In this document: positions 1-57,132 of the stretch, piece after piece
Position numbering within the stretch: the first letter of the stretch is position 1
Layout of the letters: each line of letters opens with the position of its first letter
Virus record (IMG/VR): IMGVR_UViG_3300048917_000273
Span: 1 to 57,132 of that record
Strand: one strand, 5' to 3'
Source: a virus
DNA length: 57,132 nt
Notes under the pieces: generated by a model
Told to the model about the DNA's origin: nothing
Databases searched by the model: none
What the model saw: only the letters and a program-made list of their open reading frames with translations
Program-made: the position numbers and the translations under genes

Positions 1-127
1 CGAAGTAGTCACCCGGCGACGTGTTCGGATTCGGCTGCTTCAGTGTCACCCACGCCGACCAGTCGGTCTGCTGCGCGTTGGCGTAGATCGCCGAGGCGCG
101 CCAGCGGTACGTCGCACCCGGCGTCAG
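1..127. repeat. terminal direct repeat identical to 57006..57132 (assembly overlap of a circular contig)
   Basis: Read directly: bases 1-127 equal 57006-57132. The repeat lies inside one uninterrupted minus-strand reading frame. Confidence 0.95.
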
Positions 128-1252
128 GCCGGTGACTGACGTCGTGTCCGCGTTCGTCGAGATCTGCGTCACCGTGCCGGTCGTGCCCAGCTGGCGCTGG
201 ATCACGTAGTTGACGAAGTTCGTCTTGTTCGTGCTCGTCTTCACCGTCGCCGAGCGACCCGAGATCTGAGCGACGACGCTGATGGTCGGCGCGGCCTTCG
301 GGGATGTCGCGAGCGTGACGGCCGCCGACCAGCTGGAATTGGCCGATGCAGTCCGAGCGCGGATCGAGATGTAGTAGAGCGTGCCCTCGGTCAGGCCGGT
401 GATCTTGTACGTGTCGTTCCACGGCGCGAGCGTGGTGGTGCTCGACGTGCTCGCGGCCGGGAAGGAGGGATCCTTGCTCCACCGGACCTCGTAGCCCGCG
501 AGCGCCGGGCCGTTGACGTCCTCCCACATGACGATCAGCGACGTCTGCGTCGGGCTCGACAGAATCGGCGTCAGGATCGGAGCCATCGGCAGGGTCGTGA
601 CGGATGCGTCGTTCGACTTCGGCGAGTAGCCCACCGAGTTGTGCGCGTAGACGCAGTAGTAGTACGTCGTCGCGGGCTGTACCGTGGCATCCGCGCGCGA
701 GCGGTTGTTCGCCGACGACACGTTCGTGTAGCCCGAGCCGTCCACCGGCGTCTTCGAGTTGCGACGCAGCAGGTACGTGTCGATGTTCGGGCCGCCGTCA
801 TCGCTCGGCGCCGACCAGGAGACCGTCACGCTGCGCGTGCTGATCGACGAGAACGTGGGCGTTCCCGGCTTGCTCGGCACCGTGCCGATGCGCGGGACCG
901 AGACACTAGCGGACACCGTGGTCGGGCCGCCGATGCCGCTCGTGCCCGTGCTCGGAATCGAGAACGAGAATGCCTGCGCGCCGAGCGTACCGTCCGAGGA
1001 GTGGTTGCGCTTCGTGTCGTTCCACGTCCCGAACGTGTACGTGCCGCTGCCGACGACGTCGTCCGTGCCCGACACTGCGGTGCCCGCCACCTTGCCAGTC
1101 CAGTGGATGCCGTAGGCGAACGTCGGCGAGGACGAGTTGATCAGCTGGAACTTGGTGTCGAACAGCGTGTAGTTGCCGGACTGGCTCTGCGTGTACGTGA
1201 TCACCATGCGGAGGGTTCCGCTGGTGCCAGTCTTCTTGTCGTAGTTTGTCAT
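1..1252 (-). CDS. minor tail/fibre protein with three fibronectin type III repeats, N-terminal ~417 codons; continues in frame across the junction at 57005->55825 (811 aa total)
   Basis: Hand translation from ATG 1252 (MTNYDKKTGTSG...) finds no stop down to base 2. FN3 signatures: SVTVSWSAPSDDGGPNIDTYLLRR, LIVMWEDVNGPALAGYEVRW, GLTPGATYRWRASAIY. The codon phase matches ORF 55825..57054 through the overlap. It is absent from the ORF track because it is open at the window edge. Confidence 0.85.
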   Translation of the reverse strand, partial: MTNYDKKTGTSGTLRMVITYTQSQSGNYTLFDTKFQLINSSSPTFAYGIHWTGKVAGTAVSGTDDVVGSGTYTFGTWNDTKRNHSSDGTLGAQAFSFSIPSTGTSGIGGPTTVSASVSVPRIGTVPSKPGTPTFSSISTRSVTVSWSAPSDDGGPNIDTYLLRRNSKTPVDGSGYTNVSSANNRSRADATVQPATTYYYCVYAHNSVGYSPKSNDASVTTLPMAPILTPILSSPTQTSLIVMWEDVNGPALAGYEVRWSKDPSFPAASTSSTTTLAPWNDTYKITGLTEGTLYYISIRARTASANSSWSAAVTLATSPKAAPTISVVAQISGRSATVKTSTNKTNFVNYVIQRQLGTTGTVTQISTNADTTSVTGLTPGATYRWRASAIYANAQQTDWSAWVTLKQPNPNTSPGDYF

Positions 1253-1262
1253 CGAGATCTCC

Positions 1263-3194
1263 CTACGGCGTGGTCACTGCGAGTGCGTCGGCGTACATGA
1301 CCAGCTGCGCACCGACGGCCCACGACGTCAGCTTTCCATACATCGAGACGCGCGCGATCGTGGCGCCAGCCGGGGGCTGGACACTCGCCACTGACAGCGC
1401 GCCGCCGCTCGCCGGGCCCGTGGTCAGATTGTCGACGCGCAGGGACGCCGACGCCGAGCGCCAGTCGATCTGCAGCTGCATGGAGCCGAGCACCGCGGTT
1501 CCCGCGAGCAGCTGCATCACGCCCCACATCGTGGCCGAGAAGCGGTACGCGGCATCCGTCGGCAGGGCGACATCCTGGTAGGCGCGCAGCGTGCCGTTCG
1601 TCCCGGCGTTCGTGGTGGTCACGGCGATCTTGAACGACGCCGTACCGACGGCGGCGAGGTCCGTGCTGCGCGCGCCGCTCGTCACGGCAGGTGTGAGGAC
1701 CGTCGACGACGCCGCCCAGCCCACGGCGTCCGTCTCCACCGACGGATTGATCGAGTGGTTCGTCGCGACGACCTGCGTGCCGGACGACGCCAGTTCGCCG
1801 GACGGGTACTCGGCCAGGTTCGTCGGAACGTCGGCAGCGAGGAGCGTGCCCCAGTTCGTGATCTCCGGCGTATAGCCGACGCCATACATACGCGGCTGCT
1901 CGGCCGTCAGGGTGAACTCGACGATGTAGCCCCAGCGCGCGTACGTGCCGCCGTAGCGCTCGCCGCGCTCGAGCTTCGTCTGGATGAGCGGAGCCGTCGT
2001 GCACTTCACGCCGTGCAGGACGCGGGTGTGCAGGTCGACGCGCGCGGTGTAGACCTCCCACGGCTCCTCGTCTGGATCGTAGGCCGGGGCGCACTCGACG
2101 AAGAACGTCATGTCGCTCGTTCCGCAGGACGAGCCGGGGTGCGTCGAGCACCCCTTCTCTGCGAGGCGCGAGTCGAGCCAGGAGAGCCCGTATTCGAGCC
2201 CGGCCTCCGACAGGGCAGTGAGCAGCACGCGGAAGCGCACAGCGCGCGACGTGCGCCGCTGGCGGCCGATCACGCCACCCTCGTCGATGCGCTCGACGAC
2301 CGGCGCCTGGTTCGTGGAGTCGGCGAGGTTCTCCGCCGAGATGCAGTAGACGCCGAGGAAGTCCTGCGAGTCGGCGTTGGTGAGCGCACCCTCGTCGTAC
2401 CAGGGCGCCTCGGAGATGTTGTCGTAGGAGTACAGCGTCGTCGGGTCGACGGGGTTCTCGGCGCGCGTCTCGTAGACGCTGGTCGAGGCATCCGGCGTCC
2501 CGGTCCACTCGTACTGGATCAGGCGGCCGCTCGGGTCGCTGCCGTCGAACGCGGGACCGGTGGTGCCGGATTCGGCGCACACGGACGAGACGTAGAACGT
2601 GGCGTACTCCGGGGTCAGGCCCGTCGAGTCGAACTCGAACAGCGCTGTCACCGCGCCCTCGGGTGGCACCTGCGTGGTGGAGACGATCGTCACCTGGTCG
2701 GTGGTCACCGCGGCGTCCGAGCCCGCGACCGGCGAGCCGATGGTTGCGCCGCCCGCGTCGCGCCAGGTGATCACGACGTGGAACGGGACCGAGCCAGCAT
2801 CGATGCACATCGACGCCTGCACGGTGAACGGGACATCCGGGGTGACCGGGACCGGAACGGTCCACTGCGCCTTCGTCGGCGTGACGCCGGAAGACACCAC
2901 CCAGAGGGCGGTGCCCATGTTGTTCGGCGCGTCGTCCTCGCGGCCCATGGCCACGGTCAGGCTGCCCCAGCCGGTGGTGTCGACGCCGCACTTCGGGTTC
3001 GTGACGAGGTTCGTGCGCACGACCGCCCACGGTGTGTACGTCGTCGTCTCGTCATCCGAAAGCATGTCGTAGATGCCATCGCACGGCACATCGTCGAACC
3101 AGTCGATCGGACACGGCGCCGTCTGCGCCGTCAGGATCGCCCTGGCGTTGTTGATGATCTCAGTGCCGCCGAAGCAGAAGTACCCGTCCCACAA
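1263..3194 (-). CDS. minor tail protein (first gene after tape measure) with carbohydrate-binding-module-like repeats
   Basis: ORF track, 643 aa. TTG start at 3194 with a GAGGGA SD 5 nt upstream. Repeated NLVTNP..TTGW and INPSVETDAVGW motifs. The FDGS..YEWTGT motif is shared with the 811-aa fibre. Confidence 0.75.
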   Translation of the reverse strand: MWDGYFCFGGTEIINNARAILTAQTAPCPIDWFDDVPCDGIYDMLSDDETTTYTPWAVVRTNLVTNPKCGVDTTGWGSLTVAMGREDDAPNNMGTALWVVSSGVTPTKAQWTVPVPVTPDVPFTVQASMCIDAGSVPFHVVITWRDAGGATIGSPVAGSDAAVTTDQVTIVSTTQVPPEGAVTALFEFDSTGLTPEYATFYVSSVCAESGTTGPAFDGSDPSGRLIQYEWTGTPDASTSVYETRAENPVDPTTLYSYDNISEAPWYDEGALTNADSQDFLGVYCISAENLADSTNQAPVVERIDEGGVIGRQRRTSRAVRFRVLLTALSEAGLEYGLSWLDSRLAEKGCSTHPGSSCGTSDMTFFVECAPAYDPDEEPWEVYTARVDLHTRVLHGVKCTTAPLIQTKLERGERYGGTYARWGYIVEFTLTAEQPRMYGVGYTPEITNWGTLLAADVPTNLAEYPSGELASSGTQVVATNHSINPSVETDAVGWAASSTVLTPAVTSGARSTDLAAVGTASFKIAVTTTNAGTNGTLRAYQDVALPTDAAYRFSATMWGVMQLLAGTAVLGSMQLQIDWRSASASLRVDNLTTGPASGGALSVASVQPPAGATIARVSMYGKLTSWAVGAQLVMYADALAVTTP

Positions 3195-3213
3195 AGGTAA
3201 TCCCTCATCTCTC

Positions 3214-6200
3214 TCAGAACAGCACTTCGGCGGCTCGGTTCAGCACGGCGAGCGCGGTGGCCGCGGGGTTCACTGCCCCCTGTACCACGATAGCGCCTGC
3301 CTCGATCGTGACCTCGCTGCCCGCACCGCGGATGCCGCCGGTCGCCATGGCCGTCGTGCTCGCCTTGCCCTGCGCGATCGCAGACAGCCAGCGCACCGAC
3401 GGGTCCACTCGGCTGAGGCTCCGGTCCAGCGGAACGACAGCCTCCGGGCCAGCCTCACCGATGAGCGCATACTCGGGGCCGGTCGTGATCGTACCGGCGG
3501 CGTGCGCCGTCGACTGGTTGCGGTTCTGGCCGGTCGTGATCTGCCCGTCGGCGCGCACCGTCATCGAGATGATGCGGCCGTCCCAGGTGTCGTAGAAGCT
3601 CGTCACCGCCTGGTTCGCGCCCTTGGTGTCGACGTGGATCGCTGTGTTCACGTTGCTCGGGATCAGGCCCAGCCGATCGGCGTAGTCCTGCGCCGCCTTC
3701 GACGACAGGCCCAGCTTCTCGAGTTGCTTCACCAGCGCGTCGCGACCCTTGAGGATCTCGATCGACGCGGCCGCCTGGTCGCCGGTCTGCTTCTCGATCG
3801 CCGCCGCGGCCGCCAGCGTCTTCTGGCCGACGGCATCCATGGCCGCCTGGTTCGCGCGGCCTGCCGCTGTCGACGTGTCGAAGTCCGTCTTCTGCGTGTT
3901 CAGAGCCGCGCCGTTGTTCTTCACCGACTGCGTCGCGGCGTCGAGCGCGCTCTGGTAGTCGCGGGACGCCGAGCGCGCGTCGTACGCCGTGCTGCTGAAG
4001 CCAGCAATCGTCTGCGACAGGTTGTCCGTGTCGGTCGACGTGGTGATCGACTGACCCGAGAGCACGCGCAGCTGGTCAGCCTGCGCAGCCGCGGCCGCCG
4101 CCGCGTCGATCTGCGCCTGCGTCTGGCCGGTCATGGCCAGCTGTACCAGGTTCGCGTTCGTCGCGACGAGACCCTGCGCGTTGGCCGCCTGCGTCAGGGC
4201 ATCCTTGAAGCCGGGCATATTGTTGATCATCGCGAGGATCTGCTCGTTCGACGCGCCAGCCTCGGTGGCGTACGCGCTGAACTGCGCGCTCGCGGCCGAG
4301 AGGTCCGTCCCGGCGAGCGTGGCGAGCGCCGGGTCCAGTTCGCCCAGCGTCGAGCGCAGGTCGTGCGCGGCATCCCCGAGGTCGGATGCGCCGATCGTCC
4401 ACCCGGCGAAGAACTCGCCGCCATGGGCATCTTCGTCGGCGATGCGCTGCAGTGCGCCGTGCAGGTTGTCGGCGTTCAGCTTCAGGTTGCCGAAGGCGTC
4501 GGTCGCGTTCTGCACGCCGCTCGTGTTCGCGAACTGCCCGAAGATGTCCTGGTACGACTGCAGCAGGCCCTTGTTCGCGGCGACCGCCTCGTTGGCCTTG
4601 CCCTCCCAGTCGTTCATCTTGTCGATGATCCCGGAGATGGCGGCACCGATGCCGACGCCGACCGCGGCGAACGCGCCGAGAAGGCCAGCCTTGCCGACCA
4701 TGCCGCCCAGCTTGCTGCCGAAGTCTGTCGCGCTGCCGGTCGCCTTCGTGAACGCGGTGTCAAGACCGGTGAGTTCGACGGCGACACCCTTCAGCGCGGC
4801 TGCCACGCCCTGAGACTTGGCGATCTGGCCGAAGATCTCGACGACGGCGATGCCCTCGGAGGCGATCTTCTCAAGGCTCCCGGCGAAGGTGGCGATGCCC
4901 TTCACGGCTGTGATGGCCACGAACCCGGCGGCGACAGCGACCAGGCCACCAGCGATCGCCTGCAGCACCGGCGCCGGGATCGCGTTCACGAAGTCGGCGG
5001 CCATCTGCACGAGCGGGGCGAGCGCGGTGGCGAGCGCGCCGAGCACGGTGGCCGCGCCGGTGATGGCATCGGAGAGCGCGCCAGACACGGCCGTGGCGAG
5101 CGCGGTCATGGACGGCGCGAGCGGCGACAGGGCGTCACCGACATCGGCGAGCGCCTGCGCGAGCAGGCCGAAGACGTTGAGGTCGCCGAGGATCTGCAGG
5201 AGCGTGGTGAGATCCGGGATGAAGTCGGTCAGGTTGTTGATGAAGATCGCCGTGCGGTTCACCGAGGCATCCGTCACCAGGTCGTTCAGCCCGCGGCCGA
5301 CAGCATCGAGCAGCGGGCCGAGCGCGCCGAAGATCGTCTGGGCGTGCGACATCCACTGGTCGAACCCGTTCGACTGGGTGAAGTTGTTGAACTGGGTCGC
5401 GAGCCGGTCGACGTAGTCGAGCAGACCCTTCACCAGGGGCTGAGCCTGGTTGATCGCGCGCACCATGGCCAGGCCGAACGTGCCAGCCGAGCCCGCCAGC
5501 TGCTCGAAGTTCGTCGCGGCCAGACCGATCATGGTCTGCACCTGCGTGAGCGCGTCGCCGCCGCCGGACAGCGACGTGGTGAACTCGTCGAAGACGTGAC
5601 CGGCGGCCTTGCCGAGCGTGGTGAACTGCGGGTTCAGCTGCTTCAGCACGCCCTCGAGGAGGGTGAAGTCGCCTGACATCTCGGAGATCGCGCCGCGGGT
5701 GATCTGCTCCTGCACGCCGACGAGCGCATCCTTCAGGCCGGTGAACTCGACGGCCGCGCCCTTCAGGTCGTCGGGCAGCTTCTTCGCGTCCTTGTTCAGT
5801 TCACTGAAGACGAGCGCGAGCGCGCCGACGCCACCGATCGCCGCGGTCGCCGCGCCGCCGAGCGCGAGGATGCCACCACCGGCGGCCGAGCCGAGCGCGG
5901 CGATCTCATCACCGGCCGACGCGATGACGCCGATGATGAGCGTCCACTGCCGGGTGTTCGCCGAGAGATCCTGCCAGCTGATCTTGAGTCGGTCGGACGC
6001 GCCGCGGTTCTTGTCCATCTCGGCGCGGAGGTTCGCGAAGCTCGGGATGACCTTGTCGGCCTCGTCCTTCAGTCGCCGCGCCTCCGACTCGGCGTGCTTC
6101 TGCGATCCGACCCAGTCGTCCAGCTGCTTCTGCGCCGCCTTGTAGGCGGCCGGGTGCAGGTTGGTCTCGTCGCGAAGCGTCTTCAGCTGTCGCTGCAGGT

Positions 6201-6549
6201 CACCGGCCGCCAGGTCGGCGTCGTCGAACTTCTTCGAGAAGTCATCGAGGAAGCCAGGGTCCAGGCGCAGCGACTCGAAGTTCTTCTGCGCCTTCTTGAC
6301 GTACGAGTCGAGGCGCTCGGACAGGCCCTTGCCGTAGGTGGTGCCGTCCTTCCGGCCCTGCTTCGTCCACTGGTCGTAGGACTTCTTGCCGGACTCGGTG
6401 AGGGTGTCCTTGAACCCCTTCTGCCACTTCTCGTCGTAGCCCTTCGCGCCAGCGGCACCGGCCTCCTGGCCGATCTTCTCAGCCTGAGCCGGAATGCGGT
6501 CGCCGTCCAGCGACCCGTTCCACTTGACACCGCCAACAACCTCGGCCAC
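3214..6549 (-). CDS. tape measure protein
   Basis: At 1111 aa this is the longest ORF. It is Ala/Gly-rich with long helical and hydrophobic stretches and lies directly downstream of the frameshifted chaperone pair. GTG start at 6549 with a GGGGAG SD. Confidence 0.9.
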   Translation of the reverse strand: MAEVVGGVKWNGSLDGDRIPAQAEKIGQEAGAAGAKGYDEKWQKGFKDTLTESGKKSYDQWTKQGRKDGTTYGKGLSERLDSYVKKAQKNFESLRLDPGFLDDFSKKFDDADLAAGDLQRQLKTLRDETNLHPAAYKAAQKQLDDWVGSQKHAESEARRLKDEADKVIPSFANLRAEMDKNRGASDRLKISWQDLSANTRQWTLIIGVIASAGDEIAALGSAAGGGILALGGAATAAIGGVGALALVFSELNKDAKKLPDDLKGAAVEFTGLKDALVGVQEQITRGAISEMSGDFTLLEGVLKQLNPQFTTLGKAAGHVFDEFTTSLSGGGDALTQVQTMIGLAATNFEQLAGSAGTFGLAMVRAINQAQPLVKGLLDYVDRLATQFNNFTQSNGFDQWMSHAQTIFGALGPLLDAVGRGLNDLVTDASVNRTAIFINNLTDFIPDLTTLLQILGDLNVFGLLAQALADVGDALSPLAPSMTALATAVSGALSDAITGAATVLGALATALAPLVQMAADFVNAIPAPVLQAIAGGLVAVAAGFVAITAVKGIATFAGSLEKIASEGIAVVEIFGQIAKSQGVAAALKGVAVELTGLDTAFTKATGSATDFGSKLGGMVGKAGLLGAFAAVGVGIGAAISGIIDKMNDWEGKANEAVAANKGLLQSYQDIFGQFANTSGVQNATDAFGNLKLNADNLHGALQRIADEDAHGGEFFAGWTIGASDLGDAAHDLRSTLGELDPALATLAGTDLSAASAQFSAYATEAGASNEQILAMINNMPGFKDALTQAANAQGLVATNANLVQLAMTGQTQAQIDAAAAAAAQADQLRVLSGQSITTSTDTDNLSQTIAGFSSTAYDARSASRDYQSALDAATQSVKNNGAALNTQKTDFDTSTAAGRANQAAMDAVGQKTLAAAAAIEKQTGDQAAASIEILKGRDALVKQLEKLGLSSKAAQDYADRLGLIPSNVNTAIHVDTKGANQAVTSFYDTWDGRIISMTVRADGQITTGQNRNQSTAHAAGTITTGPEYALIGEAGPEAVVPLDRSLSRVDPSVRWLSAIAQGKASTTAMATGGIRGAGSEVTIEAGAIVVQGAVNPAATALAVLNRAAEVLF

Positions 6550-6564
6550 TCGATCTCCCCTGCC

Positions 6565-6860
6565 TCAGCCGCCAGGCTGCAGCTGCTTGCGTGCGGCCTG
6601 GAAGATGGCGAACTCTTCCTGAGCCACCTTATCGCTGACGAAGCCCCGCTTGTGGTAGAGGGGCTCCTCCATCTCGGCGATCCACAGGTCGCGCGGCATC
6701 TCCGAGTCGAGGTTGTCGAGCGCCCACTTCTCGATGAGGGTCAGGAATCGGTGGAGGGGGAGGTCGAACGGATCGACCCCTTGCCAGGCGAGCGCCCCGT
6801 CGATCTCCGTCCACCAGCGGTTCGCGATGAAGAGGAGTCGGTGGACGGCTCCGTAGGGAA
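6565..6860 (-). CDS. tail assembly chaperone, -1 frame extension (T part of the G-T fusion)
   Basis: This frame is -1 relative to 6741..7193 and overlaps it. It has much higher third-position GC than the G frame across about 6745-6850 (LLFIANRWWTEIDGALAWQGVDPFDL...). It ends 15 nt before the tape measure start. Confidence 0.6.
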
Positions 6861-7193
6861 CTTCGAGAACTCCGCGAAGATCTGGTCGACCAGGCCGCCG
6901 TCGGGGTTCTCCTCCGATCCGCCGATGAGGTCGCCGAAGTCGATGCGCCGCGCCCACACCAGGTTCTGCACGGCACCGAGAGCCTCCTCGCCGAGCAGGC
7001 CCTCGATCAGCCGGAAGACGGACGCGAGCCGGGCGGCCCCGTCGGTCGTCGCCATGGCCATCGAGAGGAGCGCGGCCTGCGCCGTGGTGGGACGGCGGGC
7101 CAGGTAGACGGTGCCGTCGATCGGCACCTCCACGACCTGCTCATCCTTGGCGGCCTCGTGCGCCTCAGCGGCCACGTTGAAATTGATGCCCAT
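6741..7193 (-). CDS. tail assembly chaperone (G-like)
   Basis: ATG at 7193 (MGINFNVAAE...) preceded by an AAGGGA SD. It sits immediately upstream of the tape measure and overlaps a -1 frame ORF. Confidence 0.75.
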   Translation of the reverse strand: MGINFNVAAEAHEAAKDEQVVEVPIDGTVYLARRPTTAQAALLSMAMATTDGAARLASVFRLIEGLLGEEALGAVQNLVWARRIDFGDLIGGSEENPDGGLVDQIFAEFSKFPTEPSTDSSSSRTAGGRRSTGRSPGKGSIRSTSPSTDS

Positions 7194-7227
7194 CCGGGAT
7201 CCCTTCGTCCTGGTCAGGCTATCACCT

Positions 7228-7241
7228 GTATCACAGAAGTC
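7228..7241 (-). repeat. 14-bp exact repeat GACTTCTGTGATAC (minus sense), copy 1
   Basis: Identical 14-mer at 22910..22923. It is intergenic, 2 nt downstream (minus sense) of palindrome 7244..7259 and 34 nt upstream of ATG 7193. Confidence 0.8.
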
Positions 7242-7243
7242 GT

Positions 7244-7259
7244 GTCCCAAGCTTGGGAC
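7244..7259. repeat. 16-bp palindrome GTCCCA-N4-TGGGAC, copy
   Basis: GTCCCAAGCTTGGGAC. Intergenic, between the stop at 7263 and the chaperone ATG at 7193. Confidence 0.9.
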
Positions 7260-7262
7260 AGA

Positions 7263-7712
7263 TCACCCGAAGACGATGCCGCCGTGCTGGACGGCGATGC
7301 GCGTGCACGCCTTGTCGAGCCACTGATTCGGGCGTTGCCCGGCCAAGCCGCGAGTGCCGTAGAACTTCCCGAAGTGCTGACCGGCGTGCGGGCTCACCGT
7401 GTTCCGTCCGGGGCCGCCCGGCCCGAAGGCGTATAGCTTGCCCGGCGGTCGGCGGTTCGTGCCCTCGTGCACGAACTCGGCGTGGTCGGAGACGTTCGTG
7501 ATCTCCATCCGCACCTGGTACTGGTTCGAGCCGGGGAGGATGCTCGAGCGGTGCGCGGCCGCGAGTGCGCCCGAGCGCGACGGCGCGCTCGACACCGCGG
7601 CACGATGCATCTGCAGGCGCACCTTGTCCATCCAGCGGTAGCCGCTGCCCATCGGCAGGAACATCCGCTGGATGTTGGCCTCATAGACCTGCACTCGATA
7701 CGTGGTCGGCAT
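7263..7712 (-). CDS. head-tail connector / tail terminator-like protein (HK97 gp10-like)
   Basis: ORF track, 149 aa. The HAEFVHEGT motif resembles the gp10-family xAxxVEFGT motif. It is the last gene before the chaperones. Confidence 0.55.
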   Translation of the reverse strand: MPTTYRVQVYEANIQRMFLPMGSGYRWMDKVRLQMHRAAVSSAPSRSGALAAAHRSSILPGSNQYQVRMEITNVSDHAEFVHEGTNRRPPGKLYAFGPGGPGRNTVSPHAGQHFGKFYGTRGLAGQRPNQWLDKACTRIAVQHGGIVFG

Positions 7713-7713
7713 C

Positions 7714-8253
7714 TCAGGCCCAGCCGACGAAGCCGCTCCACAGGCCGCCAGAGCGGCCGCCCGCGTTGTCCAGCGGGGTCCACGTCCCGGCCTGCACGAC
7801 GATCGCCGGGCCGCCCGCCTGCTTCTGCTCGGCTGGCAGGCAGCACAGCAGGGCGCGCTTCATAGCGCGCATGTCCCCCATATAGAGACGAGCCGCGTCG
7901 AACGTGGCCTGCTTGTCCGGGAAGAGTTCGCGCCCCGTTGCGACCGGCGCGCACCGGGCGACGCCGAGTTCGACCTGGTACGCCAGCGGAGATGCGCACG
8001 ACGTCGACGCCACCTGGTTCGGGAGCGGGAATGACGTGCTCGGGAATCCCGACACCAGGCGCACCCACGCCACGCCACAGTCACCGTTCGAGCAGTCGGC
8101 CATGCCGAAGGGCGGCGGCGCGGCGCCGATCGCCAGACCGCAGTAACACAGACCGGGGCCGCCCGCGGCCTCGAGTTCCGAGCACAGGCAGTCCGAGAGC
8201 CGCGAGATCACCTCGAAGATCGGGTCGTCGACGAAGTCCGGACTCAGCCCCAT
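7714..8253 (-). CDS. head-to-tail stopper-like, Cys-rich connector protein
   Basis: ORF track, 179 aa. Position in the connector block, with a 10-nt overlap with the upstream gene. Confidence 0.5.
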   Translation of the reverse strand: MGLSPDFVDDPIFEVISRLSDCLCSELEAAGGPGLCYCGLAIGAAPPPFGMADCSNGDCGVAWVRLVSGFPSTSFPLPNQVASTSCASPLAYQVELGVARCAPVATGRELFPDKQATFDAARLYMGDMRAMKRALLCCLPAEQKQAGGPAIVVQAGTWTPLDNAGGRSGGLWSGFVGWA

Positions 8254-9077
8254 GTCGTCATCCTCGTCGGCATGACGTCGGGGGATGCCACGATCACGGG
8301 TGACTTCAGCTGGTTCGGGTTGTAGATGCGGATCAGGGCCTGCACTTCGGGGATGCCGGTGTCGCCGTTCACGAAGTCGATCATCGACAGGTCGAAGGTC
8401 TCGCCCGCGCGGGTCACGTTCGTCACGTTGTAGGGCAGGCGGCAGTTCGCGTCCTGGTCGCAGGCGAGAAGGAACTCATTGGCGAGCACGCCCGCCGCGC
8501 CGTTCGTCATCACGTTCGGCGCCGCGCCGCGGTAGTAGGTGACCGAGAATCCCTGCTGGTCGTTCTCCGTCATGTCCTGGCAGGCGGGCCACTCATCGCC
8601 GTCCAGGCGCACCAGGCGGTTCCCGTTCATCACCTTGTATGCCGAGCGCATCAGCTGCGTGCCGTCGACGTAGACCGAGACGATTGAGCCGACCGGCCCG
8701 GGCAGCACGACCTCGGAAAGGGCCGTGCATGAGCAGTCGGAGGGGCGGCATCCGCAGGCGTTCAGCCAGCGGCCGCCGGTGATGTACGGGTTGAACTGGC
8801 CGATGATGGCGGCAGGGAGCGCGGCCGTTCCGGACCCGCGCGCGATCGCCGTGACGTACGACGAGCCCTCGCCGAGGCACTGCGCCGCGCACGGGCGAAC
8901 CGTGATCGGGCAGGTGCCGATGCGGTACGCAGTCAGAGACGCGAGCAGGGACCAGGCGAACGCTTCGGCTCGATCGATCTTCGGACCCATGACAGGGTCT
9001 GCGCGCTGCTCGGCGAGTTCCTCGGCCGTCCAGCGGCACGACCAGTCCGTCGTGCTCGGGACACAGATGTCGGACAT
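8244..9077 (-). CDS. head-to-tail adaptor-like protein
   Basis: ORF track, 277 aa. The pattern AEAFAWSLL..CPITVRPC..LPGPVGSIVSVYVDG..WPACQD is typical of actinophage adaptors (recalled from memory, not searched). Confidence 0.5.
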   Translation of the reverse strand: MSDICVPSTTDWSCRWTAEELAEQRADPVMGPKIDRAEAFAWSLLASLTAYRIGTCPITVRPCAAQCLGEGSSYVTAIARGSGTAALPAAIIGQFNPYITGGRWLNACGCRPSDCSCTALSEVVLPGPVGSIVSVYVDGTQLMRSAYKVMNGNRLVRLDGDEWPACQDMTENDQQGFSVTYYRGAAPNVMTNGAAGVLANEFLLACDQDANCRLPYNVTNVTRAGETFDLSMIDFVNGDTGIPEVQALIRIYNPNQLKSPVIVASPDVMPTRMTTWG

Positions 9078-9086
9078 ACGGCCAAC

Positions 9087-9347
9087 CTATCCCACCCTCA
9101 GCGCCTGCACATGCGTGAGGATCATCTGGTCGGTGATGACGTTCTCGGCGCGGCCGGGCTGGTCGACACCGTTGGCGATCGCCGACTCATAGGCGTTGGC
9201 CATCTCGTCGTTGGCGACGAGTCCCCACACGTTGGCGTTGACCCAGGTGGCCGGATCCGGCACGCCCTCGAGTGCGGCGCATGCGGTGAGTCGACGATTC
9301 AGAAGGGGGTCCGAGACCATCCCGGCGATGATGTTGTACGAGGCCAT
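9087..9347 (-). CDS. hypothetical protein
   Basis: ORF track, 86 aa. GC3-rich and tightly packed between neighbouring genes. Confidence 0.7.
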   Translation of the reverse strand: MASYNIIAGMVSDPLLNRRLTACAALEGVPDPATWVNANVWGLVANDEMANAYESAIANGVDQPGRAENVITDQMILTHVQALRVG

Positions 9348-9348
9348 G

Positions 9349-10434
9349 TCATGCTCCCAGCTTTGCGAGGTTCCAGGTGGAGGTCTGCCTGGTCAGGAGG
9401 TAGGTGCCAGCGACGCGCGATGCGCCCTGGACGGTGGCTGTGCCGAGCACGATCACCGTGACCTGCGATCCAGGTGCGTTCGTGCCGAGGTTTGAGATCG
9501 TGTTGATCGTCACGTTCGCCCCGGTCGCGACCTCGACGACGGTCCCCGTGAACACGGAGATGCCACCGACGCTTCCTGAGATCGGCTGGTATGTGGGGGT
9601 GATGTAGGTATCCAGCCCTGCCGTCTGGATGTCACCCTGGACCTCGACGAAGTACGAGTCGTACTTCGGCGTGTACTGCATGTCGATGACGCCGTAGCTC
9701 GGGAAGCGCAGGATCGTCCGGTACGTCGGCGCGAACCCGTCGTTGAGGTAGTAGGTCTCGACGACGGCGGATGCCCCGACGAGTAGGGGGAGGTTCTCAT
9801 TGTCCGACGACGCGATCTCGGGGAAGTCTGCCTGCAGGCTGGTCGTCGTATAGATCCCGACGCCGGGCGTGCGGATGGCGTTGAGTTCGGCGCGCGAGTG
9901 GAAGACCGGCGGCTGGGCCTCAGCGGCGGATGCCGCGGCGGCAGAGGCACTTGCGGCCGCGGCATCCGCGTTCGCCTGCGTCTCAGCCACGGCCTGCAGC
10001 CAGTCGTCGAGCGACTGACCAGGGTCCGGCGGCACCGGAAACAGGGTCGTCAGGTCGACCGACCCAGACCCCTGCGGCAGCGCGAACGTGACCGTGTACG
10101 TCTTGAAATTCGGGACGGAGATCGTCGCCGTCCACGTCCAGTTCACCGGCTGCAGATCGGTGTCATCGGTGCAGATCAGGAACACGCCGACCTGGCCGTC
10201 CGGCGAGACCAGCTGTCCGGTGGCGTCGGTGAGAGCCTGGATCTGCGAGAAGAAGATCGTCACCGGCGGCGTGGCCGAGACGTTCTTCGCCTGCTGGATC
10301 GACGCGGCGAAGTTGACCTTGACGCCCTCGATCGGTACGCCGTCGGGATCGCGGTCAGGGTCGGCGCTGTCGATGACGGCATCCATCGCCGCCCATGTCA
10401 CCATGCGCGTCTGCACGTTCGATGGCAGTGTCAT
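9349..10434 (-). CDS. virion structural protein, two domains joined by an Ala-rich linker
   Basis: ORF track, 361 aa. Linker sequence ANADAAAASASAAAASAAEAQ. Lies within the structural block. Confidence 0.7.
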   Translation of the reverse strand: MTLPSNVQTRMVTWAAMDAVIDSADPDRDPDGVPIEGVKVNFAASIQQAKNVSATPPVTIFFSQIQALTDATGQLVSPDGQVGVFLICTDDTDLQPVNWTWTATISVPNFKTYTVTFALPQGSGSVDLTTLFPVPPDPGQSLDDWLQAVAETQANADAAAASASAAAASAAEAQPPVFHSRAELNAIRTPGVGIYTTTSLQADFPEIASSDNENLPLLVGASAVVETYYLNDGFAPTYRTILRFPSYGVIDMQYTPKYDSYFVEVQGDIQTAGLDTYITPTYQPISGSVGGISVFTGTVVEVATGANVTINTISNLGTNAPGSQVTVIVLGTATVQGASRVAGTYLLTRQTSTWNLAKLGA

Positions 10435-10459
10435 GTCACCCTCTCTGCACGGTGTGGAA

Positions 10460-10492
10460 GGGGCTCCTCTCGCGCGCTGCGAGAGGAGCCCC
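10460..10492 (-). terminator. strong GC hairpin after the major-tail-like gene
   Basis: GGGGCTCCTCTCGC-gcgct-GCGAGAGGAGCCCC gives a 14-bp perfect stem. No U tract. Confidence 0.6.
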
Positions 10493-10498
10493 CACGGA

Positions 10499-11437
10499 TC
10501 ACGCCTCGGTCGTGACGACCGACGTGGTGGTCCAGTTGATGCCGTTCTGCGACGCCATCACCGAGTACGTTCCGGCCTTCGCGTAGGTGTGCGAAGCGGC
10601 ACCAGGTGCCGCGACGTAGTCCCACTCGCCGTCGCCGAAGTCATACCAGACCGGGCCCGTCGAGGCGGGCGTGGTCGTGAACGCCACGTCGAGATCGGTG
10701 ACCACACCGGCCACGGCGGTGAATGCCGAGAGGGTGGGGTCGAGGACCGGGCGGGCGCCGACGGCGTCCGTCGGCGGGGCGACCGTGGTGATCTGCATGC
10801 GCAGCGCCGCGGTCGTGGACACCGGCTGGAACAGCGGGCCTGCCACGCCGAGTTCGTCCATCTCGACGGCGTAGGGGCCGTGGCCCCACTGGTTGCCGTC
10901 GCGAGTGGTCGCGCCCGTGATCTGGAAGGTGACCTCCTGGTTCTCGACCGAGAAGTCGCCGACGATGCCGCCCTGCAGGCGAGGGAGCAGCAGGTAGCCG
11001 TACTCGCCCTGAGCGTTCGGGTCGTCGCAGACGTTGCTGCCCTGCGCGCCGGTCCATGTCTCGAGCGCGAAGCCCTCGTCCTCGAGCGAGATCGCGGTGT
11101 CGACCTCGAGGCCGACCACGTCACCCGAGGCGTTGACGACGAGCGTCTGCTTCGTGATGATCTCGAACATCTCGAAGTCCACGCGGCAGAACGTGAGGTC
11201 GACGCCGTAGCCCGCAAGCTCGGTGACGGACGGCTCGTAGATGCAGCGCTTGCCCGCGAAGTTCGGGACGTTGATCTCGTCGGTGTCCGTGGTCTGAGCG
11301 GTGAACGCCGCGGTGATCACGCCCTCGGAGACGGCCTGGTTGTACTCGCCGGTGACGACGCGCCCGCAGTTGTCGAGGCGCGTCGCGCGGACGGCGCGAC
11401 CGCGGACTGCGGTCAGCGGAGTGGTGGTGCGAGGCAT
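10499..11437 (-). CDS. putative major tail (tube) protein with C-terminal PKD/Ig-like domain
   Basis: ORF track, 312 aa. C-terminal WYDFGDGEWDY..HTYAKAGTYSV is a PKD signature. The gene is followed by a strong hairpin, as the capsid gene is. Confidence 0.55.
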   Translation of the reverse strand: MPRTTTPLTAVRGRAVRATRLDNCGRVVTGEYNQAVSEGVITAAFTAQTTDTDEINVPNFAGKRCIYEPSVTELAGYGVDLTFCRVDFEMFEIITKQTLVVNASGDVVGLEVDTAISLEDEGFALETWTGAQGSNVCDDPNAQGEYGYLLLPRLQGGIVGDFSVENQEVTFQITGATTRDGNQWGHGPYAVEMDELGVAGPLFQPVSTTAALRMQITTVAPPTDAVGARPVLDPTLSAFTAVAGVVTDLDVAFTTTPASTGPVWYDFGDGEWDYVAAPGAASHTYAKAGTYSVMASQNGINWTTTSVVTTEA

Positions 11438-11440
11438 GCC

Positions 11441-11782
11441 TCAGTCCTCCTTCGTCTCGGCGCCATCCGCGGCCGCGGGGGCCTCGGGGGTCGCGTTGAT
11501 CTTGTCGATGATGTCGGCCTTCTTGGTCGCGTCACCGAGGTCGACGCCACGCTCGGCGGCGACGGCCTTGAGGTCCGCGACGGTGAGGTCGCTGAGATCC
11601 TTGTCGGTCCCGTCGGTCTCTACCGTCGAGTCCCCGATGGGAACCAGGAAGCCGCCGAGCGCGGCGCTCACGCGCACGAGCGTCTCGTCGACGCCCCGCT
11701 CGTTCGCCAGCTTCAGTGCCTTGAGCGCGTTCTCGCGTCCGCGCCCTGCGAGGAGTTCGTACCCCTCCGGGATGTTCGCCAT
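11441..11782 (-). CDS. small protein with SAP/HeH-like motif
   Basis: ORF track, 113 aa. LTVADLKAVAAERGVDLGDATKKADIIDKI resembles a SAP/HeH helix-extended-helix. Confidence 0.65.
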   Translation of the reverse strand: MANIPEGYELLAGRGRENALKALKLANERGVDETLVRVSAALGGFLVPIGDSTVETDGTDKDLSDLTVADLKAVAAERGVDLGDATKKADIIDKINATPEAPAAADGAETKED

Positions 11783-11796
11783 GACTCAGTCCTTCC

Positions 11797-12540
11797 TTAG
11801 GGTGCGGTCACGTTGATGAGGTGGCGGAAGTCGCAGTCGACGCCCGCCGCGTACACACGCTCGGCAATGCCCAGCGCCTTGTTCTCCGTCCACTGATCCA
11901 CCTGTCGAACGACAGGCGTACCGGCGTAGACCGAGAGCCCTCCGATGATGCCGACCTTGCCGTCGGGCACCTCGCCGGATGCCAGGACCGGCGTGCCGTG
12001 CGGCGACACCAGCTGGCCGTTCTCGCGCACCAGGGCGCTCGCGGCGAATGCTGCGTCAGCCTCATCGCGGGACATCACCAGGATCGGCTGGCCGACGTAT
12101 GCCGTGTCGGCGAACTGCTCGGCGGCACCGATCGCGGCGACGATGTTCGCCGCGGTGCCGGGGCTGGCGGCAGCGGCCACCCACACCCAGAGGGCCGCTT
12201 CGAGCGGCCGGTCCTCACCGGCGGCGAGCGCGTCGGCCGCCTGCTGCTGGAACGTTGGGCCGTCAGCGTCGCCACCGAGGTAGCACTCCACGCCCTTGTA
12301 GCGGGCGAACGGGCCCACCTGCATGTCGTACTGGGTGATGCCGTCGCCGACCTTGTCCTCGGCATCCTCCGGCTTGACGCAGTCGATCCACGTCGGGTTC
12401 GAGAACCCGCATGTAGCGTCCTCCCAGACCGGCGAACCTTCGGGTGCGTTCAGTCGGGCCTCGAGGATGAAGTCTCCGGCGACCGCCTTGATGCCACCCT
12501 GACGGGGCTTGCGGACCGGAGGCTGAACCTGAACTGCCAT
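11797..12540 (-). CDS. head-associated hypothetical protein
   Basis: ORF track, 247 aa. It is the first gene after the capsid hairpin. ATG at 12540 with a GAGAGGAGAGGG SD. Confidence 0.7.
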   Translation of the reverse strand: MAVQVQPPVRKPRQGGIKAVAGDFILEARLNAPEGSPVWEDATCGFSNPTWIDCVKPEDAEDKVGDGITQYDMQVGPFARYKGVECYLGGDADGPTFQQQAADALAAGEDRPLEAALWVWVAAAASPGTAANIVAAIGAAEQFADTAYVGQPILVMSRDEADAAFAASALVRENGQLVSPHGTPVLASGEVPDGKVGIIGGLSVYAGTPVVRQVDQWTENKALGIAERVYAAGVDCDFRHLINVTAP

Positions 12541-12562
12541 CGCCCTCTCCTCTCAGGTTGGT

Positions 12563-12599
12563 GGCCCCCGAACCAGGTGGCGAACCTGGCCCGGGGGCC
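12563..12599 (-). terminator. nested GC hairpin after the major capsid gene
   Basis: GGCCCCCG-aa-CCAGGT-ggcga-ACCTGG-cc-CGGGGGCC, located 9 nt after the capsid stop. Confidence 0.6.
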
Positions 12600-12607
12600 G
12601 ATCACGA

Positions 12608-14344
12608 TCAGGCGGCGGCGGGAGCGCCGATGGCCGGGTAGCCGCTGGCGCCGTTGGGGTTCAGCTGGAAGCCGACGCGCACACCGTAGCCACGGGTGTT
12701 CGCGATGGCGAAGCCCTCCTCGACGAACGCCGCGGTGTACTCGTTGCCCGTGAGCATGTCGTGGTCGTAGACCGCGTCCAGCGAGATGACGTCGTTGACG
12801 AGGCGGGTGTACGCACCGGCCGGGTAGAGCACGACCTCGGCCACGGTCGGCCAGATCGTGTTCGTGACGGTGCCACCGGCAGTGCCCTTGGCGCCGTCGA
12901 CGAGCGGCTGGTAGTCGTACGGGAACTGCAGCTTGATGCCGCGGAGCGCCAGCTGAGCCTCGATCTCCGAGTCCGGCACGTTGAACGGGTCAGCGATGCC
13001 GAGGCGGCGGGAGACGTCGGTGCGGAGCGCACCCTTCAGCCAGAACGGAGCGAAGCCCTCGATCGTGGCTGCGGGGTCCATGGCCAGGTTCTGGCGGATC
13101 CGCATGGCGTTCAGTTCGAGACCGCCGAGCACGTCGGCGTAGCCCGAGTTGGAACCGGCCGCGGCGACCGGGGCCCAGGCGTAGACCGTGGTGATGTCGG
13201 CGATGATGCGCTTGATCGACTCGGCGCTCTTGCGGCGCTGGTGGCCCAGGCCGAGCAGGTTCAGCACCCGCTTGGTCAGCTCGGGGTACGCCGCGTTGGT
13301 GAGCAGCGGGGCGGTCGCGCAGAAGCCGATGGCGTCCAGGCGCACCTCCTCGAAGGGCGGGCACTCGAGCGCGTAGCAGGGCTTCGTGGTCCCAGCCTCG
13401 GCCTGCGTCTCAGTCTGGATGAAGCCCGCGTCGGTGTCCGCGAAGATCGTCATGAAGTCCGGACCCTTGGTGAACTGGATGCCACCGCGCTTCGCCGTGA
13501 CCTCGGGGAGGTCGAGCAGGCCAGCGTTGGTCTCGTAGCCGAAGAGATCGTAGATCGTCTCCGACGGAGCGCACCAGCCACCGGCCGCGATGACCGAGTT
13601 GCCCGAGAGGGCGTTCTCGTCGGACGCCGCCATGATCGCAGCGAACTGCGCCTCGAGCGACATCTCACGGTCGACCGAGAACTCGCGGCCCTCGTGCTTG
13701 ATGCGGGCGACGCCGTAGCGCTGGGCGCGCGGCGACAGGTTGTAGGTGCCGGGCTTCATGTCCTGAGGCACCGAGCCGCCGAACGAAGCAGCGCGGGAGA
13801 GGAACGCGGTGGCGACCTCGTCCATGCCGTTCAGTTCCTGGCCGCTGTTGAACTCGGGAACATTGGCGGCTGCCACGATGCTGTTCACGGACTTGGGCTC
13901 CTGGTTCTCCTTGGGGATGATGACGGCCGGTGCCTGCTTCGAGGCGGCGCGGACGACGGGGCGCTTGCTGCCGGATGCCAGCACGGCCTCCGGCTCGGCG
14001 ACGACCTCCGCCTCGGGCTCCGGCTCGGGCTCGGCGGCGGCCTCGGGCTCCGGATCGGCGATGGGCTCCTCGACGGGAGTCTCGGCGGTCGGCTCGGCGA
14101 GCGCGTCGACGCGGGCACGGGTCGCTTCGAGGCGAGCGGCGCGCTCCTCGGCGGCGGTGTCGATCTCGCCGACACGGGCGTCGATGGCGTCGACGTGGTC
14201 GAGCACGCTGTCGAGCGCGTTGAGGTCTTCGTCGCTGGCGTCGGCACCGAGCGCGTTGAGGCGGTCGATCTCGGCGCGTGCGCGGATGCGAGCCTCGAGC
14301 AGGTCGTCGCGGTTGAGGTCTGCGATCTCGGGGATCACGAACAT
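12608..14344 (-). CDS. major capsid protein (HK97-fold type) with N-terminal coiled-coil/acidic scaffold-like extension
   Basis: ORF track frame. The likely start is ATG 14344 (MFVIPEIADLN) with an AGGAGA SD. It carries GGWCAPSE and KPCYALECPP motifs and is followed by a hairpin. Confidence 0.85.
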   Translation of the reverse strand: MFVIPEIADLNRDDLLEARIRARAEIDRLNALGADASDEDLNALDSVLDHVDAIDARVGEIDTAAEERAARLEATRARVDALAEPTAETPVEEPIADPEPEAAAEPEPEPEAEVVAEPEAVLASGSKRPVVRAASKQAPAVIIPKENQEPKSVNSIVAAANVPEFNSGQELNGMDEVATAFLSRAASFGGSVPQDMKPGTYNLSPRAQRYGVARIKHEGREFSVDREMSLEAQFAAIMAASDENALSGNSVIAAGGWCAPSETIYDLFGYETNAGLLDLPEVTAKRGGIQFTKGPDFMTIFADTDAGFIQTETQAEAGTTKPCYALECPPFEEVRLDAIGFCATAPLLTNAAYPELTKRVLNLLGLGHQRRKSAESIKRIIADITTVYAWAPVAAAGSNSGYADVLGGLELNAMRIRQNLAMDPAATIEGFAPFWLKGALRTDVSRRLGIADPFNVPDSEIEAQLALRGIKLQFPYDYQPLVDGAKGTAGGTVTNTIWPTVAEVVLYPAGAYTRLVNDVISLDAVYDHDMLTGNEYTAAFVEEGFAIANTRGYGVRVGFQLNPNGASGYPAIGAPAAA

Positions 14345-14509
14345 GATCAGTCTCCTAGATGAGTCGATGGGACAGACAGGAACGTCTTGACACCCCGTGA
14401 GGGGTGCGAGGGAATCCGGCTGCCTTCGGCCACCTTGGTACTGCTTCTGCTCAGGATCTTGGCACACCGTGAGCAGAATGCGCAACATGCGCGCGCGACA
14501 CGCCGCGGC

Positions 14510-14668
14510 TCAGGCTGGGCGCACCCGGTAGCCGGGGTTCTTCGATGCGGCCATGCGTGCGTCCGTCTCCGAGGAGTAGACCTTCACCAGGCTCCCGCTG
14601 CCGTCCAGCAGCAGGAACTTCTGCCCGGTCCCACCACTCTTCTTCGATCCGCAGTTGCACCCAGCCAT
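14510..14668 (-). CDS. small Cys-motif protein (52 aa)
   Basis: Hand translation: MAGCNCGSKKSGGTGQKFLLLDGSGSLVKVYSSETDARMAASKNPGYRVRPA. Strong GC3 bias. The ATG overlaps the upstream stop (TGATG). It is below the ORF-track size cutoff. Confidence 0.5.
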   Translation of the reverse strand: MAGCNCGSKKSGGTGQKFLLLDGSGSLVKVYSSETDARMAASKNPGYRVRPA

Positions 14669-17600
14669 CAGTCGTTCCTCTCGCTCTCGATCAGGCGCAA
14701 CACGCGCCCGCTCATGTCCTGCACGCGCAGGGTGTGCACCCGCGCGGCCAGTGCCTGTCGGCGCTCGTCGCGCCGCAGCTTCGCCACCACCTGGACGGCG
14801 ACGCGCGAGACGAACTGCTCGTGCGTCTCGCCGTCGTGCTCGTTCGCCGGATCGACCAGGCCGAGACCCAGCGCCGACATCTGCAGGTCGCCGTTGCCCT
14901 CCCAGGCGGGAGCCGCGGATGCCGCGAGCGAGTAGCCCGGGGTGTTCACCGACACGGCCGCGACCAGGTCGAGGCCGAACTTCGGGAACCGCCGCCAGTC
15001 GCCGGACAGCGAGCCGATCGCGCGCACGTCGTCGATCATCTCTTCGGTGACACCGGGGCGCAGGACGCCCGAGTACCAGATGCCGAAGCGGTCCTCGCCG
15101 ATGTTGACGAACGCGAACACGGCATCCGTCTGGTCGTAGTGCGCCGTCGCCGCGGCCGCGCGCAGCATCGGGTTCGCGTGGCCGATGCCGTACGTCAGCG
15201 TTCCGACGCTCTGCTCGCCCTGGTCGGTGTCAACCACGCCGTGCAGGAAGTTCGCGTAGTGCGACCCCGACTTCGGCGGCTTGGTGCATGCGCCGTTGAC
15301 ACCGATGTGGCACGAGTTCCACTGGGCCAGATGGCCGGAGATGCGGCCGGTCTGCTTGTCGATGTGCATCGGCGTGACGCCGGTGAAGCGCGGGTCGGCG
15401 AACCACTCGGCCGGGTACTCGCGGCGCTCGGATGCCTCTGTGCGCAGGGTGGCGATCGGCGACGGGAGTCCACCGGCCGCGGTCAGCGCCTGGCGCACAG
15501 CCTTGGCGTGGGTCGACGGCCAGAAGCCCAGGGCCTCCTTGTGCATGTTGGCGCACATCCCGGCCAGCCACTCGGGGTTCTGGACGTACTTCGCCAGCTG
15601 CGCGCGGCAGCGGTTGAAGTCGCCACCCTCGCCCCAGCGGATCTTCGCCGCGCCCTTGCCGTGCGTCCAGTAGCGCCGGATGCGCGCGGTCGGCACCGGG
15701 TGAGTGATCCAGCCGGGTCCGTCATGGGTACCGGGTGCGAATGCCGCGAGCGGCACGATGGTCTCGGGTCCGTCCGCGCCGACGAGCGCCAGGCGGTCAC
15801 TCGGGGTGATGACGCCGCCGGTCGCGAAAGAGTCGCCCTGCGTCGTCCAGTCCGCCGGGATCAGTGCCGACTGGCCGAGCGCGGCCGCGCGCTTCTTGAT
15901 GTGCTTCTTCACGGCGGCCGGGTCGCTCGCGCGGCCGATGGCCTGGATCGCGTTCTTGAGGTCGTCCACCGTCTTGATCGGGTAGCTGCCGTCAGGCATC
16001 GCCGCCCCGGCGTCCGCGAGATCCTTGCGCTCCTGCGTGCTGACATCGCGGAACGGAACAGCGAGGCTGGGGTCCGCGGCGATCGCGGCCTGGTATGCCT
16101 CCTCGTCGACCTCCTCGAGGCATCCGCAGGCGGTGAGCGCGTCGACCGCGGCCTGCTTGTCCTCGGGCGACATGTCCTCCTCGAACTCGTGGCCGAGCCC
16201 GGTGTACGACTCGGCGAACGCGGGGATGGGAACCTGCGTCGCGCCGGAGACGCGGGTGGTCTTGAACCAGCGGGTCGGGTTCTTGCCCTGCGACGTCGCC
16301 GCGTCGATGTACTCCTCGGTGTACGTCTCAACGTCGTCCGACATCTGGTCGGCGTCGATCGACAGGCCGGTCTTCACGCCGGACAGGATCGAGTTGATCG
16401 CCTCGGCGGCGTACGGCAGGGAGAGCACGATGGCGCCGGTGAAGCGCATCTGGCCGTCCTGCATCCAGGCGTTGTCGATGCGGCCGACGTCGTAGACCTC
16501 GGAGGTCTGGTTGCCGCCGTGCGAGCCGACCGCCTCGTAGCGGTACGGGATCGGCAGGGGGCGGGTCGACAGCGCGCCCGGGCGGAAGCCGCGGCCGTCG
16601 CCGGTCTCGACGTCCTCGACGGCGAGCACGCCGTGGATCGGAACCTCGGTGACGATCTCCTCGCCGTCGTCCGGCTCATCGGGCACCAGGTTATCCTCGG
16701 TGTCGACGGGCGGGGCCTCGGTCGTCGGTGCTGCAGCGGACGCGGTCACGGCGTCGCCTCCCATCGGGTAGTCGTGGTGCTCGCCGCCGAGCCACAGGCT
16801 GGCGCGGTCGAACGTGACGCTGGGCTCATCGTACTCGGACGCCGCCGGGCGCTCGGGATAGCCGAGCGTGACGTGCGGGGTGTACTCGGGGAACTGCTTC
16901 ACGGCGCCGTGCGCCGAGCCGACCTGCTCGTTCGAGAGCAGCTGGTCGCGCGCGGCGAGCAGTTCCGGCGTCGGATGCAGGAACGCGACGTCGGCGTTGT
17001 CGTCGCCGAGCGTGCCGCGGGATGCCACGGGCACCGTGATCGGGCCGGGCTGGTCAGCCGCCCACTGGCGGACCTCCTGCTGCAGGGTGTCCATGTCGAC
17101 CTGCGGGTTCTCCGCCGTGTCGCGGGACTGCATCTCGGCGAGGTCGCCGAACCAGACGAACGTCAGGTGAGCGGGCTCGGAGGATGCCGCGGTGACCGGG
17201 TCGTCGTCGGCGGGCACGAGCACCACGAGCGCGCCGGTGTACGGCGTGCCGTCGGGGTTCACGTTCTGTGCGGCGAACGCGCCGTCGTCGTCGGTGATGG
17301 TGAACGTGTTCGCGCTCATCGCCTCTCCCTCTCGCGATGCGGGCTGAGCCACGCATCGGCATTCGATCCAGACCTCGGGCGGCCCGACCGGTGCACCCGG
17401 GTAGGGCACCTTCGTCCCGGCGACATCCCAGGTGCTGCCGATCGGCACCACCTTGCCGTCGACGTCGCGATGGATCTCGCGCACCTTGGAGTCCTCCATC
17501 GTGCGCCACACCTTGGACCGGATGCCACGCCCATACGAGCCCGTCATGGTCCCCGCGTTGATCGCATACGTGGACAGCCAGCGGGTAATGCGGTCCACCT

Positions 17601-17880
17601 GCGTCTGGCCGACGCCGCCGTCAGGCTGGCCGGTCTTCTCGAGCGCGGCCGCCAGCGACGTGCGGAACCGGCGCTCGGCGTTCGCGTAGCTGCCGCCGGG
17701 GTTCTCCGCCTGGAAGTTCTCAAGCCAGATCTGCGCGGCCGCGTCGATGATCCCGGAGTCCCAGCCGTCCTCGCCGCTCGCGTACTTGCCGAGCCCCGCC
17801 TTCACGGCGGGCTCGAGGCGCTCGTCGGCGTCCGTCAGCGACTGGCGGCGCTGGGCGGCGAACGTCCCGCCGTCCATCAC
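14668..17880 (-). CDS. head morphogenesis polyprotein: MuF-like domain + 2H-phosphoesterase-like domain + prohead protease-like domain + C-terminal extension
   Basis: ORF track, 1070 aa. MuF-like region: REIHRDVDGKVVPIGSTWDV..WIECRCV. Two H-x-T-x motifs: H238 LTF at 17167-17169 and H336 VTL at 16873-16875. Protease-like region: IHGVLAVEDVETGDGRGF..GSHGGN..TGLSID. Also DGSYPI..NAIQAIGRA and GDFNRCRAQL motifs. Confidence 0.85.
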   Translation of the reverse strand: MMDGGTFAAQRRQSLTDADERLEPAVKAGLGKYASGEDGWDSGIIDAAAQIWLENFQAENPGGSYANAERRFRTSLAAALEKTGQPDGGVGQTQVDRITRWLSTYAINAGTMTGSYGRGIRSKVWRTMEDSKVREIHRDVDGKVVPIGSTWDVAGTKVPYPGAPVGPPEVWIECRCVAQPASREGEAMSANTFTITDDDGAFAAQNVNPDGTPYTGALVVLVPADDDPVTAASSEPAHLTFVWFGDLAEMQSRDTAENPQVDMDTLQQEVRQWAADQPGPITVPVASRGTLGDDNADVAFLHPTPELLAARDQLLSNEQVGSAHGAVKQFPEYTPHVTLGYPERPAASEYDEPSVTFDRASLWLGGEHHDYPMGGDAVTASAAAPTTEAPPVDTEDNLVPDEPDDGEEIVTEVPIHGVLAVEDVETGDGRGFRPGALSTRPLPIPYRYEAVGSHGGNQTSEVYDVGRIDNAWMQDGQMRFTGAIVLSLPYAAEAINSILSGVKTGLSIDADQMSDDVETYTEEYIDAATSQGKNPTRWFKTTRVSGATQVPIPAFAESYTGLGHEFEEDMSPEDKQAAVDALTACGCLEEVDEEAYQAAIAADPSLAVPFRDVSTQERKDLADAGAAMPDGSYPIKTVDDLKNAIQAIGRASDPAAVKKHIKKRAAALGQSALIPADWTTQGDSFATGGVITPSDRLALVGADGPETIVPLAAFAPGTHDGPGWITHPVPTARIRRYWTHGKGAAKIRWGEGGDFNRCRAQLAKYVQNPEWLAGMCANMHKEALGFWPSTHAKAVRQALTAAGGLPSPIATLRTEASERREYPAEWFADPRFTGVTPMHIDKQTGRISGHLAQWNSCHIGVNGACTKPPKSGSHYANFLHGVVDTDQGEQSVGTLTYGIGHANPMLRAAAATAHYDQTDAVFAFVNIGEDRFGIWYSGVLRPGVTEEMIDDVRAIGSLSGDWRRFPKFGLDLVAAVSVNTPGYSLAASAAPAWEGNGDLQMSALGLGLVDPANEHDGETHEQFVSRVAVQVVAKLRRDERRQALAARVHTLRVQDMSGRVLRLIESERND

Positions 17881-19760
17881 GCTGCCTCGTCGGCCAGCTC
17901 AAGCATGAGATGGCGGGCCAGGGAGCCGCGATCGTACGGCGCCTGCGTGCGGAGCAGGGTGAGCGCATACTGCTGCAGCGCGCTGCGGTAGCGGTGCATC
18001 TCGATGCCCGGGTACGTGACGCCGTCCAGCGATGACCATGCGTCGTCGAGCAGGCGCATGCAGTCCGACACCGGCAGGCGCGGCACCTGCAGGTACAGGT
18101 CGCGGGCGCGGCTCGTCACCGTGCCCGAGCCGATCTGCGACTTCAGCTTGTTGCCCGAGCGTTCGAGCGCGCGGAAGATCGACTGCTCGGCGGCGAGGAG
18201 GATCGCGTCGACGACGAACGGCGCGATCGGAACGACGGCGGCGGATGCCGCAATCGCCTCCGAGTCGGCCGGGTCGGGGATGTCGACCGTCGGATGCTGT
18301 TCCAGCGACGGCTGCGGCATCTCACCGCGCTGCTGGCCGCCCGCGTCCGACGGGATGCCGGTGAGGCCGAGCTTCGCGAGCGCGGCCGCCAGCTGGTCGG
18401 GAGACGCCGAGGTCTTGCGCGCCAGCTGGGAGAGGAACCAGGTCATCCGCTCCTTCTGGTCTGGCGCATCCGAGTCCGGGTCGAAGCCGTTCTCGATGAG
18501 CAGGGTGCGGCCGGAGATCTCGCCGCGGTCCCAAAGCTCGAACGCCTCCTGCGAGCGGTTCGGGCGCAGGCGCATCGCGGCGGTGTTCGCCTCGATGCTG
18601 TAGTCCTGCCAGTCCTCCACGTTCCACGCACGCAGGATCGGGTGCAGGTAGCCCTGCGTCAGCGAGGAGACGATGACGGCGAGCAGCGGCTCGGAGTGGA
18701 TCTTGATGGCCGCCTCGTCCGTCTGCCAGGACGACCAGTGGTTCATGTCGGCGGTGCCGGTGATGACCTCGGGCGGCATGTCCATGCCGACACCAACGGT
18801 CTTGCGCGCCTCCTCGCGGAGCTTCTGCGTGTACTCGTCGAAGCCGGTCCAGAAGTCGATCCACTGGACCTTCTCGAGGAACTCGCCCGGGGCGGCGATG
18901 ACCAGCGGGATGCCGGCGGCGGCCGAGTCGCGATCGCGCATCGCGATGGAGGCGATCTTGATCATCCGCTGGGTGAGCCCCTCGGAGATGCCGTCGGCCT
19001 GCTGGACGGACTGCATCTCCTCATCGGAGACGTCGAGCGTGGTGACCGGCATGGCGGGCATCTCGAGTTCGGACGGGACGAACAGGATGCCGTTGCCCTT
19101 CAGGCGTGAGTCGGCCTGCGACGCCACGACCTGATTGAGGCGCACGATCTCGGAGAGGGTCGGCAGCAGCGCGCGCGCCGGGCAGTCGCTGTCGATGGAG
19201 CTACGGGGGTGTGCCTTCCACAGGCGGATGGGCAGAGCGTTCGGGTCGATCGGCTCGCCCTCCACCGTCATGTTCCCGGTGGTCTCACCCTGCACTTCGA
19301 CGGACGCGACGACCATCCAGTCGTCGTCGTCGTTGGGATCCTTCGCGGGCGTGCCGATGATGAACGCCTCGCCCGCGACGGTGAAGTTCACGCCGAGCAG
19401 GCGGAGCATCTCCTCCTGGCCCTCGGTCCCGCCGAACAGCGACGCCATCGCGTCGAGCACGAGCGGGTCCGTGGCGGGCTTCCCGTCCTTGCCGACGGCG
19501 TACAGGATCGCCTTCGACAGCAGGTTGCCGACGTACGAACAGCCCGAGCGGAACTCGGGCACCTGGTCGTACATGTCCCAGAGGCTGTTCTGCCACTCGC
19601 TCCGCCTGGTCCGGCGGCCGACCTGGCGCAGCTTCTGCGCGCCGGGCCCACCGCCAGGAGCATAGGTCTTCGCCGATGCGACCAGCGAGTTGCTGGGTGT
19701 GCCCTCGATCGGACTGGGGGTGTTGACCACCTCGTACCGATAAACCGTTCCCCGCGGCAT
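17877..19760 (-). CDS. portal protein
   Basis: ORF track, 627 aa. Size and position between terminase and the MuF/protease gene support the call. Its stop overlaps the downstream start. Confidence 0.8.
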   Translation of the reverse strand: MPRGTVYRYEVVNTPSPIEGTPSNSLVASAKTYAPGGGPGAQKLRQVGRRTRRSEWQNSLWDMYDQVPEFRSGCSYVGNLLSKAILYAVGKDGKPATDPLVLDAMASLFGGTEGQEEMLRLLGVNFTVAGEAFIIGTPAKDPNDDDDWMVVASVEVQGETTGNMTVEGEPIDPNALPIRLWKAHPRSSIDSDCPARALLPTLSEIVRLNQVVASQADSRLKGNGILFVPSELEMPAMPVTTLDVSDEEMQSVQQADGISEGLTQRMIKIASIAMRDRDSAAAGIPLVIAAPGEFLEKVQWIDFWTGFDEYTQKLREEARKTVGVGMDMPPEVITGTADMNHWSSWQTDEAAIKIHSEPLLAVIVSSLTQGYLHPILRAWNVEDWQDYSIEANTAAMRLRPNRSQEAFELWDRGEISGRTLLIENGFDPDSDAPDQKERMTWFLSQLARKTSASPDQLAAALAKLGLTGIPSDAGGQQRGEMPQPSLEQHPTVDIPDPADSEAIAASAAVVPIAPFVVDAILLAAEQSIFRALERSGNKLKSQIGSGTVTSRARDLYLQVPRLPVSDCMRLLDDAWSSLDGVTYPGIEMHRYRSALQQYALTLLRTQAPYDRGSLARHLMLELADEAA

Positions 19761-19829
19761 GGCTACCCTTCTACACCGGTGCTCTGGCTGCGCCCCTCTG
19801 CGGCATCATAGCGCGAGGGGCATCGCCCG

Positions 19830-20192
19830 TCAGTCATTGCTGGCGGGCTCGTCCCGCACGATGACCATGCTGATCAGGTACGCGATCGCGCCCCATCCCC
19901 AGAATAGCCACCACGTCCAGGCGATCCAGACGACCGTGAACGAGAGCATGAACCAGCCGATGCACACCAGCGCCACCCACGGAGTCAGGCACCAGGGGCA
20001 GTACATGAGGTCGTTCCACGCCTGGTGGTTGTGCTTCACGACCCAGTTCGTCCAGGTCTGCCGCCACCACATGGCGGGCGGGAACTTGTCGTAGGTCGCC
20101 ACACGCACCCAGCGGCCGACGCCGAGCACGGCGACCCCCAGCGCGAACAGCGGCCACCAGTTCCCGATGGCAGCGATCAGACTCTCGACCAT
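19830..20192 (-). CDS. Trp-rich multi-pass membrane protein with CPWC motif
   Basis: C-terminal 120 aa of ORF 19830..21548, starting at ATG 20192 (MVESLIAAIGNWWPLF...). It has 3 hydrophobic segments and overlaps the terminase 3' end by 16 nt. Confidence 0.7.
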   Translation of the reverse strand: MVESLIAAIGNWWPLFALGVAVLGVGRWVRVATYDKFPPAMWWRQTWTNWVVKHNHQAWNDLMYCPWCLTPWVALVCIGWFMLSFTVVWIAWTWWLFWGWGAIAYLISMVIVRDEPASND

Positions 20193-21712
20193 GGCTTGCT
20201 CCTCTTGATCTCTCGCTTGCGGGCCAGCGACCCCGGCCCGCTGTAGTTGTCCTGCGTCAGCTTCTGGCTGAGCGTCTTGCTCGACGAGCCCATGTCGACG
20301 CGTCCGCCCGCGCGCGTCAGCGCGGATGCCACCCAGACCCAGGCGTCCAGCCGGTTCGGCGACTTGCCCTCGCCGGGGATCCACGACACCAGTTCGGACT
20401 CGAGCTTCGCCAGCTTGCCGCCGCGGCGGTGCCGGGCCATGTGCTGCTCGTACTTCGCCGAGATCGGCTCGGCTCGCATGCGCTTGCCGTCCGTCGCCTT
20501 CGCCTCGATGATGCGGCCCTTGAAGCCCTCGGCCTTCAGCGTCGCCCGACACATGTCGCCGCCGTAGTTCCGCTCGACCACGATCGCGTCGGCCTTGTAC
20601 TTCTCGTACGCGCCGATCGCTGCCTGCGCCCAGCCCGACGGCGAGAACTTCCCCGACAGGTCGTCGATCGCGTGCAGCATCTCGCCGCGCTTGCCGCCGA
20701 CGATGATGCCGGTCTGGTCCGAGCGCTTGTTGTTCGAGCCCGCCGGGTCGATGCCGACGAGCACGCGGTCCATCGACACGTCCTCGAGGTTGAAGTAGAA
20801 GTCCTCCTCGGAGAACTGCAGCGACGACCACAGCGCACCCTCGCGGTCGTCGATGATCTCTCCATGGATCTCCTGGCGGCCGAGGTAGGTGCCCTCGTAG
20901 CGCGCCAGGATCTTCTTCACGACGGATGCCGCGAGGTTGTCCATGTTGTCGTAGGTCGACCCGCCGACGTAGACGGTGTCGTCCTCGGCGATCAGCTTCT
21001 TGATGAACTCGCTCGGCAGCGGCGTCGTCGTGGCGAGCGCGTGCGGGCGCACGCCGATGCGGTTCGCGAACAGCGCCTGGTCCCACGCCTCCTGCGGGTC
21101 GTCCCAGTGCGCGGGCTCGTCCGCCCAGAAGTAGCCGAAGTTGCCGCCTCGGATTCGGGCCGGTTCCTCGGCCGTGTAGAGCGACGCGACCGCGCCGTTC
21201 TGGAATGTGAAGCGCGCCTTGGACGGCTCGTACATCCCCTTCTCGTACACGCCTGCGGCCTCGCAGGTACGGATCAGACCGGACGGACCCTCGATCATGA
21301 CGGAGCGCACGGCGGGGCCCGTGGGGCCGATGAGCGCGATGAACGGGATCTTGCTCGTGACGTAGAGGCTGTACTGCGAGCCGGTCCTGGTCTTGCCCGC
21401 GCCACGACCAGCGCCGAGCAGCCAGGTGTACCAGTCGGCGCCGAGCGGCGGGTACTGCGAGCCGCGCTGATCCTCGCGCTTCGAGCCGCGCGCGTGCGGG
21501 TAGTTGTAAACGCCGTGCGGGCGGCCGTCGCAGGTGCGATCGCCACAAAACCAGACCTTGCGCTCCTCGTCGAGGCGGCGATTCACCCGGCGGGACAGGT
21601 CCGCCTTGGCCTTCGGCGACATCTTCGCGATGTAGGCGCGCAGTTCCTCGGCCGAGGCATCCGGCCCGGGCGGCTCGGACTCTTTCGCCAGCCAGCGCTT
21701 CTCAGGCTCCAT
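20177..21712 (-). CDS. terminase large subunit
   Basis: ORF track, 511 aa. Walker A motif GAGRGAGKT, with a nuclease-type C-terminal half. Confidence 0.9.
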   Translation of the reverse strand: MEPEKRWLAKESEPPGPDASAEELRAYIAKMSPKAKADLSRRVNRRLDEERKVWFCGDRTCDGRPHGVYNYPHARGSKREDQRGSQYPPLGADWYTWLLGAGRGAGKTRTGSQYSLYVTSKIPFIALIGPTGPAVRSVMIEGPSGLIRTCEAAGVYEKGMYEPSKARFTFQNGAVASLYTAEEPARIRGGNFGYFWADEPAHWDDPQEAWDQALFANRIGVRPHALATTTPLPSEFIKKLIAEDDTVYVGGSTYDNMDNLAASVVKKILARYEGTYLGRQEIHGEIIDDREGALWSSLQFSEEDFYFNLEDVSMDRVLVGIDPAGSNNKRSDQTGIIVGGKRGEMLHAIDDLSGKFSPSGWAQAAIGAYEKYKADAIVVERNYGGDMCRATLKAEGFKGRIIEAKATDGKRMRAEPISAKYEQHMARHRRGGKLAKLESELVSWIPGEGKSPNRLDAWVWVASALTRAGGRVDMGSSSKTLSQKLTQDNYSGPGSLARKREIKRSKPWSRV

Positions 21713-22067
21713 CGTCGGGCTCCTTCCAGGAGATCAGCGAGCCGATCTCCCAGTCCCCGAAGATGGTCCCGGCCGGATCGAGCGCTCGGCTGCCATTCTC
21801 CCGCGTGATACGCGGGTCGCGCGCGAGCACGTCGTGCAGATCGCGCCCGGTGTCGAAGCATGCGAGTGCATACAGCGCGCGGCGGGCGTACGCGGCGGGC
21901 GACATGCGCCGCGCGCGCGCCGCGGCGAGGATCATCGGCCGCATCTCCTCCGAGATGAGCACGGAGAGCATTGGCTGCTTCGGCTGAGCGGCCGGGAGCG
22001 CGTCGACGTCAGCCAGGAGGGACGCCATGCGCTCATCCCGCGGCACAGGGCGGATCGGGCGGGCCAT
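21702..22067 (-). CDS. ribbon-helix-helix-like protein between the terminase subunits
   Basis: ORF track, 121 aa. LSVLISEEMRPMILAAARARRMSPAAYARRAL fits a beta-strand plus two-helix RHH pattern. Confidence 0.65.
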   Translation of the reverse strand: MARPIRPVPRDERMASLLADVDALPAAQPKQPMLSVLISEEMRPMILAAARARRMSPAAYARRALYALACFDTGRDLHDVLARDPRITRENGSRALDPAGTIFGDWEIGSLISWKEPDDGA

Positions 22068-22732
22068 CAGGCGTCGCCACCCTCCTCGGGAGTGCGCTCA
22101 ATCGCGGGGATCGCGTCCCATTCGATCACCTCGGCGTCCACGATGTCCTCGTGGCCGGACAGCTGCACCATCCGCTCCACCATCCGCTCGAGATCGACCT
22201 CGGTCGGGGTGAACTCGACCTTGGTGGGGGCCTTCGCCCCGGTGAGGGTAGCGATGTTCATCAGATCGCTCGATGCCTGCTGGTGCCATTGCAGCTTCTT
22301 GTCGTTCGCGACGCGCTCGCCGTCGTCGTCGACCAGATAGTCGGCTGTCGCCATGGCGATCGACTGCTTGTAGAGTTCCTCAGCCCGAGAGACGACGAGC
22401 GCGCGCTGCATGTCGATCTCTTCGGGGGTCAGTGTGGCCGCGATGACGGACTCGACGGCGCGCTTGGCGTCCATCGCGGTCGGGAAGTCGAGTTCCTCGG
22501 CGATCTCGAGGTACGAGAAGCCCCGCGACTTCAGCTTCATGGCCGCGCGGTTGCGGTTCGACACCCCGCGGCGGACCTCATCGCCCGTCAGCTGGGGCAC
22601 AGGCGCCGGAAGGTGCGGGATGCCGTGGCGATCTGCCCCGTCCTCACCGTCCCGGCCCCTGCGATTGCCCCCACCGGCCGCGTGACGGGGCGGGTTGGGC
22701 TCCTCGAAGTCCATGAACACGGCGTCCGTCAC
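22067..22732 (-). CDS. terminase small subunit (HTH)
   Basis: ORF 22067..22846 frame. GTG at 22732 with a GGAGGA SD and a GTGA overlap with the upstream small gene (alternative ATG at 22714). LuxR/sigma-r4-like HTH: GFSYLEIAEELDF. Confidence 0.6.
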   Translation of the reverse strand: MTDAVFMDFEEPNPPRHAAGGGNRRGRDGEDGADRHGIPHLPAPVPQLTGDEVRRGVSNRNRAAMKLKSRGFSYLEIAEELDFPTAMDAKRAVESVIAATLTPEEIDMQRALVVSRAEELYKQSIAMATADYLVDDDGERVANDKKLQWHQQASSDLMNIATLTGAKAPTKVEFTPTEVDLERMVERMVQLSGHEDIVDAEVIEWDAIPAIERTPEEGGDA

Positions 22733-22899
22733 TTCATCCTCCGCTTCACGGCTGTAGCCACCGCGTCCCGGACGAAATCTGAGCGAGCCTGCTCGCCGCG
22801 TGCGACGTTCATCGCCTCCATCTCCTCGAAGGAGAAGCGGACGCACACGGTCGAGTCTCGATTGACGCCCAGCACGGGCGGTCTCCCTGTCCTCGCCAT
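22729..22899 (-). CDS. small ribbon-helix-helix protein (56 aa)
   Basis: Hand translation: MARTGRPPVLGVNRDSTVCVRFSFEEMEAMNVARGEQARSDFVRDAVATAVKRRMK. Its stop overlaps the GTG of the next gene. It is below the ORF-track cutoff. Confidence 0.5.
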   Translation of the reverse strand: MARTGRPPVLGVNRDSTVCVRFSFEEMEAMNVARGEQARSDFVRDAVATAVKRRMK

Positions 22900-22909
22900 G
22901 ATCCCGAAC

Positions 22910-22923
22910 GTATCACAGAAGTC
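22910..22923 (-). repeat. 14-bp exact repeat GACTTCTGTGATAC (minus sense), copy 2
   Basis: Identical to 7228..7241. It overlaps the stop of 22922..23185 and lies 10 nt upstream of ATG 22899. Confidence 0.8.
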
Positions 22924-23185
22924 AGCGACGACCGTGGTGACGGTGCCAGCGCGCGTAGCTGGACGACAGCCCCCACCAGACGAAGTTGAACAGCGCGAGC
23001 GCCACGACGGCGACGATGAGCACGCCGACCACCCACTGGAAGAAGAAGATCGCGAGCACGACGCCGACCACGCCGAGCAGACCCCAGCCGATCGACTTCG
23101 TCAGGGCGACGGCATCCGCGCGCGCGGCGCGGCGCTCGTCCTTCACGACCTCCTCCTGCGACTTCAGCACGGTGACCATGGTCAC
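22922..23185 (-). CDS. small membrane protein
   Basis: ORF track, 87 aa, with two hydrophobic helices (IGWGLLGVVGVVLAIFFFQWVVGVLIVAVVALALF). Confidence 0.7.
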   Translation of the reverse strand: MTMVTVLKSQEEVVKDERRAARADAVALTKSIGWGLLGVVGVVLAIFFFQWVVGVLIVAVVALALFNFVWWGLSSSYARWHRHHGRR

Positions 23186-23574
23186 TCCCTCCCCGTCCCA
23201 AGCTTGGGACGCGCTGTCTCGATCCGGATGACGGGCGTCGTCCGGTTGTAAGTCTCCTCGCCGATCGGCTCCGGCAGAACGTCGATCGTGTAGACCCGCT
23301 GCTCATGTAGGTCGATGACGACCCAGTCGCCGCGGCGGATGTCAAACTCCCACGTCTGGCCGTCGGCCACGCGCTCGATCGTGAGGAACCAGTAGCATGC
23401 GCCACTGCTGTTGGTCTCGAACCGACTCTCGCGGAGGATGCCGCCGCGCGCGCGCAGTTCCTCGGCGAGTTCGGTGGTACCCTCCATCGCCCTCGCGTGC
23501 GTGCCGTCCCACTGGAAGACGACCTGCTCGAGGACGCGATGCTGCAGCATCGACGACGGGATGACGTGTCTCAT
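23182..23574 (-). CDS. hypothetical protein
   Basis: ORF track, 130 aa, with ATGA/GTGA overlaps at both ends. Confidence 0.75.
   Translation of the reverse strand: MRHVIPSSMLQHRVLEQVVFQWDGTHARAMEGTTELAEELRARGGILRESRFETNSSGACYWFLTIERVADGQTWEFDIRRGDWVVIDLHEQRVYTIDVLPEPIGEETYNRTTPVIRIETARPKLGTGRE
23195..23210. repeat. 16-bp palindrome copy
   Basis: GTCCCAAGCTTGGGAC. It lies in the 3' end of 23182..23574 (read as RPKLGT), 9 nt before the next start. Confidence 0.9.
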
Positions 23575-23843
23575 GAGAACGTCACCCCCATGTCACCCTC
23601 GAAGCACTTCCCGCATAGCGCATTCGGCTGGACGATGTGAACTTCGGCTGTTAGCCACGGCACCTTCGGGCTCAGCTGAATGCGCGTGAAATATGGCGAC
23701 CTTGAGCCGAGCACCTCGTGCGCGAGCACGCCGCGACGCTCGAGGTCGGCCGCCGACTCGGCGGCCCACCCGACCAACTGGCGAGAGCGAGCGACGAACG
23801 CCTCCGCTGCCTCCGCCTTGGTGTACTCCTCGGTGTCAAGCAT
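23571..23843 (-). CDS. hypothetical protein
   Basis: ORF track, 90 aa, with overlapping junctions. Confidence 0.7.
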   Translation of the reverse strand: MLDTEEYTKAEAAEAFVARSRQLVGWAAESAADLERRGVLAHEVLGSRSPYFTRIQLSPKVPWLTAEVHIVQPNALCGKCFEGDMGVTFS

Positions 23844-24267
23844 CCGCCTGCTCCACTTCTGCGGGGTCGATGACGGTCAGGCGCACGGCCATGCGAACGT
23901 CGCCCAGGGTTGCCTCGACGGTCTCGGTGGATCCGGCGCCGAGGAAGCGCGCGCGGCCGATCTGCATGGAGCGGCGACGCAGCTGGTCGATGCAGCCGCA
24001 GTACAGCGCGTAGCTGTACGCCTTCGCCGCCATCCACGAGATGTCGGCGACCTTGTCGCTGGTGAACTCGATGCGCAGCAGGATGCCCGCCGAGTCGGTC
24101 GACTGGTCGATGACGCCACGGCCGACGGCATAGGGCACCGGAACCCAGCGCCCGGAGCCATCGCTGAGGGCCTCGGACTCCATCTGGCGCTGCATCAGCT
24201 GCAGGGTCGAGTAGCCCCAGTCGCTCAGGTCGATGAGGCGGATGCGGGATTCGAGCTTGGTGCTCAT
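23836..24267 (-). CDS. hypothetical protein
   Basis: ORF track, 143 aa, with an ATGA overlap with the upstream gene. Confidence 0.75.
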   Translation of the reverse strand: MSTKLESRIRLIDLSDWGYSTLQLMQRQMESEALSDGSGRWVPVPYAVGRGVIDQSTDSAGILLRIEFTSDKVADISWMAAKAYSYALYCGCIDQLRRRSMQIGRARFLGAGSTETVEATLGDVRMAVRLTVIDPAEVEQADA

Positions 24268-24704
24268 CTCAGTTCCTCCATGTTCGGCTTGGGTGTGATG
24301 CGCCGGGCGTCAGCCCAGACTTTGCGGGATCCACGCCAGCCGACGTGGGGGTTGATCTGCCACATCGTCGACGACGAGCGCAGCAGGATGCCTGCCTTTC
24401 GCAGCGGGGCGATGGCGCGGTAGAAGTTCTTCGACGTGAGCCCAGCTTCGGTGGCGATCTCCGTCGCCGTCATCCGCGCCCAGGGCTGTCCCTCGCGATA
24501 GTCGGCGAGCACGACGTCGATGATCTTCATCTGCGTAGGCGACAGCGCCGAGAGGTACTCGGCCAGCGCGTGCACTGGGATCTGCATGTACATCACCTCT
24601 TCATCGGCGTACGCTCGGCGTTGCGGAGTCCTGACCTTGGCCGGAGTGATCTCGCCGTTCTCGTGAATCGTCCCGACTACGGGCCCGTTGAATTCCCCTG
24701 GCAT
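24264..24704 (-). CDS. winged-helix DNA-binding protein, first gene of the leftward arm
   Basis: ORF track, 146 aa. MTATEIATEAGLTSKNFYRAIAPLRKAGILLR resembles a MarR-like wHTH. Confidence 0.7.
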   Translation of the reverse strand: MPGEFNGPVVGTIHENGEITPAKVRTPQRRAYADEEVMYMQIPVHALAEYLSALSPTQMKIIDVVLADYREGQPWARMTATEIATEAGLTSKNFYRAIAPLRKAGILLRSSSTMWQINPHVGWRGSRKVWADARRITPKPNMEELR

Positions 24705-24735
24705 GGAAGTAACTATACCCCCAGGATGGAAGTAA
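24703..24735. repeat. direct repeats ATGGAAGTAA x2 (23-bp period), with a degenerate third copy at 24752..24759
   Basis: Copies at 24703-24712 and 24726-24735. The first overlaps the start codon of 24264..24704. Confidence 0.7.
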
Positions 24736-24741
24736 GGTCAC
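24712..24741 (-). promoter_or_regulatory. candidate leftward promoter giving a leaderless transcript
   Basis: In minus sense: GTGACC/TGACCT (-35-like), a 17-18 nt spacer, then TATAGT (-10, plus coordinates 24712-24717). The -10 ends 7 nt before ATG 24704. Confidence 0.4.
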
Positions 24742-24931
24742 CCCGAGGAGCGAAGTGACCGAATGGGCACCTTCCCCTACTCCCGACTGGGATCGCCCCG
24801 AGTCCTTGTGTCTTCTGTATCTATTCATCCCTCTCAGCCACCTCCTCAGGGTGACGAGCGCTGGGGTTCCCAGGGTGAGTCACGTCCCTCCACTTCTGTC
24901 TAACAAAATATCAGAGGCGACCCCTGCCCTC

Positions 24932-24948
24932 CATCTGTAATACAGATG
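24932..24948. repeat. 17-bp palindrome CATCTGTA-A-TACAGATG in the AT-richer control region
   Basis: Read directly. It is followed by a GTCCCGAG half-site. Confidence 0.7.
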
Positions 24949-25080
24949 TCCCGAGAACACACGCCCGAGTGGAGGACCGGGTAGCGTCCCCCCGCCGCGC
25001 CGCGGACCGAACGGGCGACGTGGGGGCCCGTGTGTGTGGGCCCGGTGGGCGGCATCCGGCGCGCGGCGCGTGGCAGACGG

Positions 25081-25125
25081 AGCGGCCGCCGATTTCCCCT
25101 CGCGGTGGGCTGATCGGCGGCCGCT
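25081..25125 (-). terminator. hairpin terminator of the stand-alone leftward gene
   Basis: AGCGGCCGCCGAT, a 19-nt loop, then ATCGGCGGCCGCT (13-bp perfect stem), 9 nt after the stop at 25135. Confidence 0.6.
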
Positions 25126-25134
25126 GTGGTTGCG

Positions 25135-25908
25135 TCAGACGTTGACGGTACGTCCGGCCGTGACTGCCTCCTCGACGGCGGCGCTGATCGCGGTGAACAC
25201 GGCGAGGTCGGATTCTGCGACCGTGAATCCCTTAACGCTGACGCGGCGTGCGACTTCGGACAGGAGGTCGGACAGGCCCGCCGCTCCCAGCGTGGCGGCT
25301 TTACCCTGCGGCGCGTCTTTGCCGTGCGACGCCGGGGCGGCGGATTCGGGTTCCGGCGCGCTGGTGTCGGCCGTGGACTTTGCGCCTGCCACGCGAGTCT
25401 GCGGGCCTCGCTTTTCGGTGCTGATCGCGGCCGCGTATTCTGCGGCGGCGGCGCGCTTCGCTTCGGCTTCCACGGCCTTGACCATTGCCGCGCCAGTGCG
25501 GCTCTTGGCGGCGGTGTCGACGGCGGCGAGGACGTCGGCGCTTCCGACGTAGTTGGCCAGGCTGACGACGGCGGCCGCGACGCTGACGCGCTGTGCGTCC
25601 GTCAGCTTCGGGCCGGTCTCGCCGACTGCGAGGATGGCCCGGGCGGCGACGTCGTAGCGGCCGATGCTGGACTTGCTGAATCCGCGGACGGGCGTGCCGC
25701 CGTTTGCGAACGTTACGGCCGCGACCATTTGGCGGATGCTGGACGCGCCCGCGGCTTTGAGGTCGACGATGGCCTGGACGCGGTTTCGTTCGTCCAGTGC
25801 GGTGACGCTGAACGCGTCGACGACACGGGTGAGCAGGTCCGGCGCGATGAGTGCGACCTCGGCGGGTGCCGTGGTGGCGGCGGGTGCGGTGCTGGTGGAC
25901 TTCGACAT
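25135..25908 (-). CDS. stand-alone leftward gene; Ala-rich protein with a possible HTH (candidate regulator)
   Basis: ORF track, 257 aa. GGGAGG SD. It has its own promoter-like element and terminator. SSIRQMVAAV..GFSKSSIGRYDVAARAI is HTH-like by eye only. Confidence 0.75.
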   Translation of the reverse strand: MSKSTSTAPAATTAPAEVALIAPDLLTRVVDAFSVTALDERNRVQAIVDLKAAGASSIRQMVAAVTFANGGTPVRGFSKSSIGRYDVAARAILAVGETGPKLTDAQRVSVAAAVVSLANYVGSADVLAAVDTAAKSRTGAAMVKAVEAEAKRAAAAEYAAAISTEKRGPQTRVAGAKSTADTSAPEPESAAPASHGKDAPQGKAATLGAAGLSDLLSEVARRVSVKGFTVAESDLAVFTAISAAVEEAVTAGRTVNV

Positions 25909-25950
25909 TTGGTGCCTCCCGGCGGTAGGTGCCGTTCCCCTGCGGAACGA

Positions 25951-25987
25951 CTAGGTACATAGTCCACCCTAGCGGGGCGAGTGTCAA
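25951..25987 (-). promoter_or_regulatory. leftward promoter PL with a CTAGG/CCTAG inverted repeat
   Basis: In minus sense: TTGACA (plus coordinates 25982-25987), then ctcgccccg, CTAGGG, tg, GACTAT. The inverted-repeat arms are at 25951-25955 and 25968-25972. The layout matches the three rightward promoters. Confidence 0.5.
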
Positions 25988-26008
25988 GTCTGGTTGCGCT
26001 GTGCAACT

Positions 26009-26024
26009 GTCCCGAGGTTGGGAC
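26009..26024. repeat. 16-bp palindrome copy (arm variant)
   Basis: GTCCCGAGGTTGGGAC. It sits exactly between the divergent -35 boxes at 25982-25987 and 26040-26045. Confidence 0.85.
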
Positions 26025-26039
26025 ACCTGCGGCGGCCGG

Positions 26040-26076
26040 TTGACACGGTCCCAGCTAGGGCATAGAGTTCTCCTAG
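26040..26076 (+). promoter_or_regulatory. rightward promoter PR1
   Basis: TTGACA, a 17-nt spacer, then TAGAGT (26063-26068). CTAGG (26055-26059) and CCTAG (26072-26076) flank the -10. Confidence 0.65.
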
Positions 26077-26137
26077 TTGTTCAGCCAAACGGGCTGAGCG
26101 TCGGACGCCGCGAGTGCGGCGGAATGGAGCGGTTCAG

Positions 26138-26278
26138 ATGGAACGACGTACACGCCTGGTGCCGAATTGGCAGGGCATCGGAACCTGGTGCCTGATCCTG
26201 GCGGCCGTGGCGCTCGCCGTCGCCGCCGCATATGTCCCGGCGATGGTTGCCCGGGCGGCCGTGGGGTGCGGCGCATGA
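26138..26278 (+). CDS. small membrane protein (46 aa)
   Basis: Hand translation: MERRTRLVPNWQGIGTWCLILAAVALAVAAAYVPAMVARAAVGCGA. ATGA overlap with the next gene. It is below the ORF-track cutoff. Confidence 0.4.
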   Translation: MERRTRLVPNWQGIGTWCLILAAVALAVAAAYVPAMVARAAVGCGA

Positions 26279-26763
26279 GCGCGCGTCGGCGGTCGACACA
26301 CGTTCCCGTGTCCCGACGTTGGGACGCGGCCGTAGCCGCGACCGTAGGCGCGTCCATCGTGGCGCTGATCACGGGCGGCGCGCTGGTTGCGGCGGGCGGA
26401 CACGCTGCCGAACCGGCCGCGGCCGCGCACGTCGTGAGCGTGCCGGGCGGCGCGTCGGACGCGCTCCGGATCCGACACACGGCACCCGTCCCGGATGCCG
26501 CGCCGCGCCCCGCTAAAGTGGCGCGGTTCACCCCGGACGCGCCCCGCGTGGCACCCGTCCCGAACCTGACCGGCGCGCTGGTGCCATGCACGTCGGAGGA
26601 TGCACCCGGCCCGTGCTACTGGGACGCCGGCACGGCCGGTAACGGCGTGGGCACGTCGTGGCTGGCCTGGCACGGCCGCGTGTGGTACCCGATCCCGCAT
26701 GGCGACACCAGCGTTACGTTCCGCGGCGTGACGTACTGGGACAGTGGCACGGCGTCGGAGTGA
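26275..26763 (+). CDS. signal-anchored/secreted protein
   Basis: ORF 26167..26763 frame, from ATG 26275 (MSARRRSTHVPVSRRWDAAVAATVGASIVALITGGALVAAG...). Cys/Trp-rich C-terminus. Confidence 0.65.
   Translation: MSARRRSTHVPVSRRWDAAVAATVGASIVALITGGALVAAGGHAAEPAAAAHVVSVPGGASDALRIRHTAPVPDAAPRPAKVARFTPDAPRVAPVPNLTGALVPCTSEDAPGPCYWDAGTAGNGVGTSWLAWHGRVWYPIPHGDTSVTFRGVTYWDSGTASE
26310..26325. repeat. 16-bp palindrome copy (arm variant)
   Basis: GTCCCGACGTTGGGAC. Coding, read as SRRWD. Confidence 0.85.
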
Positions 26764-26770
26764 CGTACGG

Positions 26771-26799
26771 CAGGCCGCGGCGCATGTCGTCGCGGCCTG
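26771..26799 (+). terminator. hairpin after 26275..26763
   Basis: CAGGCCGCG, an 11-nt loop, then CGCGGCCTG. It lies immediately before the PR2 -35. Confidence 0.5.
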
Positions 26800-26800
26800 C

Positions 26801-26837
26801 TTGACACGGTCTGAGCTAGGCCGTAGTTTGTACCTAG
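26801..26837 (+). promoter_or_regulatory. rightward promoter PR2
   Basis: TTGACA, a 17-nt spacer, then TAGTTT (26824-26829). CTAGG at 26816-26820 and CCTAG at 26833-26837. Confidence 0.65.
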
Positions 26838-26863
26838 TTGATCCGCCCGGGTCGACAGTGAGC

Positions 26864-26879
26864 GTCCCAAGGTCGGGAC
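26864..26879. repeat. 16-bp palindrome copy (arm variant)
   Basis: GTCCCAAGGTCGGGAC. It lies between PR2 and ATG 26896. Confidence 0.8.
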
Positions 26880-26895
26880 AGATTGTGAGGATGAC

Positions 26896-27123
26896 ATGAG
26901 CACCTACACTTCCACCGATGAGACCCTGATCGGCGAGACACCCGAACGCATGACCGGCGCCGAGCGCCGGGCGCACCGCCGCATGGCCGACGCTGAACGC
27001 CACCTCATCGCGGTGCTGACGTGGGGCACTGACGAACCGCCCACGGCCGCCGCCGTCGACGCGGCCGAAGCGCGATGCAACCGCGCATACCAAGTGTGGC
27101 GGCGGGCATGCGGGGCGCGCTGA
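26896..27123 (+). CDS. hypothetical protein
   Basis: ORF track, 75 aa, with a GAGGATGAC SD. Confidence 0.65.
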   Translation: MSTYTSTDETLIGETPERMTGAERRAHRRMADAERHLIAVLTWGTDEPPTAAAVDAAEARCNRAYQVWRRACGAR

Positions 27124-27140
27124 TCGCCGCCGCCGTGTGC

Positions 27141-27161
27141 GGCCAGGCATCCGGCCTGGCC
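27141..27161 (+). terminator. weak hairpin
   Basis: GGCCAGG-catccgg-CCTGGCC. Confidence 0.3.
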
Positions 27162-27254
27162 GCCGCGGCCGCCCGCGTGGCGTGGCGCCGAGTCCGGCAT
27201 CCCCGGCTGCCAGCCAGCCAGCCCAGTCGGGCCGCCGCCCGTCCCCGCCCGGCT

Positions 27255-27397
27255 GGTCAATGAAGATCGCTGCCCGGCCACCCGTCGGTCAATGAAGATC
27301 AGCCAGCCCCCGCGGCCGTGGTCAATGAAGATCGCGGTCGCGGGCTGGTCAATGAAGATCGGCTGTCCCAACCCTGGGACGCCGGTCAATGAACATC
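27255..27397 (+). repeat. iteron-like array: 5 direct copies of GGTCAATGAAGATC (last copy GGTCAATGAACATC)
   Basis: Copies at 27255-27268, 27287-27300, 27320-27333, 27347-27360 and 27384-27397, spaced 32, 33, 27 and 37 bp. The array is intergenic and AT-richer than its surroundings. Confidence 0.9.
27365..27380 (+). repeat. 16-bp palindrome copy
   Basis: GTCCCAACCCTGGGAC. It lies between iterons 4 and 5, 31 nt before ATG 27412. Confidence 0.9.
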
Positions 27398-27411
27398 GAA
27401 AGGAATCCCTG

Positions 27412-27759
27412 ATGAGCACCGAAAAACAGATCGCCGCTGATGTGGCCCGAGGACTGTACGCCGACGGCGTCATCGGCCTGCGAGCCATGCGCCCAGTGAG
27501 GGCTGCTGTCGAGCGAGCACTCAAGGAAGATCGAGCACAGCGTCCCAACGTTGGGACGGATGCTGCCGAAGAGGCGGCCGTCGACGAGGAGATGCTGTCG
27601 TCCGCCCAGTGGGTGGAGCGCACCGGCATCCGCATCCTCGACCCGGACGGCTGGCCGCGCAACGAGTTCGTCGCCGCATGGGAGAAGCCCATCACCCGCG
27701 CCGAGTTCATGGCACGAGCAGCGCTGTCCACCACCTGGGATCCGGAGGCCGCTCAATGA
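27412..27759 (+). CDS. hypothetical protein
   Basis: ORF 27292..27759 frame, from ATG 27412 with a CGAAAGGAATC SD block. The upstream part of the listed ORF is the iteron array. Confidence 0.7.
   Translation: MSTEKQIAADVARGLYADGVIGLRAMRPVRAAVERALKEDRAQRPNVGTDAAEEAAVDEEMLSSAQWVERTGIRILDPDGWPRNEFVAAWEKPITRAEFMARAALSTTWDPEAAQ
27542..27557. repeat. 16-bp palindrome copy
   Basis: GTCCCAACGTTGGGAC. Coding, read as RPNVGT. Confidence 0.9.
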
Positions 27760-28055
27760 AGACTCCCGAGCAGATCGCTGAGGAGATCGTTGCCCGCCAC
27801 GCAGACCTGACCCTCGACGACCTCGGCCTCGCAGCCGAGAGCATGATCGTCGAGGCGATCCATGCTGACCGTGCACAGATGAACGAGCCGGAGGACACAG
27901 GCCCCGGGAGCGGCGACCTCTGCGTGCTCGTTTCCACATTCACCGTCGAGCACTACCGATGTGACGAGTATGCCGACGGCACCAGAACAAGTTCGATCGA
28001 CGGCCATGTCGTCGTCCCGCCCAAGCCGGGCGCACTGAAGGGATTCAACCGATGA
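27756..28055 (+). CDS. hypothetical protein
   Basis: ORF 27609..28055 frame, from ATG 27756 (ATGA overlap). Confidence 0.7.
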   Translation: MKTPEQIAEEIVARHADLTLDDLGLAAESMIVEAIHADRAQMNEPEDTGPGSGDLCVLVSTFTVEHYRCDEYADGTRTSSIDGHVVVPPKPGALKGFNR

Positions 28056-28504
28056 AGATCCACAGCGACACGCTGACCCACGCTGACATCGCCGACGCCA
28101 CCCGTGCGGCGGGGATGACCGGCGTCTACACCGCGAACGAGTTCGAGCGCGGCTCCCGCTCCCGTGACCACGGCTTCGAGGTCACGCTGCGCGGGACGTC
28201 GGGCCGCCGTCCCAATCCTGGGACAGGGGGCCGCGACTACGATCCGGACGAGCGTGCTGCCACCTGGGACGAGTGGGGCATGTTCATCCACGCCCTGTTC
28301 GAGCGGGATCCCGAGGCGATCGTCGGGATGTACGCCAGCCAGTCGGCGTTCGATGCCTTCACCTGCGGACGCTTCAGCCACCTGACTGCGGACCATCAGC
28401 ACCGCAACCACCGCTGGTCGTTCGACTTCGTCGACCGCCGCCTGGCCTGCAAGTGCGGCGCAGTGCAGGACCGCGCCGCCGCACTCTTGCCTACGCTTGA
28501 CTAA
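28052..28504 (+). CDS. hypothetical protein
   Basis: ORF track, 150 aa, with an ATGA overlap. Confidence 0.75.
   Translation: MKIHSDTLTHADIADATRAAGMTGVYTANEFERGSRSRDHGFEVTLRGTSGRRPNPGTGGRDYDPDERAATWDEWGMFIHALFERDPEAIVGMYASQSAFDAFTCGRFSHLTADHQHRNHRWSFDFVDRRLACKCGAVQDRAAALLPTLD
28209..28224 (+). repeat. 16-bp palindrome copy
   Basis: GTCCCAATCCTGGGAC. Coding, read as RPNPGT. Confidence 0.9.
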
Positions 28505-28513
28505 CCATCCAGT

Positions 28514-28529
28514 GTCCCAACCCTGGGAC
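28514..28529 (+). repeat. 16-bp palindrome copy
   Basis: GTCCCAACCCTGGGAC. Intergenic, 22 nt before ATG 28552 and followed by CGAAAGGGAATCGC. Confidence 0.9.
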
Positions 28530-28551
28530 GCACTCATCGAAAGGGAATCGC

Positions 28552-28752
28552 ATGATGCGCTTCATCGCACTGCACAACCACGTCGGAGGTGGGCTCGTGT
28601 TCGTGAACATGGCCACCATCCGCACCATCGTTGACTCGCCGACCGGCGGATCGCTCATCACCATCGGCGCGACGGTGCCGCTGAAGGTCAAGGAAGACTC
28701 GGGCCAGGTCTTCACCATCATGCGCCAGGCATCCGAGACGGAGGGACTGTGA
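28552..28752 (+). CDS. hypothetical protein
   Basis: ORF track, 66 aa. Confidence 0.7.
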   Translation: MMRFIALHNHVGGGLVFVNMATIRTIVDSPTGGSLITIGATVPLKVKEDSGQVFTIMRQASETEGL

Positions 28753-29141
28753 TGGCCGCGCTCAAGATCGAGCCGCGCGTCGGCGACACGGTACTGCTCA
28801 CGCAGAGCAACGGCGTTACCGTGAAGGGGCCCATCACCGGGCTCAGCCGCCAGGCGCTCACGCTTGGCAATGGCGCGTACGAGAGCACGGCGGTGCCCAC
28901 CGACTGCATCGTCACCGTCGAGATCCTGGAACGGGCGAAGCGTCCGCTCCCCACCAAGCCGGGCATCTACGTCTCGGCTGGCGCTGACGCCCTCCACATG
29001 GCCCGCCTGTTCCGGCTCGATGCTCTCGGCCATTGGTCTGAGCCTGACGCCCCAATCAGCGAGAGCCGCGCGCTGGCCATCGTCAAGACGATCCACCGGG
29101 AGTTCGGACTCATCCGTCTGGCGAAGGAGACGGAGCAGTGA
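28749..29141 (+). CDS. hypothetical protein
   Basis: ORF track, 130 aa. GTG at 28749 or ATG at 28752 overlaps the upstream stop. Confidence 0.7.
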   Translation: MMAALKIEPRVGDTVLLTQSNGVTVKGPITGLSRQALTLGNGAYESTAVPTDCIVTVEILERAKRPLPTKPGIYVSAGADALHMARLFRLDALGHWSEPDAPISESRALAIVKTIHREFGLIRLAKETEQ

Positions 29142-29503
29142 CCGTCACGACCGCCGAGATCCTGGCATCCATCGACGCCGACACGCCGCTCGCCGAACTG
29201 GTCGACGTCGTGATCCGCAAGCTGCGCACCGCAGAGCTGCCCGAACTGGTCAAGGAAGAAGTGACCGACGATGGTGAGACGTACTGGGCACTGCGCTGCC
29301 CGGTCTGCGAGGAACTGGTCAGCGACTCCGACGATCTCTACACGGTCGACTTCGCCGAGCGCTGGTCATCCGTGACGCCGCGCGACGAGGACTGGGTCGA
29401 GGTGTCGGAGGGCGACTCGACGTTCGACGGCGCGTACTACCTGCACGACAGGGGTCCGCGCCACCTGGTCCGTCTGCCCGACGGGTGGACGGAGGAGTGG
29501 TGA
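29138..29503 (+). CDS. hypothetical protein (CPVC motif)
   Basis: ORF track, 121 aa, with a GTGA overlap. Confidence 0.7.
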   Translation: MTVTTAEILASIDADTPLAELVDVVIRKLRTAELPELVKEEVTDDGETYWALRCPVCEELVSDSDDLYTVDFAERWSSVTPRDEDWVEVSEGDSTFDGAYYLHDRGPRHLVRLPDGWTEEW

Positions 29504-29688
29504 GCGCGCTCGCCGTCCGCTGCCCGTCGTGCAATTCGGCGCCGGGCATGCTGTGCACCCAGCCTGACAGTCGCTCACGCCACGTCGTGACGCGAACCCA
29601 CTTCGTCCGCGAGCACCTCGCTGACGACATCGAGAAGGGGCGCGTGATCAACGCGCCGACGATCAGTCCCAGCCTTGGGACAGAGTAG
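29500..29688 (+). CDS. small Cys-containing protein
   Basis: ORF 29485..29688 frame. GTG at 29500 gives a GTGA overlap after GGAGGAG. The start is uncertain (alternatives 29485 and 29497). Confidence 0.55.
   Translation: MSALAVRCPSCNSAPGMLCTQPDSRSRHVVTRTHFVREHLADDIEKGRVINAPTISPSLGTE
29666..29681 (+). repeat. 16-bp palindrome copy
   Basis: GTCCCAGCCTTGGGAC. It occupies the last codons of 29500..29688 (SPSLGT), 16 nt before ATG 29698. Confidence 0.9.
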
Positions 29689-29697
29689 GAGAACGAC

Positions 29698-30027
29698 ATG
29701 TTCATGGTCATGCGAATCGACGAGAACGGCGTGCCGACGGGCACCGCGTGGGATGCGTTCTACAAGCCCGACAAGGCGGCGGCGGAGGCCGACCGCCTGA
29801 CGGCGCTCGATATGGGTACCGGGATCGGCGAGCACTGGAAGTTCAAGGTCATCCCCGTGCGAGACATCCTCGACCTGGCCGACCTGGTGCAGAACGCATC
29901 ATTCCAGGGTGACGGGCTGGGCTACCGCGCCAGCCTCGGGGAACTCTCATCGAAGATCCGCGAGGAGTACTGGAAGCGGCCGCTTCGATGGGTGCGTCCC
30001 AACGTTGGGACGGAGGCCCAGTCGTGA
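29698..30027 (+). CDS. hypothetical protein
   Basis: ORF track, 109 aa, with an AGGAGA SD. Confidence 0.75.
   Translation: MFMVMRIDENGVPTGTAWDAFYKPDKAAAEADRLTALDMGTGIGEHWKFKVIPVRDILDLADLVQNASFQGDGLGYRASLGELSSKIREEYWKRPLRWVRPNVGTEAQS
29996..30011. repeat. 16-bp palindrome copy
   Basis: GTCCCAACGTTGGGAC. It occupies the last codons of 29698..30027 (RPNVGT), 12 nt before GTG 30024. Confidence 0.9.
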
Positions 30028-30638
30028 GCAAGGGCACGCCGATCACCGACGAGTCATGGATCGAAACGATCCGCGAGGCCACGTTCGAGGCCGCCACCGA
30101 GGGCGACGACCAATCACCCATCGGCTGCTTCTGGAAGATCGACTCGTTCGGTCGGCCGATGGTGGCCCGACAGGACAGCTTCGGCATCTTCTCGACCTCC
30201 GCATTCGACACCGAGGAGGAGCGCGACCGCTACTTCCAGGATCTGCTCAACGCCTACTGGCAGTGGGATGCGGAGGTATCGGACGAGGATCTGGTCGCCG
30301 CGATCAACGGCTTCCGCGAGGCGCTGCTGTTCACGGCCGACCAGACCTGGCCGGACGACGTCGTGCCGTCGTGGAGTGCGGCCGCACAGCAGCAGATTAT
30401 CGACGAGGTCACCGAGTTCGTGACGTCGAACGCGCCGGAGATCCGCGAGTTCCTGGATGCCACCGGACATGAGTGGACGCAGGTCGGCATCGACTTCGCC
30501 TTCACCCGCAACCACGAGGGCGCCGGGTTCTGGGACCGTGGCGCTGGCGAGCCGGGCAAGGTGCTGACCGAGATGTCCCACCCGTGGGGCGAGGTCCGCG
30601 CCGTGCTCGGCGACGACGAAGAGATGGTCATCGAATGA
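30024..30638 (+). CDS. acidic hypothetical protein
   Basis: ORF 29988..30638 frame. GTG at 30024 with a GGAGG SD and a GTGA overlap. Strongly acidic composition. Confidence 0.7.
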   Translation: MSKGTPITDESWIETIREATFEAATEGDDQSPIGCFWKIDSFGRPMVARQDSFGIFSTSAFDTEEERDRYFQDLLNAYWQWDAEVSDEDLVAAINGFREALLFTADQTWPDDVVPSWSAAAQQQIIDEVTEFVTSNAPEIREFLDATGHEWTQVGIDFAFTRNHEGAGFWDRGAGEPGKVLTEMSHPWGEVRAVLGDDEEMVIE

Positions 30639-30859
30639 GCAACGAGAAAGTCAACGTCGTCCCGCCGCAGTGCATGTTCTGCAGCACGCCGCCGGAGAAG
30701 ATCACCGTCGACCTCGAGGCGTACGAGCGCTGGGTCGAGGGCGAACTGATCCAGGTGGCGTTCCCGGAGATGTCGGACGACGACCGCGAGACGCTCAAGT
30801 CCGGCATCCATGGTGCCTGCTGGCACGCCATGTTCGGATCGATGGAGGACGAGGAGTAA
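30635..30859 (+). CDS. hypothetical protein (Cys/His-containing)
   Basis: ORF 30473..30859 frame, from ATG 30635 (ATGA overlap). Confidence 0.65.
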   Translation: MSNEKVNVVPPQCMFCSTPPEKITVDLEAYERWVEGELIQVAFPEMSDDDRETLKSGIHGACWHAMFGSMEDEE

Positions 30860-31128
30860 TGCCGCGCTCGAAGGGCTGGCTCAAGGCTGACGCGCTGCGC
30901 ACGGCGTACATCCGTGAGCAGTACGCCACCATCGGTCCGGACGGCTGCCGTCACGTCGTCGAGTTGTACTGGGACGGGCAGCAAAACCAGTACGTGGTCA
31001 CGCAGCGTGACTACTCGGGGCCGCAGGAGATGCGGTTCAAGCACACCGACGTCCGCTTCTTGGAGAGCCAGCTGGGCGAGGCGCGCGAGTGCTTCACCGA
31101 GGCCGTCGCCGAGATCGAGTCCGCTTGA
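30859..31128 (+). CDS. hypothetical protein
   Basis: ORF 30670..31128 frame, from ATG 30859 (TAATG overlap). Confidence 0.65.
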   Translation: MPRSKGWLKADALRTAYIREQYATIGPDGCRHVVELYWDGQQNQYVVTQRDYSGPQEMRFKHTDVRFLESQLGEARECFTEAVAEIESA

Positions 31129-31164
31129 CACGGACTCACCACTAGGGTAGGGTTATACCCTAGT
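31125..31164 (+). promoter_or_regulatory. rightward promoter PR3
   Basis: TTGACA, a 17-nt spacer, then TAGGGT (31148-31153). A 9-bp inverted repeat, ACTAGGGTA (31141-31149) and TACCCTAGT (31156-31164), spans the -10. Confidence 0.6.
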
Positions 31165-31198
31165 CAAGCAACACCGGGGCATCCGCTCCACCGACACC

Positions 31199-31214
31199 GT
31201 CCCAACCCTGGGAC
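31199..31214 (+). repeat. 16-bp palindrome copy
   Basis: GTCCCAACCCTGGGAC. It lies 18 nt before ATG 31233 and is followed by CGCGAAGGGAATCGC. Confidence 0.9.
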
Positions 31215-31232
31215 ACCGCGAAGGGAATCGCA

Positions 31233-32240
31233 ATGACCATCACCGCATCGACCACGACGTCCACGCTCGCCGGGTTCATGGACGGACGCAACTGGATCGG
31301 CCACGCCGACGAGCGCCGCGTCTACGACGGGGCCGTCCCCACGCAGGACGCCATCGACCTGCTCAGCTACCCGCTCGTCGAGGCCAACCTCACCGCCACC
31401 TGGATCGACGAGAACGGCGTGTCGAGCGTCGACCTGCCCGACCGCAAGGCGATCGTCCGGGCTGACACGGGCGTCGAGTTCGGCATCTTCAAGGGCGGCT
31501 ACCAGATCCACCACCCGGCCGAGTGGCTCGTTGAGCGACTCGACCTGCTCACCCACGGCGGGCTGCAGATCGCGACCGTCGCCGTCACCAACGGCGGGGC
31601 TCGCGTCATCGTCCAGGCCCAGCTGCCCGAGACGATCACGGCAACGGCGCCCGGCGCCGAGCCCGTGCAGCACCGGCCGTGGGCATCGGCGGCAACGTCG
31701 ATGGACGGCACCATCGCCACGACGTACGGCGTCGGCGAGACGCTGCTCATCTGCGAGAACCAGCTGCACCTGCCCGGCTTCCGCCAGTTCATCGCGAACT
31801 TCAACGCGGTGCACAAGGTGAAGCACAGCCGCAACTCGCTGCTCCGTCTCAACGAAGCGCGCCTCTCGCTCGGCCTGGTCGTCGAGCAGGTGGCCGACGA
31901 GTTCGACCGCGAGTTCAAGGAACTGGTGTCGGCCTACGTCAGCGACGCCAAGTTCAACGAGATCGTCAAGGCGTTCACCGGCGTCGACACGGCGAAGGAT
32001 GGGCGCTCGAAGACCATGGCCGAGAACAAGGTCCGTGCGCTGAACGACCTGTGGCGCAATGACGAGCGCGCCGCGTCGTGGAGGAACTCGCAGTACGGCG
32101 TGCTCGCCGCGTTCAACACCGCCCAGCAGTGGGAGTTCGGCTCGGACAAGGGGCGCACCGAGCGCAACCAGAACAACCTCATCACCGGCAAGCGCGAGCA
32201 GTTCGACGCGAACATCCTGCGCATGCTGCAGACCGCCTGA
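31233..32240 (+). CDS. DUF932-like (phage/plasmid-associated) protein
   Basis: ORF track, 335 aa. The pattern KAIVRADTGVEFGIFKGGYQIHH..GGARVIVQAQLP..TSMDGTIATTYGVGETLLICENQL recalls the DUF932 family (from memory). Confidence 0.7.
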   Translation: MTITASTTTSTLAGFMDGRNWIGHADERRVYDGAVPTQDAIDLLSYPLVEANLTATWIDENGVSSVDLPDRKAIVRADTGVEFGIFKGGYQIHHPAEWLVERLDLLTHGGLQIATVAVTNGGARVIVQAQLPETITATAPGAEPVQHRPWASAATSMDGTIATTYGVGETLLICENQLHLPGFRQFIANFNAVHKVKHSRNSLLRLNEARLSLGLVVEQVADEFDREFKELVSAYVSDAKFNEIVKAFTGVDTAKDGRSKTMAENKVRALNDLWRNDERAASWRNSQYGVLAAFNTAQQWEFGSDKGRTERNQNNLITGKREQFDANILRMLQTA

Positions 32241-32252
32241 CCATCACCACAC

Positions 32253-32279
32253 GGGGGCGGGTCCGAACGACCCGCCCCC
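32253..32279 (+). terminator. GC hairpin after the DUF932-like gene
   Basis: GGGGGCGGGTC-cgaac-GACCCGCCCCC gives an 11-bp perfect stem. Confidence 0.6.
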
Positions 32280-32287
32280 ACTGATCC

Positions 32288-32303
32288 GTCCCAAGGTTGG
32301 GAC
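32288..32303. repeat. 16-bp palindrome copy
   Basis: GTCCCAAGGTTGGGAC. It lies 18 nt before ATG 32322 and is followed by GCGAAGGGAATCGC. Confidence 0.9.
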
Positions 32304-32321
32304 AGCGAAGGGAATCGCATC

Positions 32322-32450
32322 ATGGCAACAGCAGAAGAGATCGTGGGCAACGCGATCAACGAGATCGCCGACGGCAGCTACACGAACACGCACTATGCAT
32401 TCGCCGTCACGGCCGTGCAGTTCGCACTCGACCACGGGTTCGGTGAATGA
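32322..32450 (+). CDS. small hypothetical protein (42 aa)
   Basis: Hand translation: MATAEEIVGNAINEIADGSYTNTHYAFAVTAVQFALDHGFGE. It is preceded by the palindrome plus SD block. Confidence 0.5.
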   Translation: MATAEEIVGNAINEIADGSYTNTHYAFAVTAVQFALDHGFGE

Positions 32451-32451
32451 C

Positions 32452-32685
32452 ATGACCAACTACCTCACCAAGCAGCAGGGCAGCCGCCAGCGGGCGGCGC
32501 TCACCCGGGCGATCAACACCGGCGACCCGGCCAAGATCGAGGCCGCCGTCCGCAAGACGGTCGGCGAGTGGAACGACGGGCACTTCGCCTGGCCTGACGA
32601 CTGGTCTCGCTGGCAGCGGGCGCTCGACGACAGCCGTCCATGGAGCGCGCCGTACCTCGACATCACCGCGGTGGACTTCGCATGA
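32452..32685 (+). CDS. hypothetical protein
   Basis: ORF 32059..32685 frame, from ATG 32452 (MTNYLTKQQG...). Confidence 0.65.
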   Translation: MTNYLTKQQGSRQRAALTRAINTGDPAKIEAAVRKTVGEWNDGHFAWPDDWSRWQRALDDSRPWSAPYLDITAVDFA

Positions 32686-32948
32686 GCGCCGGACTGCCCG
32701 GGCGCTCCGAGCGTGGCTTCGGCTACATGCGATTCGAGTACAAGGACTACCGCGGGGGCGAGCCGCGCTCGTTCAGCGTGCAGGAGTCGAGCCTCGCCAC
32801 TGAGCAGAAGCTCTGGGTTGGGCCCGACGAGTCGCACATCAATGACCATGGCATCATCTTCGAGGCGCCCCGCGCACACCTCGGCATCGAGGAAGTGCGC
32901 AAGGTGCGCGACGCCCTGACGGCATGGCTGGAAGAGGTCGACCAATGA
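32682..32948 (+). CDS. hypothetical protein
   Basis: ORF 32640..32948 frame, from ATG 32682 (ATGA overlap). Confidence 0.65.
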   Translation: MSAGLPGRSERGFGYMRFEYKDYRGGEPRSFSVQESSLATEQKLWVGPDESHINDHGIIFEAPRAHLGIEEVRKVRDALTAWLEEVDQ

Positions 32949-33556
32949 GCACGCCGCTCACCCGCCGCGCCACCGCCCACTACCGCCGCGCCACCGCTGT
33001 GCAGATCAGCGCCGGGCACCGCTGGTACGTCGAGGCGCACGACGTCGCCGCCGACCAGGCCCAGACGTACGGCGTCACGCTCGAGGTCGCTGCGGGCGTC
33101 ATCGCTGCGACGTCGCCACGTCTGGGCTGGGGTCCGAATGTGATGATCGCTGAGCGCATGCTGATGTCCGGCGGCACGCTGGACCGCGGTGCACTCGGCC
33201 GCTCGCTGGCCCAGGCTCGCCGCATCCACGCTGGCGAGGAGCCGGATGCCGTGCTGCGTGGCCCGAAGACCAACGCGTTCTTCCACGCGATCGTCACTGC
33301 CGGGGCATCGCCGGACCCGGTCATCGACCGGCACGCATGGGACATGCTCGTCGGCGAGCGCGGTGCGACGCCGCCGACCCGGGCGCAGTACCGCGTTGCC
33401 GCCGGGCTCATGCACCGTGCCGCGAAGATCCTCGCCGTCGGCGTGCACGAGATGCAGGCGACGACGTGGCTGGTGCAGCGCCAGCTGTACTGGCAGCCCG
33501 GTGCCTGGGATGGGCGCCGTCAACCGATGCTCGAAGGGAGCGAGTCGTGGGCATGA
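32945..33556 (+). CDS. hypothetical protein
   Basis: ORF 32924..33556 frame, from ATG 32945 (ATGA overlap). Confidence 0.7.
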   Translation: MSTPLTRRATAHYRRATAVQISAGHRWYVEAHDVAADQAQTYGVTLEVAAGVIAATSPRLGWGPNVMIAERMLMSGGTLDRGALGRSLAQARRIHAGEEPDAVLRGPKTNAFFHAIVTAGASPDPVIDRHAWDMLVGERGATPPTRAQYRVAAGLMHRAAKILAVGVHEMQATTWLVQRQLYWQPGAWDGRRQPMLEGSESWA

Positions 33557-33795
33557 GGTCGATCCGCGCTCGACGCCGGAAGTTCGAGCACGCCGCAACG
33601 CAGCTGGGTATCGTCGTCGGTGCCTCGCTGCTGTCCGGTCACACGGTGACGGCGACGTCGGCCGCCGTCGTGAGGAAGCTCAACGAGTATGAGGCCGCCC
33701 GTGCCGCGTACTTCCAGGACGAGTTCCCCGCTCGAGGTCCGGAAGTCGGGCCCGCGTACACCGACGAATTCACCCATTGGAGGGAGAAGCAGTGA
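33553..33795 (+). CDS. hypothetical protein
   Basis: ORF 33337..33795 frame, from ATG 33553 (ATGA overlap). Confidence 0.6.
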   Translation: MRSIRARRRKFEHAATQLGIVVGASLLSGHTVTATSAAVVRKLNEYEAARAAYFQDEFPARGPEVGPAYTDEFTHWREKQ

Positions 33796-34190
33796 AGACG
33801 GAAGATGAGATCGCCGAGCAGACCATCGAGGCTGGTGAATCCCGGCCTGGCTACCGTGTCAGCCGCGCCGGGAACATCATCCTCTCGTACGCCCTGCTCA
33901 AGGAACTGATCGCCGAGGCGGTCACGGTCGACCGCGAGCAGCACTACGTCATCGTGCAGGGTGGCGGCATCCAGGACTCGTCGGTCGGTCTGCGCACGGT
34001 CGACCTGGACTGGATGGACTCGGTCGAGCCGGACGACATACCTGACCTGGATGATCTCATGGAGATGCGCGACATCCTGGATCTCGCGATCTCTGAGTTC
34101 GGCCTGTGGCAGGACGAGCGCAATGAGATCGACAACATCATCGAGGGTGAGTTGCGGATCCACGGTCTCGCCGAGGAGGACTTCCGATGA
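33792..34190 (+). CDS. acidic hypothetical protein
   Basis: ORF 33777..34190 frame. GTG at 33792 with a GGAGGGAGAAG SD and a GTGA overlap. Confidence 0.65.
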   Translation: MKTEDEIAEQTIEAGESRPGYRVSRAGNIILSYALLKELIAEAVTVDREQHYVIVQGGGIQDSSVGLRTVDLDWMDSVEPDDIPDLDDLMEMRDILDLAISEFGLWQDERNEIDNIIEGELRIHGLAEEDFR

Positions 34191-34594
34191 CGGAGGATGA
34201 ACTCAACGAACGGGTGTTCGACACGCTCGTCGCCGACGGGCACAAGGTGCTCGCCGATGAGTACGCCGAGAAGAACGGCGCACCGCATGCCGACCAGCCG
34301 AGCGTGCTCGGCGCCATCACCCGAGCGCAGGCGCGCGCCGCTGAGTACGATGACTCGGCACCGGCGCACTTCAAGAACGGGAACTGGAAGCCGGGCGCGA
34401 CCGAAGAGGTCGAGGCGGCAGGACCGGTGGTCGAGGCGCTGCATGACCTGATCGCCGCGGTCGAGTTCGAGCGGGCACAGATCGTGACCGTCCTGCGCTC
34501 GGCGTTCGGTCGCCGCGCGGAGGGCTCGTTCGACGACGGGAGGATCGCGCTCTCGCAGGAGATCGCAAACATCCTCGGATGGGAGGAGGGCTGA
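34187..34594 (+). CDS. hypothetical protein
   Basis: ORF track, 135 aa, with an ATGA overlap. Confidence 0.75.
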   Translation: MTEDELNERVFDTLVADGHKVLADEYAEKNGAPHADQPSVLGAITRAQARAAEYDDSAPAHFKNGNWKPGATEEVEAAGPVVEALHDLIAAVEFERAQIVTVLRSAFGRRAEGSFDDGRIALSQEIANILGWEEG

Positions 34595-34827
34595 TGTCCC
34601 AAGCTTGGGACGCCGACAATCCACGGTTCACCGTGGAGACGTACGAGGGCATGTTCACCGGCGTGCTCGACCGACAGCGCGACCTGTTCGCTTGGGTCCG
34701 TGAGGCGGTCGGCCATGACGGTCAGCCGACAGCGCAGGGCCGAGCCCAGCGCATGGCCGACCGGCTGAACTCGGGCGAGGACACCACGACCGGGTTCATA
34801 TGGGAGCAGATCCCCGACACGGACTGA
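34594..34827 (+). CDS. hypothetical protein
   Basis: ORF 34579..34827 frame, from ATG 34594 (TGATG overlap, GGGAGGAGGG SD). Confidence 0.7.
   Translation: MSQAWDADNPRFTVETYEGMFTGVLDRQRDLFAWVREAVGHDGQPTAQGRAQRMADRLNSGEDTTTGFIWEQIPDTD
34596..34611. repeat. 16-bp palindrome copy
   Basis: GTCCCAAGCTTGGGAC. It starts at the third base of start codon 34594 and is read as SQAWD. Confidence 0.9.
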
Positions 34828-34885
34828 GGCGCTGTGCGCCCCGTAGGCGCGACAGAATCTCGCACCCTAACAACCACACCAGGAC

Positions 34886-34920
34886 GGTGCCGTTCGCCAC
34901 AGAGCGAGGCGCACGGCACC
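34886..34920 (+). terminator. hairpin after 34594..34827
   Basis: GGTGCCGT-t-CGCC, a 9-nt loop, then GGCG-c-ACGGCACC. Confidence 0.5.
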
Positions 34921-34945
34921 GCTCCGCCTACCTCAAGGAGTATCG

Positions 34946-35137
34946 ATGAGCCAGCAGTTACCCATCCCCGACCCGAGCCCCTACGCCGAGAGCGACATCG
35001 AGCGCGAGATCGGCAACGCGATCGCCATGTGGAACGGCGTCTGCGCCGGGCACGTCGACAATCCGCGTGGCCTGAGCCAGCGCGAGTTCATCGCCGACCG
35101 ACTCTCCCGCCACTTCACGTTCGTGCCGAGGCGCTGA
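34946..35137 (+). CDS. hypothetical protein
   Basis: ORF track, 63 aa, with an AAGGAG SD. Confidence 0.7.
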   Translation: MSQQLPIPDPSPYAESDIEREIGNAIAMWNGVCAGHVDNPRGLSQREFIADRLSRHFTFVPRR

Positions 35138-35403
35138 TGGCACGCGGCAAGCGGATCCCGTGGGATCAGGTCGCGGCCATGGCTCGCCAGGCCGACGGCG
35201 CCTGGCGAGTGCACCCATCGCTCGCCGTCGCCAACGAGCACACCCTGCGCCACGCACGCCGTCGCGTTCCGCAGATGGACCCCCAACCTGACGGCACATT
35301 CGAGTTCGCCCGGGGCGACGTCGCCAAGGATGAACTTGGCCGCCCCATCTTCAGCCTCTTCGTGAGGTTCGTTCGGAAGGAAGACCATGACCAAGACACC
35401 TGA
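35137..35403 (+). CDS. hypothetical protein
   Basis: ORF 34834..35403 frame, from ATG 35137 (TGATG overlap). Confidence 0.65.
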   Translation: MARGKRIPWDQVAAMARQADGAWRVHPSLAVANEHTLRHARRRVPQMDPQPDGTFEFARGDVAKDELGRPIFSLFVRFVRKEDHDQDT

Positions 35404-35668
35404 CGAGTACCCCCTGCCCGACCCTGGCCGGGAGCGCTTCTGGCACGGAGTGCACAACCCGAGCAGCGTGAAGACGCCGCTCACCCTCGAGCTTCGCGAG
35501 CGCACCGTGGCCAACGCCAAGGCTGCTGTCACGTTCTCGAAGCTCATCGCCAAGCAGCCGACGATCGCCGACCCGAAGGCGGTCAAGGAAGCAGCTGACG
35601 AGATCCTCATCCGCGCCGAGCGGGTCGACGACTTCATCGGCATCCTCAAGGAAGGAGAGGCCGCCTGA
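35387..35668 (+). CDS. hypothetical protein
   Basis: ORF track, 93 aa, with a GGAAGGAAG SD. Confidence 0.7.
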   Translation: MTKTPDEYPLPDPGRERFWHGVHNPSSVKTPLTLELRERTVANAKAAVTFSKLIAKQPTIADPKAVKEAADEILIRAERVDDFIGILKEGEAA

Positions 35669-35943
35669 TGCCCACCCAGGATCTGCGCAAGATCACCCTG
35701 CCCAAGACGCTCGACAAGCGCGTGAAGCGGTACGCCGCGAAGCACGGCATGAGCGAGTCTGAGGTCATCCGCACCGCGATGACCCAGTTCGAGGTCGCCC
35801 GCTACCCGGCCGAGAAGCCGGAGATGGTGAGCAAGACCATCTACATCTCACCGCCCGAGTACGGCGCCTTCACCACGAAGGCACGCAAGTCCCACACCAC
35901 CATCCGCCACGCCCTCGAGATCGCCTTGGAGAACCTGCTTTGA
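35668..35943 (+). CDS. ribbon-helix-helix DNA-binding protein (possibly tandem RHH)
   Basis: ORF track, 91 aa. ITLPKTLDKRVKRYAAKHGMSESEVIRTAM is followed by a second similar unit, IYISPPEYGAFTTKARKSHTTIRHALEIAL. Confidence 0.7.
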   Translation: MPTQDLRKITLPKTLDKRVKRYAAKHGMSESEVIRTAMTQFEVARYPAEKPEMVSKTIYISPPEYGAFTTKARKSHTTIRHALEIALENLL

Positions 35944-36242
35944 AGAACATCGTCACCCTCACCATCGCCGGACCCGACGAGGAGCCGGAAGACGGCAGCC
36001 TCGACCTGACGTTCAGCATCGACTCGAAGGGGCCGGACCTGGACGCCGTCGTCGCCCTGACGATGCAGGCGCTGTTCTCCTACCTGGCCACGCACATGCT
36101 GGGCAAGATCGAGGAGACGTCGCCGGGGATCAACGGCGAGATCGCTGACGCGCTGTCCTCGATGAACGCCCGCATCCAGCTGATGGATGCTGTGATCCAC
36201 GCCGCCGAGCCCAGCACGAAGGGCTTCATCCTCGACCTCTGA
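35940..36242 (+). CDS. hypothetical protein
   Basis: ORF track, 100 aa. TTG start with a TTGA overlap. Confidence 0.6.
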   Translation: MKNIVTLTIAGPDEEPEDGSLDLTFSIDSKGPDLDAVVALTMQALFSYLATHMLGKIEETSPGINGEIADALSSMNARIQLMDAVIHAAEPSTKGFILDL

Positions 36243-36243
36243 T

Positions 36244-36259
36244 GTCCCAACCCTGGGAC
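36244..36259 (+). repeat. 16-bp palindrome copy
   Basis: GTCCCAACCCTGGGAC. It lies 1 nt after the stop at 36242 and 6 nt before the terminator hairpin. Confidence 0.9.
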
Positions 36260-36265
36260 AAAGGA

Positions 36266-36304
36266 AGACCCCCGGCAGCCTGGTTCAACCAGGGCCGGGG
36301 GTCT
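36266..36304 (+). terminator. nested GC hairpin ending the first early operon block
   Basis: AGACCCCCGGC-ag-CCTGGTT-c-AACCAGG-GCCGGGGGTCT. Confidence 0.6.
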
Positions 36305-36395
36305 AAGCTGAGAGTGTCCAAGCCCTCACGCCGTTCCGTCGGTAGCAAGTCTACCTTGCGGCGTGGGGCATCCGTCAATCCGCGAGGAGACATCC

Positions 36396-36455
36396 ATGCG
36401 CACATCTAGTGCCACGTCATCCACCTACCCCCAGATCTTGGGGTGCGAGCGATGA
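36396..36455 (+). CDS. 19-codon upstream ORF translationally coupled to the initiator gene
   Basis: GAGGAGA SD followed by ATG 36396 (MRTSSATSSTYPQILGCER). Its TGA overlaps ATG 36452 (ATGA). Confidence 0.35.
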   Translation: MRTSSATSSTYPQILGCER

Positions 36456-37222
36456 GCATCCGCCGCACACGCCTCGCCTTCGAGGACCACTTCACGCAGG
36501 TGCCGAACCAGTGGGTTCGCGATAAGCGGCTTACCCGCAAGGCTCGCGGCCTGCTTGTCGAGCTGATGAGCCACCGTCTCGGGTGGGAGATCACGATCGA
36601 ATCCCTCATCCGTGACGGCATCGAAGGCCGCGACTCCATCCGTTCAGCGATCCAGGAACTCGAGGATGCTGGCTATCTGCATCGAGAGCGCGAGCGCAAC
36701 AGTGACGGAACGCTGGCAGGCACGGACTATGTGATCGTCGATCCATGGAGTGCGGATGAACCTACGTCGGATAATCCTACGCAGGCTAATCCACCCACAA
36801 AGAAGACCATCACTACAGAAGACCATCATCAAGAACTCTCTCGAGTAGCGGATCATTCATCTGCCATCGACGCCGAGTTCGCCGCCATCTGGGAGGCGTG
36901 GCCGAGGAAGGTCGGCAAGGACAGCGCACACAAGCGCTGGTCAGCCATGAGCCCGAGGCTGCGCACCGAGGTGACCTCCATCCTCGTCGAGCACGCCAAC
37001 GTCTACCGGACGTACCCGGCGCAGGAGAAGCAGTTCATCCCGCACCTGGCGACCTGGCTCAACCAGAAGCGCTGGGAGGACGAGACGCCGCAGACGCGCG
37101 CTGCCGACGGCAAGGTCAAGCCGCCGGAGCCGAAGCAGCCTGAGCGCTTCACTCTGCCGCCCGGGCACGTCCGCGTCTACGACGAGGTCACCGGCCAGGT
37201 CATCGGAACGAGGCCCGCATGA
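36452..37222 (+). CDS. replication initiator / helicase-loader-like protein (N-terminal winged helix)
   Basis: ORF 36443..37222 frame, from ATG 36452. wHTH region GRDSIRSAIQELEDAGYLHRERE. C-terminal region FAAIWEAWPRKVGK..IPHLATWLNQKRWEDE. It lies directly upstream of the helicase. Confidence 0.6.
   Translation: MSIRRTRLAFEDHFTQVPNQWVRDKRLTRKARGLLVELMSHRLGWEITIESLIRDGIEGRDSIRSAIQELEDAGYLHRERERNSDGTLAGTDYVIVDPWSADEPTSDNPTQANPPTKKTITTEDHHQELSRVADHSSAIDAEFAAIWEAWPRKVGKDSAHKRWSAMSPRLRTEVTSILVEHANVYRTYPAQEKQFIPHLATWLNQKRWEDETPQTRAADGKVKPPEPKQPERFTLPPGHVRVYDEVTGQVIGTRPA
36802..36828 (+). repeat. direct repeat GAAGACCATCA x2 (16-bp period) in a lower-GC patch of the initiator gene
   Basis: Copies at 36802-36812 and 36818-36828, with neighbouring TAATCC x2. 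Confidence 0.6.
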
Positions 37223-38496
37223 GCACGCTGATGAGCCTGCCTGAGTCGGAGGCCGTGGTCATCGCCGAGATCATCCGCAGCCGTGGCGAGTACCTCGACG
37301 AGTGCGGGCTCACCGACGAGGACTTCACTGTCAACGAAGCTGGCTGGGCGTTCGCCGCCATGGTCCGCATGCAGGCGAAGGGCGAACCGATCGATGCGTT
37401 CTCCGTCGGCCTGCGCGAGCCGCGCGCCGAGGCATGGGTGCTGAAGATCTACGACACCCCGACGTACGCCTCGCACTTCCACACCCACGAGGTGCGGCAG
37501 GCTACCGTGCGGCGCCGACTGCGCGAGGTCGCGGCGACCATCATGCGCGACGTCACCGAGACCGAGGATCCCGAGGGACTCATCGACTCGGCGCGAGCAC
37601 GCATCGACTCGGCCAACGCCGGGATGATGCAGCCGCTGACGTACGTCGGCGACATCATCGACGAGGTCATCGAACAGGCGGGCAACCCGCGCCTGGTCTA
37701 CGCCTCGCCGTGGGCATCCGTCACCGACACACTCGGCGGCGGGTTCCGACCCGGCGCGCTGTACGTCCTGGCCGCCCGGCCCGGCATCGGCAAGTCGGCC
37801 GTCGCCATGCAGATCGCATCGGCGCTCGCCGAGCACGGGCCCGTCGCGTTCTCCTCGCTCGAGATGCCGCGTGAGGAGATCGTCCGGCGCATCATCGCCC
37901 AGCAGAACAAGATGCCGCACCACTTGCTCGAGTCCGGCAAGCCGCTGCCCGACCTGTGGAAGGCGCGCATCGACGGCTGGCAGCAGCAGGCACCGCGCTC
38001 CATGGCGATCGCGATGGATGACCGGGCATCCGTGACGATCGCCGACGTGCGTTCGTTCGCACGGAGCGTCCGGCGTCCGGCCGGTCGCATCGCCGGTGTG
38101 GTCATCGACTACCTGCAGCTGATGGGTGGGCCGAAGGGGCAGTCGCGCTACGAGATCGTCTCGGAGAACAGCCGCCTCTGCAAGGTCATGGCCATGGAAC
38201 TGCACTGCCCGGTGATCATGCTGTCGCAGCTGAACCGCAACAGCGAGAACCGCATCGACCGGCGGCCGGGGCTCGCCGACCTGCGCGACTCCGGCGCGAT
38301 CGAGCAGGACGCCGACGTCGTGATGATGCTGTCGCGTGACCCGAACTGGGAACCGCCGGGACCGGGCATGCCGCCCGAGCCCATGCCGCTCGACCTGGAC
38401 GTGCTCAAGAATCGGCACGGCCCGGCGGGCAACCACACCCTCTACTGGGAGGGATCGCAGATGAGAACGTACGACGCCACGAACACAGAATGGTGA
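37219..38496 (+). CDS. dnaB: DnaB-type replicative helicase
   Basis: ORF track, 425 aa. Motifs: ARPGIGKS (Walker A), SLEM, VVIDYLQLM (Walker B), LSQLNR, DLRDSGAIEQDAD. Confidence 0.9.
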   Translation: MSTLMSLPESEAVVIAEIIRSRGEYLDECGLTDEDFTVNEAGWAFAAMVRMQAKGEPIDAFSVGLREPRAEAWVLKIYDTPTYASHFHTHEVRQATVRRRLREVAATIMRDVTETEDPEGLIDSARARIDSANAGMMQPLTYVGDIIDEVIEQAGNPRLVYASPWASVTDTLGGGFRPGALYVLAARPGIGKSAVAMQIASALAEHGPVAFSSLEMPREEIVRRIIAQQNKMPHHLLESGKPLPDLWKARIDGWQQQAPRSMAIAMDDRASVTIADVRSFARSVRRPAGRIAGVVIDYLQLMGGPKGQSRYEIVSENSRLCKVMAMELHCPVIMLSQLNRNSENRIDRRPGLADLRDSGAIEQDADVVMMLSRDPNWEPPGPGMPPEPMPLDLDVLKNRHGPAGNHTLYWEGSQMRTYDATNTEW

Positions 38497-38502
38497 GGAG
38501 CC

Positions 38503-38817
38503 ATGCCGACATACCAGCCCATCCGGGCCACGAACATCACCCACATCGCGCCGCGCGGCCTCGGCTCTCGGGTCTGTCAGCGCTGCGGCGTGGTCGCGAA
38601 GGATGCCCGCCAGGACCGCGACATCTGTCGTGACTGCTCCGGGACCGAGCGTCTCATCGCACTGTTCGCCGACCACGGCGTCGACGTCGGCACCATCGAG
38701 GATGCCGACTGGGCGCAGATCGAGGCGGCCGCCGGGATGAAGCCGAAGTCCCGCAGCGCAAAGTACAAGGCGATCGCTGAGTCGATCAACGAACGGCGCT
38801 TCCAGGTGGCGTCGTGA
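38503..38817 (+). CDS. zinc-ribbon protein
   Basis: ORF track, 104 aa. CQRCG..CRDCSG. Confidence 0.7.
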   Translation: MPTYQPIRATNITHIAPRGLGSRVCQRCGVVAKDARQDRDICRDCSGTERLIALFADHGVDVGTIEDADWAQIEAAAGMKPKSRSAKYKAIAESINERRFQVAS

Positions 38818-39035
38818 GCCTGCGGCCCGGCCGCCCACAGCTGCACGTCGCCATGCACCCGAAGGTCGACGAGGCGCTGCGCTACGTCGCCGAGGAGACG
38901 GCATCCACGAAGAGCGCCGCGATGGCTCGCGGCGTGATGCTCTACAAGACCCTGCTCGAGATCACCGAACAGGGCGGACTCATCTACGTGATCGAACCAG
39001 ACGGCACCCGCCGCGACATCATCATCCTCGACTGA
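38814..39035 (+). CDS. small RHH-like protein
   Basis: ORF track, 73 aa. GTGA overlap. LHVAMHPKVDEALRYVAEETASTKSAAMARGV. Confidence 0.6.
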   Translation: MSLRPGRPQLHVAMHPKVDEALRYVAEETASTKSAAMARGVMLYKTLLEITEQGGLIYVIEPDGTRRDIIILD

Positions 39036-39049
39036 AGGGAACCCACCAC

Positions 39050-39463
39050 ATGAGCACCAACGACGACAACTTCTTCAACCGCCTCCTCGGCATCCAGTCC
39101 GAGATTAAGCTCGGCATGGACTGCGACGTGGTCATCGGCAAGGACGACTCGTTCTTCGACGAGCACGGCGCACCCGACGGGCGCTTCTACTTCCAGATCC
39201 AGTGCTGGCGGCGCGACACGATCACCGGCAAGATGGGCCTGGGGTACGGCGGCAAGGCGTACCTCTCGCCGCACGCCACGGACAGCGAACTGATCCAGAC
39301 CGCGTTCGGCCTCTACAAGGGCTACTGGGAGCACGAAGCGCGCGAGACGTTCCAGTGGCGCGACCGCCGCCCGTTCGGCCCGCACATCTCAACTGAGGCC
39401 CTGTGGGACGTGGCTCGCCGCGTCGACGTCCGCTCGGCCAAGCATGTCGAGGACAAGGCATGA
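39050..39463 (+). CDS. hypothetical protein
   Basis: ORF track, 137 aa, with a GAAGGGAAC SD block. Confidence 0.75.
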   Translation: MSTNDDNFFNRLLGIQSEIKLGMDCDVVIGKDDSFFDEHGAPDGRFYFQIQCWRRDTITGKMGLGYGGKAYLSPHATDSELIQTAFGLYKGYWEHEARETFQWRDRRPFGPHISTEALWDVARRVDVRSAKHVEDKA

Positions 39464-39753
39464 CGCTCGAAGCGGCGCGCGCCGCCGCCAACGAACGGCT
39501 CGCCGATCCGTGGGTCGCCGACGACTCGGGCATCTTCATGCGAGCCGACCACCTGCGAGCACTGCTGGCCGCCGCCGAGAGGCCCGCGCCGCTCGCCGAC
39601 GCCGACCTGCGCAAGAAGGCGAATAACGCCTACTACGCGATGATCGCCGAAGCTGGGGAGAACGGCGGCTGGTACGGCTTCAGCCACCAGCGCGACGCCT
39701 ACGACCAGGGCTACATGGACGGCCACCGAGCAGCGGAGGAAGCCAATGGCTAG
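39460..39753 (+). CDS. hypothetical protein
   Basis: ORF 39403..39753 frame, from ATG 39460 (ATGA overlap). Confidence 0.65.
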   Translation: MTLEAARAAANERLADPWVADDSGIFMRADHLRALLAAAERPAPLADADLRKKANNAYYAMIAEAGENGGWYGFSHQRDAYDQGYMDGHRAAEEANG

Positions 39754-39928
39754 CGGGCGCGGGCGCGTCGAGGAGCGCACGTATCTCCACACGGAGCGCG
39801 TCTATCTCGACGCCGACGGGAACACCCTCGGCACTAAGCGCATGCATGACGATGCGTGGCAGGGCACAACCAGCACCCGTCATATGAGCGACAGCGAGAT
39901 GGAGGACTGGGGGCTCGCCAATGAATGA
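39746..39928 (+). CDS. hypothetical protein
   Basis: ORF track, 60 aa, with a GGAGGAAG SD. Confidence 0.6.
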   Translation: MASGRGRVEERTYLHTERVYLDADGNTLGTKRMHDDAWQGTTSTRHMSDSEMEDWGLANE

Positions 39929-40136
39929 GGATCTCATCACGGCGATCGTCGTCACGTCTGTGATCCTCGGCGTGATCCTCATCATCGTTGGCATCACGCT
40001 CACCGGGAGCACGAGCGCCCTGCAGGATCGCATCGCCGATGTGCTCGTCATCGGCGGTGGGCTGATGATCGTCATCCCGCTGCTCGCAGTCATCGGGTAC
40101 GGAGTCACGTCGCTCTGGATCGGAGGACTCACGTAG
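39921..40136 (+). CDS. two-pass membrane protein
   Basis: ORF track, 71 aa, with two hydrophobic helices. Confidence 0.7.
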   Translation: MNEDLITAIVVTSVILGVILIIVGITLTGSTSALQDRIADVLVIGGGLMIVIPLLAVIGYGVTSLWIGGLT

Positions 40137-40145
40137 GACAACCAG

Positions 40146-40174
40146 TTGACCTAGTGTGTGGCACACACTAAGAT
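40146..40174 (+). promoter_or_regulatory. promoter with an embedded 19-bp perfect palindrome (operator-like)
   Basis: TTGACC (40146-40151), a 17-nt spacer, then TAAGAT (40169-40174). The spacer is TAGTGTGTG-G-CACACACTA (40152-40170). The intergenic patch is AT-richer than its surroundings. Confidence 0.6.
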
Positions 40175-40203
40175 GTATTACATAAGTCACCGAAGGGAAT
40201 CAG

Positions 40204-40410
40204 ATGACTGAACAGCAGGCACGACAGACGAAGTTCGTCGTCTTCGACGAAGCCAGCACGGACGACGAACGCATGGCAGCCGTGCTCATATCGAAGGATG
40301 CCGAGACCGGCGCACTCAAGGCGCACGTCAAGGCCGGACCCGGCCGCAGCGAGCCCGACCCCGAGATCGTGGCGGCGCTGGTGCAGGCCACGGAGATCGC
40401 GAACTTGTGA
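40204..40410 (+). CDS. hypothetical protein
   Basis: ORF track, 68 aa, with a CGAAGGGAATC SD block. Confidence 0.7.
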   Translation: MTEQQARQTKFVVFDEASTDDERMAAVLISKDAETGALKAHVKAGPGRSEPDPEIVAALVQATEIANL

Positions 40411-40637
40411 TGGCCGACAGCGAACTCACGCGGATCGTGACGGCGAGCGGATGCACCGTCCGCGTCATTGACGGCGACGCCTTCCCCGCCGTCGTCGAAC
40501 AGCACGGCGAGGGCGTCATGCTCACGCTCGACATGGACCAGGACTACGACCACCGGCATGCCGAAGTGTGGCTCGACGAGTCATCGATCGACGCCGTGAT
40601 CGCAGGGCTGACCAAGCACAAGGAGATGTTCATCTGA
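40407..40637 (+). CDS. hypothetical protein
   Basis: ORF track, 76 aa. GTG at 40407 or ATG at 40410. Confidence 0.7.
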   Translation: MMADSELTRIVTASGCTVRVIDGDAFPAVVEQHGEGVMLTLDMDQDYDHRHAEVWLDESSIDAVIAGLTKHKEMFI

Positions 40638-40942
40638 TGCGCCGAGGCACCGCGATCGTCAAGCATCCGACCGAGGATCGACACCACACCGTCGAGGTCG
40701 TGCACATCGAGACGCCGCAGGATCTCGCCGACCTCGCCGCCGACGCCGACTGGCACGGCGGCAAGATGTCGGTCCTCCGCATCAAGGGCGTCCCCACCCA
40801 GGGGTGCATCGCACCCAAGCCGCCGCGCGGCGCAGGCGGCATCCGGTTCATGCCGGGTGCCTACATCACCAAGGACGAAGAGGGGCGCTTCTCGTTCCTC
40901 CGCAACGAAGCGGCATTCGTGCCGCAGGAAGAGACCGCATGA
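40637..40942 (+). CDS. hypothetical protein
   Basis: ORF 40568..40942 frame, from ATG 40637 (TGATG overlap). Confidence 0.65.
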   Translation: MRRGTAIVKHPTEDRHHTVEVVHIETPQDLADLAADADWHGGKMSVLRIKGVPTQGCIAPKPPRGAGGIRFMPGAYITKDEEGRFSFLRNEAAFVPQEETA

Positions 40943-41370
40943 ACATCACCATCCGGGCACTGAAGATGGCGCCCCGCGTGGACGGAGGAGAGACGGACGG
41001 ATCCTTCTTCGCCGTGCTACCCGGCGCTGAGACCTCGGTCGAGATCACAGCCGACGGTATCGAAGACTCCGGCATCCTGACCACCGTGCTCGCTCACACG
41101 TTCGAGACGGCGGCCGCGCTGCGTCATCTTGCCACCGGCGAACTGCAGGCCGAGGGCGAGTGGGTCTCTGTCGACGAGCCGACACCCATGCCGGGCGTGA
41201 CGCCCGACTGGCAGCCCGAGCGTCCCAACCCTGGGACGGATGCCGACGCCAAGGTCGGCATCGACATCGAGGCCGTCGCCGACGCCATCAAGCACGGGCC
41301 GAAGCTCTCCCGCTACGAGCGCGAGTTCCTGACCACCGTCATCACCAGCCACTCCATCGACCGCTCCTGA
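40939..41370 (+). CDS. hypothetical protein
   Basis: ORF 40804..41370 frame, from ATG 40939 (ATGA overlap). Confidence 0.7.
   Translation: MNITIRALKMAPRVDGGETDGSFFAVLPGAETSVEITADGIEDSGILTTVLAHTFETAAALRHLATGELQAEGEWVSVDEPTPMPGVTPDWQPERPNPGTDADAKVGIDIEAVADAIKHGPKLSRYEREFLTTVITSHSIDRS
41222..41237 (+). repeat. 16-bp palindrome copy
   Basis: GTCCCAACCCTGGGAC. Coding, read as RPNPGT. Confidence 0.9.
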
Positions 41371-41380
41371 GAGGAACCCC

Positions 41381-41428
41381 ATGGCCAACGAGACCCTTAT
41401 CACCGTCGTCGGCAACCTGACCGCCTGA
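41381..41428 (+). pseudogene. orphaned 5' end of ssb (15 codons then stop)
   Basis: GAGGAA SD followed by ATG. The MANETLITVVGNLTA-stop peptide matches the first 15 residues of the intact SSB ([15 protein letters not shown]) at 12 of 15 aa. Confidence 0.7.
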
Positions 41429-41994
41429 ATCCAACTACACTGAACTCATGATTACTCACGAAGAGATCGTGCTCGCAAGGCGAGTCACTGAGTTCTGGAT
41501 GGACGTAGCAATCGACGGCGACGAGTCGGCCTGCTGGCCCTGGCTCGGCTATGAAGAGGACGGCTACGGTCGCTTCTACTTCGACGGCCGGATGATGGGG
41601 GCGCACGAGCTTGCCCTCACATTCTCGACGGGTGAACGCCGCCTCGAACGCCTCGACACCTGTCACTCCTGCAATAATCCCATCTGCTGCAACCCGCATC
41701 ACCTTCGCTTCGGAACCAGGCAGTCCAATGTCGACGACATGGTCGCCGCGGGGACAGCGCGGAATGGCAGCACTCGACTCACAGAGAGCGATGTCGTCAC
41801 GCTCCGAGAGCGGTACGCAAACGGCGCACCGCAGGCGATTCTCTCCCGCGACTTTCGTGTATCAGGATCCCTGATCAGCGCGATCGTCCGCGGGCGCCGC
41901 TGGCCAAACGCTGGTGGCCCTATCATCACCGAGAGGAAGTACAACCGAGATGGCAAATGAAACCATCGTCACAGTCGTTGGTAACTTGGTAGCA
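41429..41994 (+). mobile_element. free-standing HNH homing-endonuclease cassette inserted after ssb codon 15, carrying a recoded replacement ssb 5' end
   Basis: This segment has visibly lower GC. The HNH ORF overlaps the new ssb start. The first 15 ssb codons use A/T-ending codons that are atypical for this genome. Confidence 0.6.
41448..41960 (+). CDS. HNH homing endonuclease
   Basis: ORF track, 170 aa. [49 protein letters not shown]. Confidence 0.85.
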
Positions 41995-42420
41995 GATCCC
42001 GAGATCCGCTACACGCAGAACGGATTGCCCGTCGCGAACTTCACCATCGCATCCACGCCCCGACACTTCGACAAGGCGAAGAACGAATGGGTCGACGACG
42101 AGGCGCTGTTCCTGCGAGCATCCATCTGGCGCGAGTTCGCCGAGAACGTCGCCGGTTCGCTCTCCAAGGGCACCCGCGTCGTCGCCACCGGCCGCCTCAA
42201 GCAGCGCTCCTACGAAGACCGCGAGGGCAACAAGCGCGTCTCGGTCGAACTCGAGGTCGATGAGATCGGCCCGTCGCTGCGCTACGCCACGGCCGCCGTG
42301 CAGCGCGTGCAGCGCGACAGCAGCCAGACCCGCCAGCAGCCGTCTGCGTACCAGCAGGAGCAGGAGGACGCCTGGGCCACGCCCCAGGCCGAGACCTACG
42401 GCGACGACACCCCTTTTTAA
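41950..42420 (+). CDS. ssb: single-stranded DNA-binding protein
   Basis: ORF 41914..42420 frame, from ATG 41950. OB-fold N-terminus [30 protein letters not shown]. Acidic tail DDTPF. Confidence 0.9.
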
Positions 42421-42432
42421 TCGGAGACCAAC

Positions 42433-42627
42433 GTGAACGTCATCGAACTCATCCAGAAGCTGCAGCGAGCACTGCGCGATGGGAGGCTCGAGGAGGATGA
42501 CTTCGTCATGCTCCGAGACCCGGAAGTATCCGACGGAGCGGTGGAAGCGGGCAGCGACCCGTACACCGACGAGATCGAGATCCTCTTCCCCGGCGACGGG
42601 CGAGTGGTTCTCCTGGTCTCAGAGTGA
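42433..42627 (+). CDS. hypothetical protein
   Basis: ORF track, 64 aa. GTG start with a GGAGA SD. Confidence 0.65.
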   Translation: MNVIELIQKLQRALRDGRLEEDDFVMLRDPEVSDGAVEAGSDPYTDEIEILFPGDGRVVLLVSE

Positions 42628-43040
42628 GCGAAGGCAAGGCGGCCGCATCTCCAGGTGCGGCCGCCCGGCCCCGCCGGAACCGCAAGTCCGCCAAGAAAGC
42701 GGGCACGTCGTTCGAGCGAGCCATCGCCGACTGCCTCGCTGAGCACGTCGATGACCGCATCGACCGCGCGGTGAAGCGCGGCGCCATGGATCCTGGCGAC
42801 ATCGCAGGGCTCCGCACTGTGCACGGACAGAAGATCGCCGTCGAGTGCAAGGACGTCAACACCATGGCGCTGCCCCAGTGGCTGCGCGAGGCGGCCGTCG
42901 AGCGGGACAACATCGCAGCGATCGCCGGGGTCGTGGTGCACAAGCGCCGCGGCATCACTGACCCGCTCGAGCAGTACGTGACCATGACCATGCGCGAGTT
43001 CATCGCGCTCGTGAAGATCAGCAGAGAGGGGCTGGACTGA
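42624..43040 (+). CDS. PD-(D/E)XK nuclease, Holliday-junction-resolvase-like
   Basis: ORF track, 138 aa. GTSFERAIADCL..DPGDIAGL..IAVECKD. Confidence 0.65.
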   Translation: MSEGKAAASPGAAARPRRNRKSAKKAGTSFERAIADCLAEHVDDRIDRAVKRGAMDPGDIAGLRTVHGQKIAVECKDVNTMALPQWLREAAVERDNIAAIAGVVVHKRRGITDPLEQYVTMTMREFIALVKISREGLD

Positions 43041-43483
43041 TGGCGCTGACCAAGGCGCAGATCGAGAAGATCGTCACGCAGGTGAAGGACACCCCTGACC
43101 GCGAGATAATCCTGCCCAAGCGCTACGCCTGGAAGGACCGCGAGCAGCCGTACATCTACGTCGACAGTCGACCGATGCCGCTGGTGCGCTACCTCTGGTG
43201 CGTCATCATCGGGCCGTGTCCCATTCCGGACGGCATGAAGCTGCGTCCCAAGGTTGGGACATCCCGGGCCAACGTGAACCCCTACCTGTGGGAGATCGTG
43301 CCGCAGGTGAAGCCAAAGCCGATCGGCCCGCGGCGCAACACGCTGGCCGACATCAACCGCGCGAAGACGACTTGCCCGAAGGGGCACGAACTCGTGCGCC
43401 GCAAGAGCGGCAAGCGGCTGTGCCTCGAGTGCCCGAGGGAATCCAAGCGCCAGTACCGCGAACGACAGAAGAGGGAATCGTGA
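43040..43483 (+). CDS. hypothetical protein with C-terminal zinc-ribbon (CPKGHEL..CLEC)
   Basis: ORF track, 147 aa. Confidence 0.7.
   Translation: MALTKAQIEKIVTQVKDTPDREIILPKRYAWKDREQPYIYVDSRPMPLVRYLWCVIIGPCPIPDGMKLRPKVGTSRANVNPYLWEIVPQVKPKPIGPRRNTLADINRAKTTCPKGHELVRRKSGKRLCLECPRESKRQYRERQKRES
43245..43260. repeat. 16-bp palindrome copy
   Basis: GTCCCAAGGTTGGGAC. Coding, read as RPKVGT. Confidence 0.9.
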
Positions 43484-43758
43484 GCAAGAAGAAGCCGAAG
43501 CCGCAGACGCACGAACAGATGGCGGATGTGCTGCTGCAGTGCGTTGCCGAGATCGACCACACCGAAGTGCAGATGCTGCGCGTCGGCGTGGCGCAGGTGC
43601 ACGCCACGCTCGCACTCGTCGAGCAGCAGCGCATCGCGAACCAGATCGCGCTCGCCGGATGGATCGTCAACGGCGAAGGCGAGGGGAACATTCGCAGATC
43701 GATCGAGGCATTCCGCCCCCGCATCGCCGACGAGATCTGGAAAGGGTTGGGGCTGTGA
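43480..43758 (+). CDS. hypothetical protein
   Basis: ORF 43198..43758 frame. GTG at 43480 after GAGGGAATC, with a GTGA overlap. Confidence 0.6.
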   Translation: MSKKKPKPQTHEQMADVLLQCVAEIDHTEVQMLRVGVAQVHATLALVEQQRIANQIALAGWIVNGEGEGNIRRSIEAFRPRIADEIWKGLGL

Positions 43759-44042
43759 AGGATCTCGCCCGGCGACTGCTGGACTACGTCGAGTGGTGGC
43801 GGGAGAACCCGCATAACTCCGACACGATCAATGCCATGGTGCACATGGTGCCCGGCCTCGACGAGCCGATCGAGGAGGAGCGCGAGATCACCGCGACCAT
43901 GCTCGTCGAAGCGGCCACCACCATCCAGGCCCTACAGGCCGAGAACATCCGGCTCGTCCGACATCTTCGCTCGCTCGACCAGGCCGAGAACGTCGGAACC
44001 CCCGACCACACTGAGACCAACGCACAGGGAGATCAGCAATGA
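43755..44042 (+). CDS. hypothetical protein
   Basis: ORF 43539..44042 frame. GTG at 43755 with a GTGA overlap. Confidence 0.6.
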   Translation: MKDLARRLLDYVEWWRENPHNSDTINAMVHMVPGLDEPIEEEREITATMLVEAATTIQALQAENIRLVRHLRSLDQAENVGTPDHTETNAQGDQQ

Positions 44043-45112
44043 CCATCGAGACTATCCACCTCACGCCCATCGAGGGCCCCGCCTACGACCCACTCAAGCC
44101 GGAGACCAAGCAGGCGTGGCTCGACTTCCGCCGCGAAGGCATCACGGCCACGCAGATCCGCGACTGGGGCATCGCATCCCGGCGCCGCAAGATCATCGAA
44201 GAGAAGGTCACCGGCCAGTTCGAGGATCTGTCGCACATCGCCGCCGTCTCCCACGGCACGCTGCGCGAGCCCGCCATCGCCGACTGGATCAAGCGGCGGT
44301 TCGGTATCGAGCCGTGCGACTCCGTGTTCGCCAGCCCGACCAACAGCCGCCACCTGGCATCCCCCGACGGTGTGACCCGCGACCCGTTCACCGGCGAACT
44401 CACCGTCGGCCCGGCGGCCGCGCTCTCCGAGATCAAGACGAGCAAGCACAACCTGGTGCCCGGCCGACTCGACGCGAGCCGCAACCTCGTCGAGATCGAC
44501 TACTCGTCGGACTTCGCCCGGTCGAACTACTACACGCAGATGCAGTGGCAGATGGCCGTCATGGGCGCTGGCCTGACGCTGTTCGCCTGGGAACAGCACG
44601 ACAACATCATCGACCCGGAGACCGGAACATTCACGCCGCTCGGCGCACCCGAGTGGTGCTGGATCCCGCGTGACGAGAACCTCATCCAGGTGCTGCTCAC
44701 CACCGTCGCCCCCGACGCACTGCGCACCATCGACGAGGCGCGCGCGGCGATCACCGTCACCGACCTGCCGCCGGTGAGCGCCGTCGACTCCGAGCGAGCC
44801 ATCCTCATCGCCGACCTGGTCAAGGCACGGCAGGCCGAGGCGCTCGCAAAGGCCGCCAAGGAACAGGCGTGGGCGAAGCTGCAGGCGTTCTACCTCGCCG
44901 AGGGCACGGAGGATCTGGACAAGGTCGACGCCGGTGTAGCGTACGTCACCGTCTCCACGTCGTCGTCGATCAAGAACACGCCCGACATGGACGCTGCCCG
45001 CAAGCGCGCACCGAAGCTGGTCGCCAACTATGAGGCGCTCGTGAAGCGCTACACGAAGCCGGTCACCACGACGACGCGCCGCCTCACCATCACCGAGAAG
45101 AAGGCCGAGTGA
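44039..45112 (+). CDS. YqaJ/lambda-Exo-type recombination exonuclease
   Basis: ORF track, 357 aa. GTLREPAIADW..ASPDG..SEIKTSK..YYTQMQWQMAV. Confidence 0.8.
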   Translation: MTIETIHLTPIEGPAYDPLKPETKQAWLDFRREGITATQIRDWGIASRRRKIIEEKVTGQFEDLSHIAAVSHGTLREPAIADWIKRRFGIEPCDSVFASPTNSRHLASPDGVTRDPFTGELTVGPAAALSEIKTSKHNLVPGRLDASRNLVEIDYSSDFARSNYYTQMQWQMAVMGAGLTLFAWEQHDNIIDPETGTFTPLGAPEWCWIPRDENLIQVLLTTVAPDALRTIDEARAAITVTDLPPVSAVDSERAILIADLVKARQAEALAKAAKEQAWAKLQAFYLAEGTEDLDKVDAGVAYVTVSTSSSIKNTPDMDAARKRAPKLVANYEALVKRYTKPVTTTTRRLTITEKKAE

Positions 45113-45279
45113 TGCACCACACCTACCTCCACTACAGCTGGGACGACGACGGCATCCACCTGGTCTGCCGGGACTGCCCAAGCTTCGACCAGCGACTCGG
45201 CTACGAGCCCCCCGTCGGCGCCGTCATCGAGGCATCCGCCGAGCACCACAAGACCACCATCGAAGGGAATCCCGAATGA
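45112..45279 (+). CDS. small hypothetical protein (55 aa)
   Basis: Hand translation: MHHTYLHYSWDDDGIHLVCRDCPSFDQRLGYEPP... Its junctions with both neighbouring genes overlap (TGATG upstream, ATGA downstream). Confidence 0.55.
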   Translation: MHHTYLHYSWDDDGIHLVCRDCPSFDQRLGYEPPVGAVIEASAEHHKTTIEGNPE

Positions 45280-46256
45280 CCAGCCAGGAACTCGTCGTCC
45301 AGTCCACCGCCTACAGTCGCGCCTCACTCGAGGAGCGTCAGCGCTACACCGCGGCGCTTGCCACCGCAGGCGACCTGCTGCCCGGCAGCATGCAGACCAT
45401 GCAGCGCGTCGACGGCCAGATGAAGAAGGTCGGCGACCGCGGCAAGGTGATGCTCATGGCGGAGACCGGCGACATGCTCGGCATCCACCCCATCGCCGCG
45501 CTCACCGGCGTGCACATCATCGAGGGCAAGCCGTCCATCTCGGCGAACCTGATGGGCGGCCTGGTGCGCAAGGCGGGCCACCGCCTCCGCGTCCGCACCG
45601 AGGGCAAGCTCGAGGACAAGACGCTCACCGCCACGGCGACGCTCGTGCGCAGCGACGACCCCGACTTCGAGTTCAAGGTCGTCTGGGACGTGGCCAAGGC
45701 CGAGCGCGCCGGGCTCTACCCCGGTAAGCCCAAGTCGAACTGGCAGACGTACACGGAGGCCATGCTCAAGGCGCGAGCGATCTCCGAGGTCATCCGCGAG
45801 GGTGCGCCCGACGTGCTCATGGGCGGCAACGTCTACACGCCGGAGGAACTCGGCGCGCAGGTCACCGAGCAGGGCGACCCGGTCGAGTACGAGGCCGCGC
45901 CGAGCGAGCCGCGCCCGGCCGTGCCGCCGCAGGAGAAGGTCGCTACGCCGATCGTCGACGAATCGACCGGCAACGCGGATGCCGCACAGGGATTCGCCGA
46001 CGCCGCGGCCGCCGCCGGGACGCGCGAGGACGTGCTCGAGATCTTCCGCCAGGCCAAGATGGCTGGCCAACTCTCCACGCTGATCTTCGTCGGCGACGAG
46101 GAACAGGAACTCGGGCAGTTCATCATCGGCATCGGACAGGCCATGGCCGTCGCCGAGACGGAGAACGGCGAGCCGATCCCCGACGAGGGTGAGCCCGTCG
46201 TCATGGACGAGGAGGTCGTCATCGCCGAGGTCGTCGAGGATGGCAGTGACTCGTGA
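45276..46256 (+). CDS. recT: RecT-family single-strand annealing protein
   Basis: ORF track, 326 aa. GIHPIAALTGVHIIEGKPSISANLMGGLVRKAGH. It is adjacent to the exonuclease. Confidence 0.8.
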   Translation: MTSQELVVQSTAYSRASLEERQRYTAALATAGDLLPGSMQTMQRVDGQMKKVGDRGKVMLMAETGDMLGIHPIAALTGVHIIEGKPSISANLMGGLVRKAGHRLRVRTEGKLEDKTLTATATLVRSDDPDFEFKVVWDVAKAERAGLYPGKPKSNWQTYTEAMLKARAISEVIREGAPDVLMGGNVYTPEELGAQVTEQGDPVEYEAAPSEPRPAVPPQEKVATPIVDESTGNADAAQGFADAAAAAGTREDVLEIFRQAKMAGQLSTLIFVGDEEQELGQFIIGIGQAMAVAETENGEPIPDEGEPVVMDEEVVIAEVVEDGSDS

Positions 46257-46549
46257 GCGATCGCATCCTCAATGTCCGGGTCTCCGAGGATGAGATGGCG
46301 AAGGTCGACGACCTCGCCGTGAAGATCGGGTCGACGCGGTCGGAGGCCGTGCGCTACCTCATCTTCCGCAACCTGCCGACGCCCATCGATCTCGACGAGG
46401 GTATCTGGCTGACGCGGTATCGCAACGATCCGCTCTCAGTGGGGGTCGACTTCTGGGCTGACGAGACGACAGCCCTGCGCGCGGCGAACAAAGACGAGAG
46501 TCTCATCGCCGAGCGGCATCCCGTCCGGCGGGCAGATGCCCGCGCGTAA
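46253..46549 (+). CDS. ribbon-helix-helix (CopG-like) protein
   Basis: ORF track, 98 aa. LNVRVSEDEMAKVDDLAVKIGSTRSEAVRYLI. Confidence 0.7.
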   Translation: MSDRILNVRVSEDEMAKVDDLAVKIGSTRSEAVRYLIFRNLPTPIDLDEGIWLTRYRNDPLSVGVDFWADETTALRAANKDESLIAERHPVRRADARA

Positions 46550-46739
46550 GACGGCGGCAGCCAAGGGCACCCCGGAGGTCTTCGAGATCGACGGGGTGCC
46601 CACCGCGGCCGGGCTCGCACGGATGGGCAGGGAGTACGCCTACCGCGTCGAGCGCGGCATCACCATCACGGCCAAGGGGCACGCGCTCCTCGGCAACATA
46701 CTCCGCGAGCGAGGTCTCGCACGAAGGGAATCACCATGA
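46536..46739 (+). CDS. hypothetical protein
   Basis: ORF track, 67 aa. Confidence 0.6.
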   Translation: MPARKTAAAKGTPEVFEIDGVPTAAGLARMGREYAYRVERGITITAKGHALLGNILRERGLARRESP

Positions 46740-47038
46740 AAGACACCATCACCGAGAGCGAACTGACCGCAATCGGCCGGAAATTCCGGAACGACCCGCG
46801 CGCCATGGACACTGAAGGCATCATGCGCTTCGCCTTGTCGGAGGTCGGCATCACCGTCGTCCCGGACCCGACCCCTGAACCGGAAGGCGACGTGATCGTG
46901 GTGGACAAGGACGGTGACGCATGGCTGCGCACTGGCTCAGGCTGGTTGAACGAGCGGACCGAGATCCAGCCGTGGGAGTGGGAGAACGTGATCTCCGAGT
47001 ACGGCCCCGTGAAGATCTACCGGGCGGAGGAGTCATGA
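46736..47038 (+). CDS. hypothetical protein
   Basis: ORF track, 100 aa. CGAAGGGAATC SD block and an ATGA overlap. Confidence 0.7.
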   Translation: MKDTITESELTAIGRKFRNDPRAMDTEGIMRFALSEVGITVVPDPTPEPEGDVIVVDKDGDAWLRTGSGWLNERTEIQPWEWENVISEYGPVKIYRAEES

Positions 47039-47592
47039 GCACCCTCGAAGACGAAGCCCGCGCCGAGGCTGCGCGACTGTATCCGCACGGGGATGGACTC
47101 GGGGAGAGCATCACCATTTCCCTCCGCAGTGCGTATCGCGCTGGTGCAGAGTTCGCCGCATCCCGACGTGAGCCTTCCGAGCCCCCGATCTATCTCGCAC
47201 TCGACCTGTGGATGGCGCTTGGCATGGACTCGCGCGGATTCGATGGCTACTACGAGCGCAACGGGTGGGCAACGACATGGTCAGTCCTGCTGGATGCTGT
47301 GCGAACTGCCGACCACTGCGAAATGCCCATCACCATGGACGAAGACTGCGTGCTCCGAACCGGTCACATCGGGCCGCACATGGGTCCGAGCGACGTCGGT
47401 TCATCCGAGCCGCTACCTCGCGTCCCCGAGCCGTCCGACACCGACGAGCGCGAGTGGGAGTACACCGCGCGTCCGGATCGCTCGTACACGTACATTTCGC
47501 TGGCGCGCATCCGCGACGCTCATCCGACACCCGAGAGGGTCTACCGTCGGCGCAAGGCTGGTCCGTGGGAGGTGGTTCCCGATGCCGAGTGA
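47035..47592 (+). CDS. hypothetical protein
   Basis: ORF 46921..47592 frame, from ATG 47035 (ATGA overlap). Confidence 0.7.
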   Translation: MSTLEDEARAEAARLYPHGDGLGESITISLRSAYRAGAEFAASRREPSEPPIYLALDLWMALGMDSRGFDGYYERNGWATTWSVLLDAVRTADHCEMPITMDEDCVLRTGHIGPHMGPSDVGSSEPLPRVPEPSDTDEREWEYTARPDRSYTYISLARIRDAHPTPERVYRRRKAGPWEVVPDAE

Positions 47593-47755
47593 CGAGGAGC
47601 GCGAGGCGCTGCGACAGGTGGTCTACGAGAGCATCGAGCGGTGGGCTGACTTGCTCCCCACGCCCGATGTCGCGGGCTACGTCGCCGACGCGGTTGCGAA
47701 CGCTGGCTTCCATCGTCAGGGGCAGATCACCGAGGCGAGTCGGGGTGAGGACTGA
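47582..47755 (+). CDS. small hypothetical protein (57 aa)
   Basis: C-terminal part of ORF 47093..47755, from ATG 47582 (MPSDEEREALRQVVYESIERW...). Confidence 0.5.
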   Translation: MPSDEEREALRQVVYESIERWADLLPTPDVAGYVADAVANAGFHRQGQITEASRGED

Positions 47756-48219
47756 TGGGTTCGCTCATTGACCTAACCGGGCGACGCTTTGGAAAGCGCG
47801 TCGTCATCCGACGAGAGTATCTCCCCGGCGAAGCCGGTAAGACTCACTGGCTCGTGCGATGCGACTGCGGACGCGAAGACGTGGTGCAGGGAGGGCACCT
47901 GCGCCGCGGGGAGCGTGCGCAGCAGTGTCGCGACTGTCAGGGGCTCGCCAGGAGACAGGAGATTCCCCGGTACCTTAGGGCGCACGATCGCGTGCGACGA
48001 GCACGCGGCAACGCCAGCGACTACCCCTGCGTGGAGTGTGCCGCTGGCGCTCGTGAGTGGGCGCTGATGCACGAGACGACCGAGCGTCTTACCGGCGAGT
48101 GCAATGGAGTCGTCATGGAGTACTCGCGCAACGTGGATGACTACCAGCCGATGTGCACGCGGTGCCACCGGAGGTACGACGCTGACCATCGAGCCGCAGA
48201 GGAGGCACGCCGTGGCTGA
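47755..48219 (+). CDS. HNH-type endonuclease-like protein
   Basis: ORF track, 154 aa. Multiple CxxC pairs and YQPMCTRCHRRYD. Confidence 0.6.
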   Translation: MGSLIDLTGRRFGKRVVIRREYLPGEAGKTHWLVRCDCGREDVVQGGHLRRGERAQQCRDCQGLARRQEIPRYLRAHDRVRRARGNASDYPCVECAAGAREWALMHETTERLTGECNGVVMEYSRNVDDYQPMCTRCHRRYDADHRAAEEARRG

Positions 48220-48640
48220 GCAGGATGCCGCGCTCGTCGCAGAACTGCGTATCGAAGAGGCGGAGACCTACGAGGGCTCCATCTACAGCCGTGCCGCCGA
48301 CACCATCGAAGCCCAGGCCAAGGAGATCTCCGACCTCGAGGACTGGGTGATCCGCACGGGCGACATGCTGTCCGCGATCGTACGCATCTGCCGGGGAGAC
48401 CCGCCATCGCTCACGTCGTGGTCTACGCATGACGCGGTGGATCAGGTGCAAGCGCTGCGCGAGCGCGTCAAGAAGGCCGAGCAGGAGCGTGACGCCTACG
48501 CCGCGCAACTTGAAGCCGTGCGCGGGTTCTGCGACAAGGCGCTCGACGTCAAGGCCGCGGGGTCTGACGAAGGTGAGACAGCGATGGCCGCACTGGCCGC
48601 CGTAATCAAGCGGGAAGCACTGGGAGAAACATACTCATGA
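48212..48640 (+). CDS. coiled-coil hypothetical protein
   Basis: ORF 48104..48640 frame. GTG at 48212 with a GAGGAGG SD. Confidence 0.6.
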   Translation: MAEQDAALVAELRIEEAETYEGSIYSRAADTIEAQAKEISDLEDWVIRTGDMLSAIVRICRGDPPSLTSWSTHDAVDQVQALRERVKKAEQERDAYAAQLEAVRGFCDKALDVKAAGSDEGETAMAALAAVIKREALGETYS

Positions 48641-49155
48641 CCGACAGCGACGAGCGTCCCAACCTTGGGACAGAGAGCTACGGCGGAACACGAGGTTACT
48701 CGGCGGGCGCCAGCCAGGACGCGGCATACGCCGACCTGGTGAGCGGGATCACGAACAAGACCCAACGCTACGTGCTCATCATGGCGACGCAGGCTGGCGA
48801 GCGTGGCGTCACATCAGCCGAACTCGAGGAGACCGGCGGCAAGCTTCACCACGGTCGCGTCTCGAGCGCCCTCACGAAGATGCACATCGCAGGCCGCCTC
48901 GTGGCGCTCACGGAGCGCAGGAACCACGCCGGGGTATACGTGCTACCCGAGCACGTTTCAGGCCGCGAGACGCGCTCCTACCGCCGCCAGCTGCCGAAGC
49001 GCAGCGAGGGCATCATCGCCGAAGTGCTCTACGACCACCAGAACAACGGCGTCGACTACGGATACAACTGCGCCTGTGGGTTCATCCCGAGCAAGGGCAA
49101 CACCTACGAACAGCACGTCGCGCACGAGATAGTCGAGGCACTGACCGCGCCCTGA
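48637..49155 (+). CDS. winged-helix DNA-binding protein, last gene of the rightward arm
   Basis: ORF track, 172 aa. QRYVLIMATQAGERGVTSAELEETGGKLHHGRVSSALTKMHIAGRLV. Confidence 0.7.
   Translation: MTDSDERPNLGTESYGGTRGYSAGASQDAAYADLVSGITNKTQRYVLIMATQAGERGVTSAELEETGGKLHHGRVSSALTKMHIAGRLVALTERRNHAGVYVLPEHVSGRETRSYRRQLPKRSEGIIAEVLYDHQNNGVDYGYNCACGFIPSKGNTYEQHVAHEIVEALTAP
48656..48671 (+). repeat. 16-bp palindrome copy
   Basis: GTCCCAACCTTGGGAC. It covers codons 7-12 of 48637..49155 and is read as RPNLGT. Confidence 0.9.
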
Positions 49156-49186
49156 TAGGCTGAGCGAGCAGATTCCCAACGTGCAC

Positions 49187-49219
49187 AGAGCCCCCCACCT
49201 GGATCAGGTGGGGGGCTCT
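49187..49219. terminator. bidirectional terminator between the convergent arms
   Basis: AGAGCCCCCCACC-tggatca-GGTGGGGGGCTCT gives a 13-bp perfect stem. On the plus strand it is followed by a T-rich sequence, acgtgtttct. Confidence 0.75.
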
Positions 49220-49233
49220 ACGTGTTTCTGGAC

Positions 49234-49743
49234 TCAGCTGGAAGACGCGCCCGAGTCGCCAGCGCCGCCAGCAGGACCGACCGTCGGCGGCGTGACCTGG
49301 ATCGTGGGCGCCTCGGGAACGACGACAACCGGCGCAACCGTGGGATCCTTCGGCAGGGTCGCCAGGATCAGGCGGAGCAGCGACACAAGGGCGGCGATCG
49401 CGGCCGCCTGCAGGACAGCAGTCCATGGCACATCGGTGATCAGGGTCGCGCCAACGAAGCCAGACACCAGGGCCTGCGCGAACGTCTTCACCACGCGCTC
49501 GACGGCGGCCAGCCACCACGGCAGGTCGACGCCCTCGGCCTCGGGGATGCCAGCGAGCGACGTGGCCAGCGAGGCGACGAAGCCCATGGCGGCAGTGAGC
49601 GCGATCGTCACCCAAGGAATGTCCTTGATCAGCGCGCCGCCGAGGTACGGCACCGCAATCGAGAGCGCCGTGTAGAGAGCGCGCAGTAGCGCCGCCTTCC
49701 ACCAGGCGGCGGATGTGATGGTCTTCATGTGGCTCCCCTTCAT
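49234..49743 (-). CDS. holin-like four-helix membrane protein
   Basis: ORF track, 169 aa, with 4 hydrophobic segments. Alternative start ATG 49728 with an AAGGGGAG SD. It is the last gene of the lysis block. Confidence 0.7.
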   Translation of the reverse strand: MKGSHMKTITSAAWWKAALLRALYTALSIAVPYLGGALIKDIPWVTIALTAAMGFVASLATSLAGIPEAEGVDLPWWLAAVERVVKTFAQALVSGFVGATLITDVPWTAVLQAAAIAALVSLLRLILATLPKDPTVAPVVVVPEAPTIQVTPPTVGPAGGAGDSGASSS

Positions 49744-50597
49744 GGAGTCGGAGTCGGCGCCGGGCTCGGCGTCGGGATGCAGGCTACCGCCTGCGTGCGA
49801 TGGAACGTGCCGAACTGCGAGTCGGCGACAGAGAGCCAGACGGTCGTCGCGGTATAGCCGTCAGGGCACGTCGGCCCCGGCGGCCCGGTTGCGCCGTCGG
49901 TCCCGTCCTTGCCGTTCGTCCCGTTCATGCCATCCTTGCCAGCCGGGCCCTGGCATTCGTTGTTCACGGTGCAGTAGTCCTGCACGGCCTCACCCACCTG
50001 GGCATCCGTGGCGTTCTGCCCATCGGTCCCGTTCGTGCCGTTCATCCCGGCCGTGCCGTCGACGCCGTTCGCACCGTTCGCGCCCGCGGCCCCAGTCTTG
50101 CCGGTGTCACCGCGGCAGAAGTTCAGCCCAGCGCAGTACCCGGCGACGGCATCCGCCACCTGATTGTCGGTGGCGTTCGCGCCCGGCGTGCCTGTCGCGC
50201 CGGTCGGACCCACTGGTCCTGCCTGCCCGTTCTGACCCGCCGGACCCGGCACGATGTCGGACGGGTTCGATCCATTCGGCTTCTCGCCCAGCTGGATCAG
50301 CTGGTCGTACAGCGTCTTCGCGTTGTCGTTCGATGCGGATATCTCATCCGACAGCTTCGAGATCGTGTGGTTCTGCTCGGAGATGCGCGCGGCCAGCGTG
50401 TTGTTCCGCGACAGCGTGCTGTAGATGAACCAGATGCACACCGCGAGCAGCGCAAGGATCGCGAGCGCGGAGACGATGAAGAGCGCCGTCTGTCGACGCG
50501 GAGCCTCAGGCGGCGGCGTCACCAGCATCGCGCCAGGCGAGACGTCCTGCACAATCGGCGTCGGCCCCGTCGCTGTGGGTTCGCTGTCCATCGTCAT
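49740..50597 (-). CDS. membrane-anchored collagen-like (G-X-Y) repeat protein
   Basis: ORF 49740..50675 frame, from ATG 50597 (GGGAGG SD, ATGA overlap). N-terminal TM segment ALFIVSALAILALLAVCIWFIY. Three G-X-Y runs are separated by repeated NATDxQVxxAVxxYC modules. Confidence 0.8.
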   Translation of the reverse strand: MTMDSEPTATGPTPIVQDVSPGAMLVTPPPEAPRRQTALFIVSALAILALLAVCIWFIYSTLSRNNTLAARISEQNHTISKLSDEISASNDNAKTLYDQLIQLGEKPNGSNPSDIVPGPAGQNGQAGPVGPTGATGTPGANATDNQVADAVAGYCAGLNFCRGDTGKTGAAGANGANGVDGTAGMNGTNGTDGQNATDAQVGEAVQDYCTVNNECQGPAGKDGMNGTNGKDGTDGATGPPGPTCPDGYTATTVWLSVADSQFGTFHRTQAVACIPTPSPAPTPTP

Positions 50598-50965
50598 CCT
50601 CCCGTGATCCCCAGATGCGCAAATACGTACCCCGCGATGATCGCGATGACGGGCGCGAGCGCGATGCTCAGCCACTGCCAGGACGTCTGCCGCCTAATCT
50701 TCTCGCGTTCGCGTGCCTCATGGATAGTCGCATCAGACGCCTTCTGCTCGGCGGCCAGGCGAGCGCTGACCTCCGACGTCAGGCTCGTCTTCAGTTCGCC
50801 GATCTCCCGACCCTGGCTCTGGATCATCCCGTCGACCCGTCGCTGCTCATCCCGGAACGACTCGCGCGTCACGAGATTGTCCAGCCTGGCATTGAACTCC
50901 GTCCGCATGGAGGCAAAGTCTTCACGCAGGATCTGGAACTGCTGCGAGGACATCTCGTCCGCCAT
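50594..50965 (-). CDS. coiled-coil protein with C-terminal transmembrane helix (lysis-associated)
   Basis: ORF track, 123 aa. TM segment WQWLSIALAPVIAIIAGYVFAHL. GAGGGGGTGA SD. Confidence 0.7.
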   Translation of the reverse strand: MADEMSSQQFQILREDFASMRTEFNARLDNLVTRESFRDEQRRVDGMIQSQGREIGELKTSLTSEVSARLAAEQKASDATIHEAREREKIRRQTSWQWLSIALAPVIAIIAGYVFAHLGITGG

Positions 50966-50983
50966 GGGTCACCCCCTCACACG

Positions 50984-51016
50984 CCTCGGGCGCGGGATAC
51001 GATTCCGCGCCCGAGG
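50984..51016 (-). terminator. hairpin after the LysM endolysin gene
   Basis: CCTCGGGCGCGG, a 9-nt loop, then CCGCGCCCGAGG (12-bp stem). Confidence 0.5.
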
Positions 51017-51037
51017 TCCGGCCGTCAAGCCTGTTGA

Positions 51038-51856
51038 CTACAGCTTGATCTTCTGGCCAGGGTGGATGAGGTCCGGGTTCTTGATCCCGTTCTTCTTGAC
51101 CAGCGCCGCGACGGTGGTGCCGAACCGGGATGCGATCCCCGACAGGGTGTCGCCACTCTTGACGGTGTACGTCTTCGTCGGCGACTTCGGGGGTGCCGAC
51201 GTCGTCGAGCCGGAGAGCTTCAACACCTGGCCCGGATGGATCAGGTCCGGGTTCGAGATGCCGTTGGCAGCGACGAGCTTCGCGACGGTGGTGCCATAGC
51301 GCGAGGCGATCCCGCTCAGGGTGTCACCGCTCTTCACGGTGTAGGTGCCGGACGCCACGGGCTTCGCGGCAGGCTTGCTCGGAGCGGGCTTGCTCGGCGC
51401 CGGGGTGGACGAGCCACCCCACAGCGCCTTGCGGATCTCGATCGCGCGCTCGTCGTTGCGCCGATAGTTCGAGCCGGTCGGGTCGAACGAGTTCTGGACT
51501 GCCTGCGCGGCACCCCAGTTCGTCATCGCCTTCCAGTTCTTCTGGCGGAGCGCGTCGATGAACTTGTCGGTCGAGACCTCGACGTTCATGAGGTCGGGCA
51601 CGGTGCCCCACCACTGCGGCTGCTGCTGGAACAGGCCGACGGATGCGTGGTCCGAGCCGACCTTGTCGTGCGGCAGGTCGAGGCTCTGCTGGTTGTGCGC
51701 GTTCGCGTACATGTAGCCGTTGCTCTCGGTGAGCACGGTCTCGACGGCGATGTCGCCCATGCGGCGAGCCTCGTCGTTGTCGCCGAAGCGGCTCTTGATC
51801 CGGTTGAGAACCCTCTGGATGTTCCCCTGCTGCTTTGCGTCCAGCCCTGCGGTCAT
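51038..51856 (-). CDS. endolysin: lysozyme-like N-terminal domain plus two C-terminal LysM repeats
   Basis: ORF 51038..51883 frame, from ATG 51856 with an AGGAGA SD. The LysM unit [15 protein letters not shown](Y/F)GTTVA..NG(I)[10 protein letters not shown] occurs twice. N-terminal motif [13 protein letters not shown]. Confidence 0.85.
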
Positions 51857-51915
51857 GCGCGTGTCTCCTATCGACGTAGCCAAGGTTACCGTGGAGAGTG
51901 CGAGAGGTAGGGCAC

Positions 51916-52758
51916 TCAGGTGTGTGCGCCGCGGAAGACCGCGTTGGTCACCTTGAGGTTCACGCCGACGGCTGTCGCGCGGAAACGCAGGCGCTGGTTG
52001 GAATCGAGGGCGATGGGCGGCACCACGACCTGGCCCATCCAGTTGCCCGACGTGAAGCCGATCTCGGTCGTTCCGAGACTCACCGACTTGGTCGGGTTGA
52101 GGTTGCTGTCGACCGTGTCAACGTACGGCGCGATGTTCAGCGACGCGCCCGCCGGATCCTTGACGTCACCGGTCGGCTCGACGTTGATGTAGAGCGCGCC
52201 CCACACTGTGCCGATCTTCCCCACAGCGACCGACTGGTCGTGCTCGGGGTAGTTGATGTAGACGACGGTCTCCTTGTCGGTGATCGTCTGACCCGCCTTG
52301 AAGGGCTTGTAGATATTCTGCACTTCGTCATCCCCTCCCGAGGAACTCTGGACTGTGATGTCGGACCCCATGATCCAGTCGGACCAGAAGAGGTAGTCGC
52401 GATCGGTGAGCGACTTGCGTCCCGCGATCGAGGTCTTGCCGACCTGGCCCCACGTCGGCTGGTCCGTCGCCGCATGGCTGCTCGAGTCAGGCCCGGCAAT
52501 GAAGACGTCACCATCCATGTTCCCGTCGCTGTGACGGCGGCCGAGCCAGATCGCCGCACCGTACGGCGGGTTCTCGTCGTAGTGGCGGCGCGACGCCGGG
52601 ACCGCCATGGCGGCCGCGTAGGCCGTGGCGTAGGTGCCGACGTAGTCCGCGCCCGCCGCCTCGTATGCGTTCGAGCAGTAGTACAGGCACGACCCGGGAT
52701 GCTGCAGCGGGTCATACGTCTGCAGGGTGCTCCACGCCTTCTTTCCGTCAGCGCTCAT
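51916..52758 (-). CDS. putative cysteine peptidase/amidase-like cell-wall hydrolase with beta-rich C-terminal domain
   Basis: ORF 51916..52773 frame, from ATG 52758 (GGTGGAG SD). [32 protein letters not shown] looks like an NlpC/P60-CHAP Cys..His pair. The function is tentative. Confidence 0.6.
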
Positions 52759-52762
52759 GGCG

Positions 52763-52939
52763 TCATTCTCCACCCATCAGGAGCGGTTCGCCGGGAACCA
52801 GGCGCCCCACCATGTCCCGGCGGTAGTGCACCTGTACCTGCTCGCCGGTCGCCTGGTCGATGTCGATGATCACGACGCCGTCCGGATCACCGTCAACGAC
52901 GGTGCCGTCGGCGGGGCCGCCATGCAGTGTGGCGCTCAC
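52763..52939 (-). CDS. small hypothetical protein (58 aa)
   Basis: Hand translation from GTG 52939 (VSATLHGGPADGTVVDGDPDGVVIIDIDQATGEQVQVHYRRDMVGRLVPGEPLLMGGE). GTGA overlap upstream. GC3-rich. Confidence 0.45.
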   Translation of the reverse strand: MSATLHGGPADGTVVDGDPDGVVIIDIDQATGEQVQVHYRRDMVGRLVPGEPLLMGGE

Positions 52940-53253
52940 GCCGCGTCACCCTCGGCGGGTGATTCTTCAGCAGCGGCGGCTGCAGCGGCCACGGCCTCGG
53001 TGGCCACGATGGACTGCACGGCGGAGAGGATCGCGCCGTCCGAGATGACCGCCTCGTCCGAGCCGGGGTCCGTCTTGCCTGCCGCGCGCGCCGACGCCCA
53101 GTTGTCGCCCCACCCGGGCTGGGAGGCAAGCTCCCACGAGTGGTCCGCGACCCACTGATTCGGCTCCGGGATCTTCTGCTCCCACGCGCACGCAAGCTCG
53201 CGCTGCATCAGGCTCCCGCTCGAGGCCATCTGCGAGATATCCATGTACGCCAT
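52936..53253 (-). CDS. hypothetical protein
   Basis: ORF track, 105 aa. Confidence 0.7.
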   Translation of the reverse strand: MAYMDISQMASSGSLMQRELACAWEQKIPEPNQWVADHSWELASQPGWGDNWASARAAGKTDPGSDEAVISDGAILSAVQSIVATEAVAAAAAAAEESPAEGDAA

Positions 53254-53262
53254 CGTGTTCTC

Positions 53263-54189
53263 CTAGTCCACGTCGTAATCGACCGGCACCTCGAGGGTGA
53301 CCCCGCTGGCCAGCACCTGGCCCGGGAATGTCCCGGCGGTCAGGTCGAATGCACCCGCTGTGTTCGCCGTCCCGCGCACGCGGACCATGAACCCGGGGTA
53401 GCCCGACACCTGCGCGACGACGAACTCATCCTTGGAGTTCGACATCCGCCACCCGGTGGGCATGCGGATGAACGTCGTCTGGTCGGAGAGGTTCGCGTCC
53501 GACCCCGCCGTCAGCGCCGTCCCGGAATACTTGACCGAGACAACCCCGTGCACGCGGCCGTTCTTGTTGCGCAGGGCATAGCTGTCGATCGACCAGCCAG
53601 ACGCGGGCGTGATCGTGAGCCCGGACGTGATCAGCCCGGAGTCGTACAGCAAGACACTCTGGGTGTTCTTCGGGATGTGCGCGTAGTTCCCGACGCCATT
53701 GCGGGCGAACCAGATGGCATCGTTGGACGCCCCACTGAACGGCTCCATGCCGATGTATGTGGCATCGGTGTCCGATGTTGCAGCACCGGTCATGCGGCTG
53801 GTGGAGAAGTAAGAGCGACCCGTCGATGTCGATTCGCCGATGTGCGCACTCATCTCCTGCGCCCAAGCCGACCACGTCGCACCGTTGTCCTTCGAGTATC
53901 GGTAGTACTCGCGACCATCGGGCGTTCCGATGGCGAACCCTGTCTGCAGGATCGTGTTCCCATTGACGGTCGCCGATACTTCGACGGCCCAGTAGTTTTC
54001 ACCGACGCCAGGCTGGTTAGCGGCCATGTACCCCCAGTACCAGCCAGCCCCGGTGGCCGCGTTCCAGTCGGTGACCTTCTGGCCAACCCGCGAGAGGCGA
54101 GCCGGGACAGGGAATCGCCGCTGCTCCTGGCGCACCATCCGCGACTCGTTGTCGACAACGAGTCCCTCGAAGGACTTGTTGATCAGCAT
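53263..54189 (-). CDS. minor tail protein (possible receptor-binding component)
   Basis: ORF track, 308 aa. Beta-rich and Gly/Ser/Thr-rich, located at the distal end of the tail block. Confidence 0.7.
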   Translation of the reverse strand: MLINKSFEGLVVDNESRMVRQEQRRFPVPARLSRVGQKVTDWNAATGAGWYWGYMAANQPGVGENYWAVEVSATVNGNTILQTGFAIGTPDGREYYRYSKDNGATWSAWAQEMSAHIGESTSTGRSYFSTSRMTGAATSDTDATYIGMEPFSGASNDAIWFARNGVGNYAHIPKNTQSVLLYDSGLITSGLTITPASGWSIDSYALRNKNGRVHGVVSVKYSGTALTAGSDANLSDQTTFIRMPTGWRMSNSKDEFVVAQVSGYPGFMVRVRGTANTAGAFDLTAGTFPGQVLASGVTLEVPVDYDVD

Positions 54190-54193
54190 TTGG

Positions 54194-54640
54194 CTATGCC
54201 TGCTCCCGGAAGCTGGCCAGCCAGTAGAGCACGCCGGTCGACGGGTTCGTCAGGGCCGTGAAGGTCGCGACCAGATAGCCGGTCTTGTTCACCGTCGGCA
54301 GGGTCGACTGCATCGAGACGTACGTCTGGCCCGTGAAGGTCACCGTCGATGCCGCCGTCCGGTTGATGAAGTAGGTCATCTCCTGGCCTGCGGCGACTGG
54401 CGCCGGGAGCGTGACCGCGAGCGCGGCCGCCGTCGCCATGTCGATCTTCACGCCGGATGGCAGACCCGCCGGGGTGATGTACGTGCTCGTCACCACGCCA
54501 GGGAGGACGTAGCTGCTGTCCGCCTGAAGCTCGATGATGTACGGGTCGTTGGCGTTGCCCGTGCCCGTCAGGGCTAGACCTGCGCCGACCTGGATCGCGC
54601 ACCCGCACGAGCTACCACTGCATCCGCAGTTCCGAGGCAT
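54194..54640 (-). CDS. minor tail protein with Cys-rich N-terminus
   Basis: ORF 54194..54649 frame, from ATG 54640 (AAAGGTGGG SD). MPRNCGCSGSSCGC. Confidence 0.7.
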   Translation of the reverse strand: MPRNCGCSGSSCGCAIQVGAGLALTGTGNANDPYIIELQADSSYVLPGVVTSTYITPAGLPSGVKIDMATAAALAVTLPAPVAAGQEMTYFINRTAASTVTFTGQTYVSMQSTLPTVNKTGYLVATFTALTNPSTGVLYWLASFREQA

Positions 54641-54658
54641 GTCGCCCACCTTTCAGTT

Positions 54659-55828
54659 CTACGAGTCGTCCTCGTCATCGGAGTCCAGCGAGGATGCCGG
54701 GGAGAGTGTAACCTGGACCGTCTCGCCGGTGGAGTCCTCCGACACGGTGACCAGGTCGATCTTCTGCAGCTGCGAGACCTTCTTCACGTTCAGGGTAGCA
54801 AGCAGCGGCACGCGCACGCCGGGCACCAGGTCGTTGATCGTAAGGGTGTCACTGAGGTAGACGTTCGAGTTGTCCGGCACCCGGACCTCGAACGGCACCG
54901 GCGAGCGCCCAGCGATGTTGCGCTGCGCCTGCGAGTCGAGATCGCCGATGGTCGGCAGGGTCGCCGAGTCCGACTCGTCGTACGTCGTGAAGATCTTCGT
55001 CCACGGGCCGTAGTAGTTGTAGTTCTTCGCGGGCGACGTAGCGCGGCCGACCAGGTTATCCTCGCCGTCCGTCGGCACGAGCGCGAACTCGGCATGGTCC
55101 GAGCCGTACGACGAGCCGACGATCGTGTTGTTGAAGTCGTTGTCGACCATCGTGCGCGTCTGGCCCAGCGGACGCGACGTATCCCAGACGTGCAGCGCCC
55201 GGCCGACCACGGTGTAATCGATGCCGGAGACGCGCGCCAGCGACTGGATGTGGTCGCCCACGCTCATCTGGTACGGCTGCGTCGTCGCCGAGGTCTGCGC
55301 CTCGTTCGGGAAGTGGTGCGCCACCAGGTAGGGCAGCACGTTCACCGGCGGGTCGAGAGACTCCCATGCGGGCGTCGTGAAGTCCGGGCCGCCTGCGGGA
55401 TCCGGCATCGGGAAGCCGTGCGTCAGTTCGTACGCCATGATGTCGGCGATGCGCTGGGTGACTGTCCCAACGTTGGGATAGGCGTTCGACCACACCTTCG
55501 TCAGTGGCGTGTAGAGCAAGTACTGGAAGATGTCGTACGCCATGATCTGGAACGGGTCGTCGTCGGTGGCCCGGTTGATGGGCCCCTCCCAGACGCGGTC
55601 GTCGCCGCGGAAGATCACCAGTTCGTGGCGGTGCGGCTCGATCATCTCGAGCACGTCCGCCTGTGGTCCGCAGTCGGCACCGAGGATCGTCACCGTCGCC
55701 TGCGACACCTGGTCGCGGCCGCGGTTCCACTTCACGGATGCCAGGTTCTCAAGCTGGCGGATGCGCTTGCGGCCGCCGCGGTCGTAGATGTAGGCGGTGT
55801 GCGTCGTCACGCAGGAGCTATCGCTCAC
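54659..55828 (-). CDS. minor tail protein
   Basis: ORF 54659..55936 frame. GTG at 55828 with a GGGAGG SD and a GTGA overlap with the fibre gene stop. Confidence 0.7.
   Translation of the reverse strand: MSDSSCVTTHTAYIYDRGGRKRIRQLENLASVKWNRGRDQVSQATVTILGADCGPQADVLEMIEPHRHELVIFRGDDRVWEGPINRATDDDPFQIMAYDIFQYLLYTPLTKVWSNAYPNVGTVTQRIADIMAYELTHGFPMPDPAGGPDFTTPAWESLDPPVNVLPYLVAHHFPNEAQTSATTQPYQMSVGDHIQSLARVSGIDYTVVGRALHVWDTSRPLGQTRTMVDNDFNNTIVGSSYGSDHAEFALVPTDGEDNLVGRATSPAKNYNYYGPWTKIFTTYDESDSATLPTIGDLDSQAQRNIAGRSPVPFEVRVPDNSNVYLSDTLTINDLVPGVRVPLLATLNVKKVSQLQKIDLVTVSEDSTGETVQVTLSPASSLDSDDEDDS
55464..55479. repeat. 16-bp palindrome copy (one terminal mismatch)
   Basis: GTCCCAACGTTGGGAT. Coding on the minus strand, read as YPNVGT. 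Confidence 0.7.
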
Positions 55829-57132
55829 TGATACCTCCCGACGAGTTCGACGGCGATGTCCACGTTGTTCGGAGCCTCGGTCGACGGGGTGTCGACGACG
55901 ACGAAGTACGAGATGCCGCACGTCAGCACCGGCCACGTCGGCGGCGCGTCGTCCGATCCGTAGAGCAGGTGCGATGCTGTCGTCGCCGCGCCACCAGAAA
56001 CCTCAGCCCATGCGCCGCCGGATACGCCGTCGATGGTCAGGGTCGAGTTCGCCGGGATGTACGAGATCACCTGGTCAGAGCACCAGTCGTCACCGTCGAT
56101 CTGGTCGAACGTGCGATTGAACGGGTTTGCGTAGAAGCGCACGCGCACCTGGCGCTCGGCCTGGTCGCCGGTGGTCAGCACGACGATCGGCACCGAGTCG
56201 AAGAACTCGGCCACCTGGCCCGTCTTGATCACACCCCAGTAGCGCTGCCACTCGATGATCGTGTCGATGCACGCGTCATCGATGACCGGCGGCCGCGGCG
56301 GCGTCGGCGGCGGCGGGCAGTCGGGATCTGCGAGCGGGTCCACCACCGCGGTGTTCACCATGCGGATCGACTGCGACGCGTTCGTCGTGTCCAGCCACGA
56401 GTAGAGGTAGCTCGCGTCGTTCGGCGTGCTGCCATCGAAGTAGGGGTACAGCGTCGTCAGGGTGATCGCGATGCCGTCGGCGAGGATGGTGTCACCACCG
56501 ACCCAGATCGACCAGCCCGTCGAGCCAGGGGCATCCATTGCCGACACGCGCCCGTGCACGGCGCCGATCGGCGCGGTGCCGGTGGCGATGAGGCGTGTCG
56601 GGGAGTCGGTGGTCACAGCGACGACGTCGCCCAGGGAGCGCCCGACCTCGACGCCCGCGGCATCCGACCAGACGAGCACCGCGCGCATCGGCTGAGGGCG
56701 CGACGGCTGGACGTGGATGGATCCCCAGTACGTCGCGCCGCCGACGACATCGGCCAGCGTCGCGAGATCGATCGTCATGCCGAACTCGTACCCTGCGCTC
56801 GCTGGGTTCTGATCGGAGATCACGGTGTAGAGCACCGAGTAGTTCCCGAACATGCCGCCCGTGCTGCGCTGGCACGCGACGTTGCCACCGAGGTCTGTCA
56901 GGGCGGCCCACCCGGTGGGAACCCATCCCCGTGCGACCGACTTGGACTTGTTCACCGTGCCGGTCCACTGGTAGTCGATGTCTGCCGAGTCCGCGGTCGC
57001 GCCGTCGAAGTAGTCACCCGGCGACGTGTTCGGATTCGGCTGCTTCAGTGTCACCCACGCCGACCAGTCGGTCTGCTGCGCGTTGGCGTAGATCGCCGAG
57101 GCGCGCCAGCGGTACGTCGCACCCGGCGTCAG
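55825..57132 (-). CDS. C-terminal part of the 811-aa FN3 fibre gene (same gene as 1..1252; 57006..57132 duplicates 1..127)
   Basis: ORF 55825..57054 is in phase with the open frame at 1..1252 once the overlap is collapsed. The YFDG..Y.W.GT..S.S motif occurs twice. There is a PPPPTPPRPP linker. Confidence 0.85.
   Translation of the reverse strand: MTPGATYRWRASAIYANAQQTDWSAWVTLKQPNPNTSPGDYFDGATADSADIDYQWTGTVNKSKSVARGWVPTGWAALTDLGGNVACQRSTGGMFGNYSVLYTVISDQNPASAGYEFGMTIDLATLADVVGGATYWGSIHVQPSRPQPMRAVLVWSDAAGVEVGRSLGDVVAVTTDSPTRLIATGTAPIGAVHGRVSAMDAPGSTGWSIWVGGDTILADGIAITLTTLYPYFDGSTPNDASYLYSWLDTTNASQSIRMVNTAVVDPLADPDCPPPPTPPRPPVIDDACIDTIIEWQRYWGVIKTGQVAEFFDSVPIVVLTTGDQAERQVRVRFYANPFNRTFDQIDGDDWCSDQVISYIPANSTLTIDGVSGGAWAEVSGGAATTASHLLYGSDDAPPTWPVLTCGISYFVVVDTPSTEAPNNVDIAVELVGRYQ
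57006..57132. repeat. terminal direct repeat identical to 1..127
   Basis: Read directly. Confidence 0.95.

Follow-up and report, generated by a model that had tools for sequence, protein, structure and literature searches.

Short repeated sequences near gene boundaries are already known in actinophages, where they occur as dispersed start-associated repeats and as stoperators. The start-associated repeats include 18-bp inverted repeats in cluster EG Microbacterium phages, 17-bp inverted repeats in cluster O mycobacteriophages, an 18-bp asymmetric motif (EC) and the SAS-ESAS motifs (K/EF); they are situated 14-30 bp upstream of early-gene starts and are kept across relatives (PMC7302621, PMC4351075). 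Stoperators, the L5 gp71 sites of cluster A mycobacteriophages, are thought to act through a block to elongation, as discussed in PMC4351075. Apart from the stoperators, gene-start repeats of actinophages are uncharacterised, and the locus described here offers a compact, testable case. It is contained in a viral DNA of 57,132 nucleotides (IMG/VR record IMGVR_UViG_3300048917_000273), which we call the window and always consider at its full length. Near the middle of the window, five 14-bp direct repeats are stacked in front of a single gene. We conclude that this array probably serves to control gene expression rather than to initiate replication, because the same motif recurs in three distant relatives.

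The two ends of the contig share an exact 127-bp overlap, and the window is therefore a circular assembly and a complete genome of ~57.0 kb. We assign it, from its sequence, to a lytic-type, high-GC actinophage of the siphovirus type that is distantly related to Microbacterium cluster EG. At the DNA level, short and partial matches connect it with Microbacterium phages, for example Hyperion (cluster EG), and with Curtobacterium phage Sunfish, and the best large terminase in GenBank is only ~41% identical. The late genes point leftward from ~25.9 kb and the early and middle genes rightward from two sigma-70-like promoters (26040 and 26801), and the two arms converge at a terminator-like hairpin (49187-49219). 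The genome encodes a holin as well as a lysis protein with a LysM domain. Neither Pfam nor PADLOC gave a match to an integrase, repressor, ParA, ParB or ParR among the ~50 ORFs scanned, and cluster EG relatives are described as lytic (PMC7302621). Both observations argue against a partition site of a plasmid prophage, the centromere-like function that an earlier note on this DNA had listed among its options. The one point in favour of such a site is the direct-repeat architecture, and we regard it as extremely improbable.

The array extends from 27255 to 27397 in a 288-bp intergenic gap (27124-27411), exactly as the earlier note had placed it, and its five copies (four exact, one with a single mismatch) are all on the same strand (Table 1).

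Table 1. Features in and around the repeat array, with positions in the window.
Feature	Position	Strand	Remarks
Sigma-70-like promoter, TTGACA-17-TAGTTT, nearest upstream	26801..26847	+	second copy of a 47-bp promoter repeat, 77% identical to the copy at 26040
Upstream gene, 75 aa	26896..27123	+	homologue in L063, 46% identity (tblastn)
GC-rich hairpin right after the stop of the 75-aa gene	27132..27169	+	-36 kcal/mol, z = -5.3
Repeat copy 1, GGTCAATGAAGATC	27255..27268	+	exact; 23.4 bits with PWM from non-window instances
Repeat copy 2, GGTCAATGAAGATC	27287..27300	+	exact
Inverted repeat formed by spacers 2 and 3	27303..27351	+	46 nt, near-perfect; stem ~19 bp with 2-nt bulge; AATGAA of copy 3 in loop
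Repeat copy 3, GGTCAATGAAGATC	27320..27333	+	exact
Repeat copy 4, GGTCAATGAAGATC	27347..27360	+	exact; own 8-bp hairpin possible (-10.6 kcal/mol), competing with the copy-3 hairpin
Start-associated palindrome, GTCCCAACCCTGGGAC	27365..27380	.	between copies 4 and 5; -17.2 kcal/mol with flanks
Repeat copy 5, GGTCAATGAACATC	27384..27397	+	one mismatch; 3' end merges into the leader/RBS CATCGAAAGGAATC
First gene downstream, 115 aa	27412..27759	+	C-terminal match to phrog_11725; opens a co-oriented + block to ~49155
Degenerate copy, GCTCAATGAAGACT	27751..27764	+	core TCAATGAAGA 10/10; overlaps the ATGA stop/start junction of the next gene (27756); PWM 13.7 bits

The five sites fit within 143 bp. 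Their copy-to-copy spacings are 32, 33, 27 and 37 bp, corresponding to 3.0, 3.1, 2.6 and 3.5 helical turns; the range of 27-37 bp reported earlier is thus accurate, but a spacing of roughly three turns applies to only two of the four intervals. The sites are unphased, and cooperative binding on one face of the DNA is therefore unlikely. As also claimed earlier, the repeats are AT-richer than their surroundings, with 43% GC compared to 74-85% in the spacers and 67% in the genome. With repeats of 14 nt, where at least 23 nt are needed, and unequal spacers of 13-23 nt, the array does not qualify as a CRISPR.

An array of this kind is not expected by chance. Base composition predicts 8.7e-5 exact copies of GGTCAATGAAGATC for the whole window, and in 100 dinucleotide shuffles the matches with up to 3 mismatches were always fewer than those observed. 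A PWM derived from non-window copies alone gave the five window copies 23.4-23.8 bits and the next best window site 17.5 bits, confining strong sites to 27255-27397. There was no further full copy of GGTCAATGAAGATC beyond the array in the whole window, and the single partial match that had been noticed at about 47765 was recovered at 47764 on the - strand (GGTCAATGAG). Weaker resemblances are found close by: apart from the degenerate copy in Table 1, another one is located at 27519, and the start of gene 28052 bears ATGAAGATC.

Such resemblances raise the question of whether gene-start sequences of the TCAATGAAGATC type, with a stop/start ATGA junction followed by M-K-I codons, duplicated in tandem or recombined and left the array behind as a non-functional relic. 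In favour of a relic, genuine gene junctions at 27751 and 28052 match the core, and Tandem Repeats Finder assigns the array a 32-bp period with 77% matches. Against this, the spacers have fully diverged and have no common feature except GC richness, while four of the 14-mers are identical, which argues that selection acts on the 14-mer. The motif is moreover kept in three other phages that lack common flanking homology, and we consider a relic highly doubtful.

The promoter nearest to the array (Table 1) is related to the one at 26040, which reads TTGACA-17-TAGAGT, and probably drives gene 26896..27123 together with read-through into the array. No sigma-70-like promoter was detected inside the gap, so that the genes from 27412 onward depend on read-through across the array. 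The reverse complement of each repeat contains TTGACC; a promoter reading of this element was rejected, as inspection revealed no consistent -10 partner at these spacings. Each copy also contains an ATG, but on inspection no usable Shine-Dalgarno sequence precedes it, and a mini-ORF reading was likewise discarded. The hairpin behind the 75-aa gene is terminator-like, without a U tract. It is part of a stretch of ~130 bp upstream of the array (27124-27254) that has 84% GC. Within the array, the segment 27298-27356 folds with -38.6 kcal/mol (z = -6.4).

An ORF starting at 27292 runs through the array, and the JGI gene call is this 155-aa extended form of the 27412 gene. The earlier note had dismissed this extension as an artefact, and two observations bear it out. 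The ATG at 27412 is preceded by an RBS-like AAAGGAAT in a leader, CATCGAAAGGAATC, that resembles those of other genes, for example at 28530, and the gene call in an identical Logan contig begins at the position corresponding to 27412. This ATG follows the end of copy 5 by 14 nt. In a search of 5.8e9 protein clusters, neither the 27412 protein nor the 75-aa protein had a homologue except itself, suggesting that closer relatives are still unsampled. Rfam gave no match, and PADLOC identified no defence-gene neighbours.

Conservation in relatives had been named by the earlier note as a check on function. Collection scans detected the core GGTCAAYGAA(S) in three other metagenomic phages, so that the evidence base for the motif consists of four metagenomic sequences (the window, L036, L060 and L063). 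L036 is a soil metagenome contig of 1.2 kb with 69% GC. In an intergenic gap, it contains GGTCAATGAAGATC twice, followed by GGTCAATGAAGTTG and GGTCAATGAACTTC, at spacings of 28, 17 and 17 bp. A palindrome, an RBS and an ATG come after this array, and a fifth motif copy directly abuts another palindrome. There was no clear protein similarity between L036 and the window, and their sole DNA matches are the repeats.

The IMG/VR contig L060 encodes a large terminase that is 44% identical to that of the window. It has three copies, GTCATTGAACG followed by GGTCAATGAACG twice, with spacings of 12 and 14 bp. These are located between a terminator-like hairpin with a clear TAGACA-18-TATAAT promoter on one side and the RBS and ATG of the next gene on the other, and hence inside a 5' UTR. 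The locus is roughly syntenic with the window, as the ORF two genes upstream resembles window gene 26167..26763.

L063, also an IMG/VR contig, is the closest relative found (terminase 68% identical). It has no array, and single copies, (A/G)TCAAYGAAGATC or TCAACRAACC, either directly abut a palindrome (GTCCCA-N3-TGGGAC) or occupy codons 3-7 (+6) of three genes, which are consecutive and otherwise unrelated. In these genes the motif imposes GAA and GAT codons, which account for only 12-13% of the Glu/Asp codons in window genes, and this argues for a constraint at the level of nucleotides rather than peptides. Across the four phages, each copy examined reads in the sense direction of early genes. 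Taken together, the sequences indicate that the array has a function, and that this function is linked to early-gene leaders and to the starts of genes.

Scans and blastn produced only the three other instances, all metagenomic, and no isolate with an array; it was absent from the examined part of Hyperion (cluster EG) and from the early regions of Kithara and Rizwana. In IMG/VR, scanning for a pair of exact 14-mers gave nothing, a pair of 10-mers gave L060 as the sole relevant match, and a three-copy pattern gave nothing relevant. The metagenome scan retrieved L036 as the single relevant match among low-GC satellites, and a scan of a genome collection for motif copies gave no relevant match. 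Megablast and blastn of the region against GenBank phages found no close relative, and short-query blastn with the array and with an L063-type composite returned chance-level matches only. Contigs encoding homologues of the 28052 protein (up to 62% identity) lacked the motif, and querying IMG/VR with the 28052, 75-aa, DUF932 and L036 proteins gave nothing. A literature search for the motif string led only to unrelated primer sequences. To our knowledge, the motif is unlike the sites of actinobacterial DnaA, LexA, IdeR, GlxR/CRP, PhoP, MtrA, DasR, ArgR and HspR.

The palindrome between copies 4 and 5, pointed out in the earlier note, is real but not special to the gap, as it is one of 18 exact genome copies of GTCCCR-N4-YGGGAC (1.8 matches expected with up to 1 mismatch). 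Most copies are found within 26-37 kb, and about half of the 18 precede a start codon by no more than ~50 nt and lead into a conserved leader of the CGAAGGGAATCGC type. The Hyperion version of the palindrome is GATCAACC-NN-GGTTGATC, and that of L036 is GGTGACA-N4-TGTCACC, different from that of the window. The window palindrome, which matches the inverted repeats of clusters EG and O, is a member of the known, uncharacterised class of actinophage repeats, and the 14-mer is its asymmetric partner in L063 and L036. Both the genome-wide palindrome family and the partnership with the 14-mer in relatives had been missed by the earlier note.

The distribution of copies also bears on the suggestion that the array is a DNA-handling signal near a genome end, either a site for the small terminase or a pause signal during ejection or entry. 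In cluster EG relatives, the divergent junction of early and late genes bears short terminal repeats (PMC7302621). An equivalent junction would be at ~25.9-26.1 kb in the window, and would therefore place the array ~1.2-1.4 kb from the presumed early end. The dense sites with their flanking hairpins recall, as a comparison of scale, cosB-type sites or the T5 injection-stop region. However, the contig, as a circular assembly with a terminal overlap, does not show the physical ends of the genome, the terminase genes belong to the other arm at a distance of 5 kb, and the dispersed gene-start copies of L063 do not fit a single packaging signal. We judge a role in DNA handling very improbable.

The earlier note had also listed replication-origin iterons. 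As an iteron locus or a replication-control locus bound by a phage initiator, the array would share with the iterons of P1, the lambda ori and RK2 the presence of several same-orientation repeats (14-22 bp) in a non-coding stretch, and the relative AT richness of its repeats would fit as well. The phage does encode an initiator-like HTH_36 protein (36452..37222), followed by a DnaB helicase. Iterons of the P1, lambda and RK2 type are regularly spaced, adjoin an AT-rich region and are located in or next to the initiator gene, whereas the array shows none of these features. Its spacing is irregular in the window and in the relatives (12-28 bp), no AT-rich unwinding region is found between the GC-rich upstream stretch and the downstream coding sequence at 62-64% GC, and the replication genes are 9 kb away. 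In favour of an origin, some phages have a second one far from the initiator gene, SPP1 being an example. The initiator-like gene, however, has unrelated repeats of its own at 36753-36828 (CGGATRAWCCTACG two to three times, AGAAGACCATCA twice), where GC is lowest within the profiled 25-38 kb region, and repeats inside the initiator gene are the arrangement seen in the lambda O gene. Closely set copies inside a 5' UTR in L060 and dispersed copies at coding starts in L063 are equally hard to reconcile with an origin at the array. We therefore regard an origin function of the array as improbable, and propose the interior of the initiator-like gene, at 36.75 kb, as a better origin candidate. An attractive but weakly founded assignment is thereby corrected.

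The third option of the earlier note, a multi-site operator at the head of the 27412 operon, is compatible with all findings, including the presence of the motif in leaders and early gene starts on the sense strand, and is the only one of its three interpretations that we retain. In extending it, we tentatively favour a multi-site cis-regulatory gate that precedes the early/middle gene block, with a DNA roadblock as its likeliest form. As part of the transcribed leader, such a gate would separate two immediate-early genes from the block beginning at 27412. The individual 14-nt units would be recognition sites for one sequence-specific factor, and five sites following a terminator-like hairpin and preceding the RBS could permit high-occupancy binding, which may set how much expression passes into the 27412 genes. 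As a roadblock to transcription elongation, the array would be comparable to the cluster A stoperators. From the observed repeats, with their conservation, strand, hairpins and position relative to promoters and start codons, we infer that a factor binds here; its identity, its action on DNA or RNA and the direction of its effect are likewise proposals.

Several small DNA-binding proteins are encoded by the phage, including two of the RHH_1 type, and the ribbon-helix-helix family binds arrays of direct repeats. Candidate binders among the phage proteins are the ribbon-helix-helix proteins 35668..35943 and 46253..46549 and the winged-helix protein 24264..24704. For 35668..35943, considered as a possible tandem ribbon-helix-helix protein, a single-sequence AF2 model had low confidence (pLDDT 65), and PDB sequence matches were insignificant. 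The array resembles ribbon-helix-helix operators (omega heptads, MetJ metboxes, ParG/ParR sites) as an array of short direct repeats, but in those operators the repeats are contiguous or regular and overlap promoters, in contrast to the unequal spacers seen here. It also counts against a gate that no recognisable immunity repressor and no sign of lysogeny were found, that the sites are unphased and that the three other instances of the motif are all metagenomic. Finally, the motif is identical although the palindromes differ between phages, a finding for which a conserved host factor is at least as good an explanation as a phage regulator.

The present evidence fits recognition of DNA and of RNA alike. 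The motif may thus work in the 5' leader RNA, as a single-stranded AU-rich sequence that a host or phage protein, either an RNA-binding protein or an endoribonuclease, would recognise or cleave, a reading that we consider possible but unlikely. Cleavage or binding would separate an immediate-early transcript, ending at the 27132-27169 hairpin, from a downstream mRNA that starts with the palindrome hairpin, and would thereby set the stability or translation of the latter. The sense-strand location of each copy examined, in transcribed leaders or first codons, is consistent with this, as is the L060 array, which is wholly downstream of the predicted promoter. RNA would tolerate the irregular spacing (12-37 nt), AU-rich motifs alternate with folding GC-rich spacers (the leader as a whole folds with z = -6.5), hairpin loops contain the AAUGAA(C) of three copies (window copies 3 and 4, L060 copy 3), and the gap has a 3' hairpin on one side and a 5' hairpin on the other. 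That the motif is identical next to different palindromes would again suggest a conserved host machine. On the other hand, there is no conserved structure around the motif, and by inspection most L036 copies and window copies 1, 2 and 5 have no hairpin. The lack of an Rfam match also speaks against an RNA element, and exact conservation over 14 nt exceeds the need of known general RNases. Copy 5 is located between a putative protective hairpin and the RBS, so that cleavage there would remove the hairpin.

Known RNA systems with short repeated leader motifs, some of them in hairpin loops, include the TRAP GAG repeats, CsrB and ToxI. TRAP recognizes triplets with 2-3-nt spacers, and the array has no such regular spacing. 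ToxI consists of full 36-nt identical repeats followed by toxN, whereas only 14 nt of a ~32-nt period are conserved here, and the downstream proteins had no PADLOC or Pfam match; no toxN-like partner gene is seen.

A broader and rather doubtful reading combines elements of the above into a two-part early-gene control element, previously undescribed, in uncultured Microbacteriaceae-type phages. One half would be the strand-specific GGTCAAYGAA(S), read by a conserved and possibly host factor, and the other a phage-specific palindrome. As part of this same reading, the array would be a high-avidity loading site or sponge that gates the passage from immediate-early to later expression, or a pause signal during genome entry. 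A tandem five-copy asymmetric stack with a phage-specific palindrome, common to dissimilar phages, is not mentioned in the accessible parts of PMC7302621 and PMC4351075. Knowing what binds the array, and whether at the level of DNA or RNA, could reveal how early expression is timed in lytic actinophages, and the array could yield a portable control element for high-GC hosts.

A cis-regulatory gate, the reading that we favour, has its closest parallels in the two classes of actinophage repeats. Stoperators and the array are both asymmetric 13-14 bp sites that are co-oriented with transcription, and both are found in transcribed DNA near gene boundaries rather than in promoters, although their sequences are unrelated. 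Stoperators number ~25-30 dispersed sites in a temperate genome with a known immunity repressor, whereas the window has five strong sites stacked at one locus in a lytic-type phage; this difference counts against the gate. Dispersal of the stoperator type is absent from the window and partial in L063. With the start-associated motifs, the array shares its proximity to gene starts, as seen for copy 5 ahead of its ATG, for the 27751 copy on a start codon and for the L063 copies at +6. Start-associated motifs are present in one copy per gene, whereas five copies precede a single gene in the window, four in L036 and three in L060.

Positions 1-127 of the contig are identical to 57006-57132. This exact terminal overlap of 127 bp shows that a complete genome of ~57,005 bp has been assembled as a circle.

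Gene calls differ at the array of five 14-base motif copies. The JGI call at 27292-27759 (155 aa, P0050) passes through the array; in the identical Logan contig SRR35925705, the gene call begins at 27412 and comprises 115 aa. Motif-like sequences also open the two genes that follow the 27412 gene, with GCTCAATGAAGACT at the 27756 start and TTCAACCGATGAAGATC at the 28052 start. These starts echo the three consecutive motif-bearing gene starts of L063, the IMG/VR contig that is the closest relative found. Short direct-repeat clusters, unrelated to those of the window, were seen in early or terminal non-coding DNA of other, distant relatives: CACAACAATGCA occurs three to four times in L112, and the isolated phage Kithara (L114) has four copies of CGGTCACCG near its right end and three copies of CCCTCGCCGC with a 21-bp period.

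Three predicted promoters at the divergent junction have in common one architecture of ~40 bp (TTGACAC..GCTAGG..TAGAGT/TAGTTT..CCTAGTTG), and sequences resembling them also occur in L063. The rightward and leftward arms meet precisely at a terminator-like hairpin with a 15-bp stem (49187-49219).

The HTH_36 initiator-like gene 36452..37222 contains, at 36753-36828, a candidate for a lambda-like origin of replication. This candidate has the repeats CGGATGAACCTACG, CGGATAATCCTACG and GGCTAATCC, followed by two copies of AGAAGACCATCA, and falls within the stretch with the lowest GC content (53-56%) in the profiled 25-38 kb region. The DnaB helicase gene is located just downstream of it. The 91-aa protein encoded at 35668-35943 matches RHH_1 (E = 3e-5), and its C-terminal half, as judged by eye, may carry a second ribbon-helix-helix-like repeat. 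If present, this repeat would make the protein a single-chain pseudo-dimer, as in TraY of the F plasmid. ARAGORN also predicted a tRNA-Thr(CGT) at 2473-2550 on the plus strand, within the minus-strand ORF 1263..3194; this call may be a false positive.

Coordinates of predicted promoters, palindrome copies and direct-repeat clusters
Feature	Genome	Position	Strand	Remark
Predicted promoter	Window	25950-25990	-	Leftward, at divergent junction
Predicted promoter	Window	26040-26086	+	Rightward, at divergent junction
Predicted promoter	Window	26801-26847	+	Rightward, at divergent junction
GTCCCR-N4-YGGGAC	Window	7244, 23195, 26009, 26310, 26864, 27365, 27542, 28209, 28514, 29666, 29996, 31199, 32288, 34596, 36244, 41222, 43245, 48656		
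Direct repeats	L112	2145-2270		Divergent intergenic region
Direct repeats	Kithara	18274-18395 and 14163-14215		

The palindrome GTCCCR-N4-YGGGAC is present in 18 exact copies across the window, the majority of them in the early arm. About half lie within ~50 nt 5' of start codons and are followed by a conserved leader of the CGAAGGGAATCGC type. The palindrome belongs to the same class as the inverted repeats of cluster EG and cluster O phages. L063 has a version with N3 instead of N4 spacing, L036 (a 1.2-kb soil metagenome contig with a motif array) has GGTGACA-N4-TGTCACC, and the cluster EG Microbacterium phage Hyperion has GATCAACC-NN-GGTTGATC.

Follow-up and report, generated by a model that had tools for sequence, protein, structure and literature searches.

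The window -- the whole stretch of viral DNA analysed here, 57,132 nucleotides of IMG/VR record IMGVR_UViG_3300048917_000273 -- carries two versions of the start of its ssb gene with an HNH gene between them, all on the plus strand. An upstream gene at 40936-41370 ends in a stop codon overlapped by the native ssb Shine-Dalgarno (SD) sequence, GAGAGGAA (41369-41376), whose GAGG core lies 6 nt 5' of an ATG at 41381. Today this SD serves an orphan ORF, MANETLITVVGNLTA plus stop (41381-41428), made up of native ssb codons 1-15 and a TGA (41426-41428) produced by a frameshift. The ATG of the HNH (His-Me finger) gene, a putative homing-endonuclease gene of 170 amino acids (41448-41960) assigned by its PHROG match, its fold match and its invariant residues, follows 19 bases after that TGA. 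Positions 41426-41447 hold the decayed continuation of the old ssb, approximately codons 17-24, and within it TACACT (41436-41441), a putative actinobacterial -10 element of the TAnnnT type lying 6 nt 5' of the HNH ATG. The full-length ssb, encoding 156 amino acids, occupies 41950-42420; its ATG lies inside the HNH ORF and the two genes overlap by 11 nt, the HNH stop TGA (41958-41960) falling across ssb codons 3-4 (AAT GAA). A possible SD for this relocated gene, GAGAGGAAG (41931-41939), forms the codons for E-R-K in the conserved ...ERKYN... C-terminus of the HNH protein. Codons 1-16 of the full-length ssb (41950-41997) are set apart as a replacement, recoded segment by their divergence and codon usage. 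The orphan, HNH and ssb ORFs lie in three different frames, and only 22 nt are noncoding.

The ssb product is an SSB with an OB fold and an acidic ...DDTPF tail (Pfam PF00436, E=1.2e-28; PHROG 44, E=1.8e-46), and the gene is 77-79% identical at the nucleotide level to annotated Microbacterium phage ssb genes. The preliminary description, made from the sequence alone, had already placed here an SD and ATG followed by 15 codons and a stop, an HNH gene, and an intact ssb beginning within the 3' end of the latter; all of these coordinates were confirmed, the HNH ORF is intact, and the count of 31 identical positions between the two 45-nt ssb starts was reproduced. It had also taken the orphan to stop after its 15 codons; the TGA is present, but the old ssb continues, frameshifted and decayed, through the 22 nt that precede the HNH start codon.

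As to expression, TAnnnT is found at -12 to -7 of the HNH start in 10 of 10 subclade loci, against 1 of 1697 ATG/GTG positions in the window, and none of these 10 loci has a purine-rich SD before the HNH start. TAnnnT so placed has the geometry of a leaderless transcript in actinobacterial promoters; the conserved TAnnnT-N6-ATG and the missing SD thus suggest a leaderless HNH mRNA. HNH expression would probably be low, arising either from such a transcript (TACACT-N6-ATG) or from ribosomes that reinitiate once they have translated the orphan ORF, and ssb expression would probably be coupled to HNH termination. The spacing from GAGAGGAAG to the ssb ATG is 10-13 nt, making it a weak SD; alternatively, ssb could be translated by coupling to the HNH stop. 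A scan for E. coli-type promoters and terminators found none, a result that says little for a high-GC phage.

The HNH protein and its ssb-linked relatives

The HNH protein matches PHROG 1872/826 (E=1e-22 and 9e-18), with matches to Pfam zf-His_Me_endon and HNH_3 just under the gathering threshold. Across 40 homologs, C29, W30, C72, H73, C75, C80, N82, H85 and N94 are invariant, and the conserved His, Asn/His and Zn-binding Cys of a beta-beta-alpha-metal core can be recognised from sequence and fold. A sequence-profile search of the PDB gave no match; the fold search alone succeeded, Foldseek placing I-HmuI (1u3e; prob 0.99, 134 aligned columns) at the top and I-PpoI next for an AF2 model with pLDDT 89.7. 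The architecture is that of an N-terminal nuclease with a C-terminal helix-turn-helix, a three-helix region (H113-147) in the model that supplies the DNA-binding module; homologs have precomputed matches to HTH_3, HTH_31 and Sigma70_r4. Genome GC is 67%, and the GC3 of the HNH gene, 0.73, is the lowest of the 57 putative genes (mean 0.86). A second HNH-like ORF, at 43040-43483, was considered as kin of the cassette HNH and shows no sequence relation to it.

No fewer than 185 homologs of the protein were found at E<=1e-20, and 254 loci around HNH relatives were fetched. Every homolog at least 47% identical for which downstream DNA is available lies directly upstream of ssb, and the HNH stop in the clade usually overlaps ssb codons 3-4; the 11-nt overlap of the window recurs in L006, L007, L008, L010 and L012. 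Under about 40% identity, the linkage to ssb almost vanishes. By these sequence relationships the HNH belongs to an ssb-specific clade, and the layout is common to many related actinobacterial phages. The preliminary description had read the locus as a homing event; the type of event stands, but it was not a one-off, the arrangement having been passed down within a large HNH clade specific for ssb. Among similar ssb loci the HNH is present at one fixed site in only 5 of 80. The only cultured member of the clade is Gordonia phage Finkle, a singleton, with gp69/gp70. Many clade members, Finkle, L006 and L008 among them, show no detectable orphan, and in these three the position of the HNH appears intergenic. 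Directly 5' of ssb in Xanthomonas phage SAC lies an HNH gene that is unannotated and riddled with stops, a decayed copy of the kind expected from the life cycle of homing-endonuclease genes.

At least 10 distinct loci have an orphan or an in-frame fusion of the ssb start to the HNH, and the junctions lie at codons 7, 11-12, 15 and 16-17. The orphan recurs at the corresponding place in independent loci with a shared end point, reading MAGETVITVVGNLTA plus stop in L010, whose HNH is 79% identical to that of the window; MAGETLLTVVGNLTADR plus stop, followed by about 230 nt, in L012; and VAGETVITVVGNLTA and MSIPTTIVGNLTA, each continuing into ESH and a stop, in L341 and L342; that of L178 has a matching end point. 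In-frame joining of ssb codons 1-7 to the HNH is seen in L096 and L133 and, judging by their N-terminal sequences, in proteins P0003, P0015 and P0026, and codons 1-11 or 1-12 are likewise joined to it in L175 (a Brachybacterium prophage) and L102; L335, L338 and L340 keep the leader and lack codons 1-15. The window and L010 share homology over a single interval, which begins at the orphan ATG and finishes where ssb does (66-84%, depending on the segment); the value of about 40% in the flanking genes is noise.

Relatives free of the HNH have, as the preliminary description predicted, a single uninterrupted ssb whose start matches the orphan; a second ssb start, which would have contradicted it, was seen in 0 of 74 unique HNH-free ssb loci. 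A closely related HNH-free sibling of the window phage was found neither among GenBank phages (short matches only), nor through its flanking proteins in IMG/VR (0 and 1 distant matches), nor by an exact-peptide DNA pattern search for the intact MANETLITVVGNLTADP allele (0 matches), so that the co-conversion tract is not directly readable.

Origins of the two ssb starts

The orphan is 93-97% identical over its 45 nt to the ssb 5' ends of HNH-free Microbacterium phages (megablast, E=2e-8 in 2.3 Gb), among them Hyperion, Blab, Gazebo, Nike and BabyDotz, each with one uninterrupted ssb; with Hyperion it shares 42 of 45 positions. Against 72 HNH-free alleles from IMG/VR its median identity is 35/45 (maximum 40/45), the same as the median of those alleles among themselves. 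The resemblance to ssb is, on this comparison of sequences, far beyond chance. Differences between orphans fall mostly at third positions (7 of 10, 8 of 11 and 12 of 14 in three pairs, P=0.02, 0.009 and 8e-5; 27 of 35 in total), which indicates derivation from ssb genes that had been evolving separately while functional.

The stretch between orphan and HNH ATG, which might be taken for a spacer, is decayed old ssb (codons 17-24) co-opted as an HNH leader. Aligned to ssb codons 17-22, the leader of L010 matches at 12 of 14 positions (P=0.001), that of L012 at 14 of 17 (P=0.02) and that of L341 through nine consecutive identical nucleotides (P=0.009). Taken by itself the window leader does not reach significance (P=0.14), though it is equal in length to that of L010 and identical to it at 11 of the 15 nt after GCC (hand count). 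MAFFT alignment A3 agrees with this assignment. A remnant reaching the HNH ATG puts the original insertion near codon 24 and the duplicated segment at about 72 nt. A clean junction at codon 15|16 was dropped, because the leader alignment revealed that 5 nt are deleted and that the old ssb goes on beyond them, and a window leader with GAATCTCA filler as in L341 was set aside, the L010-like 15 nt being simpler.

The 5-nt deletion (GACCC, codons 16-17) lies right after 41425, shifts the frame into the TGA and is common to the window and L010, which may therefore share a single insertion and not represent independent homing events. The lesion of L341 and L342 is a net gain of 4 nt with scrambled sequence, and that of L012 an insertion of about 225 nt; its 232-nt spacer has a homolog in none of the fetched loci. 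All three of these different orphan lesions fall within codons 16-17, and they are probably scars at, or the result of selection on, the recognition or cleavage site of the nuclease.

The replacement start has a different history. Its codons 2-15 have a GC3 of 6/14, in the lowest 0.8% of the 14,183 14-codon windows in the genome, against 13/14 for the same codons of the orphan. The A/T-ending codons that the preliminary description had pointed to are indeed atypical, but the run reaches codon 16 (GAT) and not just codon 15: nine fall in codons 2-16 and 13 in the remainder of the gene, stop included, and codons 13-16 read TTG GTA GCA GAT in place of CTG ACC GCC GAC. Selection to keep the initiation region free of structure can likewise lower GC3 at the start of a gene, and a smaller dip is present in the HNH-free alleles too (0.80 vs 0.89).

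With the 72 HNH-free starts the replacement start has a median identity of 29/45, the 5th percentile of HNH-free alleles among themselves. Replacement starts of different loci share 35-37 of 45 positions with one another and only 28-31 with their own orphans; in clustering, the orphans fall with the HNH-free alleles and the replacement starts with one another. When HNH-linked ssb genes are compared with their nearest HNH-free alleles, identity is 0.62 over the head (codons 1-16) and 0.76 over the body (codons 25-110; P=5e-5), with no such drop between HNH-free pairs (0.85 vs 0.83); for the window the figures are 60% for codons 1-16, 83% for codons 17-24 and 81% for the body. With the ssb body controlled, HNH similarity tracks head similarity (partial Mantel, r=0.21, P=0.004), and the reverse is not seen. 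For possible co-conversion, the observation is one of hyper-diverged heads that track the HNH, in a sample that includes no near-identical pair with and without it. These sequence data show that the replacement start is passed on together with the HNH and that its hyper-divergence is confined to codons 1-16, and the homing-cassette reading of the preliminary description, with a replacement 5' end that travels with the HNH, gains support from this.

A probable target emerges when 24 HNH-linked alleles are compared with 74 HNH-free ones. GNLTADPE is encoded in 59 of the 74 HNH-free alleles, and NLTADPE in 1 of 24 HNH-linked against 59 of 74 HNH-free (Fisher P=2e-11, which, like the other P-values, is optimistic since the HNH-free set was chosen by similarity to the SadLad ssb and the HNH-linked alleles are not phylogenetically independent); the HNH-linked allele that retains it is that of L316, whose HNH is 48% identical to that of the window. 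Excess change in the HNH-linked alleles peaks at codon 3 and at codons 14-15. T14 is altered (to V) in 14 of 24 and A15 in 15 of 24; the recoding of codon 3 (AAT; G3 to N in 14 of 24) arises because the overlapping HNH stop forces AAT GA.

A homing model and the alternatives to it

The element consists of the HNH gene and the replacement ssb start, and the native start has been displaced upstream with its SD and ATG intact. There is good reason to regard this element as a homing-endonuclease cassette that belongs to an HNH lineage specific for ssb and occupies the 5' part of that essential coding sequence. During mixed infections its I-HmuI-like enzyme would recognise or cut the strongly conserved ...GGC AAC CTG ACC GCC GAC CCC GAG... 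(GNLTADPE) in an HNH-free ssb, and repair would copy the donor's HNH and rescue segment into the recipient, with the orphan and the ssb body as homology arms. The carrier would itself be immune, in its new ssb start through the substitutions at codons 13-16 (including T14V) and in its orphan through the lesion at codons 16-17; the divergence of the two repeats would probably also guard the HNH against recombinational deletion. The putative cleavage resistance of the replacement start is consistent with the data. A fuller version, to which we give slightly less than an even chance, is that of a natural viral "home-and-rescue" drive, in which the HNH lineage would enter ssb without intron or intein because each element brings a recoded, immune N-terminal rescue segment, the displaced start would be the left homology arm in later rounds of homing, with its target inactivated by scars of error-prone repair (codons 16-17), and the remainder of the old gene would have been exapted as promoter for a leaderless HNH transcript.

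Several other explanations were weighed. The orphan might be a translated upstream ORF that feeds ribosomes by termination and reinitiation to the HNH start, which has no SD of its own; this would be an addition compatible with the homing model, and is possible, if somewhat unlikely. The intact SD and ATG and the 15 clean codons in the window, L010, L012 and L341 speak for it, as do the in-frame fusions elsewhere, in which ssb initiation signals drive the HNH. The three loci that keep only the leader (L335, L338 and L340) speak against it; the TAnnnT-N6-ATG is equally compatible with a leaderless transcript, and the synonymous bias among orphans is also explained by inheritance from a functional ssb. 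An ordinary mosaic joint, in which a single illegitimate recombination between two phages chanced to fall within ssb and the HNH was carried along without cutting anything at this site, would suit the mosaicism of phage genomes, the unrelated flanks of the window and L010, and the want of close relatives of the window. It is improbable, given that at least 10 loci share the architecture, invariably in the first 17 or so ssb codons and only with this HNH clade, that three different lesions strike the same two codons, and that it is specifically HNH-linked heads that are hyper-diverged.

The strict linkage and overlapping frames across a large clade, and the ssb initiation signals contained in the HNH 3' end, could instead mean that the HNH has been domesticated to work with SSB in replication or recombination and is not selfish. 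Its presence in only 5 of 80 similar loci, the pseudogene in phage SAC, and the orphans and hyper-diverged heads, which are signatures of invasion, make this very improbable; T4 segG also embeds gene 32 promoters, and is nonetheless a homing element (PMC2988022). Still less credence can be given to a tandem duplication of the ssb start into which the HNH was inserted later, the downstream copy then diverging in place. Although the two copies encode near-identical peptides (12 of 15 residues), the new copy resembles its counterparts at other loci more than it does the orphan beside it, head similarity follows HNH similarity, the overlap of HNH stop and ssb start occurs also in loci without an orphan, and none of the 74 HNH-free loci has duplicated starts. 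Finally, orphan codon 15 joined to codon 16 of the new copy (DPEIRY...) would give a perfect SSB N-terminus, as if a group I intron, an intein or translational bypass connected them; this is almost certainly not the case, since a complete ssb with its own start is already present, the orphan ends in TGA, the ORFs lie in three frames, just 22 nt are noncoding, Rfam gives no match at E<=1 over 40800-42800, and the RNA of 41365-41480 has no stable structure (fold z=+1.3). On these same grounds, an intron-encoded endonuclease was set aside for want of a ribozyme core (Rfam, fold z and the 22 nt), a riboswitch was rejected (Rfam and z), and an intein was discarded, the insertion being neither in frame nor free of stops.

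Comparison with known systems and implications

The free-standing homing endonuclease SegG of T4, a GIY-YIG enzyme, is encoded upstream of gene 32, the T4 SSB gene, which it targets, and segG embeds gene 32 promoters, favouring retention of the endonuclease (PMC2988022). The likeness is close, in that both are intron-less phage endonuclease genes directly upstream of an SSB gene with expression signals of that gene embedded in them; however, SegG is not an HNH enzyme, its gene lies between genes and not inside the target coding region, and neither a duplicated or orphaned start nor a recoded rescue segment has been described for it. In Aeh1 nrdA/mobE and T4 gene 39-60/mobA, an HNH endonuclease splits a gene into two polypeptides, which reassemble (PMC2988022). 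These too are free-standing HNH endonucleases inside an essential coding sequence, without intron or intein, whereas in the window the carried start has restored a full-length ssb, and what was displaced survives as a nonfunctional stub of 15 codons. Like the Seg and Mob enzymes, the window HNH has its own ORF with neither intron nor intein; unlike them in location, it is not intergenic, lying within the original ssb between old codons 1 to about 24 and the replacement start.

I-HmuI, a nicking HNH homing endonuclease from the DNA-polymerase intron of Bacillus phage SPO1, is the best structural match of the predicted HNH model, but it is intron-encoded, is only 18% identical in sequence to the window HNH, and has no counterpart to its intron in the window.

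The nearest parallel for a carried gene end comes from fungal mitochondria, where gene hybrids made by mobile endonuclease ORFs (mORFs) are known in Allomyces macrogynus atp6 and in Glomus atp6, atp9, cox2 and nad3; these bring a foreign, diverged duplicate of the gene end, and the native remnant is closer to relatives (PMC3630166). There as here, an endonuclease ORF sits inside a coding gene that the carried copy keeps intact, and here too the native remnant is nearer to relatives, the orphan reaching 40-42 of 45 positions with HNH-free alleles. The arrangement is nevertheless a mirror image, since mORFs replace the C-terminal segment and leave the remnant downstream; they are also mitochondrial, belong to another endonuclease lineage and have no overlap of endonuclease stop and gene start. 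Engineered home-and-rescue (HomeR) gene drives home Cas9 and a guide RNA into an essential gene with a recoded, immune rescue and eliminate loss-of-function products (PMC7968924); the likeness is one of design logic and not of homology, HomeR being synthetic, Cas9-based and built for a diploid animal. In the searchable phage literature, no carried, duplicated or recoded gene start was found beside a homing endonuclease.

The locus represents a third route by which a homing endonuclease can enter an essential gene, with a carried replacement start in place of an intron or intein or a splitting of the gene; a carried gene end had formerly been documented only, in mirror image, in fungal mitochondrial mobile ORFs. 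It also brings into view a large, unannotated HNH clade, numbering 185 proteins or more, whose target can be predicted to lie in the GNLTADPE stretch of actinobacterial-type ssb, so that specificity and immunity are directly testable. It accounts for puzzling annotations, among them stubs of 15 codons and HNH proteins starting MAGETVI, and caution is called for in phylogenetics, as HNH-linked ssb 5' ends are foreign and hyper-diverged. The layout parallels that of recoded-rescue gene drives, and could be a compact, protein-only template for actinophage engineering.

Start of the ssb gene

Mechanical ORF lists extend the window's ssb gene to an in-frame GTG at 41914, 36 nt 5' of its ATG, giving a 168-aa ORF; alignment with homologs supports the ATG at 41950 as the true start in preference to that GTG. 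In Xanthomonas phage SAC (PV012638.1), an unannotated HNH homolog broken by stop codons (locus positions 2001-2420, 35% identity) adjoins the ssb gene, lying directly upstream of it, and the annotated ssb start there (2330) is probably too far upstream, within the HNH pseudogene.

Regions upstream of the HNH gene in related loci

Four of the loci fetched around HNH relatives (L178, L105, L100 and L179) belong to an HNH subclade other than that of the window and share a conserved 5' UTR (...CCCACTCACTTGATCTGAGCAAGGAGGGGCTAGC...) with a strong Shine-Dalgarno sequence, about 60-90 nt upstream of HNH; expression signals thus vary between the subclades of the cassette, that is, the HNH gene with its recoded replacement ssb start. 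In another locus, L014, the segment GGCAACCTGAC at 3975-3990 corresponds to ssb codons 11-14 (GNLT) and lies just 5' of the HNH start, TAACAT-N6-GTG; it looks like an orphan, the displaced native ssb start, eroded almost completely.

Other genes in the window and in related loci

The window holds a second HNH-like ORF at 43040-43483 (+ strand; PHROG 826, E=1.6e-11), whose start overlaps the stop codon of a RusA-like resolvase gene (42624-43040). BLASTP found no similarity between this ORF and the ssb-linked HNH (41448-41960), and the ORF may add another homing endonuclease of the free-standing type to the replication module. Over 43 nt at about 38276-38318, the window matches DnaB-type replicative helicase genes of Pseudomonas phages PP9W and vB_PaeS-D14H at 93% identity; the match probably marks a conserved helicase motif. 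Among the related loci, L341 has a second HNH_3-family gene (1441-1920) immediately downstream of ssb, so that endonuclease genes flank ssb on both sides. Upstream of the cassette in L012 lies a helicase-like gene (AAA_25; 305-2554, 749-aa product) with a weak LAGLIDADG_3 match, which may be an intein-containing helicase of the same module. The gene upstream of HNH in L006 encodes a product ending in ...DDLPF (about 2700-2800), the kind of acidic tail with which SSB proteins typically end; this may represent a second protein bearing an SSB tail, or a remnant.

The host ssb gene as a possible target

The GNLTADPE-coding stretch, the putative HNH target in HNH-free ssb genes, is typical of actinobacterial host SSB genes too, so the HNH may be able to cleave the host's ssb as well. 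If it does, the prophage copies (L175, from Brachybacterium, and L177) would require either immunity of the host allele or repression of the HNH.
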